DNA of 34,635 nt from a virus (Duplodnaviria; Heunggongvirae; Uroviricota; Caudoviricetes). The stretch lies in the IMG/VR virus record IMGVR_UViG_3300027754_000043. One strand, 5' to 3'. The notes beneath the pieces are model-generated. The model searched no databases. It worked only from the letters and a program-made list of their open reading frames with translations, and had not been told where the DNA came from. Both the position numbers and the translations under genes were made by a program. Within the stretch, counting starts at the first letter, position 1; every line of letters begins with the position of its first letter. Positions 1-34,635 of this stretch are shown one piece after another.

Positions 1-1071
1 GATGAAGAATATGGTATAGTTCAAACAATAAAATCTATTGCCGATTCAAACCAATATAATCAAGTAACGTTAGAATTACAAAAACTAACAGGTGGTAAAG
101 GTATTGCACAATATGTTACTAGTTTCATTGATGTAGGACCAGCTAGTAAAGATCGTTGGCATAGAGCTAAATTAACAATATATTATCTGGATATTATAAT
201 AAAACATTTAAAAAGTATTAAAGCTAGTGAAAACTCTTTAAAGATTTTTAATGACTATTTAAACAAATATAAAAAAACATACCCAACTGAACCAACACAG
301 AGTGCTCCCGGTGAACTCGATTGGTCTAAAATGGATTTCAGTGGTACCGGAATGGGTGTTGCTGCTAAAGCCATGGAAGATCCAGAATTCAGACATACAT
401 ATCTACAAGTAATGGGCTTTGCTACTGCTTTTATACCAGTTGTAGGTTGGGGAGTATCTGCGGGGATTCTTGCATTAGATGCCGCAGACCAATATTCACA
501 AGGAAATATGCGTGAAGCCGGATTATCATCATTATTTGCATTAATGCCAGTTGTCGGAAAAGGATTAAATTTAATAGCTAAAATGCCAGGAGTTGCTCGG
601 TTAGGTGAACGTGGTATGGCAGCATTGGGGCGTAAATTAGCTTTGAGTGGAGATCCGGTTTTATCTGCAATAGAACGTCTTGCAATTAAAGATGTATGGA
701 AATATAACTATGCATTGAAAAATGGAATAGATAATTATGTTAAAGCATCATTAGCTAATCAGGTTACTAATAGCATAGTTCGTGATCGAATTAGACAACA
801 ATTAGGTCAACGAGGTGCTAATATAATGTTTAAAATTGCGGATGGTGGTATTAAAACTTCTGCATTAGTAACTAAACTTGCAATACCTCTAGTTGCATTT
901 GATGCCGGTGTAGAACAATATCATACATTGTTTGATAAATTATATGCTATTCCAAAAGCTAAAAAAAATATAGAAAAAGCAAAACAATACAGAAAACAAA
1001 ATCCGTCAAATCCAGATGATATGTTCAACAATTTAGAACCAATGAATCCACAAAACAAAAAGAAAAAATAA
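1..1071 (+). CDS. 5'-truncated putative virion-associated protein with a pre-toxin-TG-like hydrophobic segment
   Basis: Frame of ORF 331..1071 stays open back to base 1 (DEEYGIVQTIKS...). Segment AFIPVVGWGVSAGILALDAADQYSQGNMREAGLSSLFALMPVVG resembles PT-TG-type motifs. Confidence 0.6.
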   Translation, partial: DEEYGIVQTIKSIADSNQYNQVTLELQKLTGGKGIAQYVTSFIDVGPASKDRWHRAKLTIYYLDIIIKHLKSIKASENSLKIFNDYLNKYKKTYPTEPTQSAPGELDWSKMDFSGTGMGVAAKAMEDPEFRHTYLQVMGFATAFIPVVGWGVSAGILALDAADQYSQGNMREAGLSSLFALMPVVGKGLNLIAKMPGVARLGERGMAALGRKLALSGDPVLSAIERLAIKDVWKYNYALKNGIDNYVKASLANQVTNSIVRDRIRQQLGQRGANIMFKIADGGIKTSALVTKLAIPLVAFDAGVEQYHTLFDKLYAIPKAKKNIEKAKQYRKQNPSNPDDMFNNLEPMNPQNKKKK

Positions 1072-1072
1072 T

Positions 1073-2218
1073 ATGAATACTAAAACAAAATCACTAAAAC
1101 TACAAATTTGTGATCGTATATTAAACGAACAAGGAGGTGCTTTAACACCTAAAGAAACTCCTCAACAAAAAGCAGCAAGGGAGAAATCAGCAAGGGAGAA
1201 AGCAGCAAGGGAGAAAGCCGCAGCAGAGAAAAAAGCCGTAGCAGCAAAAGATAAGACAGTTGTTGCGAATAGTGATATATCAGAAATAGACCCAGCAAAA
1301 ATTGCTCATTACAACGATATTTTTGAGTGGACAAAGCTCACAGTAGGGACACTACTATTAGCAGCACTAGCTGGTAAAGCACTGAATAAACTCGTTGGTA
1401 TCGTTGCAAAGAACCGCGGTATTACTAAAGGTAATGCTGTACGTTGGATGATTAAAGATGGTATTACTTCATCGCTAGCAGGTGGAGCTGCAAAGTTTTT
1501 TAATTGGGACAAGCTAGCAATGGGTATAGAAAACAATGCTACGAAAATAGAAAATTCTTTAGCTAAAACAAAAACAGACGACGAAATGATAAAAAGAACC
1601 GGGCTAACTCGAGCAGAAGGTCGAGTAATAATAGATGAAATTGGTACTGTTGATTGGAATATGCTAGCGAAACAATTCGAAAGTCAAGCGAGACTAGAAT
1701 ATTATAAAGATGGAATTACGTTAAACGAATATATGATAGCAGCTGGATATGCTGGTAATCCAACATCTAAAAAAATAGCCGAGACATGGATGCCAATAAT
1801 AAAAAAAGCGGCAACTGGACAAATGCAATTTGTAAAACTTAATACAATCAATGATATTGAGAAATTTAAAGACTGGTTTAAACAAGCATCATCGTGGTCA
1901 CACAGATATTGGTCTAAATTCCCAGAACTTAAAGATATGTCAATAAATTTACGAACTGCGTTGGCATCAAAAGGCCAACCTATGTTTGGGCTGAGTTATA
2001 AACCAGAAGCTGTTACGTATGTTGCAGACCGTATTAACAAAATTATAAGCAATACTCCAGCTGTATCTGATGATATTTTAAATATAGCTAATACAACTAA
2101 TTCATTTCCACCATATAAAAAATGGAGTGCTATACAAACTATAACAAAAAACAAAGCTGATGTAAATACATACTTAAGACAAAAATTCTGTTGGTATGCT
2201 CAAAAACATAGTATCTAA
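1073..2218 (+). CDS. hypothetical protein with AAREK repeats and one hydrophobic segment
   Basis: 381-aa ORF directly after the previous gene; N-terminus contains ILNE/Q, similar to other leader-bearing proteins here. Confidence 0.75.
   Translation: MNTKTKSLKLQICDRILNEQGGALTPKETPQQKAAREKSAREKAAREKAAAEKKAVAAKDKTVVANSDISEIDPAKIAHYNDIFEWTKLTVGTLLLAALAGKALNKLVGIVAKNRGITKGNAVRWMIKDGITSSLAGGAAKFFNWDKLAMGIENNATKIENSLAKTKTDDEMIKRTGLTRAEGRVIIDEIGTVDWNMLAKQFESQARLEYYKDGITLNEYMIAAGYAGNPTSKKIAETWMPIIKKAATGQMQFVKLNTINDIEKFKDWFKQASSWSHRYWSKFPELKDMSINLRTALASKGQPMFGLSYKPEAVTYVADRINKIISNTPAVSDDILNIANTTNSFPPYKKWSAIQTITKNKADVNTYLRQKFCWYAQKHSI
1169..1228 (+). repeat. coding 15-bp tandem repeat (about 4 units)
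   Basis: aagcagcaagggaga-like units encoding KAARE/KSARE/KAAAE. Confidence 0.85.
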
Positions 2219-2794
2219 TTAATCTCGATTAATAAACCCATTGAGGAAATCTTTTTGACGCTGGATTGCATTTGTCAGTTCAGCGTTTTTAACAGGGCTT
2301 CGTTTTTTTCTATTGCTCGTTGACACTCCATCAGTGCTAGGCTTAGCAACATTCGTTGTGCTATTTCTTCGTTTGGTGTTTGCATCCACTTTTCCAACAG
2401 AGGTATCAACATTTGGTTTGCTTGTTTGATCACTGTCTGTGCTTTCAATTTCTGTCCTTCTGGCGTTGCTAGGAACTGCATTAATCGATTTGCAATTTCT
2501 TCCGGCTTCGTATCTTCGTCGACATTCATTAGATCCGAGTTCTTTAGATTCTTCGAAGTAAATGACTCCTGCGTCATATGTGGTCTTGATGCCTTCGATG
2601 ATGATACCGCACGGGTAACGAAGTCCATTAGACGATTGAACTGTGTATTTAACACCCCAATTAACTGGCGTAATTTGTGTAACATATCCGTATTGTTTTT
2701 GTCCTAAAAAAGAAAAATAAACCGCATCCTCGATTGAGAATTGCGGTTTTTCAAATTTTGCTTGTATTTTATCGTCAACTTGTCTTTTTGCCAT
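2219..2794 (-). CDS. hypothetical protein (SH3/KOW-like N-terminus, low-complexity C-terminus)
   Basis: 191-aa ORF converging on 1073..2218; first gene of the long minus-strand run. Confidence 0.7.
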   Translation of the reverse strand: MAKRQVDDKIQAKFEKPQFSIEDAVYFSFLGQKQYGYVTQITPVNWGVKYTVQSSNGLRYPCGIIIEGIKTTYDAGVIYFEESKELGSNECRRRYEAGRNCKSINAVPSNARRTEIESTDSDQTSKPNVDTSVGKVDANTKRRNSTTNVAKPSTDGVSTSNRKKRSPVKNAELTNAIQRQKDFLNGFINRD

Positions 2795-2800
2795 AACTTA

Positions 2801-3238
2801 TTAATTTAAACAAATTGAGGATGTTTGATCTACGATGTGAAATATTCTCATGTATTTAGTTAATTTGTCTTTACGAAAATACTTTTCAGTATCATTATCA
2901 CGTCTAAGAATATAACCAGATTCTATAAACTTATTAATCATATATCTAACAGCCTTTAAACTATTTGATTCAATCATAATATGATGATCATCAATCATCA
3001 CATCAACTCTATCAACATCTAATGGATATTCATCATTATCGGTATTAGATATTGGTTCATCAACATTCAATGAATCTTTAATTGCACTAAAAAATGTTTG
3101 TAAATCAATTCCATTTAAACGAGCAACTCCGGATTCATATAAATCAAAAAAATAATGCAATTGTTCTGATTTAGCTAATTGATTAAAGTAACTATACTCT
3201 GAATAGTTAACATTAATGCTGTCAAATACTGTGTTCAT
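2801..3238 (-). CDS. hypothetical protein
   Basis: 145-aa ORF tiling with neighbours. Confidence 0.75.
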   Translation of the reverse strand: MNTVFDSINVNYSEYSYFNQLAKSEQLHYFFDLYESGVARLNGIDLQTFFSAIKDSLNVDEPISNTDNDEYPLDVDRVDVMIDDHHIMIESNSLKAVRYMINKFIESGYILRRDNDTEKYFRKDKLTKYMRIFHIVDQTSSICLN

Positions 3239-3240
3239 GT

Positions 3241-3399
3241 TTAGACCTTTTTTATTACAAATAATTCATCTACATTAGCTGCAGATAAACGTTTCATTTG
3301 CATTATACATTCACGTGCCCCGTCCAAACTCGTTGCCAATACACGTCCTATGATTTCACATTTAGTATCATTACGGCTGTAATAAATATATGTTTGCAT
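3241..3399 (-). CDS. small hypothetical protein (52 aa, not in ORF track)
   Basis: Manual translation MQTYIYYSRNDTKCEIIGRVLATSLDGARECIMQMKRLSAANVDELFVIKKV fills the gap exactly; ATATTTATA motif upstream at 3416-3424. Confidence 0.65.
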   Translation of the reverse strand: MQTYIYYSRNDTKCEIIGRVLATSLDGARECIMQMKRLSAANVDELFVIKKV

Positions 3400-3414
3400 A
3401 GGTACCTTATTTTA

Positions 3415-3807
3415 TTATAAATATAATCCTAACTCGTATGCTCGCATAGAAGAATCCAATGCATCTGAAATAGTATCATATAATTTTGCAACTTCATGTT
3501 TTCTCAAAGTAAACTCAGTTCCTTTAACAGCTACTAGCATTAAATCTTGTTTACCTACGTTTTCAGCATACATGTTGTTAGTAAATGTATCTAATGATTT
3601 ACTATATGAAATTAAGTCTTTATATCGCATTGGTAACTGTTTACCTTCGATATGCAATGTGCCGATTAATACAGCCATTGGATCTGTTTTAAAATTGTCT
3701 GTAGAGATCTTATCTTCAAAAATAAAATCCATATCAGCCCAAGTGTTCCCATAACGTTCTCTGAATTTATCAGTAACGGCCCATGGATGATTGATACTTT
3801 TAATCAT
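3415..3807 (-). CDS. hypothetical protein
   Basis: 130-aa ORF tiling with neighbours. Confidence 0.75.
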   Translation of the reverse strand: MIKSINHPWAVTDKFRERYGNTWADMDFIFEDKISTDNFKTDPMAVLIGTLHIEGKQLPMRYKDLISYSKSLDTFTNNMYAENVGKQDLMLVAVKGTEFTLRKHEVAKLYDTISDALDSSMRAYELGLYL

Positions 3808-3810
3808 GGT

Positions 3811-4452
3811 TTAAAATTTATAAATTGTTATTGTATATACATCTTTCGAATAGTTATTTTTAACTGATACATATCCGTATCGTTCAATTAACATATCCAA
3901 TATTAGTCCCGGGTGAACATAAAAGAACCCTTCGTGGTGGTGTGTGTTTATTGGAGATAACAAATTAAATGAAACTGCTGAGTTAGCAATGTTATACATT
4001 AATTCAATATCATCTAATAATTTGTTAAAATCTTGTTCTTCGGTTTCACAACGACGTTGAGTAAATACACCGGATGCAACAACCCAATCATGTTGATTTA
4101 ATTCCGTTGTTTCGAATGCACCTATCATTACGTCATAGCCATATTTCTGTTTTGCTAGATCTGCCATGATAGGATTATGATCTATACCTGTATACGCATT
4201 CAATTTACCGTAAAATTCGCTAATAAAGTGCGCCATATCGGCTCGTCCACAACCTATATCTAATATAGACTGATTAGGATTAAAGCCGGATAAAACATGT
4301 AAAAATAAGGTATTTTGTTCAGAAATTGTATTATATCCAACTGAGTGTGGACTATATAACATATAATCTGGGTGATCTGTTGCTAAAACATCATATTCAG
4401 ATGTATTTGATAATATACCTGTGATTTTAGATTCTAATTCATTTGAAGTCAT
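3811..4452 (-). CDS. class I SAM-dependent methyltransferase
   Basis: Motif I ILDIGCGRAD, YTGID, and DWVVASGVF. Confidence 0.9.
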   Translation of the reverse strand: MTSNELESKITGILSNTSEYDVLATDHPDYMLYSPHSVGYNTISEQNTLFLHVLSGFNPNQSILDIGCGRADMAHFISEFYGKLNAYTGIDHNPIMADLAKQKYGYDVMIGAFETTELNQHDWVVASGVFTQRRCETEEQDFNKLLDDIELMYNIANSAVSFNLLSPINTHHHEGFFYVHPGLILDMLIERYGYVSVKNNYSKDVYTITIYKF

Positions 4453-4561
4453 TTAACTTAAATTTTGGAGGTAAATACGTTCATTTAATGTATTATTCGC
4501 AAATTAAAATAAACTTTATTATAAAATTTGCATATATACTAAGATGTTCGTATATTCAATA

Positions 4562-4837
4562 TTATGCGTGGCAAATTGGTAACCGATCATTCAATAACAT
4601 CTCCTTATAAGGAATAGTTGTCTGAATGAGGTCTGTGTCACATAACTTTGCTGTTAAACCTTTATTAATAAAAGTTTTCTTTGAAAATGCTGTATTTAAC
4701 ATTATCAATGCTGTTCTGTTTTCTAATAAAACATCATATACAGTTGCTTTGCTGAGTGTGTATTTATCTAATACAACTCCTACGTGATGTACATCTTCTT
4801 GAGTAACAATCACAGTATCTCCGGCTTTATAACCCAT
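4562..4837 (-). CDS. hypothetical protein (KOW/SH3-like start YKAGDTVIV)
   Basis: 91-aa ORF, stop/start overlap with the upstream gene. Confidence 0.7.
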   Translation of the reverse strand: MGYKAGDTVIVTQEDVHHVGVVLDKYTLSKATVYDVLLENRTALIMLNTAFSKKTFINKGLTAKLCDTDLIQTTIPYKEMLLNDRLPICHA

Positions 4838-5046
4838 TATTCTAAAATTTTAACGATTTTACTTGCTGTAACTGATTTAACTTCGAAGTCAAAAGTATAT
4901 CCTTTAAAATCTTCGATAACTTTTGCTTCTGCTTCTGTAACCGACATTGCCTCGACAAGGTATGTCTCTGTTGTTTTTTTGATTTTTGGGCCTTTCGGCG
5001 TGTCAACTTCGTCTGTTAGTTGAACTTTTGCTGTGTAATAACTCAT
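4837..5046 (-). CDS. DUF4494-like protein
   Basis: KKTTETYLVEAMSVTEAEAKVIE matches the Bacteroidota DUF4494 signature as I recall it. Confidence 0.8.
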   Translation of the reverse strand: MSYYTAKVQLTDEVDTPKGPKIKKTTETYLVEAMSVTEAEAKVIEDFKGYTFDFEVKSVTASKIVKILE

Positions 5047-5118
5047 TTTTAAAAATTTAGTATAACATTTATTTTTATTACCACTATTATATGAAATAAA
5101 AAGCGTAATTCAAATTAT

Positions 5119-5940
5119 TTATTTATCTTTATCAATGAATTTTTGTAATCTTTTCTGACTTTTGTGAAATTCATATGATTTTGTAATATGTTTTGGAGAT
5201 AAATTAAAATTAATTTGTAAATTATCTAAAATGTCAGCAATTAAACGTTCTTTTTCACTTACGTTATTAGTTTTTTTATCTAATAACTCAATAATCTTTT
5301 TTAATTGAGTAACAAAGTGTTTAGGAAGACGTTTTAATATTCTAGATTGGTCTGAATATATTTTAATATTGCTAGTTTCTTTTGTTTTTTTCTTTTCACT
5401 GATTAATTGCTTTGCAATTGTAACCGATTCTTTTAAAACATCACCATATTTTACAACCCATGCAAGATCTGGTGCTGGTTCTATCGGTGCTTCTGGCATC
5501 GATGGTTCTGCTGGCATAGCACCACCTCCGCTAGATTCTTTAGATTTTAATGCTTCTTTGTCATCAGCACCTAAACCTTTAACATCATTTAAACTAAGTT
5601 GCAATTCTATTGTATAATCATCGTTTTGACCGAACCCAGTATATGGTACAAGTTTAACAACGTTACGACGTACTAATGATAACAATGTTTCAGGTGTTAA
5701 ATCTAACTCAGCACCACTTCTTCCGATAAACTCACGAATACCAATATCAGATGTAGAATAAATAATTCCTAAATGGGTTGTTCCATACGCATCAAATTTA
5801 CCTAAGAATTTTTCTTCTGCAGGTGTAAATAATGTATCATCAGAAGTAGCACCCGCGGCAGTATTACTGTCGCTAGGTGCCTGTTCCAATATCATTTCTT
5901 TCAATGTGTTTTCAATAATATGTCGACGTTTTTCAATCAT
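5119..5940 (-). CDS. hypothetical, probable virion/internal protein
   Basis: 273 aa; LKEMILE/Q leader-like site; Pro-rich linker. Confidence 0.7.
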   Translation of the reverse strand: MIEKRRHIIENTLKEMILEQAPSDSNTAAGATSDDTLFTPAEEKFLGKFDAYGTTHLGIIYSTSDIGIREFIGRSGAELDLTPETLLSLVRRNVVKLVPYTGFGQNDDYTIELQLSLNDVKGLGADDKEALKSKESSGGGAMPAEPSMPEAPIEPAPDLAWVVKYGDVLKESVTIAKQLISEKKKTKETSNIKIYSDQSRILKRLPKHFVTQLKKIIELLDKKTNNVSEKERLIADILDNLQINFNLSPKHITKSYEFHKSQKRLQKFIDKDK

Positions 5941-6122
5941 ATCTCTTTTGATTCAGCTAAATTAATTGAACGATAAGTTGTTGATAATTTTTTTAATTCA
6001 TTAATTGACTTACGTGCTATAACTCCAGCTTTTTTAACTTTTTTATCTCTGAAACGTTCGTGATTTTCTTTAAAATCTGCCCATAACTGTTCCATTACTT
6101 CAAATACTTCTTGTGATGTCAT
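5937..6122 (-). CDS. Bacteroidota histone H1-like (Hc1-type) protein
   Basis: KKAGVIARKSINELKKLSTTYR resembles the KAAGTRARK..LEL.KL.KE.R pattern; 61 aa, basic. Confidence 0.75.
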   Translation of the reverse strand: MTSQEVFEVMEQLWADFKENHERFRDKKVKKAGVIARKSINELKKLSTTYRSINLAESKEI

Positions 6123-6158
6123 ATTAACCTTTATTTATTTATATATATAAATATCAAA

Positions 6159-6350
6159 TTATACAAATTTATCCATAAATACGTGTACGTTTGGGGTTGA
6201 TACTTTGTATGTGGTAAATTCTGTCAATTCGATATATACATTTCCATTTTTTTCATAAACCTGCATTATATGTGCTGTATTAATAAATCTAGACATGGTA
6301 GTACCATCTTCATGTATTACAATAACATGTATAAAATTAGGTTTATTCAT
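6159..6350 (-). CDS. hypothetical protein (FlbD-like INxxHI motif)
   Basis: 63-aa ORF with RFINTAHIMQVYE. Confidence 0.6.
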   Translation of the reverse strand: MNKPNFIHVIVIHEDGTTMSRFINTAHIMQVYEKNGNVYIELTEFTTYKVSTPNVHVFMDKFV

Positions 6351-6880
6351 TAGTCACCTGTATATCCTTTATTGAATGGACTTTGAGACGGACCTCCACC
6401 AAAATCTCTAGGATTTAGTTCGATACTAGATTTAGTTGGAGAACTAGTTTGTTGTCTTAATTTACCAATCTTTGTTTGTAACTCATATGATTGTGCAACA
6501 GTAATATCAGATAAAGAACGACCTACTTGTTTTAAGTATTTTGAAACCAAAGTTTTTACATTCGCATCTTCATTTGCAATTTTTTGTATCCCACGCAATC
6601 CAGACATATTACCAGAGCTACCTGGCATATTTGCTAAACTATATTTTGTTAAATCTATCTGATCTTGTGTATCAGCAGGAATTGCATCCCATTTTGCATT
6701 AACTAATTCATCCGGGTTCATTGCCTTTGCTGAATATAACTCAGTTTTGCGATCGTTGTCTGTCATTTTTTCCCATACTGCATCAGCTGAATATGTTTCA
6801 GCAATAATTCGTTTAGCTCTGCTAATTTCTTCCTTAAGGATACGAACATGTGTCGGGTTATTAATATCGAATATTTTCAT
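6350..6880 (-). CDS. hypothetical protein
   Basis: 176-aa ORF; ILKEE/IIAE leader-like sites. Confidence 0.7.
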   Translation of the reverse strand: MKIFDINNPTHVRILKEEISRAKRIIAETYSADAVWEKMTDNDRKTELYSAKAMNPDELVNAKWDAIPADTQDQIDLTKYSLANMPGSSGNMSGLRGIQKIANEDANVKTLVSKYLKQVGRSLSDITVAQSYELQTKIGKLRQQTSSPTKSSIELNPRDFGGGPSQSPFNKGYTGD

Positions 6881-6915
6881 AATATCGTTTCTTTTACTAT
6901 ATATATCTATTTAAT

Positions 6916-8238
6916 TTAATTTAACGGATTTAACGCATCCAATGTATTTAACGGATTTAATGAAGATTTTGAATATTCCTCATAAAATTCAGCTGCTTTC
7001 GTTTTTCGTTCAGAAGAAATATGTGCCGGTCGTTCATAAAGTTTTGCAAATAAATATGCAGCATCTTCTGGCGTAATATCTTCATTTTTAAGTTTCTCGG
7101 CTAATGCGCTATGATTAGTACTCAACTCCCACCATAAAAATTCCAATTGTCCATTAACAGACCATGGATCTAATCCTTTATTTGTACACCAAGCTTCAAA
7201 TCCACGTGGACCCCACCAACGTTCATTATGCCATTGTGCTAATCCATTTGATGTACCATGATCACCTGGGTTATCTGTTTTAAATCCGGATTCGATGAAT
7301 AAATTACCAGCAATACCTGCAGCACCGGTTTCAGATAATCCTTTATCTACAAAGAAATCTATTATAGTATTAACAGTTGCAATATCATTATGACTAATAG
7401 TTCTAGAACGTTTTACTTTCTTAGGAACTAGGTTAGCTAAATTAGAATCATCTGTATCAGCAACCGTATCTAATTTACTAATTGTAGTTTTATCTATAGT
7501 ACCAGTTGGGTTTATATCTCGATCTCGTTGAAATTGCGATAATGCAATTTTTGTGTTACTATCCAATTTCCCAGTAACTTCGTCACTAGTTTCTAAATAG
7601 CCTAATGATAACAATTTAACTTGTAGATCTTTTATTTGTTCTACATTAGCATCAATCATACCATCAGTATCAACAACATCTAAATCATCAGTCGATTGTA
7701 ATAATGGTAATACATTTTGCATCCATTGTTGTGCTATTGTATTCTGTGCATCTTCGTCTAACATGGTACCATGTCGTATAAAATCTAATTTACTGAATTC
7801 CGTTGTATCGATAACAACATCGGCAATATCTTGAGATTGAATCCATTCTGATATAGATTCATTGAATTCATATAATTCAGGTTTATCAACAAATTCTGAT
7901 GTGGTATTCGTTATAGCAACTAATATGCAATTATATTCTTTAACTAACGAAAACATTGATGCTAGTGTCTGTATAATAACATCTGCATTTTTTGTATTTT
8001 TAATTAAACCAGGAAATATCGTTACTACATCATATTCTTTTAACATATTAGTTTGAAGTATGTTATTTAAATCTGTAATCGATGCATTTACTCGACCATT
8101 TATTTCGCCGTTAAGATATCTAGAACGTAATACCTTTTTTGCAAAACTTGTTGGCGAAACGGTTTGTATATCTCCTATAAACAATGCTTTATAAACACGC
8201 TGTTCATCTTCTAATAATAATGAGGTTAATCGTATCAT
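6916..8238 (-). CDS. modular peptidoglycan hydrolase: degenerate SGNH-like domain + PG-binding domain + phage tail lysozyme (Phage_lysozyme2-like)
   Basis: LQVKLLSLGY...TGKLDSNTKIALSQFQ...PTGTID (PG_binding_1); GAAGIAGNLFIESG...GLAQW...QLEFLWWEL...YERP (lysozyme2); N-terminal LFIGDIQT resembles SGNH block I without Ser. Confidence 0.85.
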   Translation of the reverse strand: MIRLTSLLLEDEQRVYKALFIGDIQTVSPTSFAKKVLRSRYLNGEINGRVNASITDLNNILQTNMLKEYDVVTIFPGLIKNTKNADVIIQTLASMFSLVKEYNCILVAITNTTSEFVDKPELYEFNESISEWIQSQDIADVVIDTTEFSKLDFIRHGTMLDEDAQNTIAQQWMQNVLPLLQSTDDLDVVDTDGMIDANVEQIKDLQVKLLSLGYLETSDEVTGKLDSNTKIALSQFQRDRDINPTGTIDKTTISKLDTVADTDDSNLANLVPKKVKRSRTISHNDIATVNTIIDFFVDKGLSETGAAGIAGNLFIESGFKTDNPGDHGTSNGLAQWHNERWWGPRGFEAWCTNKGLDPWSVNGQLEFLWWELSTNHSALAEKLKNEDITPEDAAYLFAKLYERPAHISSERKTKAAEFYEEYSKSSLNPLNTLDALNPLN

Positions 8239-8384
8239 CTTCCTTGGCTCACATATTGTTTAGAATAATTTTTACTAGATTTATTTTTGCTATTTTTAGT
8301 TTTAGAATGCACACTTGGTCTTTTTACTTTTGATTTACCGATATGCAATTTGCTAGATCCTTGTTTTTTAACTGCTGCAGCCAT
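8235..8384 (-). CDS. small very basic protein (49 aa, ends YVSQGR)
   Basis: Start reassigned to ATG 8384 (MAAAVKK), downstream of the ATATTTATA motif at 8409. Confidence 0.65.
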   Translation of the reverse strand: MAAAVKKQGSSKLHIGKSKVKRPSVHSKTKNSKNKSSKNYSKQYVSQGR

Positions 8385-8488
8385 AAATATCCTTATTAAC
8401 TTCTTTATTATAAATATTCGTCCACAAAAAAACCCAAGCAAAAGCTCAGGTTCTTTAACTAAAACGACTAAGGTAGCAGTCGAATATC

Positions 8489-8584
8489 TTATACTAACAC
8501 AGCATCTTCGATATCCAATTGTTCAGCAACTTCGTCAAACATGACTCCGAAAAGGATATCGTAATCTTCTGTAGTGTATTCCAT
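8489..8584 (-). CDS. small acidic protein (31 aa, not in ORF track)
   Basis: Manual translation MEYTTEDYDILFGVMFDEVAEQLDIEDAVLV, followed by a terminator-like hairpin near 8427-8452. Confidence 0.4.
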   Translation of the reverse strand: MEYTTEDYDILFGVMFDEVAEQLDIEDAVLV

Positions 8585-8630
8585 TGTGTTCCTAATAATA
8601 TGATGATTTTATTATATATATAAACGCATA

Positions 8631-9257
8631 TTATTTTTTTCCAGGCGCATATAGATAATTTGTTAATAAAGTACCAATAACACCATTTTTAGTAGCAATA
8701 TAATCCAATTCATCTCCAGATAGCTTATGTTCTTGTCCATTAAACGCAATTCCCATTACACCTATCAAACGATCTTCTAAATTATATACTCCATACATAT
8801 AAAATGATTTTGTTTTAAGTGGTATTGAAATAGATTCCATTCCATAAAATTCATTGCCAGGTTCAAATGAGTGTATACTCAATTCTTGGTTGGTATGAAT
8901 TTCATTCAAAGCCTTTGGAAACAATGAAACTGGAATATTTTGAAGCATGTTTCGTAGTGATGTAGTTCCTGCAGACAGTTTTTCATAAAATATAGAAAAT
9001 TTCTGAATGGATTTACCGGTTGGATAAAAATGACCTCCATTGTGAAATTGAGCAATCCATATGCGATCGCAATTTAAATACGCCATCATGCTATCTAATT
9101 TTTCATCAATAATATACCCTAACTCTACTGCCTCACCAACGGTAGTATGTGTTTCGGTTGATGACTTTAATTTAGTACGTACCCATTCTACTACTATAGG
9201 TCCTATTACTGCAGTAATAAGTGCAACTGCTATTGTCGATATTGTTGTTAAATCCAT
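8631..9257 (-). CDS. putative holin (N-terminal TM helix + GAF-like domain, T4 gpT-like architecture)
   Basis: TM TIAVALITAVIGPIVV; CDRIWIAQFHNGG and LIGVMGIAF GAF-like strands; near the lysozyme gene. Confidence 0.55.
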   Translation of the reverse strand: MDLTTISTIAVALITAVIGPIVVEWVRTKLKSSTETHTTVGEAVELGYIIDEKLDSMMAYLNCDRIWIAQFHNGGHFYPTGKSIQKFSIFYEKLSAGTTSLRNMLQNIPVSLFPKALNEIHTNQELSIHSFEPGNEFYGMESISIPLKTKSFYMYGVYNLEDRLIGVMGIAFNGQEHKLSGDELDYIATKNGVIGTLLTNYLYAPGKK

Positions 9258-9335
9258 TGCCGGGACTTTCAGTATTGTAAATATTTAACATTTATATATA
9301 AATATACTAGTAATTAAATGTATCGACAGTTTGAA

Positions 9336-9365
9336 CAGTAAAAAAGTGTGATCGAAATCACACTT
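9336..9365 (-). terminator. intrinsic terminator
   Basis: Stem AAGTGTGAT/ATCACACTT followed on the minus strand by T-tract and ACTG. Confidence 0.8.
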
Positions 9366-9407
9366 AAATTTATATTTTCTAACAATGTTTTTAAACGTAT
9401 CATACTA

Positions 9408-10103
9408 TTAATTATTTCTATCTTTAAAAGATTGTAATGGTTTAGATAATCCTTTTGCATATGGAGTTTCATTTGCCGCATCATAATCTAATTCAGAATA
9501 ATCAGATGTACCTAATTTAGTACGATGTACTACTTGCCATGCATCAAAGTGTACTAGGTTACCATGTCGATTCCAACCCATATTACCACCATGTGCTTCT
9601 TCCCATATAATTCGTAATTCAGAAAAATCTCTAAGTAATCCAGTTCGTTGTTGTGTTATTTTTTCAATAAATTTTGAATCGATGGTGTAATATTTTGATT
9701 GTTTTGGTAGTGTTGCTATAAATTCTGTGAAATCTTTATCTGAATTCTTTCGATTTAGATACTGTTTACGTATATTATACCATTGTTGTTCTTCACCGAT
9801 AATGAACGGTGTAATTCGATCCATTAATATTATATAATTCTCATTTAAATTTTCTATAGGTCGTACTTCATATACATTAATAATGTGTTTGTATAATCGT
9901 TTTGTACGCAATCTCGTAGCTAATGCAACCTCTGCCGGATCGCCTGTTAATTTAACAACTTTACCTGATGCGGTCGCGTACGCTACACCATTTTGGCCGC
10001 CGCTAATTACATCTGTTACGGTTTCACCCATTTCCAATGCTAATTTCTTTACCATATCAATTGGTAATAATGCTTCCTGCAATAAATTAACTAGCTTGAT
10101 CAT
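9408..10103 (-). CDS. atypical protein-kinase-like protein, paralog 1
   Basis: Gly loop GGQNGVAY, VVKLT Lys, helix C Glu, HIINVYEV, catalytic-loop-like EAHGGN, HFD. Confidence 0.8.
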   Translation of the reverse strand: MIKLVNLLQEALLPIDMVKKLALEMGETVTDVISGGQNGVAYATASGKVVKLTGDPAEVALATRLRTKRLYKHIINVYEVRPIENLNENYIILMDRITPFIIGEEQQWYNIRKQYLNRKNSDKDFTEFIATLPKQSKYYTIDSKFIEKITQQRTGLLRDFSELRIIWEEAHGGNMGWNRHGNLVHFDAWQVVHRTKLGTSDYSELDYDAANETPYAKGLSKPLQSFKDRNN

Positions 10104-10105
10104 AA

Positions 10106-11080
10106 TTACTTTCTTACAGCGCCGCCAATAAAATTCTTTTTCAAACGGCCGACAAATGATTCATTTATATTTTCGTTTTTATCTTTAAAAGCATCTTTCA
10201 TAGATTCATCCTCATTCCCATCATTATCAGCATCAATATAATCTGGCTTCTCATTAGCATTAGCTGGCTCATCTTTATCAGTTAAACCAAATGTTTTAAA
10301 TTTTGATAATTGATCTTGTGATGTTATTTTAACTTTTTTACCAGCATCATTAATACCATATATAGTAGAAGTATATGCACCCATACCGTCACTACGTTTA
10401 CCTTTAATATATTGCTTTAATTCAGCAGCTGCTCTTTTTGCACTAATAGTTTCCGTACGACCATCTTCGCCTCTAGCTTCTTGAGCTTCTTCGATAGATT
10501 CATTCGTACCCATTTTTTGCATGATAGCATTAATTTGATCATCTACACTCTGTAATGCTTCTCCATAATATTCAGCAATTGGCCCACCTTCTGGTTCAGC
10601 TTCTTGTTCCATATCAAATTCAATTTGTTTACGTTGTGCTTTTAATGCTGTTAATTTTTCACGATAAAAATTGCTAGGAGCTTTTGTAGAGTTCGATGTT
10701 GCAGGTTTAGATATATTACGCATTCCCATTTGAATAGGATCATTCCATCTCTTATCAGCTTCTTCTTGGCTAACTGCTTCATTGATATCAATATCTAACA
10801 TATCAGCAATCATGCTTAATGATTCTGTGCGTGTATAACTATCGCTCATATATATTTTTTCAATAATATCTAACTCAGCCTTCGAAGAATTTAAAGCATT
10901 ATCAAAAGCATCAGCTGAAATCCCTAACTCATCAGCGATCTCATCAAATATATCTCCTGAATATTCTTTTAATTGTTTAGCATTATATTCTGCTTGAACT
11001 TCAGCCATCGTAGGTAACCCCTTACCTTCTTTACGTTCCCAAGCAAAACCTTCACTTAGGATATTTTTAAGTTTAATCAT
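10106..11080 (-). CDS. acidic putative internal head/scaffold protein
   Basis: MIKLKNILSE leader; repeated I/L-x-E sites (LKE, INE, IEE); DADNDG Ca-binding-like loop. Confidence 0.6.
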   Translation of the reverse strand: MIKLKNILSEGFAWERKEGKGLPTMAEVQAEYNAKQLKEYSGDIFDEIADELGISADAFDNALNSSKAELDIIEKIYMSDSYTRTESLSMIADMLDIDINEAVSQEEADKRWNDPIQMGMRNISKPATSNSTKAPSNFYREKLTALKAQRKQIEFDMEQEAEPEGGPIAEYYGEALQSVDDQINAIMQKMGTNESIEEAQEARGEDGRTETISAKRAAAELKQYIKGKRSDGMGAYTSTIYGINDAGKKVKITSQDQLSKFKTFGLTDKDEPANANEKPDYIDADNDGNEDESMKDAFKDKNENINESFVGRLKKNFIGGAVRK

Positions 11081-11111
11081 CGTATTCTGTTCCTTTTATA
11101 TAAATATCAAA

Positions 11112-11139
11112 CAGTAAAAAAAGCCCTTGTGGGGCTTTT
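11112..11139 (-). terminator. intrinsic terminator (possibly bidirectional)
   Basis: AAAAGCCC-ttgtg-GGGCTTTT hairpin; minus strand ends TTTTTTTACTG. Confidence 0.85.
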
Positions 11140-11158
11140 ATAATGTGATTAAATCTAA

Positions 11159-11389
11159 TTAATCAAATGCATTCTGCATCTTTTTTGTAATCGGATTTAA
11201 CTCTTGCTGTACATACTTAATAACATTCTCAGATTCTGTTACTAATGTACCATGCTCACCGTGAGTAACGATACCTCCTTGTTTAGAAGTTTTCACTTTT
11301 AGGATACCATGTCCTAAGTCTGTTACCTCAACAGATTCTGATTCTAAACGGTGTGTGTTTGTGCTTGGTTCTAAAACAACTACTTGCAT
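11159..11389 (-). CDS. small His-motif protein (STNTH...THGEH)
   Basis: 76-aa ORF with its own upstream promoter motif. Confidence 0.7.
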   Translation of the reverse strand: MQVVVLEPSTNTHRLESESVEVTDLGHGILKVKTSKQGGIVTHGEHGTLVTESENVIKYVQQELNPITKKMQNAFD

Positions 11390-11453
11390 ATGATTTGGAT
11401 TTTAAATTACTTAATAAATATAATAAAACTTTTTCAATTAACCAACCTAATTA

Positions 11454-12227
11454 TTAACTTTGTGCCGTTAATAATTCAAAGTATTGATCTTTATTTAAAG
11501 ACACCATGTTACCACGTGGTTCCACCTCTGAAGTTAATTCTACTAATAAAACATCGCCTTGACGTTTTAATTCTTTAATATGTGGAATTAAATTTTCATG
11601 TATAAAAAATGTATGAGCAATTGCCTCCAATGGATCTGACTTGTATTGTTCGTCTATCCACAACCAATGTTCATTATTAGTAGTAGTACACCAACACTTA
11701 ACTGCATACACAGATTCACGCAATCCTAATTTGGATCCATCAACACGGTGCGTTTCAAAAATAACATCATATTCTTTGTATCCTAGAAACTCTCCGGATT
11801 TAGAATATTGTTTGTGTTTCACAGGACGTCCTGCTGTGGCAATTCTTGTATGACCTAATTCTGCAATCATTTCAGGAACACGGATACTGCCGAATACCAT
11901 AGATTTAAAATCTAAACTTCCAATCTGGAATGCTTCTGCATATGACCATGGCTTAACCGAATCATACTGCGTAGCAAACATATTCAGTGTATTTACTAAT
12001 TTAACTAAACGATCTGGAGCAGCACATTCATTAACTAAGTTTAATATTGGATTTACAAATCCAGCAATAAAACGCTCTTTGTTTGTATATCTATTTTTTA
12101 AGTAACGAATAACATAATCATTTGGAATACCGGTTGGTGTATTGCCCCATGCACTTTGTGATACGAATCCTTCGCTAATAGTGTCATATACGAATAACGG
12201 CATATCTTTGAACAAACGAACTAACAT
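11454..12227 (-). CDS. hypothetical protein with CxCTTT and RQGDV motifs
   Basis: 257-aa ORF; AVKCWCTTTNNEHWLWI and KRQGDVLL. Confidence 0.75.
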   Translation of the reverse strand: MLVRLFKDMPLFVYDTISEGFVSQSAWGNTPTGIPNDYVIRYLKNRYTNKERFIAGFVNPILNLVNECAAPDRLVKLVNTLNMFATQYDSVKPWSYAEAFQIGSLDFKSMVFGSIRVPEMIAELGHTRIATAGRPVKHKQYSKSGEFLGYKEYDVIFETHRVDGSKLGLRESVYAVKCWCTTTNNEHWLWIDEQYKSDPLEAIAHTFFIHENLIPHIKELKRQGDVLLVELTSEVEPRGNMVSLNKDQYFELLTAQS

Positions 12228-12237
12228 AATTTAAAAT

Positions 12238-12495
12238 TTAAAGATTACAATAAAACTCATTAATAATTTCTGGTTCCGAATTTCTTATTGGATATACATA
12301 ATATTCCCATAAACCAACTTGTATTCCTACATCAAACCTACCACGCCAAGCAAGATGGCCATCTCTAAAATATCCTGAGAATGTACCTGTTTTTGCATTT
12401 CTAGGATCACCTGTGGTCGAACCACCGGGCCAACCATATAACAAAGCAAGTTGCCTCGCGGTTGATAATTGTGCTGCGTTACTACCTTTACTCAT
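12238..12495 (-). CDS. MORN-variant (YwqK-like) repeat protein
   Basis: YFRDGHLAWRGRFDVGIQVGLWEYY. Confidence 0.65.
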   Translation of the reverse strand: MSKGSNAAQLSTARQLALLYGWPGGSTTGDPRNAKTGTFSGYFRDGHLAWRGRFDVGIQVGLWEYYVYPIRNSEPEIINEFYCNL

Positions 12496-12649
12496 ATCCT
12501 TATCATTTATCTATACTTAAATATAAGAATAATATTCCAATATACCAAATGATTTCCGCGGAAAGTTTATAAAAAATTAAATTAATTTTAAAATAAAGAA
12601 CGCTAGTACGCCCTTTCTGCGCAGGGCCGTACTTACAGCAACCTATGTC

Positions 12650-12676
12650 CAGTAAAAAAGGGCTAATAAGCCCTTT
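12650..12676 (-). terminator. intrinsic terminator
   Basis: AAAGGGCT-aata-AGCCCTTT; minus strand ends TTTTTTACTG. Confidence 0.85.
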
Positions 12677-12688
12677 ACACAGTGTCGG

Positions 12689-13462
12689 TTACATGGTCGG
12701 ATCATTAGGCGTGTCGATACCCGATGCATCATATTGAATCGGCTTATTTAAACGACGAGGTTTATCTTGGAAACGGGTCCATTGGTCCGACGTTTGAGTT
12801 TGATCAACCATCCACCAATCAAAATGTACCAATTTCCCATGGCGACTCCAACCCATATTTTCTCCATGTGCTTCTTGTGTGAATACTTGGTTTCGTCGAA
12901 ACGCTGCTAATACGGATTGTCGTTGTGTGATCATGGTATCAATCCATCTTTCTGGTAATGTTAGATTTTGGTGTTCATCAATGAAGCTTTCTAATTCTTC
13001 ACGCGTGATTTCATCACTGAAACGCGGACTTAAATAATCGTCACTAATTTCTCGCCATACTTGTTGTTCGTGATTATCAAATGGAGTTACATAGTCCATT
13101 ATAATAACATAAAATTGTCGACTACGATCCCAACTAGTTTTAAATGTTGCATAGTCAGGTGAGGTTGGATCAACAATGTCTCCTTCTAATTTGCGCACAT
13201 CATATACGGATACGAGATGCGGAACATTAAGTTTAGTACGATATCTAGATGCAGCTGCGACTTCTTGTTTGTCGCCAGTAATCTTTAATACCTTACCACT
13301 CTTAAGAAGAAAAGCAACGCCGTTCATTCCGCCACCTAATTTCTTATCAATCTGTTCACCTAGTTTCGCTGCTATAGCAGGTACATGTTTCATGATCCAA
13401 TACTTTACGTGGGCCGGGTCGGTATCGTGCCACTCCATTAACAGGGTCTTTAATTTAATCAT
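12689..13462 (-). CDS. atypical protein-kinase-like protein, paralog 2
   Basis: LGGGMNGVAF, VLKIT, HLVSVYDV, EAHGENMGW, LVHFD; co-linear with 9408..10103. Confidence 0.8.
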   Translation of the reverse strand: MIKLKTLLMEWHDTDPAHVKYWIMKHVPAIAAKLGEQIDKKLGGGMNGVAFLLKSGKVLKITGDKQEVAAASRYRTKLNVPHLVSVYDVRKLEGDIVDPTSPDYATFKTSWDRSRQFYVIIMDYVTPFDNHEQQVWREISDDYLSPRFSDEITREELESFIDEHQNLTLPERWIDTMITQRQSVLAAFRRNQVFTQEAHGENMGWSRHGKLVHFDWWMVDQTQTSDQWTRFQDKPRRLNKPIQYDASGIDTPNDPTM

Positions 13463-13476
13463 GTTGTGTTCTCGTG

Positions 13477-13776
13477 TTAATAATTAACATCTTGTTTGAT
13501 TCGTGCAATCATGTTAACAATCTCAGTTCCCCATGGAAGATCCATTAATGGTTCGGTAGACGTTTTCATATGCGATTGCATGTTGCCACAATACGCAATG
13601 TATGCAGCTGCTACCGCATTATCAACAGATGAAACCGTTTCATCTACATCAAAATCACGCATTGGTTCTAAGGCAGTTAATTTGGCTAACGCATCTTGCA
13701 TTATAGCTTGGCGTTGCAACATGAGTTGCGTTGGTGTTTCCTGTTGTTCCGTTAACATGGATTTTAATCGTATCAT
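13477..13776 (-). CDS. hypothetical protein with MIRLKSMLTE leader
   Basis: Start reassigned to ATG 13776 because it gives the shared leader motif. Confidence 0.7.
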   Translation of the reverse strand: MIRLKSMLTEQQETPTQLMLQRQAIMQDALAKLTALEPMRDFDVDETVSSVDNAVAAAYIAYCGNMQSHMKTSTEPLMDLPWGTEIVNMIARIKQDVNY

Positions 13777-13839
13777 GGGGTTCCTCGTTGTTGTTATTTT
13801 CGTTTCCGCTGAAGCTGGAAACAATTCACAGCCTTAACT

Positions 13840-13989
13840 TTATATATCATTATCATTATTAATTGAAGACACTACATCTTGTTGCGCCTCAGTTTGATTT
13901 AGTCCGTAAGCATCACAATGTCCACTAGGTTGCGAAGCACATGCAGACACTAGTGCTGCGACGCCGATTATGTATACGATTCGTTTCAT
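13840..13989 (-). CDS. small lipoprotein (49 aa, not in ORF track)
   Basis: MKRIVYIIGVAALVSA-CASQPSGHCDAYG...: basic N-region, hydrophobic core, lipobox VSAC; ATATTTATA motif at 14009. Confidence 0.75.
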   Translation of the reverse strand: MKRIVYIIGVAALVSACASQPSGHCDAYGLNQTEAQQDVVSSINNDNDI

Positions 13990-14225
13990 GCTATATACTC
14001 ATTTTTATTATAAATATTATCCAGTAATAAAGACAATACCTTTATACCGATATAAACGATGTGAATAAAAATATAGGGTATATCGTGTGATATTGTATAT
14101 AAAGCAGGATATAAAGGCATATAAGGGGAGGAATGTTTTATATGGGTACCATATCCTAATAAAGAGCACCTATATAGCAAAAAAATTACCCGTGCGGTGA
14201 AAATCTATATAACCTTCATCAGCCA

Positions 14226-14352
14226 GGGGTGGGTAAACGGGGTGTTAATGAAACCCTCCCCACCCCCCCTATATGACCCCTATATGACCCCTAAATACAC
14301 CCCCACCCTACCCCAGTACAATAGGGGGGTCTATCCCCACCCCTATATACCC
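14226..14352. other. G/C-run-rich non-coding tract (G-quadruplex potential on minus strand)
   Basis: About ten C3-C7 runs on plus, tandem CCCCTATATGA x2, and interspersed G-runs; sharply unlike the AT-rich surroundings. Confidence 0.75.
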
Positions 14353-14365
14353 TATATACGTTATG

Positions 14366-14614
14366 CTACCCTATTACCGGACGAGGTATGTCTATCATGT
14401 TGCGACGCTTCACTCCCTGGTATTCTGATACACCTATATTGTGTAAGGTTATCGATAACACGCTCCATGCATTGCGAGATCCATATGCCTCTCTGCTGTC
14501 ATCTCCATAGTACCATATGTCGAACATTAAGCTGTTCCATGCATTAAGCTCTTCTGTGATGATCAATTGGATCATTGCTTGTTTTGTCACTCGGGTTTTC
14601 ATTGCTACTCTCAT
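14366..14614 (-). CDS. hypothetical protein
   Basis: 82-aa ORF behind a class I promoter repeat. Confidence 0.7.
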   Translation of the reverse strand: MRVAMKTRVTKQAMIQLIITEELNAWNSLMFDIWYYGDDSREAYGSRNAWSVLSITLHNIGVSEYQGVKRRNMIDIPRPVIG

Positions 14615-14797
14615 CTCTCTTGTTATTAAATTAATATATCTCTTACTTCCTATATATAAAGATAAGGTTTATTTGGTTCGGATCCTAGTCTTTTGTTAAC
14701 TTTGTTTAATCTTTTTTTACAATGCAAAGCCGGGACCTTTTGGATCCCGTGGGCTTATTAAGCGTCTTGCTGCTTTGCTATTAGGTGGTGGTAATGT

Positions 14798-15736
14798 CTA
14801 TGATGCTGAGATGATTTGCTCTGCTACTAACATTGTCGGATCATCAAAGCCCATTGCACATATTCTTGCTGCTTTAATAAATGATCTCAAGTTAATGTCT
14901 ACTCCGCCATATTTAGCATCTAACTCTTTCATTATCTCTAATGCTTGTTTCTTAGCCGCTAACGGTATGCGAGGCTCCATTGTCTCTAATAGCTGAGTCA
15001 TTCTTTGAAACATTTGCTGAGTATTCATTGTGATATCAGCTACAAAAGATCTACTGCGAATTGCACTATCTAATTTGCTTTGGTGAATATTAGAGATAAA
15101 GATGATTTTACCTGTGAACTCAAAGTGTGCTGGTATCGGTTCGCCAAATTCATCTTTAAGAGGCTTAGTAGAGATATAAGAGATCTTTCTAGTGTCATAG
15201 CTGTCTAATGCTGCTTTCAATATATTCACAGCATCATCGTCTTTGAATACAGAGTCACAATCATCTAACACAATAATCTTGTCAGAGTTTTGATAAAGTG
15301 TAATAAACAATCCGGCAGCGGTAGCTTTGCCTTTGAAGTGCTCAAAGTCATATGACTCTCTTAAACCTAAACCTTTAAGAGTTTCTTTTACTAGGTGAGT
15401 CTTACCTACTCCTGCCATGCCCGTTAACACTAATGATGGTTGGATCCCTTTACCTACCATTTTAGTTAAGCGCTCTAAATTAGAGAACATTACCTGTGGA
15501 TCTCTCGATTCAACTATTGATAAGAATGACATCTTAGCCGGACCGGAATGAGTAGGTGCATTAGTGTTAGCAACTCTTTGAACTCTGCCAGTACCGGTAA
15601 CGATCAATTTCTCGTTATTCGATTCTGCACTTCTCAATTGAACATCGCGGATCAAACCTGCTTGAGCAATTTCACCTGTGCTGATGTTTTTTGCTACTAA
15701 TTTCCCATTTACTCTTACTGCTTCGAATACATTCAT
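14798..15736 (-). CDS. AAA+ family ATPase
   Basis: Walker A GMAGVGKT, Walker B IIVLDDCD, sensor-1 FISN, Arg finger AIRSR. Confidence 0.9.
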   Translation of the reverse strand: MNVFEAVRVNGKLVAKNISTGEIAQAGLIRDVQLRSAESNNEKLIVTGTGRVQRVANTNAPTHSGPAKMSFLSIVESRDPQVMFSNLERLTKMVGKGIQPSLVLTGMAGVGKTHLVKETLKGLGLRESYDFEHFKGKATAAGLFITLYQNSDKIIVLDDCDSVFKDDDAVNILKAALDSYDTRKISYISTKPLKDEFGEPIPAHFEFTGKIIFISNIHQSKLDSAIRSRSFVADITMNTQQMFQRMTQLLETMEPRIPLAAKKQALEIMKELDAKYGGVDINLRSFIKAARICAMGFDDPTMLVAEQIISAS

Positions 15737-15846
15737 AATCTCTCTTTTTTAAATTAAACTATATCTCTTACTTCCTATATATAAAGATAAGCATTTTTAA
15801 TATAGGATCCTAATCTTTTTGCTACTTTGTTTAAAAAAAGTTTAAC

Positions 15847-16167
15847 TTATTTTTCTGATTTAAGTTGATCGAATACTCGGCCGATGCTGTGCATTATTTC
15901 ATTTACATCCAAATCAACTGTGCTTAACTCGATAGTTTTGCCGTCATAGCCCAATTCGAATTCCGCTGACTGTAAGTCGATAAACTCACTACCGCAACGA
16001 TCGAAGCAGTTTTCAATGGATCCCATGAGTGTATCACATAGTTCCCCAGTTAACACATTTGTTTCCGGCTCCGGATCGATCCCTTCGATAATTGCAATTA
16101 CTTGCTGTAATGAATAGAATGAATCTAATTGATTCTTCAATGCTGCTAATGTTTGTGCCTTTGTCAT
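15847..16167 (-). CDS. hypothetical acidic protein
   Basis: 106-aa ORF behind a class I promoter. Confidence 0.75.
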   Translation of the reverse strand: MTKAQTLAALKNQLDSFYSLQQVIAIIEGIDPEPETNVLTGELCDTLMGSIENCFDRCGSEFIDLQSAEFELGYDGKTIELSTVDLDVNEIMHSIGRVFDQLKSEK

Positions 16168-16255
16168 AATCTCTCTTTTTAAATTATTAATTAAATTTCC
16201 TATACTTAAAGATAAGCATTTTTAGGTTAGGATCCTACCTTTTTGTTAACTTTTT

Positions 16256-16369
16256 TTAATTAAAGATTATTGAGTAAACGAATGCCTCTCCGGCTAATGT
16301 TTGCTGTAAACGGATCATTTCTAATTGAGCTTGGCTCTTTGCTGGCGTAATTCTTTTAAAAGGTTTCAT
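16256..16369 (-). CDS. small hypothetical protein (37 aa, not in ORF track)
   Basis: MKPFKRITPAKSQAQLEMIRLQQTLAGEAFVYSIIFN with AAGAGATATG start context. Confidence 0.55.
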   Translation of the reverse strand: MKPFKRITPAKSQAQLEMIRLQQTLAGEAFVYSIIFN

Positions 16370-16374
16370 ATCTC

Positions 16375-16587
16375 TTATTTAGTTTGATTAATAAAACTTA
16401 ACTCTAATTCAATAATGCTTTCTAACAACGTCGGCAATAAAAACAAATCCATAACCGACTCAGCTGGTAGTGCTTTCATGCCATCTAGAATAATAGTGGT
16501 AGCAGCATCCTCAGACATATTACCTTTAACTTTTAAAGTCACAACCGCGCGACCGATAATCTGAAACATTTTCTCTCTTTTTGTCAT
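16375..16587 (-). CDS. hypothetical protein
   Basis: 70-aa ORF behind a class I promoter. Confidence 0.7.
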   Translation of the reverse strand: MTKREKMFQIIGRAVVTLKVKGNMSEDAATTIILDGMKALPAESVMDLFLLPTLLESIIELELSFINQTK

Positions 16588-16673
16588 AACCTTTAATTAT
16601 TAATTAAACTTCCTATACTTAAAGATAAGCATTTTTCACTTCGGATCCTAATCTTTTCCGAGAAAAGTTTCAA

Positions 16674-17414
16674 TTATTTATACTGCTCTAACAATTTAAT
16701 TCCTGGCAATGCTTTCAATGCATTCTCTGCTTGGCGAACCAATTGTCTAGCTCTCTCGCCAGTAACATTCAATTCCTCAGCAATTTGATCCATACACATT
16801 TCATATTCAAAGCCAATACCATAAAAGCGAGTGATAGCCTCTCTTTGTTTAGGTTTCAATTGTGATAATGCTCTTTGAACATCATATTTCAAATCAGCCG
16901 TGTCGCGAGCGGATTTACCAGATTCAGATGCTAAGTAGCGATCCGCATAGGTTTCTGTATTGTCGCCATCCCCAACCGGAGTAGAGATCGATTTAGTTGA
17001 ATATTCGGCTGTCTTAGTTAAATGAGATGGTACTCTCACTGTGCGTGACATATCATTCAAAGCTTTTTGGATTTCTGCGCGGATATACCATACAGCAAAG
17101 GTAATGAACTTGAACCCTCTGCTAGTGTCGAACTTCTCAGCTGCTTCAAACAATCCAATATTACCAAATCCAATCAAGTCCTCCAATCCGATACCCATTC
17201 CCTGATATTGTTTAGCTACTTGCAACACAAAGCGTAAATTGCTTTGAACCAATTGGTTTACTGCATCTCGGTTACCAGACTGTCCTGCTAATGCTAATTC
17301 AACCTCTTGAGCTTTAGACAACAACGGCGCCTTTTTTACTTCCTGGATATATCTCAATGTGCTTGCTACATCCGTTACAATTGCTCCTGTGGTTACATGA
17401 ATTTTCTTTGCCAT
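16674..17414 (-). CDS. RNA polymerase sigma70-family factor (RpoD/RpoS-like)
   Basis: Region 1.2 YIQEVKKAPLLSKAQEVEL, region 2 SNLRFVLQVAKQY...EDLI...GNIGL..AAEKFD..RGFKF, region 4 HTH DQIAEELNVTGERARQ. Confidence 0.95.
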   Translation of the reverse strand: MAKKIHVTTGAIVTDVASTLRYIQEVKKAPLLSKAQEVELALAGQSGNRDAVNQLVQSNLRFVLQVAKQYQGMGIGLEDLIGFGNIGLFEAAEKFDTSRGFKFITFAVWYIRAEIQKALNDMSRTVRVPSHLTKTAEYSTKSISTPVGDGDNTETYADRYLASESGKSARDTADLKYDVQRALSQLKPKQREAITRFYGIGFEYEMCMDQIAEELNVTGERARQLVRQAENALKALPGIKLLEQYK

Positions 17415-17484
17415 CTTTATAACTTTTTAATTTATTAAATATAAGGTTTATTTGAATAGGATCCTAATCTTTTAGGATCTTTTT

Positions 17485-17640
17485 TTAACACCATTTGATT
17501 TTTAACTTTTGGCGAACTTGATCCACATCAGCACCTGTAATCTCATTTTCACATTGACCTACTAGGTTTTCTAACTCATCAATTGTCGTAACTCTCTCCG
17601 CTTTAGCTAATGCTAATAACTCTTTAAAACCTTTTGTCAT
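17485..17640 (-). CDS. small hypothetical protein (51 aa, not in ORF track)
   Basis: MTKGFKELLALAKAERVTTIDELENLVGQCENEITGADVDQVRQKLKIKWC behind the class I promoter at 17666. Confidence 0.7.
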   Translation of the reverse strand: MTKGFKELLALAKAERVTTIDELENLVGQCENEITGADVDQVRQKLKIKWC

Positions 17641-17731
17641 AATCTCTATCATTTAAATTAATACTTAAATATAAGCATTTTTCACTTCGGATCCTAGTCT
17701 TTTAGGAACTTTTTTTAAACTTTGTTTTGGG

Positions 17732-17861
17732 TAGTCAGGACAGGATTCGAACCTGTATGATAACTTATGAGCAGGACTTGCACCGGGTTTTTCGAGGTTA
17801 CTCTGCGTTATCTTTAATGTTAACCTTTATTCATAGCGTCTACCAATTCCGCCACCTGACT
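17732..17861 (-). ncRNA. tRNA-like RNA, copy 1 (130 nt; no canonical anticodon arm)
   Basis: Acceptor AGTCAGG/CCTGACT, Leu-type D arm GCG-GAATTGGTAGA-CGC, T arm ACAGG-TTCGAAT-CCTGT, central ~78-nt insert. Confidence 0.8.
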
Positions 17862-17867
17862 ATTTTA

Positions 17868-18113
17868 TTACTTAAACTTCTTACCAGTTACTGCATTGAT
17901 CGACATACGAGGCGATGAAGCCAATTTAAGCGCTTGTGCTGCTGCATACTCTGCTCTTTTGTCTTTGATACCTTTTTCTGCTGAACGAGCATCTAAACCC
18001 ATTGCTACTGCCACTGCATCCGATCCAGATGCTGCGGTTCTTGCTTCTTTGCCAAATCCTGCGATGATCCCGTCTTGCTTAACAAATCCTGAATTTCTTC
18101 TTCCAATACTCAT
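17868..18113 (-). CDS. hypothetical basic Ala-rich protein
   Basis: Start reassigned to ATG 18113 (MSIGRRN) with GAGAGTT context; class I promoter at 18157. Confidence 0.7.
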   Translation of the reverse strand: MSIGRRNSGFVKQDGIIAGFGKEARTAASGSDAVAVAMGLDARSAEKGIKDKRAEYAAAQALKLASSPRMSINAVTGKKFK

Positions 18114-18195
18114 AACTCTCAAATTTTAAATTAATAACCTTATTTCTTTCTATACTTAAAGATAAGCATTTTTCACTTCATATCCTAGTCTTTTC

Positions 18196-18588
18196 TCAGA
18201 AAAGTTTCGAAAATGTTTCAGCTCTCTTTAAGCACTCAAAGTGACCTACCGAGTTCCGTCCCCATATTTCTGCTTGGCCGGAATGGCTGCATTTAGGAAT
18301 AACTGTGAATAAAACTTCATTCTCATTGCATATACGGAAATCGTCATATAGTGATCCAGCACCCGGACAATTATTTTTAAAGAACACATATGTGCTTAAT
18401 ATATCGATCTCCGGATTGGCTGCAATGAACTTTTTTACCTTAGGGAACAATGCCTTTGCTTTGCGCTCTAATGATGAATCTTTGCAGAACCAATCATAAA
18501 AGTTAAAACAATCATTTTCCGATCCTTCACTGTCAATAATTCTGCCTGATGCAAATGCATTCAATTGTTCTGCTAATGTCGTTTTCAT
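18196..18588 (-). CDS. hypothetical phage protein (FYDWFC...FFKNNCP...LYDDFRI)
   Basis: 130-aa ORF behind a class I promoter. Confidence 0.8.
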   Translation of the reverse strand: MKTTLAEQLNAFASGRIIDSEGSENDCFNFYDWFCKDSSLERKAKALFPKVKKFIAANPEIDILSTYVFFKNNCPGAGSLYDDFRICNENEVLFTVIPKCSHSGQAEIWGRNSVGHFECLKRAETFSKLF

Positions 18589-18693
18589 ATTCTCTCGGTT
18601 TAAAATTAAGGACCATTCCCTAATTGCTATACTTAAAGATAAGCATTTTTCACTTCGGATCCTAATCTTTTCGCAACTTTGTTTCAGAAAAGT

Positions 18694-19047
18694 TTATGGT
18701 TGAATAACCCATTCCTCAGTGGATCGATCCCATTGCGCTACTGTGGTTGAGTTACACGGATAGCCATGGCCAGCTACTTCTACATTCTCAATACCCATCG
18801 GATGATCCGGACCATTCCAATCCACTGCATCTACATCCAATTCTACATAACCTCGTCGGTCACCTCTCTCATTGAATAATAATACATGCACAAACCATCT
18901 CGGCTTGTTATCCCAATTGTACCAATCGATACTGCTAACCATTCCTTCCTCAGCTTCCTGAATCATCCCTAACTCTTTCATACGAGTCGTTAAGTCCTGA
19001 TCGAAATAATGCATTTGTGTCTCTGACGGTCTAAAATCTTCTCTCAT
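18694..19047 (-). CDS. hypothetical protein
   Basis: 117-aa ORF behind a class I promoter. Confidence 0.75.
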   Translation of the reverse strand: MREDFRPSETQMHYFDQDLTTRMKELGMIQEAEEGMVSSIDWYNWDNKPRWFVHVLLFNERGDRRGYVELDVDAVDWNGPDHPMGIENVEVAGHGYPCNSTTVAQWDRSTEEWVIQP

Positions 19048-19126
19048 CTCTTTAAATTTAAATTAATATCTCTTTCTTAAAGATAAGCATTTTTCACTTC
19101 ATATCCTAGTCTTTTGTTAACTTTGT

Positions 19127-19348
19127 TTAAACTTTGTGCTGCTCTTTAATGCAATGCTTAATGTCGCCGATGGTACGGATCCCTTGCCTGGAATTGTCAA
19201 TTGCAATAACCTTAGTGGAATCCTTTAACAATTCAGCCAATGGATCGGTAAAGGTTAATTTGACTTGTCCATTGCCGATTCCAACTCGTCTAGCTATTGG
19301 CAGTACTTCGCCGGTGCTAGGTATTCTCACTCCGAATGTTGTGCTCAT
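19127..19348 (-). CDS. hypothetical protein
   Basis: 73-aa ORF, GAGATATG start context. Confidence 0.7.
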   Translation of the reverse strand: MSTTFGVRIPSTGEVLPIARRVGIGNGQVKLTFTDPLAELLKDSTKVIAIDNSRQGIRTIGDIKHCIKEQHKV

Positions 19349-19364
19349 ATCTCAGTTTTAATAA

Positions 19365-19571
19365 TTAAAATAAATCAAATTTCCCGTCTACGAATAATAT
19401 GGACTCTCCAGCATCACAGCCGGCTACATCGATATTGCAATATCCATCATTTGGATTACATAAATTATCCATGTCTATTATTACAAACTGGATCCCGCTC
19501 TCCTCTAATAATGTGATAAAGGCTGCTGCTTTATTTGCCTTTGCTAATTTGACAATCTCTTCATTTCTCAT
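19365..19571 (-). CDS. hypothetical protein
   Basis: 68-aa ORF, AAGAGATATG start context. Confidence 0.7.
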   Translation of the reverse strand: MRNEEIVKLAKANKAAAFITLLEESGIQFVIIDMDNLCNPNDGYCNIDVAGCDAGESILFVDGKFDLF

Positions 19572-19576
19572 ATCTC

Positions 19577-19705
19577 TTATTTATTTGCTATAGCACCTAA
19601 TGTGCCTGACATTAATATTATTAAACCAAATCCATTTCCAAATGCTAACATTATACCTCCTAGCATCATTGAGGAGATCCCTATAATAAATCCTACGTTT
19701 CTCAT
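19577..19705 (-). CDS. small two-helix membrane protein (42 aa, not in ORF track)
   Basis: MRNVGFIIGISSMMLGGIMLAFGNGFGLIILMSGTLGAIANK fills the gap. Confidence 0.6.
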   Translation of the reverse strand: MRNVGFIIGISSMMLGGIMLAFGNGFGLIILMSGTLGAIANK

Positions 19706-19715
19706 TTGTCTAGTT

Positions 19716-19958
19716 TTAAAATTGAAAACAACCCGGGTTAGTTTTACTTGGCTTAGCTATCCTAGTCGCAATATATCTGCGATTGAAGTCGTTAAATTTG
19801 GAATTAAATTTATAACTAACCCAATAATGTTTACCATTAATGGCTCCTAAAATAATTGTGGTATTTTTACCCCAAATTTCTGTTGCGATGCGACTTGCTA
19901 TTGCCGGCTCGAAGAACTCTGCTAACTCTTCCAATTGTAATCTTGCTTTAACTCTCAT
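19716..19958 (-). CDS. hypothetical protein
   Basis: 80-aa ORF behind a class I promoter. Confidence 0.7.
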   Translation of the reverse strand: MRVKARLQLEELAEFFEPAIASRIATEIWGKNTTIILGAINGKHYWVSYKFNSKFNDFNRRYIATRIAKPSKTNPGCFQF

Positions 19959-20069
19959 ATCTCTCTTTTTTAAATTAAATTATTATTCCCTTTCCCTATA
20001 CTTAAAGATAAGCATTTTTCTCCCCGGATCCTAATCTTTTACCAGAAAAGTTTCAGAAAAGTTTACTGG

Positions 20070-20450
20070 CTAATTAAAGCCAATAAATCCTTTTTCTAAT
20101 TCAATTTCTAATTCCTCAGCTATTTCCTTAAGTCTGAAGCTAGCAGCGCTTTCAAGCTCTTCCTCTACTATCACAGATACGTCATGCACTGTGTATCCAA
20201 ATCCAAATCCATAACATGTAACTGCACATTGGATTCGCTTCATTTCTGGCGTTGCCTGATCTTTGAATTCGGCATCTAACATGTCCTCCGGATCATCGAA
20301 ATCAGTAGCACAATCAATCATTGCCGCCTGCCACAGTGAGTTAACTTCATCAACTACTACTCGCGCCACTTCTTCATTGTGGGCATACATCTCTTTGCTC
20401 CATGGCTTTGTGATTGTGATCCCGTACTCAACTTTTGCTTCTTTTTTCAT
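20070..20450 (-). CDS. hypothetical acidic protein
   Basis: 126-aa ORF behind a class I promoter. Confidence 0.75.
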   Translation of the reverse strand: MKKEAKVEYGITITKPWSKEMYAHNEEVARVVVDEVNSLWQAAMIDCATDFDDPEDMLDAEFKDQATPEMKRIQCAVTCYGFGFGYTVHDVSVIVEEELESAASFRLKEIAEELEIELEKGFIGFN

Positions 20451-20515
20451 ATCTCTTTCTTTTTATTAAAGATAAGCATTTTTCTTTTATCGTCCTAGTC
20501 TTTTGTTAACTTTGT

Positions 20516-20746
20516 TTAAACTTTTCTAGAATACCGGCTAGCATCAAACTCTTTAATTTCCCATTGTGCTTTAAGCACTTTTGGATGATCCTGATCGAAT
20601 CTAACACCAGTATCGTTACGGGTATTGTGGAAGTGTAAATAACGTCCTCGTTCTGACATTCCTAAATACTTCATACTCGGATAAGTAGTATCGATACACT
20701 GAACGATATATACATTGCCTTCTCTTAATAAATGTGTTCCTCTCAT
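20516..20746 (-). CDS. hypothetical protein
   Basis: 76-aa ORF, AAGAGATATG start context. Confidence 0.7.
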   Translation of the reverse strand: MRGTHLLREGNVYIVQCIDTTYPSMKYLGMSERGRYLHFHNTRNDTGVRFDQDHPKVLKAQWEIKEFDASRYSRKV

Positions 20747-20761
20747 ATCTCTTGTTTTAAA

Positions 20762-20836
20762 TTAATTTTCTAAATCCTCTCCTAGTGAAAATACTACTGC
20801 CAGTATTAATACTATTAATATTATAAAGCCCTGCAT
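20762..20836 (-). CDS. single-TM microprotein (24 aa, not in ORF track)
   Basis: MQGFIILIVLILAVVFSLGEDLEN; TAATG stop/start overlap with the upstream gene. Confidence 0.5.
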   Translation of the reverse strand: MQGFIILIVLILAVVFSLGEDLEN

Positions 20837-21078
20837 TAACCTCGCATTTTGCTAATACCTGAGTGAGCTATCTCAGCAATAATGTCAATTAATATGCGAG
20901 GATCGACCTCATTTATAAACGTGCAACCAGCACCGCCATAACCATATTCAGCCACTAACACGCCATCTACAAATATTTGTGCTAGATCCTCATCTAAGAA
21001 TGTTCTCACTTTAACTACTCGATCTTGCACCTCAAACTGTGATGCTACTGCGTTTTCTAAATTTCTCATATATTTCAT
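20836..21078 (-). CDS. hypothetical protein
   Basis: Start reassigned to ATG 21078 (MKYMRN), since the longer start lies inside the promoter repeat. Confidence 0.7.
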   Translation of the reverse strand: MKYMRNLENAVASQFEVQDRVVKVRTFLDEDLAQIFVDGVLVAEYGYGGAGCTFINEVDPRILIDIIAEIAHSGISKMRG

Positions 21079-21144
21079 ATATCTCTTATTTTTTATAAAT
21101 TTAAGCATTTTATATTTATCGTCCTAGCAAATTAGCAACTTTGT

Positions 21145-21324
21145 TTAAATTAATTTAACTAATGTATCATTATCTAAATTCCAGATCGTACCGCTTACAG
21201 TTGCTACGTCGACAGTATACTTTTTCTTTTTTACTACTGTCAAGTGATATATCTCTATATTGCCGCGATTGTGTAATCCCAATTCTACTACTTGACCTTT
21301 TGCTACTTCTCCTACTTCTATCAT
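21145..21324 (-). CDS. small hypothetical protein (59 aa, not in ORF track)
   Basis: MIEVGEVAKGQVVELGLHNRGNIEIYHLTVVKKKKYTVDVATVSGTIWNLDNDTLVKLI behind the class I promoter at 21360. Confidence 0.7.
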   Translation of the reverse strand: MIEVGEVAKGQVVELGLHNRGNIEIYHLTVVKKKKYTVDVATVSGTIWNLDNDTLVKLI

Positions 21325-21432
21325 ATCTCTCTTTATTTAATTAATAAACTTCCTATACTTAAAGATAAGCATTTTTCACTTCACGTCCTAGTCTTTTCAC
21401 AGAAAAGTTTCAACAAAAGTAAACATTTATTT

Positions 21433-21462
21433 CAGTAGTAAAGGATCCCGGTAAGGATCCCT
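21433..21462 (-). terminator. putative terminator closing the RNA operon
   Basis: Minus AGGGATCC-TTACCG-GGATCCTT then TACTACTG, echoing the ACTG tail of the other terminators; short U tract. Confidence 0.5.
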
Positions 21463-21476
21463 AACTAGATAAGAGT

Positions 21477-21529
21477 GGCCAGAATGAGAAGAGATATGAT
21501 AAGAGAGAGATATGAAACTCATTCTGGCC
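21477..21529 (-). ncRNA. candidate antisense/decoy hairpin RNA
   Basis: Perfect 12-bp stem GGCCAGAATGAG/CTCATTCTGGCC; 29-nt loop complementary to the AGAGATATGA start contexts. Confidence 0.6.
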
Positions 21530-21630
21530 GATAAGAAATGGATCGATCCAACGATCCTGCAATTATGATCCCGACGCCTTACACGGCTCTCCAATTGTTT
21601 CAGTGGTTACCGATCCACCGGGATACTATG

Positions 21631-21703
21631 TAGCGCGGGCTAGACTCGAACTAGCGATCTTCAGGTTATGAGCCTGCCGAGATACCAACTTCTCCACCGC
21701 ACA
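21631..21703 (-). tRNA. tRNA-Met(CAT), initiator-like
   Basis: Cloverleaf with anticodon loop CTCATAA, T arm GCTAG-TTCGAGT-CTAGC, unpaired 1:72. Confidence 0.85.
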
Positions 21704-21710
21704 ATATATT

Positions 21711-21775
21711 ATAGAGCCGGAGCCGGTAGGCGAACTGAAAGCTTAATTCCAGGCGCCTGTGGTTGCCGGCTCTAT
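21711..21775 (-). ncRNA. candidate long-hairpin RNA
   Basis: ATAGAGCCGG/CCGGCTCTAT closing stem with inner AGGCG/CGCCT and CTG/CAG helices; GC-rich; just downstream of a promoter motif. Confidence 0.5.
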
Positions 21776-21864
21776 GTTTAACCTAAATGTCTTTATGCCT
21801 TATTTCTATTTATATAATAGCAAATCTAAATCTAAAATCCAACCTAAATATCAACTATTTATTG

Positions 21865-22080
21865 TCTAAATATAAACCGTCTAAAAGCAGCCTACCTGGC
21901 CTAAATATAGCGTGTATATGCTGCGTCTAAAAATAGCCTGGATATGGTCTAAAAATCAATCCGGCATATTGCTCTAAAAATAGGATCCACTTCGTCTAAA
22001 AATAGATCCCACATATTATGCTCTAAAAATAGGATCCGGATTGGTCTAAAAATAAATGCTGAATAATGATCTAAAAATCA
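21865..22080. repeat. array of ten TCTAAAAATAG-like short repeats
   Basis: Units at 21865, 21880, 21900, 21926, 21948, 21973, 21995, 22022, 22045 and 22070 with variable spacers. Confidence 0.9.
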
Positions 22081-22275
22081 ATCAGCATCTCCCTCTATAA
22101 TATCCACACCAATTATATCAATGTCAAAGTCAAAGCAATCCGCTTCGAAGTCTACATCACCTTCACATATACAATCATGAGCCAGCTCCTTAGCTTCTTC
22201 TTCGGATGCGGCCTCCACCTCCACCGCAGCATTCTCGGTAATGGTTCTTTCTAAATATACTATGTACTTTGCCAT
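22078..22275 (-). CDS. DpnD/PcfM-like small acidic protein
   Basis: KYIVYLERTITENAAVEVEAASEEEAKE matches the VEVEAxSEEEA pattern; has its own promoter motif at 22290-22320. Confidence 0.7.
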   Translation of the reverse strand: MAKYIVYLERTITENAAVEVEAASEEEAKELAHDCICEGDVDFEADCFDFDIDIIGVDIIEGDAD

Positions 22276-22324
22276 TGTGTTTTTTATTTATAATATGAAA
22301 TATACTGCTAAAAACCAACCTCAA

Positions 22325-22578
22325 TCTAAAAATACGTTACTCCGTATAGCTAGCGAACCGAATGTACAAGTTCTAAAAGTGCGATTCTTCTAAAAATAGC
22401 CTACCCGGATCCTGCTAGAAATAGCCTAAAAATAGCTGGGTAATGGTGATCCTGGCCTAGAAATAGCCTGATCGTTCTAAAAATCAATGCTACGATACTC
22501 TCCGTATAGCTAGCAATCCGACCAGAAACCTCGTTATAGTGCGCCTAGTTCGGTTTTGCGGTTACTCCGTATAGCTAG
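22325..22578. repeat. second repeat cluster: CTA(A/G)AAATAG units plus three CTCCGTATAGCTAG copies
   Basis: GTTACTCCGTATAGCTAG at 22336 and 22561, core CTCCGTATAGCTAG at 22500; several CTAAAAATAG/CTAGAAATAG units between 22325 and 22486. Confidence 0.85.
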
Positions 22579-23146
22579 TGTTCTCCATGATCCCAATGTA
22601 TTACCTTTAATCCCATACACTAATATAAGAATAATATTTCACAGTACCAACCTTTCCGGCAACTTTATTTCGCGTAAACTGGAAAAATAATTGAGGTTTT
22701 TCTTGGATATGTGGAAAACCTTTTTACGCACTTTTAACGCACTCGACACCGTATCTGGATTACTGATATTCGTTACCAGGCGATAAAGAGTCTACGCCCC
22801 CCGTAAACATTGTATAGGGAGGGGTATATATATAACCTCTCTGTCCTGATGCTCCTAGACACACCACCACCCACAACCTCCACACCCGTATCTCTGAATA
22901 ATAAATGCATCTGAACAATTTAACTATATTCATGTTTACACCATAGACACCAGGTGACCTGAGCCACGACCTAATAACGTACTGAGCATACGTTGTCTTT
23001 TTTGTGCTATTTGTGTACGTATTAACTTTATTACTCTATATACTCGATGTATTGCTTTATGTATTAGTATTCGTGTTCGTTGCGTTATGCTTATAAACAT
23101 TCTAGTTCTATCCGGGAAATTGCAGGTTTACAAATTAGTCCGGAGG

Positions 23147-23329
23147 TTATGGTAAGTATTTAACTATTAACACCATTCCCATCAAAATTGAGTATATTGT
23201 GGTCATTGCAACTAACAAGGTCCACCCTTTCATATCTTCATCATAAACGTTATAATGTCCATATATTTTTTTAAACCTCAACAATCCGAAGATTGCATAC
23301 AATATGCTGATAATTGTTAGTGTGATCAT
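23147..23329 (-). CDS. small membrane protein
   Basis: 60 aa, two hydrophobic segments. Confidence 0.65.
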   Translation of the reverse strand: MITLTIISILYAIFGLLRFKKIYGHYNVYDEDMKGWTLLVAMTTIYSILMGMVLIVKYLP

Positions 23330-23333
23330 TGTT

Positions 23334-23510
23334 TTAATTTTTAGTTAATTGTTCTTCGTGATATAATTTGGCATACTCTTCCATTGCTTTTATGATGAAT
23401 CCTTTCATACAATCTTCATCTGAACCATATTTTGCTTCATATACTAATTTAGTAATTTCATACATACTTGGTGCACCTATTTCTCCGAATTCTTCAAATA
23501 TTTCTTCCAT
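23334..23510 (-). CDS. hypothetical protein
   Basis: Start reassigned to ATG 23510 (MEEIF), one base after the previous stop (TAAGATG). Confidence 0.65.
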   Translation of the reverse strand: MEEIFEEFGEIGAPSMYEITKLVYEAKYGSDEDCMKGFIIKAMEEYAKLYHEEQLTKN

Positions 23511-23511
23511 C

Positions 23512-23721
23512 TTATTTCTTTTTAAATTGTTCAAACCATTCATCAAAATCATAATACGTTTGATTTACTCCACCATGTTTTCCAACTGTATATGCTCGTC
23601 TTAAATCTTCCTCACTATACATTTTTTGGGCTTGCCATTTAGCACCTGCTACAAACATATTAAACTCATCAACTGTACCTGCTAACCTATCAGCAGCTTC
23701 TTCTAATGTTTCTTTTTGCAT
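23512..23721 (-). CDS. hypothetical phage protein (KETLEEAA...GAKWQ...MYSEED)
   Basis: Motif set typical of small proteins in Flavobacteriia-type phages. Confidence 0.75.
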   Translation of the reverse strand: MQKETLEEAADRLAGTVDEFNMFVAGAKWQAQKMYSEEDLRRAYTVGKHGGVNQTYYDFDEWFEQFKKK

Positions 23722-23728
23722 TTTATTT

Positions 23729-23824
23729 CTATTTTAATAATTTTCTAGCAATAAATGCTGCAATACCAATTGCAATAAAGATAAGTGCAAAAGGTAATTG
23801 TTCAGGATAAAAGCCAAATTCCAT
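23729..23824 (-). CDS. single-TM microprotein (31 aa, not in ORF track)
   Basis: MEFGFYPEQLPFALIFIAIGIAAFIARKLLK with TAAGATG coupling. Confidence 0.55.
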   Translation of the reverse strand: MEFGFYPEQLPFALIFIAIGIAAFIARKLLK

Positions 23825-23825
23825 C

Positions 23826-24320
23826 TTATTTCTTTTTAAGTATTAAACAACCATTTTCATCTAGTTTTTCTTCAGGATAACTACCTTTTAATAATTCAGG
23901 TATTATATTCATTTCAATCTCAACCTCTATTTCTGTTGGTTGTTGTAGTGATTGGATAAATTTTTCTTGAATTTCTCTTAATTCATCTTCATCAGTTTTA
24001 TTAAAATGTCTTTGATTCCAACCATATTCAAAGGCTTTAATAATATCAAATTCAGTAAACAACTTGTCTTTATTCAACTCTATTGCTTTATTGAAACCTT
24101 TAATGAAACCTTTAGCCATTTTTTCATTCCCAACAAAAGTGGTTTCTTCATTAATTGTCAATACTGCCAACATCTCAACATCAACAACTCCAAATATCTC
24201 ATCACAGTTTTCTTTTGATAGTTTACTATTACAACCATCTATTGTAGCAGCAATTTTATGACCATCTTCATTATATAAACCATAATGATCCTCTCTTTTT
24301 ACTAATTCAAATCTTTTCAT
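23826..24320 (-). CDS. hypothetical phage protein
   Basis: 164-aa ORF tiling with neighbours. Confidence 0.75.
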   Translation of the reverse strand: MKRFELVKREDHYGLYNEDGHKIAATIDGCNSKLSKENCDEIFGVVDVEMLAVLTINEETTFVGNEKMAKGFIKGFNKAIELNKDKLFTEFDIIKAFEYGWNQRHFNKTDEDELREIQEKFIQSLQQPTEIEVEIEMNIIPELLKGSYPEEKLDENGCLILKKK

Positions 24321-24331
24321 CTTATTCTGAT

Positions 24332-24502
24332 TTAAAGGTTTTTACTTGTTGGTTTTCCTTTTGTTTCAACCCAAAGTTTTAACTCATTATATAAAATAAT
24401 GTCATCATTAAATGTTGGTCCAAATCCTTTAAACATATAAAGAAATTGTTTTGCCCACCATAGTTTAAACTTAAATGGTAATTTGTGAAAGTGTTTTTTC
24501 AT
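24332..24502 (-). CDS. small hypothetical protein
   Basis: Start reassigned to ATG 24502 (MKKHF), TAAGATG coupling. Confidence 0.6.
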   Translation of the reverse strand: MKKHFHKLPFKFKLWWAKQFLYMFKGFGPTFNDDIILYNELKLWVETKGKPTSKNL

Positions 24503-24503
24503 C

Positions 24504-24716
24504 TTATTCTGATTTAAAAGTTTTATCATAATAGTCTTTTGCCTCCCCATTTCTACTCTTCCTAAATGGTGGACTATAAAATCCATTAATATGAGCATCT
24601 TTTATCTGCTCTTTCTCCATTGCCGTAGCCTGTTCGAGAATAGCATACCAAGTTAACTTGTCTATCGGTGTTTCCCACAATCGTTGAAACAACCATTCCG
24701 TTGCTGTCTGTTTCAT
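24504..24716 (-). CDS. hypothetical phage protein (MKQTAxEWL family)
   Basis: MKQTATEWL...MEKEQIKDA...YYDKTFKSE. Confidence 0.75.
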   Translation of the reverse strand: MKQTATEWLFQRLWETPIDKLTWYAILEQATAMEKEQIKDAHINGFYSPPFRKSRNGEAKDYYDKTFKSE

Positions 24717-24807
24717 TGTTCTATTTCTTTAATTTTGTACTGCGGATCATCTTCGGAAATAAATCTAATATTAATTTTACCATTCATATTAGCACCATAT
24801 GGATTTG

Positions 24808-25125
24808 TTAAAACCGTATTAAATCCCCATCTAACTGGCATCTTTGTATCTTCCAACCATCTCGCGATTCTCTATATATTGTATCAGCAACATATACAAT
24901 AGCCTTAGTTACAACACCAGCTTTAATTGTATATTGATAATTTGTATGTGGTAATATTGTTTCTCTGATTGTATCTTGTTTTTGTATTAATACAAACTTT
25001 GCTGTAACATTGGAATGATTATTAACCTCAAACAATCCGGTTCTATTTAATACACAACCATGTTGTTTTTTTATACAAGATGTTATTACTAGCAATGATC
25101 CTAGAATAATTGGTAATATTTTCAT
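24808..25125 (-). CDS. putative lipoprotein
   Basis: MKILPIILGSLLVITS-C lipobox. Confidence 0.7.
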   Translation of the reverse strand: MKILPIILGSLLVITSCIKKQHGCVLNRTGLFEVNNHSNVTAKFVLIQKQDTIRETILPHTNYQYTIKAGVVTKAIVYVADTIYRESRDGWKIQRCQLDGDLIRF

Positions 25126-25463
25126 ATATCTTCGTTTAATTTACCTAAATCATCTTTTAATCGTCTCATGAATGATTCTTCTCCATCATCGCCTGATAGC
25201 AACCAATCTACTCGTTGTGCATATACCTCAGCAATTCTCAATGCTCTTACTGCATTTTTAAATTCTTCAATCACTTCTGCTGGATATTCATAATGCTTTA
25301 AGTCCTCAGGATATTTTGTATACCAATCCGGATCTCGCCAACCAGCTTCATCTTTTAACTCAGAGTCGGTTTTCTCTCTACCGTTGTTAATAATTTCTTG
25401 CTCAATACTGTCAGCAATATTTCTAATCTGATATTGACTGTAATCAAATGCTCCTCCGCTCAT
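25122..25463 (-). CDS. hypothetical phage protein (MSGGAFDY...VDWLLSGDDGEE)
   Basis: 113-aa ORF behind a class II promoter. Confidence 0.8.
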   Translation of the reverse strand: MSGGAFDYSQYQIRNIADSIEQEIINNGREKTDSELKDEAGWRDPDWYTKYPEDLKHYEYPAEVIEEFKNAVRALRIAEVYAQRVDWLLSGDDGEESFMRRLKDDLGKLNEDI

Positions 25464-25545
25464 ATCTCTTATTTATTAATTACTTTTAATTTTTTACTAT
25501 AATATGAAAATAATAACAATAATCCAACCAACACACTAAATCTTT

Positions 25546-25935
25546 TTATCCGTTAATTTGTTGTTTTTTTAATTTACTTACTGCCTCAGTGGTAGCAATG
25601 TTAGACTCAATTCTATCAACATGTGCAATGATATATGAATTCAGTTTGTCAAAGTTAGAATCTACTTTCGATCTTAAATTTGATAATTCATTTTCCACAG
25701 TGTCTGATCTACTATTCATTACGCGGTGCAAAAGATTGTCTGATTCTTCCCATCCTCGTCGTTCCTCTTCGAATCTTCTATGAATGTGATCAATGCTTAA
25801 ATTGATTTGAGTTAATGAATCAGTTGCAGTTGTTTCAATTCTGTTTATTCTAGACATGATATTAAGTACAACAGGAACCGCAATCCCTACTAATACAAAT
25901 AACATCCCTAACATAAAAAATATAGCTATTTCCAT
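25546..25935 (-). CDS. membrane-anchored coiled-coil protein
   Basis: N-terminal TM helix and heptad-rich remainder. Confidence 0.7.
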   Translation of the reverse strand: MEIAIFFMLGMLFVLVGIAVPVVLNIMSRINRIETTATDSLTQINLSIDHIHRRFEEERRGWEESDNLLHRVMNSRSDTVENELSNLRSKVDSNFDKLNSYIIAHVDRIESNIATTEAVSKLKKQQING

Positions 25936-26043
25936 AATATTATCCTTTTAATTTATAATAATGAATTTAGCGTGCTGACCGGATTATTGTTATATTATTT
26001 TGTTGTTCGCATCCAATATGCAATAATTGCAATTGCGGATAAA

Positions 26044-26640
26044 CTAATTAGAGCTAGTACTATCATGTGTCGCGTCGTAAATTAGTTTAGTAATCTCATA
26101 CATTGATGGTGCACCGATGGTACCGAATTCTTTGAATATTTCTTCCATGTTATTTATTGGTTTAGATTCTTTTTGTGGTATGATGATTTTATACATCATC
26201 TTAAATGTTAGAGGAAATTCAACAAGTTTTTTATTCACCTCAACAAACTCACAAGAACTATTCTTTACAAACCATTCTAAGAACTCATCATAAATAGCTT
26301 GAACACCATCTGCAATTAGAGTTGGGTCTGTTGTTAGGATGATTTTTTTGTTCCTGTCTAAAGTTTGATAGGTTTTTTGAGTAAAACTTCCTTTACCATC
26401 TTTGGATTCTATGTGAAAACATAATTCTCCGTCAATAAATATGTTTTTACCTACACCAAATGGAGGGTAAAAACTATAATCTCTTTCTTTAATTTCTTCA
26501 TCAGAAGTGATGTAAATGTGTTGAGTGTTTCTTGTATGTGAATATTCTAATTCACATAATGCTAATCTCATTCCTTTTTCATCAGTCCAAAGATGCAACC
26601 TGCTTGGTTGGTCTGTTGAGATAATGTGTATGTTTTTCAT
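26044..26640 (-). CDS. hypothetical phage protein (MKNIH...PSRL, KKIILTTD)
   Basis: 198-aa ORF; its C-terminus duplicates the N-terminus of 23334..23510. Confidence 0.75.
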   Translation of the reverse strand: MKNIHIISTDQPSRLHLWTDEKGMRLALCELEYSHTRNTQHIYITSDEEIKERDYSFYPPFGVGKNIFIDGELCFHIESKDGKGSFTQKTYQTLDRNKKIILTTDPTLIADGVQAIYDEFLEWFVKNSSCEFVEVNKKLVEFPLTFKMMYKIIIPQKESKPINNMEEIFKEFGTIGAPSMYEITKLIYDATHDSTSSN

Positions 26641-26900
26641 ATTACTTCTTTTTTAAATGTATCGTTATAATATTTATCTCCGTACTCAATACCATCAGTA
26701 CCAAACATATCTTGGTGGCATTGTGCTGCAGCTTGGACTATGTCATCCTTCTCTAGTTCTAACATTGATTCACATTGGCCAGTAAGCCAAGTTAATGCTA
26801 ATTCATATCCGGCTGTATACTCTTCGGATTTATATAACTCAGGCAATATAGTTTGTCTATATTCAATTGCCTCTAGTAAATGTTGAATTGCTGTTTTCAT
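26637..26900 (-). CDS. hypothetical protein, related to 24504..24716
   Basis: Start reassigned to ATG 26900 (MKTAIQ); LEKDDIVQA...YYNDTFK. Confidence 0.7.
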   Translation of the reverse strand: MKTAIQHLLEAIEYRQTILPELYKSEEYTAGYELALTWLTGQCESMLELEKDDIVQAAAQCHQDMFGTDGIEYGDKYYNDTFKKEVI

Positions 26901-26901
26901 C

Positions 26902-27087
26902 TTATTTAGTATTAAAATATTTAGCATATACCGATCCATCTCTGATATCCTTTGTTGGTGGAGTTATCTTTTTCATTAACTCTGCATACCGTTGTTGTAT
27001 CGGTATCGGTGTGGATTCTGTTTTTTGATATGGTGGATGTTCGCGCCGTTCATTATCAAAATTCTTATTTGGTTGGATCGCTCCCAT
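26902..27087 (-). CDS. hypothetical protein
   Basis: 61-aa ORF with coupled start and stop. Confidence 0.6.
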   Translation of the reverse strand: MGAIQPNKNFDNERREHPPYQKTESTPIPIQQRYAELMKKITPPTKDIRDGSVYAKYFNTK

Positions 27088-27326
27088 TATGCTTTGTCTA
27101 ATTCCTTAACCAATTTGCGCAATGCTTTGAGTTGGCCATATGTTATATAAAACGTCTGTTGCTGGTTTGATGCATTAATGCATACATCATATCCTCCTCC
27201 ATTTGTCCATTCTGTAACTTCTATGAAGTCATGACTGCCAATATTGGAAAATATACAATGCACTGATAACTCAGTAAATGCTGACTTACGTGTATTGATT
27301 TGTATATTTGCAGATGTTGTTTTCAT
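27087..27326 (-). CDS. hypothetical phage protein (FIEVTEWTNGGGYD)
   Basis: 79-aa ORF. Confidence 0.75.
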   Translation of the reverse strand: MKTTSANIQINTRKSAFTELSVHCIFSNIGSHDFIEVTEWTNGGGYDVCINASNQQQTFYITYGQLKALRKLVKELDKA

Positions 27327-27544
27327 AATTCACTTAAAAATTCGTCTGCAACTGTTTCGAATGACCAATTGTGATCCTCTATCAAATCTAATTCTGACAT
27401 AAAGCATTGAAACTCTATCAATTTGCTTCTCATTATCTTGTTAATTTTAGCCTCGAGGTAGCTGGTTAATAGAATGCCAACCGGATTATTTTCTTGACCC
27501 AATGACTTTAAAATGTCATTTTTCATTTGTTCTATGTCTTCCAT
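27323..27544 (-). CDS. hypothetical protein
   Basis: 73-aa ORF. Confidence 0.7.
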   Translation of the reverse strand: MEDIEQMKNDILKSLGQENNPVGILLTSYLEAKINKIMRSKLIEFQCFMSELDLIEDHNWSFETVADEFLSEL

Positions 27545-27546
27545 AA

Positions 27547-27798
27547 CTATTTATTTTTAATTACATAATAACCATATTTATATGGCTGTGATCCATAATC
27601 TATCTGTCCCATCTCTACAAAATCTTCTCCATCTTCTGTTTCGTGTACTGCTACAACATGATACTCTGCTGGGTCAAATTCTTGTACTTTACTAATCTCT
27701 TCTGGATGAAGAAATAAGTAATCTCCATACTCTGCACTGTCTTCTTGTGCTACTACTAAACCGCTACCATATTCTGCGAAAAATTCTGCTTTATTCAT
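27547..27798 (-). CDS. hypothetical acidic protein
   Basis: Start reassigned to ATG 27798 (MNKAEF), AAGAGATATG context, class II promoter upstream. Confidence 0.7.
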   Translation of the reverse strand: MNKAEFFAEYGSGLVVAQEDSAEYGDYLFLHPEEISKVQEFDPAEYHVVAVHETEDGEDFVEMGQIDYGSQPYKYGYYVIKNK

Positions 27799-27856
27799 AT
27801 CTCTTAATTTTCTATATAATATAAAATAGAATCCACAGATCCAACCAATTGGACAC

Positions 27857-27880
27857 AAAAAAAGCCGACCTTAGTCGACT
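27857..27880 (-). terminator. intrinsic terminator
   Basis: Minus AGTCGACT-A-AGGTCGGC hairpin followed by T7, right after the glucosaminidase stop. Confidence 0.65.
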
Positions 27881-28313
27881 AACTTAATTCATTGCTTTTA
27901 ATAATTGCTAATATTTTATGCCGCCATGCTGTTGCATTTTGAGCATAACCTGCATTAGAGATTGCTAAGATCCATTGATGTGTATCATCGGTACCTGCCA
28001 ACTTTCTATAAAATGATTTATTGCAAATTAGTTTACAAAATCCTTCATATGATGCTGTATCACTTTTAAAATATCGATACCTGGACCTGTAATGTGGATT
28101 CTTTCCTACAATACCAAAGTGGTTGTTTGATTTTCTGGCTAACATGCTCTTACCGGCTCCTGATTCATAATAAGCAATTGCTAACATTACTGAACTAGGT
28201 ATTTGGTATATTGTTTCTAAACTATCAGCTAACAACTGATACTTGTTAAAATATGTTTGTGATATTAATGTAGTAAATGCAACACAACATATACTTGTTA
28301 TAATTAATTTCAA
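27879..28313 (-). CDS. GH73/FlgJ-like glucosaminidase with signal peptide
   Basis: IPSSVMLAIAYYESGAGKSMLARKSNNHFGI and GYA motifs; hydrophobic N-terminus. Confidence 0.85.
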   Translation of the reverse strand: MKLIITSICCVAFTTLISQTYFNKYQLLADSLETIYQIPSSVMLAIAYYESGAGKSMLARKSNNHFGIVGKNPHYRSRYRYFKSDTASYEGFCKLICNKSFYRKLAGTDDTHQWILAISNAGYAQNATAWRHKILAIIKSNELS

Positions 28314-28323
28314 ATTCTATCTC

Positions 28324-28587
28324 CTAATTGTTCCTTAAATATTCATGCATGACACATATTGCACTATAAAATGTACCAAAGGCCCATGCAAATATAGTGT
28401 CAAATGGCATTGCAATTGCAATGGTTAATATTGTATTTGAGATTGCTGTTAAGCATCCTAACATATACAACCAAAAAACATATGTAAATTTACTTTTTGG
28501 TTTGGTAGTTATTTCTGGCAGATATGGATTCCTGTCCCCAGTCCATGGATCATATTCTGGCATTTTATTGTTTGGAAATTTTTCCAT
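28324..28587 (-). CDS. small membrane protein
   Basis: YDPWTGDRNPY followed by two TM segments; start reassigned to 28587. Confidence 0.6.
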   Translation of the reverse strand: MEKFPNNKMPEYDPWTGDRNPYLPEITTKPKSKFTYVFWLYMLGCLTAISNTILTIAIAMPFDTIFAWAFGTFYSAICVMHEYLRNN

Positions 28588-28592
28588 GTTTA

Positions 28593-28979
28593 TTATTTTA
28601 AAAGTTTTTCGGTTATTTCTTTCCATTCAAAGTATTCTACATTAACTCCGACACATGGATCCTTAGATATTTTAATGTCAAGCAGTTCCTCAATATCATC
28701 ATCAATGTGAATTGTAAACGCTTTGCCTTTAAGGAATTCTATTTTAGGTTGATGTGAAGTAAACACAATACGATCTGCATTGATACCTACTCGTTCAGCA
28801 ACTTCAAACAATTGGTTATTCTGACGTTCAACCCAATGATGGCCACGTTGCAATGCTGACTCGGTATCTTGTCGGGATGTTACCAACCAAACTTCATGGC
28901 CGGCATCGATGCATTGCTTAGCAAACTCTTGTACATCTGGTCTTGTCAGTGTACTATCAAAATCAAAACTTATTTTCAT
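28593..28979 (-). CDS. HAD-superfamily hydrolase
   Basis: Motif I ISFDFDSTL, motif II VTSR, motif III K, motif IV HIDDD; start reassigned to MKISF. Confidence 0.85.
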   Translation of the reverse strand: MKISFDFDSTLTRPDVQEFAKQCIDAGHEVWLVTSRQDTESALQRGHHWVERQNNQLFEVAERVGINADRIVFTSHQPKIEFLKGKAFTIHIDDDIEELLDIKISKDPCVGVNVEYFEWKEITEKLLK

Positions 28980-29081
28980 GTTACATGTTATCATTATATG
29001 GATAATCATCTACAATATGACGCTTAACAAAACGTTTCCAGGCATCTCGCAATGCAATGATTAATCTTGTTATGGTATCCA

Positions 29082-29240
29082 TTAGTCTAAATAAATATCG
29101 TGAAACACAATACAATATGCATCTAGTGCGATGCCTTGCTGGATAATGGATTCTCGGATCATCGGATCTTTAATATTCTCTAACGATGCAATGATTAAGT
29201 TTGCATATATCTGTGCAACAAAACGGATTACTGTTTTCAT
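29082..29240 (-). CDS. small hypothetical protein (52 aa, not in ORF track)
   Basis: MKTVIRFVAQIYANLIIASLENIKDPMIRESIIQQGIALDAYCIVFHDIYLD with AAGAGATATG context. Confidence 0.6.
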   Translation of the reverse strand: MKTVIRFVAQIYANLIIASLENIKDPMIRESIIQQGIALDAYCIVFHDIYLD

Positions 29241-29246
29241 ATCTCT

Positions 29247-29543
29247 TTATTTTTTAAGTGGACAATTGTTATCTGCCTTCAACTCATTCAATGTGATACC
29301 GCAACGGCAACTATGTGTTCTGAAATTGTAATGACACAACTTTTTCTCTTTGCCTAACTCATTTACATGTAGCAATGCATTCTTTGCAAACATGAAATCT
29401 TTGTGATCGATAGATTCACCTGACGGATCAACTGATTGCTGAATTTTTAATTTTGACACATATGGTTGTTCCTTTTTGCATAACAATCCTGATTTTCTTA
29501 AAAATAAAAAAACATGTGTCAATAAAGATTTTTTACGTTTCAT
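29247..29543 (-). CDS. hypothetical protein with Cys/His-rich C-terminus
   Basis: 98-aa ORF behind a class II promoter. Confidence 0.65.
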   Translation of the reverse strand: MKRKKSLLTHVFLFLRKSGLLCKKEQPYVSKLKIQQSVDPSGESIDHKDFMFAKNALLHVNELGKEKKLCHYNFRTHSCRCGITLNELKADNNCPLKK

Positions 29544-29741
29544 ACTCTTATTTTTTATTATAATAAGAAATTAATGGCAGTTATCCAACCTTCTTTAGCT
29601 TATTCTTCCGCTTTTTTCTGTGTTTTCCGAACTTATTAACCGACTTCAATGCTTCGTAATACAATTTTATCATGTAATATAATAATAGTATATTCGCGAT
29701 AAAAACTATTGCTGTAATCGCTGCTAATTCAATCGATGTAT

Positions 29742-30344
29742 TTAGTCCCACCATCCTTCTATATGTCTTTCCATTATTTTAAATGTCAATTTACGACATC
29801 TGTATTGATTTTCGTGTGCAATCTCCATTGCAATTAATTGTTTATCCTTTTCTTCCCCACTTCGATCAAATCTATTAAGCTCACCAGATAATACTCTTTT
29901 ATATTGAATTGGGTACTTTTTAAAGTATTCATCAAAATTTTCAGAGATTAGTTCAATCTCTAATCTTTTAGAATCTTTATATTCCTCAGGGATATCATCA
30001 TCTTCCGGGATGGCTAACCAATTCCATTCGCTTTCATGGTAATCCATATACTCCATATCATAATAATCATCTTGACATCGTTGGATTAAACGAGAAGTTA
30101 ATCTCATTCGTTCAGCATCTCGTTTAGCACTATTATGTCTATCATGGTCACCAATGTATTTTGCTTGGTGTTCTAATTTAACTTTAATGATTTCATATAT
30201 GAAATTAGCATCCCAATCTCTGTCTTTCCATATAGTAGGAAACCATTTCCATAAATTTTTAATACCTTCGATGAAATCTTTGTGATAATACCTACCTTCA
30301 AATTTCCACCACAATCTAATGTTTAATATGTTTTTCATTGCCAT
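29742..30344 (-). CDS. hypothetical phage protein (WFPTIWKDRDWD...GWWD)
   Basis: 200-aa ORF with a Trp-rich signature common in large phages. Confidence 0.8.
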   Translation of the reverse strand: MAMKNILNIRLWWKFEGRYYHKDFIEGIKNLWKWFPTIWKDRDWDANFIYEIIKVKLEHQAKYIGDHDRHNSAKRDAERMRLTSRLIQRCQDDYYDMEYMDYHESEWNWLAIPEDDDIPEEYKDSKRLEIELISENFDEYFKKYPIQYKRVLSGELNRFDRSGEEKDKQLIAMEIAHENQYRCRKLTFKIMERHIEGWWD

Positions 30345-30534
30345 TGTTATATAGTTCTATCATTGCATCATAATCTTCTCTATTGATTGCGATACATACA
30401 TCATCAATTGTTACAAACACATCTGTTGCAAACTCCCTTATTATATTTAACTTTGAAGGATCCACCTGTATTGTCATGTACACCGATTCATTTGCAAACC
30501 GAGCTCGTACTGGATATTTTTTATAATTCATCAT
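30316..30534 (-). CDS. hypothetical protein
   Basis: 72-aa ORF. Confidence 0.6.
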   Translation of the reverse strand: MMNYKKYPVRARFANESVYMTIQVDPSKLNIIREFATDVFVTIDDVCIAINREDYDAMIELYNNGNEKHIKH

Positions 30535-30895
30535 GATTATATAAAGTATATGTTGAATTTTTTGTTTTAAATTTTAATTCCGAATCTGTTTTCTCAACAA
30601 TCTCAACAATTTCAGTGGTCAACCATTCATATGATGCTTGTCCTAGGATTGAATATGGACCAAACATACAAGAAAAATCTACTGCTGGTTCATCATGTAA
30701 TTGTTTAGCTCTACTAGTTTCACGATCCCATTCAACCCATTTAACTAAATTAGAATAGTGAGTTGAATTGTCATGTTCGCGTACCAATGAGTATTTGAAT
30801 ACATGAGTACTATCACATACATTGCATACATTGTCATTCAATTTCTCGCGACATTCTGTTTTAGCGTCGCAACTTCTACAATATCTTGTTACCAT
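30521..30895 (-). CDS. hypothetical protein with N-terminal Zn ribbon
   Basis: CRSC...CNVC, then a FKTKNSTYTL domain. Confidence 0.75.
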   Translation of the reverse strand: MVTRYCRSCDAKTECREKLNDNVCNVCDSTHVFKYSLVREHDNSTHYSNLVKWVEWDRETSRAKQLHDEPAVDFSCMFGPYSILGQASYEWLTTEIVEIVEKTDSELKFKTKNSTYTLYNHDEL

Positions 30896-30897
30896 AT

Positions 30898-31143
30898 TTA
30901 ATCTAATATTAAACCATAAGTACTCAGTGCCTCTCGTAATAGTTCACGATATCTTTCAGCTAAATCATGCTCTAACGCAGATGCTTCATCTTTCAGTGAT
31001 AATGCCGATTGACCATATTTAGTTGTTTTTCGCAATTCTTGATCTAGATCCCACATTGCTAGTTTCCATTTATAACCATCTAATGCTGACTTGATGTCAT
31101 CTTGCTCTTCGACTGAATCGAACTCTAATATAACTTTTCCCAT
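30898..31143 (-). CDS. hypothetical phage protein
   Basis: 81-aa ORF (ALDGYKWKLAMWDLDQELR). Confidence 0.75.
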   Translation of the reverse strand: MGKVILEFDSVEEQDDIKSALDGYKWKLAMWDLDQELRKTTKYGQSALSLKDEASALEHDLAERYRELLREALSTYGLILD

Positions 31144-31144
31144 A

Positions 31145-31849
31145 CTATATAAAATTTATTTCGTTTGTAATTGGATCCCACTCAAAGTGCCACATATTTT
31201 GTTCATATTCATATTGTTCATTTAACACAGATGCATTGAAGAAATGTGTTGTTCCATCAAAGTAATATCCATGTCCGGAATGAATATGACCACATACATG
31301 AATCTTAGGTTTAACCACTGCAATTCTATCTGTTAACAATTCACAACCTAAATGAACACCTCTTCTATTGTATACTTCATCTACCATGCCCCATGCAGGA
31401 CCATGTGTAAGCAATATGTCGGTATTGGTTGGTATTGCATCCCATTTTGATTTTAACACATCACCATTTCTTGGTAAATTAAACGCCCAATCATAGAACT
31501 CAGGTTGCCATGGTGAACCATATATTCTGATATTGTTTTCTGGTAGGTCTCCATTAGGCCCATCTCTATACAACACTAATTCAGTATCTTCTAGGTAATC
31601 GATCAATTTATATCCGGTTAGAATACCTTGCATTTCGTCAGGTTCATTCTGCATTATACGATCATGGTTGCCGGCTATGAACACAATATCATCATAGTCA
31701 TGACCTTGCATCCATTTAAAAAAGTCTTCTGCTTGTGTTTTACTATAACCAGATGTCATAAAGTCACCAGTATGAATTAATAAATCACCACCAGGTAATA
31801 TTACAGATCGGTGTTGGCCGTGGGTATCACTAATTAATGTAACTAACAT
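31145..31849 (-). CDS. calcineurin-like metallophosphoesterase (MPPED/239FB-like)
   Basis: SDTH, HTGD, AGNHD, THGP and GHIH motifs. Confidence 0.95.
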   Translation of the reverse strand: MLVTLISDTHGQHRSVILPGGDLLIHTGDFMTSGYSKTQAEDFFKWMQGHDYDDIVFIAGNHDRIMQNEPDEMQGILTGYKLIDYLEDTELVLYRDGPNGDLPENNIRIYGSPWQPEFYDWAFNLPRNGDVLKSKWDAIPTNTDILLTHGPAWGMVDEVYNRRGVHLGCELLTDRIAVVKPKIHVCGHIHSGHGYYFDGTTHFFNASVLNEQYEYEQNMWHFEWDPITNEINFI

Positions 31850-31885
31850 ATTGAATTTCTTTTATTATATAATATATAAAAACAT

Positions 31886-31910
31886 AAAAAAACCCAACCA
31901 AAGTTGGGCT
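31886..31910 (-). terminator. intrinsic terminator overlapping the next class II promoter
   Basis: Minus AGCCCAAC-TTTG-GTTGGGTT followed by T-tract. Confidence 0.75.
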
Positions 31911-31924
31911 TAATATTATCGAGT

Positions 31925-32236
31925 TGCTGGAGTAATAAATAATATAGACTAAATCCAAAATAAAATCTAAATCAAAGACCCCTCCTTACTACAAAGGCAA
32001 AGTTAATAACTAAGTCTAGAGTTGTTAGCCAATTATCTATTTAAAGCAACCTGTCTAACCGTTGAGTTCTATCTCAGTTTTTTAATTTGTAAAGAGGGCG
32101 GAAGTTACAATTCATTGCGAATTGAGGTATGATCTTAATCAAAGATTTGCTGTCTTGTATAATATTTTTCATATGAAAATATCTATTACTCCAACATTAA
32201 AATAGTCAGCTTCCACTTTTGTTTCTACTGACTATT
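31925..32236 (-). ncRNA. candidate structured RNA downstream of the 303-aa gene
   Basis: 16-bp closing stem 32181-32196/31925-31940 and 10-bp inner stem 32089-32098/31980-31989; the G-U pairs work only on the minus strand; several hairpins. Confidence 0.7.
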
Positions 32237-32245
32237 AACTCAATG

Positions 32246-33157
32246 TTAATTTGTTGTTTGCATGAACTGGTCAACAACTGATTGGAACCTTGCTGGAACT
32301 TCAATTTTTAAATTAATGATGTTCTCAATCTCTTTTAGTCTAGCTTCTTCCCAAACCAAATGAGCTTCTTTGTATGCGTTATTCCATTCACGTAATGCCT
32401 TTTCGTGTGCATCTAATATGGTTTGGTTGTATTCATTACACTGAGCTTGCTCATCTCCGTTAACCTTAGCACGGCGTGCATTTTCTGCTGTAACCGCATT
32501 CTTAATCTTAGATTTAAAATAGTTAACACGTTGCTCGTATTTACGATGCAATGCAGACAATTCTTCATGCAACTCTGATAAATACTCCGGAGTATGATGA
32601 GGCGTAACAACTACTGGAGATTTCTTCCCTACCTCTAACTCAATCCATTCCAATGTTTTGATATTAGGTAACTCAGATCTCAAACGATCCAATATTCCAT
32701 TTTTGTGAATGAATTGTCCAATGTGAGCAGCAAAAGCTTCTGCCTCAATAAACTCATTGTACTCAGCAACAGATAACTGATCCCAGGCCCATTCCTCATT
32801 TACATTGTATTCTGAAACAGGAGTTTTAAGTCCACCTCGTAATGGTCTTTCAATCTCATATTCAAAGTCTGCTTCCTTTTGTGTTTGGATCAATAGATCC
32901 TTAGCTTTAATGTTTTCCATTAAAAATGCTTGAGCTGCATGCAAACGAGATTTCTCTAACAACAATTCAACTACATTGCTAGGTAATGGATTACCTACGG
33001 TCTCAACATAATCAGTATCACCGTACTTAACTGTTTTTTGGATATTGTTAACTACTGATAACTTGTTTTGAATGTCTCGGCTTCTTTGATTGCAAAGGTT
33101 GCTAATTGATTGTGCCTGACTTAAAGATAATCCGTTTTTCGCTAATGAGTTTTTCAT
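32246..33157 (-). CDS. conserved hypothetical helical/coiled-coil phage protein
   Basis: 303 aa; GLSLSQAQSISNLCNQ and EAFAAHIGQFIH motifs; class II promoter at 33226. Confidence 0.8.
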   Translation of the reverse strand: MKNSLAKNGLSLSQAQSISNLCNQRSRDIQNKLSVVNNIQKTVKYGDTDYVETVGNPLPSNVVELLLEKSRLHAAQAFLMENIKAKDLLIQTQKEADFEYEIERPLRGGLKTPVSEYNVNEEWAWDQLSVAEYNEFIEAEAFAAHIGQFIHKNGILDRLRSELPNIKTLEWIELEVGKKSPVVVTPHHTPEYLSELHEELSALHRKYEQRVNYFKSKIKNAVTAENARRAKVNGDEQAQCNEYNQTILDAHEKALREWNNAYKEAHLVWEEARLKEIENIINLKIEVPARFQSVVDQFMQTTN

Positions 33158-33249
33158 ACTTTTTATTTTTTACGTTAATTTTTTAAATTTTTATATTAAT
33201 AATATGTGAAAATAACATATACTATCCAACCTTTATTTTATATATTTTG

Positions 33250-33323
33250 TGGCCCATCCAGGACTTGAACCTGGGACTTTCGCATTATGAGTGCGCTACT
33301 CTAACCAACTGAGTTAAAGGACC
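33250..33323 (-). tRNA. tRNA-Ile2(CAT) (lysidine type; Met not excluded)
   Basis: Cloverleaf GGTCCTT...CTCATAA...ATGGGCCA resembling ileX-type tRNAs. Confidence 0.85.
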
Positions 33324-33384
33324 TTCTAGTTTTTAAAACCCATCTATATTCGAGGTAAGGAAACTCCACTTATTGTTTTTTGCG

Positions 33385-33514
33385 TAGCCAGGACAGGATT
33401 CGAACCTGTATTCTTGTTACAATCTTTCGACCAAGATTTGCCTATACACACATGATGTATAATGCAGCGTCTACCAACGAGCGAGGACACCCCACTCCAT
33501 TCCGCCACCTGACT
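33385..33514 (-). ncRNA. tRNA-like RNA, copy 2 (130 nt; D-loop hairpin insert, no canonical anticodon arm)
   Basis: Same AGTCAGGTGGCGGAAT...TGGTAGACGCT...TACAGGTTCGAATCCTGTCCTGRCTA scaffold as 17732..17861. Confidence 0.8.
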
Positions 33515-33569
33515 CGGACTCGAACCGTTGAAAACACACACCTTGCAGTGCCAACAAAACCATGACCCC
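33515..33569 (-). pseudogene. degenerate, 3'-truncated tRNA remnant (possibly Cys, GCA)
   Basis: GGGGTCATGG...CTGCAAG...CGG-TTCGAGT-CCG running directly into the tRNA-like RNA. Confidence 0.4.
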
Positions 33570-33587
33570 AGAGTTGTTATTGTCGAG

Positions 33588-33658
33588 TAGCGGAGCGTGG
33601 AATCGAACCACTCCTTTGGGTTATGAGCCCATTATGCAACCAGATACACCATACCGCT
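33588..33658 (-). tRNA. degenerate tRNA-Met(CAT), initiator-like
   Basis: GGG-CTCATAA-CCC anticodon arm; mismatches in the acceptor and T stems. Confidence 0.6.
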
Positions 33659-33663
33659 ATATG

Positions 33664-33735
33664 AATTACCCATAGGACTCGAACCTACATTCTCCGGCTG
33701 TGACAGCCGACGCATTGATTTATGCTATAAGTAAT
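33664..33735 (-). tRNA. atypical/pseudo tRNA (Asp-derived CTGTCAC loop, TCA at the stem apex)
   Basis: Acceptor ATTACTT/GGGTAAT, D stem GCAT/ATGC without GG, T arm GTAGG-TTCGAGT-CCTAT. Confidence 0.5.
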
Positions 33736-33830
33736 TATTCAAGAACAATAAACAGAAATTAGTGTCGACAAATCTCCTTAGGCAATATGTTTATTTTCTT
33801 GTTAGGAATGGTTAATTACTCCATTCTTTG

Positions 33831-33902
33831 TATTCCGTACGGGAATCGAACCCGTGCCTCTGCCGTGAAAGGGCAGCGTGTTAACCGCTTCACTAACGGA
33901 AC
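33831..33902 (-). tRNA. tRNA-Glu(TTC)
   Basis: Canonical cloverleaf, CTGCC-CTTTCAC-GGCAG. Confidence 0.95.
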
Positions 33903-34057
33903 GTGTAGCAATATGGATGATTAAACCTAACGAACTATTGCTATATCCGATAATATGTTTCTCGCTACACATTATAAAAACGCTATTGATTTCGACCCAA
34001 TAGTTAAGACGGCATGTTTCTAGATACATGATATCATAATGAGTAATCAACTCATCG

Positions 34058-34139
34058 TGGAGCCGGCAGGATTCGAACCTGCGAACTCAAAGAGGGCAGA
34101 TTTACAGTCTGCTGGCATTAACCACTCGCCCACGTCTCC
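34058..34139 (-). tRNA. tRNA-Tyr(GTA)
   Basis: GCAGA-CTGTAAA-TCTGC with long variable arm. Confidence 0.95.
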
Positions 34140-34182
34140 ATTATAAAATGTTTTGCTCTTTTTAAACTAACTGAAGGTGTAC

Positions 34183-34212
34183 TGCCGACAGTATTGGATT
34201 TGAACCAATATC
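34183..34212 (-). pseudogene. orphan tRNA 3' fragment (T arm + acceptor strand)
   Basis: ATTGG-TTCAAAT-CCAAT-ACTGTCGGC with no matching 5' half. Confidence 0.5.
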
Positions 34213-34219
34213 TTTTTTG

Positions 34220-34291
34220 CGGTCCATGACGGTTACGATCCGTCTACTCTACCGTGACAGGGTAGGATGATAGCCACTTCACCAATGGACC
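34220..34291 (-). tRNA. tRNA-Asp(GTC), atypical T loop
   Basis: CTACC-CTGTCAC-GGTAG, G73; T loop ATCGTAA. Confidence 0.9.
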
Positions 34292-34326
34292 TGATGATTG
34301 CCTAGCGGTTACTAGGACTTAAACCG

Positions 34327-34399
34327 TGGAGCTGATGAGATTCGAACCCACATCCTTTACCTTGCAAAGGTAACGCTCAGCCAATTGAGCTACAGCCCC
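34327..34399 (-). tRNA. tRNA-Ala(TGC)
   Basis: G3:U70, TTACC-TTTGCAA-GGTAA. Confidence 0.95.
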
Positions 34400-34426
34400 A
34401 TATAAGATAAGTGAATTTATCTTTTG

Positions 34427-34508
34427 TACTCAAGGAGAGACTCGAACTCTCACGCCTTGCGGCAATAGATCCTAAATCTACCGTGACTACCAATTCCACC
34501 ACCCAAGC
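34427..34508 (-). tRNA. tRNA-Leu(TAG)
   Basis: GTAGA-TTTAGGA-TCTAT with variable arm GCC-GCAA-GGC. Confidence 0.95.
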
Positions 34509-34619
34509 ATTTTATTTATTCTAATATGTCAAAGATCTTATTGCTTATTTACTTTTATATAATATGAAAATTCATTTCGTTTTCCAACCGTTATACAAAC
34601 TTTTTTATTTTTTTTTTTG

Positions 34620-34635
34620 AGGTTCTGATGAGATT
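34620..34635 (-). tRNA. probable 3' end of a tRNA cut by the window edge
   Basis: Minus AAT-CTCAT-CAGAACC-T parallels the T-arm/acceptor end of the Ala tRNA. Confidence 0.45.

Follow-up and report, generated by a model that had tools for sequence, protein, structure and literature searches.

Two tRNA-Leu-type genes lacking an anticodon arm in an uncultivated virus: members of a viral family with one conserved shell and exchangeable inserts

Phages T5 and T4 encode tRNA-like stable RNAs that have been unexplained since the 1970s-80s. A tRNA body is known to recruit processing and to protect or release an attached RNA in the engineered 'tRNA scaffold', in the tRNA-miRNA genes of gammaherpesviruses and in the mascRNA of MALAT1. 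These cases are laboratory designs or are eukaryotic or herpesviral, whereas the family described here is a phage family; to our knowledge, no such scaffold or handle system consists of a phage family in which one shell bears hundreds of cargos. In T5, RNA1 and RNA2 (NC_005859, misc_RNA 30501-30644 and 32959-33083) are listed in GenBank as 'tRNA-like stable RNA with unknown functions'. In T4, species 1 RNA (rnaC, NC_000866, 70908-71046) is a small stable RNA adjoining the tRNA cluster and exhibiting a canonical T arm (CCGGGUUCGAAUCCCGG). Oversized tRNA genes have also been described in Lak megaphages, where they were read as intron-bearing with eukaryotic tRNAscan settings (Devoto et al., 10.1101/356790). 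No description of the tRNA-shell family presented below was found in the literature searched.

The window, i.e., the whole stretch of 34,635 nt of viral DNA analysed here, has a G+C content of about 33% and carries almost all of its genes on one strand. Its proteins include a tail lysozyme with a peptidoglycan-binding domain, a glucosaminidase, a sigma factor, an AAA/STAND-like ATPase and a metallophosphoesterase, and most of its proteins had no PHROG. Two loci, hereafter copy 1 and copy 2, were characterized by an acceptor stem, a D arm, a T arm and a discriminator in cloverleaf order, as aligned to the Rfam tRNA model (RF00005); their features are collected in Table 1. With permissive filters, both copies matched positions 1-71 of the model, with 37.6 bits for copy 1 (E 1.2e-6) and 29.6 bits for copy 2 (E 1.6e-4), for a gathering score of 29, and these results were reproduced in a run over the entire window. 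The Infernal alignments required a 60-nt insertion within a 4-bp 'anticodon stem' in copy 1, and a 26-nt insertion in the D loop plus 52 nt replacing the whole anticodon arm in copy 2. Both loci were missed by ARAGORN and by the default filters of Rfam, the nine ordinary tRNAs of the window being reported. A preliminary description of this DNA had stated that neither copy has an anticodon arm, and both the silence of ARAGORN and the size of the replacements agree with this.

Table 1. Positions of the two tRNA-shell genes, their parts and a neighbouring motif in the window.
Feature	Position	Strand	Sequence, size or basis
Copy 1, whole tRNA-shell RNA gene	17732..17861	minus	130 nt including discriminator A at 17732
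Copy 1, acceptor stem, 5' strand	17855..17861	minus	AGUCAGG; pairs with 17733-17739 (CCUGACU)
Copy 1, Leu-type D arm	17836..17852	minus	GCGG-AAUUGGUAG-ACGC; sequence and Rfam tRNA alignment
Copy 1, cargo (conserved structured RNA motif)	17757..17834	minus	model R1 match 17755-17834, 93.9 bits
Copy 1, T arm	17740..17756	minus	ACAGG-UUCGAAU-CCUGU; pairwise alignment and Rfam tRNA
Repeated intergenic motif	17686..17698	minus	ACTAGGATCCGAA; downstream of copy 1, upstream of the sigma-factor gene
Copy 2, whole tRNA-shell RNA gene	33385..33514	minus	130 nt including discriminator; within tRNA gene array
Copy 2, D-loop hairpin insert	33479..33497	minus	8 bp, GAGUGGGG/UGU/CCUCGCUC; minimum-free-energy fold
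Copy 2, cargo	33410..33465	minus	two hairpins replacing anticodon and variable arms; predicted fold
Copy 2, T arm	33393..33409	minus	same sequence as in copy 1; pairwise alignment and Rfam tRNA
Copy 2, acceptor stem, 3' strand	33386..33392	minus	CCUGGCU; yields U3-G70

Pairwise alignment of the two copies revealed identical 5' ends (AGTCAGGTGGCGGAAT; AGUCAGG-UG-GCGG-AAU), identical T arms (ACAGGTTCGAATCCTGT) and unrelated central regions. The 3' strands of the acceptor stems differed by a single base, position 70 being A in copy 1 and G in copy 2, opposite U3. Alignment and Rfam thus confirmed the earlier picture of two loci that share an acceptor stem, a Leu-type D arm and the same T arm around unrelated middles. 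The D arm is called Leu-type for its likeness to the D arms of the window's own tRNA-Leu and of E. coli tRNA-Leu. The sequence GGTTCGAATCC, with at most one mismatch, was found 10 times in the window (0.27 expected). Moreover, a C was present directly 3' of the discriminator in both copies and in all of the array tRNAs checked.

The T5 RNAs are the closest known relatives of the window elements. As far as the genes alone are concerned, the latter fit the build of T5 RNA1, which is phage-encoded, lies in or near a tRNA cluster and has a large insert that is not an anticodon arm: T5 RNA1 is located in the tRNA region, its acceptor stem forms 6 of 7 pairs, its D arm is of the Leu type (GCCGGAAUUGGUAGACGG), and it has a T arm and carries about 85 nt of insert. 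T5 RNA2 is a looser relative whose T arm is CAGGUUCGAAUCCUG and whose D region bears an insertion. However, the shell sequence differs: the window copies and the T5 RNAs have only the D-arm string AAUUGGUAGACG and the T-loop consensus in common, and the Rfam tRNA model, which reaches both window copies, misses both T5 RNAs at E<0.1. The T5 RNAs are known to be stable from the GenBank note, and one shell with many exchangeable cargos is not described for T5. T4 species 1 RNA, another looser relative, is, unlike the window copies, without a Leu-type D arm, and no clear acceptor stem was traced in it; the Rfam tRNA model gave no match to this RNA at E<0.1. Class II tRNA-Leu has the same type of D arm as the shell, as well as the 7-bp acceptor stem, the 5-bp T stem, the UUCGAAU loop and the discriminator A, but the shell lacks the anticodon arm and an ordinary variable arm.

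To find the shell elsewhere, we scanned IMG/VR with the pattern AGGTGGCGGAAT, a gap, then CAGGTTCGAATCCTG. Gaps of 44-74 nt gave at least 128 loci (about 500 stored stretches estimated), gaps of 75-105 nt at least 119 loci (about 360 stored stretches estimated), and gaps of 106-136 nt 94 loci in 94 stretches, this last scan being complete. From the three scans, the family was estimated at about 950 stored stretches in uncultivated viral contigs. Among the loci returned, 313 unique elements were distinguished, with lengths ranging from 70 to 176 nt and middles of about 20 to 120 nt, which formed 228 sequence clusters (181 singletons). The preliminary description had proposed a family of tRNA mimics in which swappable inserts replace the anticodon arm, and a search of phage genomes for more copies and more inserts; the hundreds of copies found in viral genomes, with their near-invariant shell and varied insert clusters, confirm that the family is real and that its RNAs derive from tRNA, do not decode and exchange their inserts. 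It had also remarked on the equal length of the two loci, which is correct as a measurement and is a coincidence, because lengths in the family run continuously over the range given above. The cargos folded modestly better than their shuffled versions (mean z -0.68, 309 cargos).

Shell positions that were not imposed by the pattern were conserved at 86-98% in the 313 elements, with AGTC at positions 1-4 in 92-98%; the 3' end TCCTGACTAC was kept in 86-99% of the members, and both the C after the discriminator and the U before the T stem were present in 95%. With a looser finder, 408 elements were obtained, of which 291 had the acceptor AGTCAGG/CCTGACT and 368 the discriminator A. These 408 included 57 acceptor variants, some of them full double compensations (GGACAGG/CCTGTCC, AGTGAGG/CCTCACT), and 25 T-stem variants (GCAGG/CCTGC in 22 elements). 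Compensatory changes among homologues, whose absence, together with a lack of transcription, would have counted against the preliminary proposal, were therefore present in both the acceptor and T stems. Since positions outside the pattern are conserved and rare variants keep pairing by double changes, selection acts on the shell as RNA.

Phage attachment sites are often copies of tRNA 3' ends, and this likeness would suit an explanation in which the loci are DNA-level features or debris, i.e., decayed tRNA pseudogenes or sites of integration or recombination with no RNA function. We consider this very unlikely, as the two shell halves are both preserved and show covariation as RNA helices, the helices of the cargos covary too, the shell is far better conserved than its flanks, and a single genome fragment can hold up to 11 copies. 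The latter figure comes from a 62-kb fragment in which 11 shell 3' ends are packed into 6 kb, amid 24 ordinary tRNAs that include tRNA-Leu(UAA) and tRNA-Leu(UAG).

The shell is not a cellular tRNA, as judged from a 185,579-species set (one genome per species) in which no cellular genome had it as a normal tRNA. The exact 24-nt 3' shell occurred in this set at 20 loci, all on MAG contigs; all readable loci carried a cargo (79-198 nt), one consisted of the 3' part only and one contained Ns. Labels of the Bacteroidota type were attached to 11 of the 20 loci. In cultured phages (50,697 records), both loci with their flanks gave no blastn match at 1e-5, and the only matches at E<=10 were to the T arms of ordinary tRNAs or were weak ones to the inserts. 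The best match to the 3' shell, in Enterococcus phage vB_Edu_21C1, was rejected as an ordinary 74-nt tRNA-Gln.

A decoding tRNA-Leu was also rejected, a 5-bp stem and 7-nt loop with a Leu anticodon being present at neither locus. With default settings, ARAGORN called 32 of the 313 members, with mixed identities, and the single call with the look of a normal tRNA-Leu had a different acceptor stem. In intron mode, 250 members out of 313 were called, compared with 245, 243 and 228 out of 313 when the inserts were shuffled, and the anticodons were of all kinds (20-odd identities). The 'intron' calls for the shell family are artefacts. The shortest members (70-71 nt) exhibited only a tetraloop hairpin in the middle.

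These data bear on the possibility that the elements are interrupted tRNA-Leu genes, the inserts being introns removed by a novel splicing route. The intron-mode calls and the 4-bp anticodon stem that Infernal aligns around the copy 1 insert would favour it. So would the published reading of oversized phage tRNA genes as intron-bearing (10.1101/356790); the Lak genes, as described there, resemble the shell family in being oversized members of phage tRNA sets and in having inserts conserved across cohorts, and the shuffle control marks intron calls as artefacts for the shell family only. We nevertheless regard introns as very improbable here. Shuffled inserts give the same call rate and a scatter of identities, the shortest members leave room only for the tetraloop hairpin, and the 4-bp stem aligned in copy 1 is incompatible with a covarying helix of its cargo (P4, see below). 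Group I introns are much longer than the 52-60 nt of the inserts, and no intron match was found in Rfam, group I included. In addition, two ordinary tRNA-Leu genes are already present on the 62-kb fragment that bears the 11 shell 3' ends. Splicing of the inserts to give ordinary tRNAs, the outcome that the preliminary description had set against its own proposal, finds no sign in the sequences, as insert removal gives no consistent anticodon identity, and an intron-bearing tRNA was rejected.

Two DNA and two RNA-library runs were mapped over positions 15000-21000. In the DNA runs, shell ends exhibited an approximately eight-fold excess of depth. 'Joints' from 17757 to 17836 were observed in the runs, and those with a listed bridging sequence carried other letters; they are therefore other cargos at other loci. 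Among the joints listed, all but one came from DNA runs and none was an insert-less joined form; both the absence of this form and the occurrence of joints in DNA runs argue against introns. The RNA-library runs (X23 and X24) contained small shares of the sequence and short shell-bearing contigs, and such libraries can contain DNA. Two other candidates were rejected: a tmRNA, as ARAGORN found none and the acceptor has A1-U72 with U3-A70 or U3-G70 versus the G3-U70 of tmRNA, which combines a tRNA-Ala-like end with an internal reading frame for a tag; and a bacterial Y RNA-like molecule (YrlA), as RF02553 had no match in the window at E<=1.

The insert of copy 1 is an autonomous and conserved RNA motif that is absent from Rfam 15. 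Its predicted structure was characterized by a 5' tail, AAAGGUUAAY, whose AGGUUA pairs with UAACCU (invariant in 21 out of 21 sequences), by helices P2 (GAUAAC/GUUAUC) and P4 (GAG/CUC), and by a variable mini-hairpin. It is this mini-hairpin that had been taken for a second T-loop-like GGTGCAAGTCC, a reading that does not hold, as homologues carry GTTAAGAC, ATAAGTAT or GTAAAGTC at the same place. The 'anticodon stem' of copy 1 is probably not real, because P4 uses the bases of its 3' half. No non-tRNA family of Rfam 15 matched the copy 1 insert at E<=10, the two weak non-tRNA matches obtained being in the flanks, and for the relatives of the motif that are free-standing or permuted (16 loci), Rfam 15 gave no match at E<=1. 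The fold energy of the copy 1 cargo had a z of -0.45 versus shuffles.

The motif was observed in three contexts. A scan with the pattern AAGGTTAA...GTAACCTYGA gave 119 loci in 93 unique regions, many of which were chance matches in coding sequences. Within shells, it was represented by 21 unique cargo sequences. Free-standing and in the same order, it was represented by 12 unique sequences, including Cellulophaga phages; a weak blastn match also pointed to intergenic spots of the Cellulophaga phages Nekkels_1, phi10:1, phi19:1 and phi19:3, and in the two spots read (Nekkels_1 and phi10:1) the free core of the motif followed a phosphoesterase gene and preceded a terminator-like hairpin. Circularly permuted forms, with the opening in the variable hairpin and the closure at helix P2, were observed at 16 loci; at 10 of these, a tRNA lay next to the core, at a distance of 16-23 nt, on one or both sides. 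The shell, the flanking tRNAs and a terminator-like hairpin of its own look like three ways to provide one RNA with defined ends. A covariance model trained on the members found in shells recovered the free-standing ones (22-60 bits) and found one copy only in the window. At one locus (L394), the exact cargo of copy 1 was carried by a shell in which an A-U pair of the T stem was changed to G-C.

The helices of the motif vary in sequence and keep their pairing. P2 differed among nearly all of the free-standing members (GAAUCC/GGAUUC, GAGACAC/GUGUCUC, GCAUAAU/AUUAUGC and others), and the 3-bp P4 was present as GAG/CUC, CAG/CUG or CUG/CAG. In a MAFFT alignment, the 3' parts were misaligned and RNAalifold therefore found no helix other than the invariant AGGUUA/UAACCU; a duplex test and a model-guided alignment were used instead. 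In the duplex test on 12 free-standing members, cognate P2 strands reached -8.58 kcal/mol versus -2.95 for non-cognate ones. In the model-guided alignment, 95.7% of the paired cells were able to pair versus 67.5% in shuffles (0 out of 500 shuffles reached the real value), pairing dropped to 28-50% when the partner was slid along the alignment, and changes on both sides were observed in 8 of the 9 pairs; these covariation figures lean towards the structure of the model, because the alignment was fitted to it. Because the motif is autonomous, structured and found in three topologies, the function of the copy 1 cargo can be tested apart from its carrier.

In copy 2, the preliminary description had noticed an 8-bp hairpin inserted in the D loop, and this hairpin was recovered in the minimum-free-energy fold and recurs elsewhere with compensatory changes. 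A complete scan for its pattern gave 18 viral loci, three of which (L495, L499 and L508) had the identical hairpin. Most loci exhibited a GGAG...CUC base, and the inner pairs covaried (UGGGG/CCUCG, GAUGG/CCAUC, CGUGG/CCACG). The hairpin was combined with at least 10 different cargos, including the motif of copy 1 (locus L507), and is a second recurrent, covarying module. The cargo of copy 2 itself had no relative among the 313 sampled elements, as judged by shared 9-mers, nor in the pattern scan of viral contigs.

Our preferred explanation, to which we assign a probability of roughly 0.55, is that both loci are non-decoding genes derived from tRNA-Leu that give rise to stable carrier RNAs processed as tRNAs, the cargo being the working part. 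The shell genes would be transcribed together with their neighbours and matured by the tRNA-processing enzymes of the host, with a 5' end made by RNase P and a 3' end made by trimming and completion of the CCA, the C that follows the discriminator being the same as in the window's ordinary tRNAs. The product would be a stable RNA of about 130 nt to which the shell gives defined ends and stability, and the cargos, instead of decoding, would bind proteins or ligands. Phages may also exchange cargos by means of the identical halves of the shell, which would serve as homology arms. The main argument for carriers is that the copy 1 motif has three contexts that define its ends. Of the roles listed in the preliminary description, the best fit is a carrier of variable RNA cargo that is processed by RNase P: the autonomy of the cargo is supported, and processing is the part that we infer. 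A decoy for anticodon nucleases, also on that list, is unlikely, because the shell RNAs offer no anticodon loop to cut.

What the carrier explanation leaves over is the near-invariance of the shell. Any tRNA body would suit pure processing or stability, and a near-invariant Leu-type shell therefore hints at a specific partner or at concerted evolution; recognition by LeuRS or by a phage protein, and exchange or gene conversion, are candidate causes. The shell keeps several identity elements of E. coli LeuRS, namely A73, the D-loop GG, A14/A15 and a U preceding the T stem, at the frequencies given above for A73 and for the U. This would agree with a tRNA mimic, i.e., a shell that is leucylated and/or CCA-tailed and acts as a decoy or sponge for factors that read the acceptor/T-arm half of tRNAs, such as LeuRS, EF-Tu or defence toxins modifying tRNA 3' ends, the insert being secondary or a means of tuning. 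One Leu-type shell kept almost unchanged suggests recognition by a specific protein, and several copies per genome suit titration. However, a mimic leaves the diverse, structured and partly autonomous inserts unexplained, the copy 1 motif occurs without a shell in other phages, and the D-loop hairpin of copy 2, lying in the elbow region, might disturb contacts with a synthetase. We consider this role unlikely.

Beyond the carrier explanation itself, it is possible, although we advance it only tentatively, that many phage lineages share a tRNA-Leu 'chassis' for hundreds of RNA modules, which would be matured by the host, traded by recombination within the shell halves and used as an arsenal against host factors or defences. 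The new, putatively pseudoknotted motif of copy 1 and the D-loop hairpins are counted among the mounted modules in this proposal. If it is true, the family would be an RNA-level exchangeable arsenal comparable to the cassettes of protein anti-defence genes. If the loci are carriers, the family would be a natural version of the laboratory 'tRNA scaffold', and its cargos would form a catalogue of phage RNA tools against host targets. The window also puts the puzzle of the T5 and T4 RNAs in a wider frame, that of a large modular family with one conserved shell and hundreds of cargos. For annotation, shell genes are missed by tRNA finders or mislabelled as intron-bearing tRNAs of random identity.

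The surroundings of the two copies differ. Copy 2 is contained in a tRNA array (33249-34508), and copy 1 starts 6 nt past the stop codon of an 84-aa ORF (17868-18122) and is followed by the repeated motif listed in Table 1, which had 21 matches versus 6.3 expected and is promoter-like by its position only. Scans for promoter and terminator consensus sequences around both copies remained at chance level. No RNA-processing gene was recognized among 20 window proteins scanned against Pfam, nor by PHROGs. Around 80 family loci with 1.5-kb flanks, only small proteins were enriched (10 and 9 loci), and no RNA enzyme or obvious partner was recognizable among these neighbour families.

In some eukaryotic and organellar transcripts, tRNA-like elements direct the cleavage of mRNA 3' ends. 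By analogy, the elements might recruit RNase P to free the upstream mRNA, the released RNA being a by-product, and the position of copy 1 between an ORF and a promoter-like motif would suit such a role, as would that of an element in a relative of the window, which comes after a 316-aa ORF and ahead of that same motif. However, many elements lie in tRNA arrays without an upstream ORF (copy 2 and those of the 62-kb fragment), and conserved, covarying cargos would be needless for mRNA trimming. We consider a role in making mRNA 3' ends improbable.

The sigma factor of the window was encoded, at 62-77% identity, by eight viral contigs, none of which had an element beside the sigma gene. One of these relatives, 100 kb long and with a sigma factor 73% identical, carried two elements 14.8 kb apart (15.6 kb in the window), with the same shell, other cargos and a shifted slot; one was near a pair of tRNAs, and the other was that found after the 316-aa ORF, which encodes an ATPase. 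The window was present in runs labelled as freshwater or lake metagenomes, with up to 0.96 of the sampled words in the best run.

The cargo motif of copy 1 also occurred in a circularly permuted form, which fitted almost exactly into the gaps separating phage tRNA genes (viral loci L375, L463, L399, L403, L410, L379, and others). Because the permuted motif fills these gaps, processing of the flanking tRNAs on either side would be expected to free the motif RNA. Shell elements, which combine the tRNA-Leu-type shell with a variable cargo, were also found among ordinary tRNAs: locus L511 (G003:C1:15800-22800), on a 62-kb viral fragment, carried 24 ordinary tRNAs and 8-11 shell elements in 7 kb, three of the latter being called by ARAGORN as odd tRNAs: a Pro(agg), an Ile(aat), and a third whose 'anticodon' has four bases.

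Small proteins of one family (approximately 65-85 aa), characterized by an N-terminal K-T-A-V-E-W-L and a C-terminal Y-Y-N-K-T-F, were encoded no more than 1.5 kb from a shell element in 10 of the 80 loci (L003, L005, L013, L015, L019, L021, L047, L058, L059, and L078), and the family was represented twice in the window. The window also contained a repeated intergenic motif, A(C/T)TAGGATCCGAA, with 21 matches versus 6.3 expected (up to three mismatches), standing ahead of many small genes in the 14.6-21.4 kb block. A similar motif follows the shell element of a relative. The repeated motif of the window probably serves the phage as a promoter or as a regulatory site.

Features of the window, all on the (-) strand unless left blank
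Feature	Position	Strand	Remarks
A(C/T)TAGGATCCGAA copies	14677-14689, 16640-16652, 17686-17698, 18177-18189, 18654-18666, 19098-19110, 20023-20035, 21380-21392	-	
Small-protein genes	24507-24716, 26646-26774	-	
T-arm-like piece GGTTCGAGTCCG	33515-33586	-	adjoins 5' end of copy 2
tRNA, anticodon UCA	33663-33735	-	73 nt; ARAGORN label 'SeC'; Rfam tRNA 29.9 bits
tRNA-Glu/tRNA-Tyr gap	33903-34056	-	154 nt
Solitary T-arm-like hairpin	~34190-34215	-	7 bp, UUCAAAU loop; between tRNA-Asp and tRNA-Tyr
tRNA-Met	21631-21703		
Region around tRNA-Met	21100-23150		2 kb

In the tRNA array around copy 2, one tRNA would, judging from its UCA anticodon, read UGA codons. Two orphan T-arm-like pieces received neither an ARAGORN nor an Rfam call. 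The tRNA-Glu/tRNA-Tyr gap, which contained no tRNA call, Rfam call, or long ORF, may hold another small RNA. Elsewhere, the region around tRNA-Met contained just two short ORFs (65 aa or less), and its G+C content was slightly raised.

Follow-up and report, generated by a model that had tools for sequence, protein, structure and literature searches.

A tRNA-linked structured RNA of an uncultured phage with conserved loop sequences complementary to a start region common to many phage genes

Judged by alignment and fold, the hairpin at positions 21477-21529 of the 34,635-nt stretch of phage DNA analysed here (the window) is part of a structured non-coding RNA of about 200 nt, lying directly 3' of a tRNA-Met gene on the minus, gene-sense strand. 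The hairpin loop holds two sequences complementary to the start region of many genes of the same phage. The RNA is tentatively predicted, at somewhat less than even confidence, to be a trans-acting, multi-seed antisense RNA that would occlude this common start region.

Genomic setting

The window, at 34% GC, appears to belong to a large uncultured phage. Its called ORFs, from 2219 to 33157, lie on the minus strand, as do all nine tRNAs identified by ARAGORN (2219-34508). Window genes include those for a sigma-70-family protein, an AAA ATPase and a lysozyme-domain protein, and are otherwise mostly ORFans; in a PHROGs scan 8 of the 67 window proteins had any match. Near and distant DNA searches of the cultured-phage collection with regions 20500-23500 and 5119-8238 and with the RNA of locus L098 returned no match, and the same collection matched window region 21340-21830 in its tRNA-Met part only. 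All matches of the sigma protein to cultured phages were below 60% identity, and among the matches listed identity was about 31% or less. Coordinates of the RNA and the features around it are collected in Table 1.

Table 1. Features of the non-coding RNA and its surroundings in the window
Feature	Position	Strand	Basis and remarks
Promoter-like TTTGCTATTATATAAATAG, candidate	21807..21825	-	Read by eye; upstream of tRNA and RNA; kept in L003 and L005
tRNA-Met (CAU)	21630..21703	-	ARAGORN; Rfam tRNA, 54.5 bits; abuts the non-coding RNA on its 5' side
5' stem-loop domain P1 of the non-coding RNA	21567..21626	-	Fold; includes conserved AGCCGUGUAAGGCGUCGGGAUC
Small hairpin GGAUCG-UUGGAU-CGAUCC, between P1 and seed hairpin	21540..21557	-	Fold
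Seed hairpin, perfect 12-bp stem and 29-nt loop	21477..21529	-	Sequence and fold
Anti-start seed 1, UUUCAUAUCUCUCUCUU	21501..21517	-	Complements start variants AGAGAGAUAUGA / AGAGAUAUGAAA
Anti-start seed 2, UAUCAUAUCUCUU	21489..21501	-	Complements AAGAGAUAUGA(UA) start variants
3' hairpin, GGGAUCC core with two G-U pairs, then UUUACUACUG	21436..21467	-	Fold
Promoter-like cassette TAGGAY-N17-TATCTT, first of 13 copies	21349..21416	-	Repeat family D1/D2; between RNA and next gene
Start region of next gene, AAAGAGAGAUAUGAUAG (gene 21145-21324)	21319..21333	-	Two overlapping 12-nt loop matches; candidate cis and trans target

The 13 copies of the promoter-like cassette are spread across 14.6-21.4 kb, several of them preceding a conserved A/U-rich leader with AAGAGAGAUAUG at its end. 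Relatives have TTGACA-N17-TATCTT/TATATT in the cassette's place. The hairpin at 21436-21467 is a weak terminator candidate and, as modelled, likely the 3' end region of the RNA; it was not called as a terminator by the consensus scan and only a short U run follows it. An initial sequence-only reading had described the seed hairpin as co-oriented with tRNA-Met and followed by a terminator-like hairpin. The co-orientation on the minus strand and the presence of the following hairpin hold good.

Structure and conservation of the RNA

The stem of the seed hairpin is perfect, as first described, with all 12 bp paired between the arms GGCCAGAATGAG (21477-21488) and CTCATTCTGGCC (21518-21529). The 29-nt loop between them (21489-21517) reads UUUCAUAUCUCUCUCUUAUCAUAUCUCUU on the minus strand and is fully unpaired in the fold; its first seed, together with the next bases, includes the clade-wide loop motif UCUCUCUUAU. 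Folding energy on the minus strand is -20.7 kcal/mol (z = -7.6; none of 200 shuffles as stable), and the hairpin is identical in L106, a metagenomic copy near-identical to the window. As an intrinsic terminator, which would have a GC-rich stem, a loop of 3-8 nt and a U-tract right behind it, the hairpin was considered and rejected, its loop being 29 nt long, with ACUCUUAUCUAG after the stem and no call by the consensus scan. The homologous loop hairpin of the relatives, unlike that of the window, does have a U-rich tail.

Relatives were located by means of the sigma protein and a conserved 22-nt non-coding stretch, and the family alignment comprises nine distinct relatives of the non-coding region, with L106 additional. 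Their consensus fold has 52 pairs, with 96.3% of 459 cells paired and compensatory changes at 8 of the 52 pairs; none of 500 column shuffles was as good. In the relatives the 5' stem-loop domain gives way to a small hairpin, then to a single-stranded UCAUAUCUCUCA and lastly to two hairpins; both have UUCUCUCU(CU)UAUCU as their loop, and a U-rich tail comes after the second. P1 is 97% paired in the relatives, displaying one compensatory pair and several changes from G-U to A-U or C-G, and the 22-nt stretch in this 5' domain is conserved more than pairing requires. The small hairpin of the relatives (helix 6) occupies the same place as that of the window with a different sequence. The window RNA folded by itself shows this 5' domain again, along with a small hairpin, the 12-bp seed hairpin and the 3' hairpin. 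The nhmmer family profile matches the window at 21624-21505 (E = 6.5e-8), and the alignment puts the first loop seed of the window on the conserved single-stranded CAUAUCUCUC of the relatives. Rfam 15 recognised tRNAs only, whether in seven relative loci or in the window, which was scanned both at gathering and at E-value thresholds, and the structured RNA family, absent from Rfam, is by this comparison new.

Invariant columns among the nine relatives amount to 11 of 13 in the seed and to 12 of 17 and 11 of 15 in the two loops, as against 1 of 17 in the linker and 7 of 16 and 12 of 26 in the stems. Seed and both loops are unpaired in the consensus structure supported by covariation. On this alignment the anti-start sequences are the invariant, unpaired and, by all appearances, selected part of the family.

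The strand of the RNA can be read from the same alignment. G-U cells number 88 and A-C cells 4 in the nine-relative structure, the share of cells paired is 96.3% on the gene-sense strand versus 78.0% on the opposite strand, and the consensus fold reaches -55.55 kcal/mol on the gene-sense strand versus -20.49 kcal/mol for an independent fold of the opposite strand. The G-U asymmetry and the consensus folds point to an RNA on the minus strand of the window, and hence to a loop that complements the start regions instead of imitating them. An RNA-level element on this strand, which the sequence-only reading had favoured, is thereby supported, the compensatory changes in the nine relatives pointing the same way.

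Complementarity to gene starts

The window holds 12 copies of the sequence AGAGATATG, where 0.49 would be expected; the largest number in any shuffle was 3, and none of 100 shuffles reached 12. Ten copies are on the minus strand, nine of them where an ORF of 40 aa or more begins and one at the start of a 37-aa ORF (16369). The two remaining copies, on the plus strand, both lie inside the hairpin loop, in agreement with its earlier description as two tandem complements of the start motif. Contiguous Watson-Crick matches of 11-12 nt with the loop, running across the ATG, are present at ten minus-strand genes, with starts at 29240, 27798, 25463, 21324, 20746, 20450, 19958, 19571, 16369 and 5940. 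The start at 19348 has a contiguous match of 9 nt, and the match at 16369 extends to 13 nt when one stem base is included, so that the initial count of 9-13 pairs over the AUG of at least 11 genes was correct. None of the ten target genes has a PHROG match.

Comparison was made with 300 dinucleotide shuffles of the loop. At least 11 contiguous pairs were found at 9 of the 74 starts of ORFs of at least 40 aa (shuffle mean 0.81, maximum 8), a number reached by none of the 300 shuffles. Counts by duplex energy are only marginally enriched, with 15 starts at or below -14 kcal/mol against a shuffle mean of 9.4 (equalled by 18 of 300 shuffles) and 7 starts at or below -17 kcal/mol against 2.9 (equalled by 20 of 300). 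In this comparison with shuffled loops, of the kind proposed at the outset, the long contiguous matches favour the pairing; the energy counts are not taken as support, and part of the affinity is explained by composition, the loop being pyrimidine-rich and the starts purine-rich. The exact match including the AUG is a specific signal, beyond base composition.

The two loop seeds match the two main start variants, AGAGAGAUAUGA and AAGAGAUAUGA, respectively, a fit that speaks for many targets rather than a single one. The next gene has its start region about 165-190 nt downstream of the loop.

Recurrence across the clade

The wider set, obtained by a search with the sigma alignment, consists of the window and 27 loci (sigma identity to that of the window 59-77%), 434,963 nt in all. 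Among start 10-mers, AGAGATATGA ranks first in 17 of 19 new loci. On the gene strand of the whole set AGAGATATG is present in 196 copies, 178 of them at ORF starts, while the anti-start 9-mer CATATCTCT is present in 37 copies versus 0.6 expected. These represent 29 distinct CATATCTCT sites, of which 28 are non-coding. A fold of -15 kcal/mol or lower is found within 76 nt downstream of 28 of the 29 sites versus 18.5% of 600 random windows. Of the 13 distinct sites of loop motif TCTCTCTTAT, 12 fall wholly within hairpin loops, no two of which have the same stem.

Carriers of the seed vary among loci. The long structured RNA is carried by the clade of L003, L005 and metagenome loci. Loci L114, L116, L119 and L122 display the seed followed by a structured hairpin and then a terminator hairpin with conserved loop. 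In L004 and for a second copy in L099 the carrier is a short RNA directly after a tRNA gene, followed by a terminator hairpin and U-run. In L006 and L007 a promoter-like TATTATATAC immediately precedes the seed, and the terminator loop holds a second variant of it. In 3' UTRs the seed is found 1-7 nt past the stop of an AAA ATPase gene, a gene for a protein of about 140 aa or the sigma gene; the 3' UTR of the window's own AAA gene has no seed, and the window's long RNA has two. A short seed that moves among carriers, keeping its place before a stable hairpin, fits a putative trans-acting module.

Pattern searches covered viral, metagenome and genome contigs. The exact loop pattern had no match in viral contigs. 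A gapped pattern of seed plus loop gave 83 loci in viral contigs, of which only L048, on the same contig as L005, is real, the rest being chance matches in unrelated DNA. The pattern of the 5' domain gave 5 loci in viral contigs (2 real, 3 by chance), 16 in metagenome contigs (10 real, 6 by chance) and, in genome contigs, a single chance match in a GC-rich genome.

Seed and target are both conserved almost everywhere, L005 being the one lineage with changed starts. Its starts have changed to GAGCCAUG: nine of its 20 ORF starts are GAGCCATG and only two are GAGATATG, yet the seed of its RNA is unchanged. Conservation of the loop together with co-variation of loop and start motif had been named as a check on the sequence-only reading: the seeds are near-invariant in relatives, but in L005 the starts have changed and the seed has not.

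Proposed mode of action

Under the trans-acting reading, the non-coding RNA would be made and would accumulate as a stable molecule, probably released from a tRNA-containing precursor. Its large loop would display two anti-start seeds, copies of CAUAUCUCU, with three such sites in relatives. The seeds would then pair in trans with the start region AAGAGAUAUGA of many phage mRNAs, that of the next gene included, and such pairing would block ribosome binding on this set of genes and repress their translation.

Some observations weigh against action in trans. A single RNA gene would have to titrate the mRNAs of at least 10 genes, and several target genes carry their own copy of the promoter-like cassette. 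The 12-bp stem closing the seed loop limits duplex length unless the stem opens, and the marginal enrichment in duplex energy means that composition accounts for part of the loop's affinity.

Alternative readings

Pairing confined to cis is the main alternative and is judged unlikely, though a number of features speak for it. On read-through from the tRNA/RNA unit the loop would sequester the start of the next gene, which would be translated only from transcripts of its own promoter; where the seed follows a stop codon, translation would occur only when an upstream ribosome melts the pairing, amounting to coupling or insulation. The next gene (start 21324), with its two overlapping 12-nt loop matches, accords with this, and the poor U-tract of the 3' hairpin and the missing terminator call by the consensus scan make read-through plausible. 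In the relatives, 23 of 29 seed sites are within 40 nt past an ORF stop codon, mostly 1-7 nt. At three of the seven sites lying 1 nt past a stop (L119, L122 and L115) the seed and a start region 55-85 nt downstream form a helix in the minimum-energy fold, and by inspection a complementary downstream start is present at five of the seven. A seed 1 nt past a stop with the next start 55-85 nt on is the classic layout of translational coupling, which makes an additional use of the anti-start sequence in cis probable. For cis action alone, however, a single seed would suffice, and the family has two or three, in loops on an elaborate conserved scaffold. The seed also stays the same in L114 and L124, where the start downstream does not complement it, and in L004 and L099, where it comes after a tRNA with a strong terminator. 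Seed and next start are in most loci separated by a terminator-like hairpin as well as a promoter cassette, and the consensus fold of the seven coupled sites contains the central hairpin only, with no helix between seed and start.

The multi-target RNA acting in trans that was first proposed as a master off-switch thus survives in part. The conserved minus-strand RNA and its complementarity to starts are in its favour, whereas the changed starts of L005, which are accompanied by no change in the RNA, and the cis folding in some relatives tell against a strict master switch.

Binding of a protein to the loops is quite improbable. In that case the RNA could hold or soak up an RNA-binding protein, as scaffold or sponge, or it could be a nut/boxA-like site that loads an antitermination complex onto RNA polymerase ahead of the cassette-rich block. 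Repetition of one motif across several loops is the layout of protein-sequestering RNAs such as CsrB/RsmZ, whose defining motif is GGA in hairpin loops, and the family shares this repetition. A sponge of the CsrB/RsmZ type was rejected, the loops being C/U-rich and without GGA. The conservation of the 22-nt stretch of the 5' domain beyond the needs of pairing and the position of the RNA at the head of the block of 13 promoter cassettes would also suit a protein site. A comparison with nut sites (boxA CGCUCUUA, rrn UGCUCUUUA) found CUCUCUUA in the loop and, at 21470-21436, CACUCUUA (21470-21463) followed by an 8-nt spacer and a hairpin; both sequences are one position off the lambda boxA, differing at boxA position 2. 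However, in the portion of PMC2724277 that deals with boxA, where lambda boxA is given as CGCUCUUA, CUCUCUUA is tabulated as the boxA5 mutant oligonucleotide, so that the boxA-like match has the change of that mutant. The CAUAUCUCUC seeds found across the clade lack the CUCUUA core, and no known RNA-binding family was detected among 67 window proteins with PHROGs or among 18 with Pfam. A protein site would moreover leave unexplained the exact complement of the commonest start region, with CAU opposite the AUG and the next base.

An element acting at the DNA level and having no RNA function is very improbable, whether as part of a replication origin or as an inverted recombination remnant of start-region cassettes. 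About 11 TCTAAAAATAG-like repeats, an iteron-like array, are found just upstream along with many GATC/GGATCC sites. The repeated start regions and promoter cassettes could recombine, and an inverted partial copy of one loop hairpin is present elsewhere in the L099 locus. Against this, the strand-asymmetric G-U pairs and compensatory changes indicate selection on RNA, stems and linkers vary around an unchanging loop and seed, and the element is found in different carriers across relatives with sigma identity as low as 59-77%.

A plus-strand transcript serving as decoy, its loop presenting two mimics of ribosome binding site and AUG to titrate a factor that binds the start motif, was the other option of the sequence-only reading and is now scarcely credible: the plus-strand hairpin of the window folds equally well (-22.5 kcal/mol) and its loop does read as two start motifs, but the 88 G-U cells of the nine relatives would be A-C mismatches on that strand, the consensus fold favours the other strand, called ORFs and tRNAs lie on the minus strand, and a scan for plus-strand promoters found no standout, with 6 promoter-like sites versus 5.4 expected.

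Comparison with known systems

The statement that no equivalent had been described was too strong, the c4 RNA of phages P1 and P7 and LhrC of Listeria being closely similar in action. These two are the closest known RNAs; the window RNA is a member of neither and, by sequence comparison, has no homology to them. By analogy, c4 RNA appears closest in mechanism. It is located upstream of its own target in one transcription unit and is matured by RNase P, a parallel to the placement of the window RNA beside a tRNA and to its 12-nt match with the next gene. The loop of the window RNA complements the start region of a gene about 165-190 nt downstream, in what may be a shared unit. The review PMC12197685, in its section on c4, describes complementary sequences, likely in loops, which pair around the ribosome binding site and block translation. 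The differences are that c4 controls one operon (ant) and superimmunity in temperate phages, whereas the motif complementary to the window RNA is found at at least 10 genes of the window and at 178 ORF starts in 28 loci, and that the window RNA has no sequence or Rfam similarity to c4.

For LhrC, the relevant parts of PMC4132741 report several seeds per molecule, one of them in the terminator loop. Each of the three can pair with purine-rich sequence ahead of a start codon, and two or three mRNAs could be bound by a single LhrC RNA. The same three-site layout is seen in the relatives of the window RNA. As in LhrC and RNAs of the RsaE type, the seeds of the window RNA are in unpaired regions (loop motif unpaired at 12 of 13 sites) and are complementary to several initiation regions. 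LhrC1-5 and the UCCC class (RsaE, RNAIII, SprD, FsrA) are bacterial chromosomal sRNAs that act on host mRNAs by pairing of UCCC with the Shine-Dalgarno sequence. The phage RNA, in contrast, complements the phage's own start region including the AUG, has the motif CAUAUCUCU / UCUCUCUUAU and is not homologous to them.

The proteins RegA (a repressor) and RegB (an endoribonuclease) of T4 bring about coordinated post-transcriptional shut-off of early mRNAs through a signal in the initiation region. The resemblance is one of function only, since the recogniser here would be an RNA and not a protein.

Abundant small RNAs of lytic phages are encoded beside or between tRNA genes, namely the band C and D RNAs of T4 and sRNA1 and sRNA2 of PAK_P3; the pages of PMC4933390 that treat them propose, and do not prove, base-pairing or translational silencing, and give each PAK_P3 sRNA a single 11-nt match in the phage genome. 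The window RNA is likewise directly beside a tRNA gene. It differs in complementing a motif at many gene starts, conserved across the clade, while the tRNA-cluster RNAs of T4 and PAK_P3 are, as far as that account goes, without known targets. A phage RNA directed against a start motif common to many of the phage's own genes was not found in the literature searched, which took in the sections on phage RNAs of a 2025 review (PMC12197685) and did not extend to subscription journals.

Implications

To our knowledge, a function has been assigned to very few small RNAs of virulent phages; where targets are known, they are mostly host genes or a single phage operon. A broader possibility, which is somewhat unlikely on present evidence, is that the clade uses a master control made of RNA: as many as half of the genes of the ORFan-rich block would have one start region, and a movable anti-start module, residing in the tRNA-linked RNA, in tRNA trailers and in 3' UTRs, would silence or couple the whole set. 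RNA would then take the part that the RegA and RegB proteins have in T4. Should the trans-acting reading hold, a uniform start region on many phage genes and a matching antisense RNA from the same phage would together provide a simple way to switch a class of genes together. This reading offers a concrete explanation of why dozens of unrelated small phage genes have an identical start region of 10-14 nt. With a conserved family and clear short seeds, it could be tested in vitro and by reporters with no need of the host.

Repeats, hairpins and promoter-like cassettes

The repeat array of the window (the table below gives locations) contains numerous GATC/GGATCC sites, and a similar ATTTTTAGA array lies ahead of the structured RNA in two related phage loci, L003 and L005. 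The TCTAAAAATAG-like repeats may serve as iterons or as sites for a regulator, or they may be phased A-tracts. Between the promoter-like site upstream of tRNA-Met and tRNA-Met itself lies the long GC-rich hairpin, which is followed by TATAAT, 7 nt ahead of the tRNA-Met 5' end.

All thirteen promoter-like cassettes of the window lie in a block of small ORFan genes. Their layout is TAGGAY-N17-TATCTT, then TAAGTATAGG, with several copies continuing into a conserved leader; in relatives, TAGGAY is replaced by TTGACA. T4-type phages carry promoter-terminator cassettes, known as PeSLs, which the window cassettes resemble. The G-run-rich non-coding stretch sits at the downstream end of this cassette-bearing block.

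Features in the window and in related phage loci
Feature	Location	Strand	Source
TCTAAAAATAG-like repeats, ~11, spacing 21-26 bp, just upstream of the promoter-like site of tRNA-Met and the RNA	Window 21826-22080		
Long GC-rich hairpin, ATAGAGCCGG...CCGGCTCTAT	Window 21716-21780	minus	From sequence
tRNA, anticodon UCA ('SeC'), 73 nt, in tRNA cluster	Window 33663-33735	minus	ARAGORN
tRNA gene with long internal insertion	L004 13553-13664	minus	Rfam tRNA model
tRNA gene with long internal insertion	L099 1162-1268	minus	Rfam tRNA model
Non-coding stretch, ~400 nt, G-run-rich, repeated TATAGGGG / GGGGTCATATAGGGG units	Window 13995-14380	minus	
Promoter-like cassette, 13 copies, 64-113 nt each	Window 14607-21422	minus-strand genes	Repeat family
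Inverted partial copy of second loop hairpin, with UUCUCUCUUAUCU loop	L099 ~6535-6595 (reverse-complement 1557-1617)	opposite	
AAA ATPase gene 3' UTR	Window 14711-14797	minus	

Unusual tRNAs

The UCA tRNA scores 29.9 bits as an Rfam tRNA. At 73 nt, it is more likely to be of the opal-suppressor type than a genuine selenocysteine tRNA. The insertion-bearing tRNA genes of the related loci L004 and L099, 107-112 nt long, are detected by the Rfam tRNA model though not called by ARAGORN. Each is directly followed by a short RNA bearing the seed, the anti-start sequence, and then by a terminator.

Seed, loop and start-region changes

The inverted copy in L099 of the second loop hairpin, one of two hairpins with conserved loops in the relatives' version of the RNA, lies ~3.5 kb away from the RNA gene. 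Within the AAA ATPase 3' UTR the window has ACAUUACCACCACCUAAUAG at the position of the relatives' CAUAUCUCUCAA seed, with a terminator-like hairpin downstream. Across the whole L005 locus, 9 of 20 ORFs have undergone a concerted switch of their start region, with AAGAGCCAUG now in place of AAGAGAUAUG; the gene immediately 3' of the RNA retains the old motif. Concerted evolution could account for this change, or the start regions may have been escaping the RNA.
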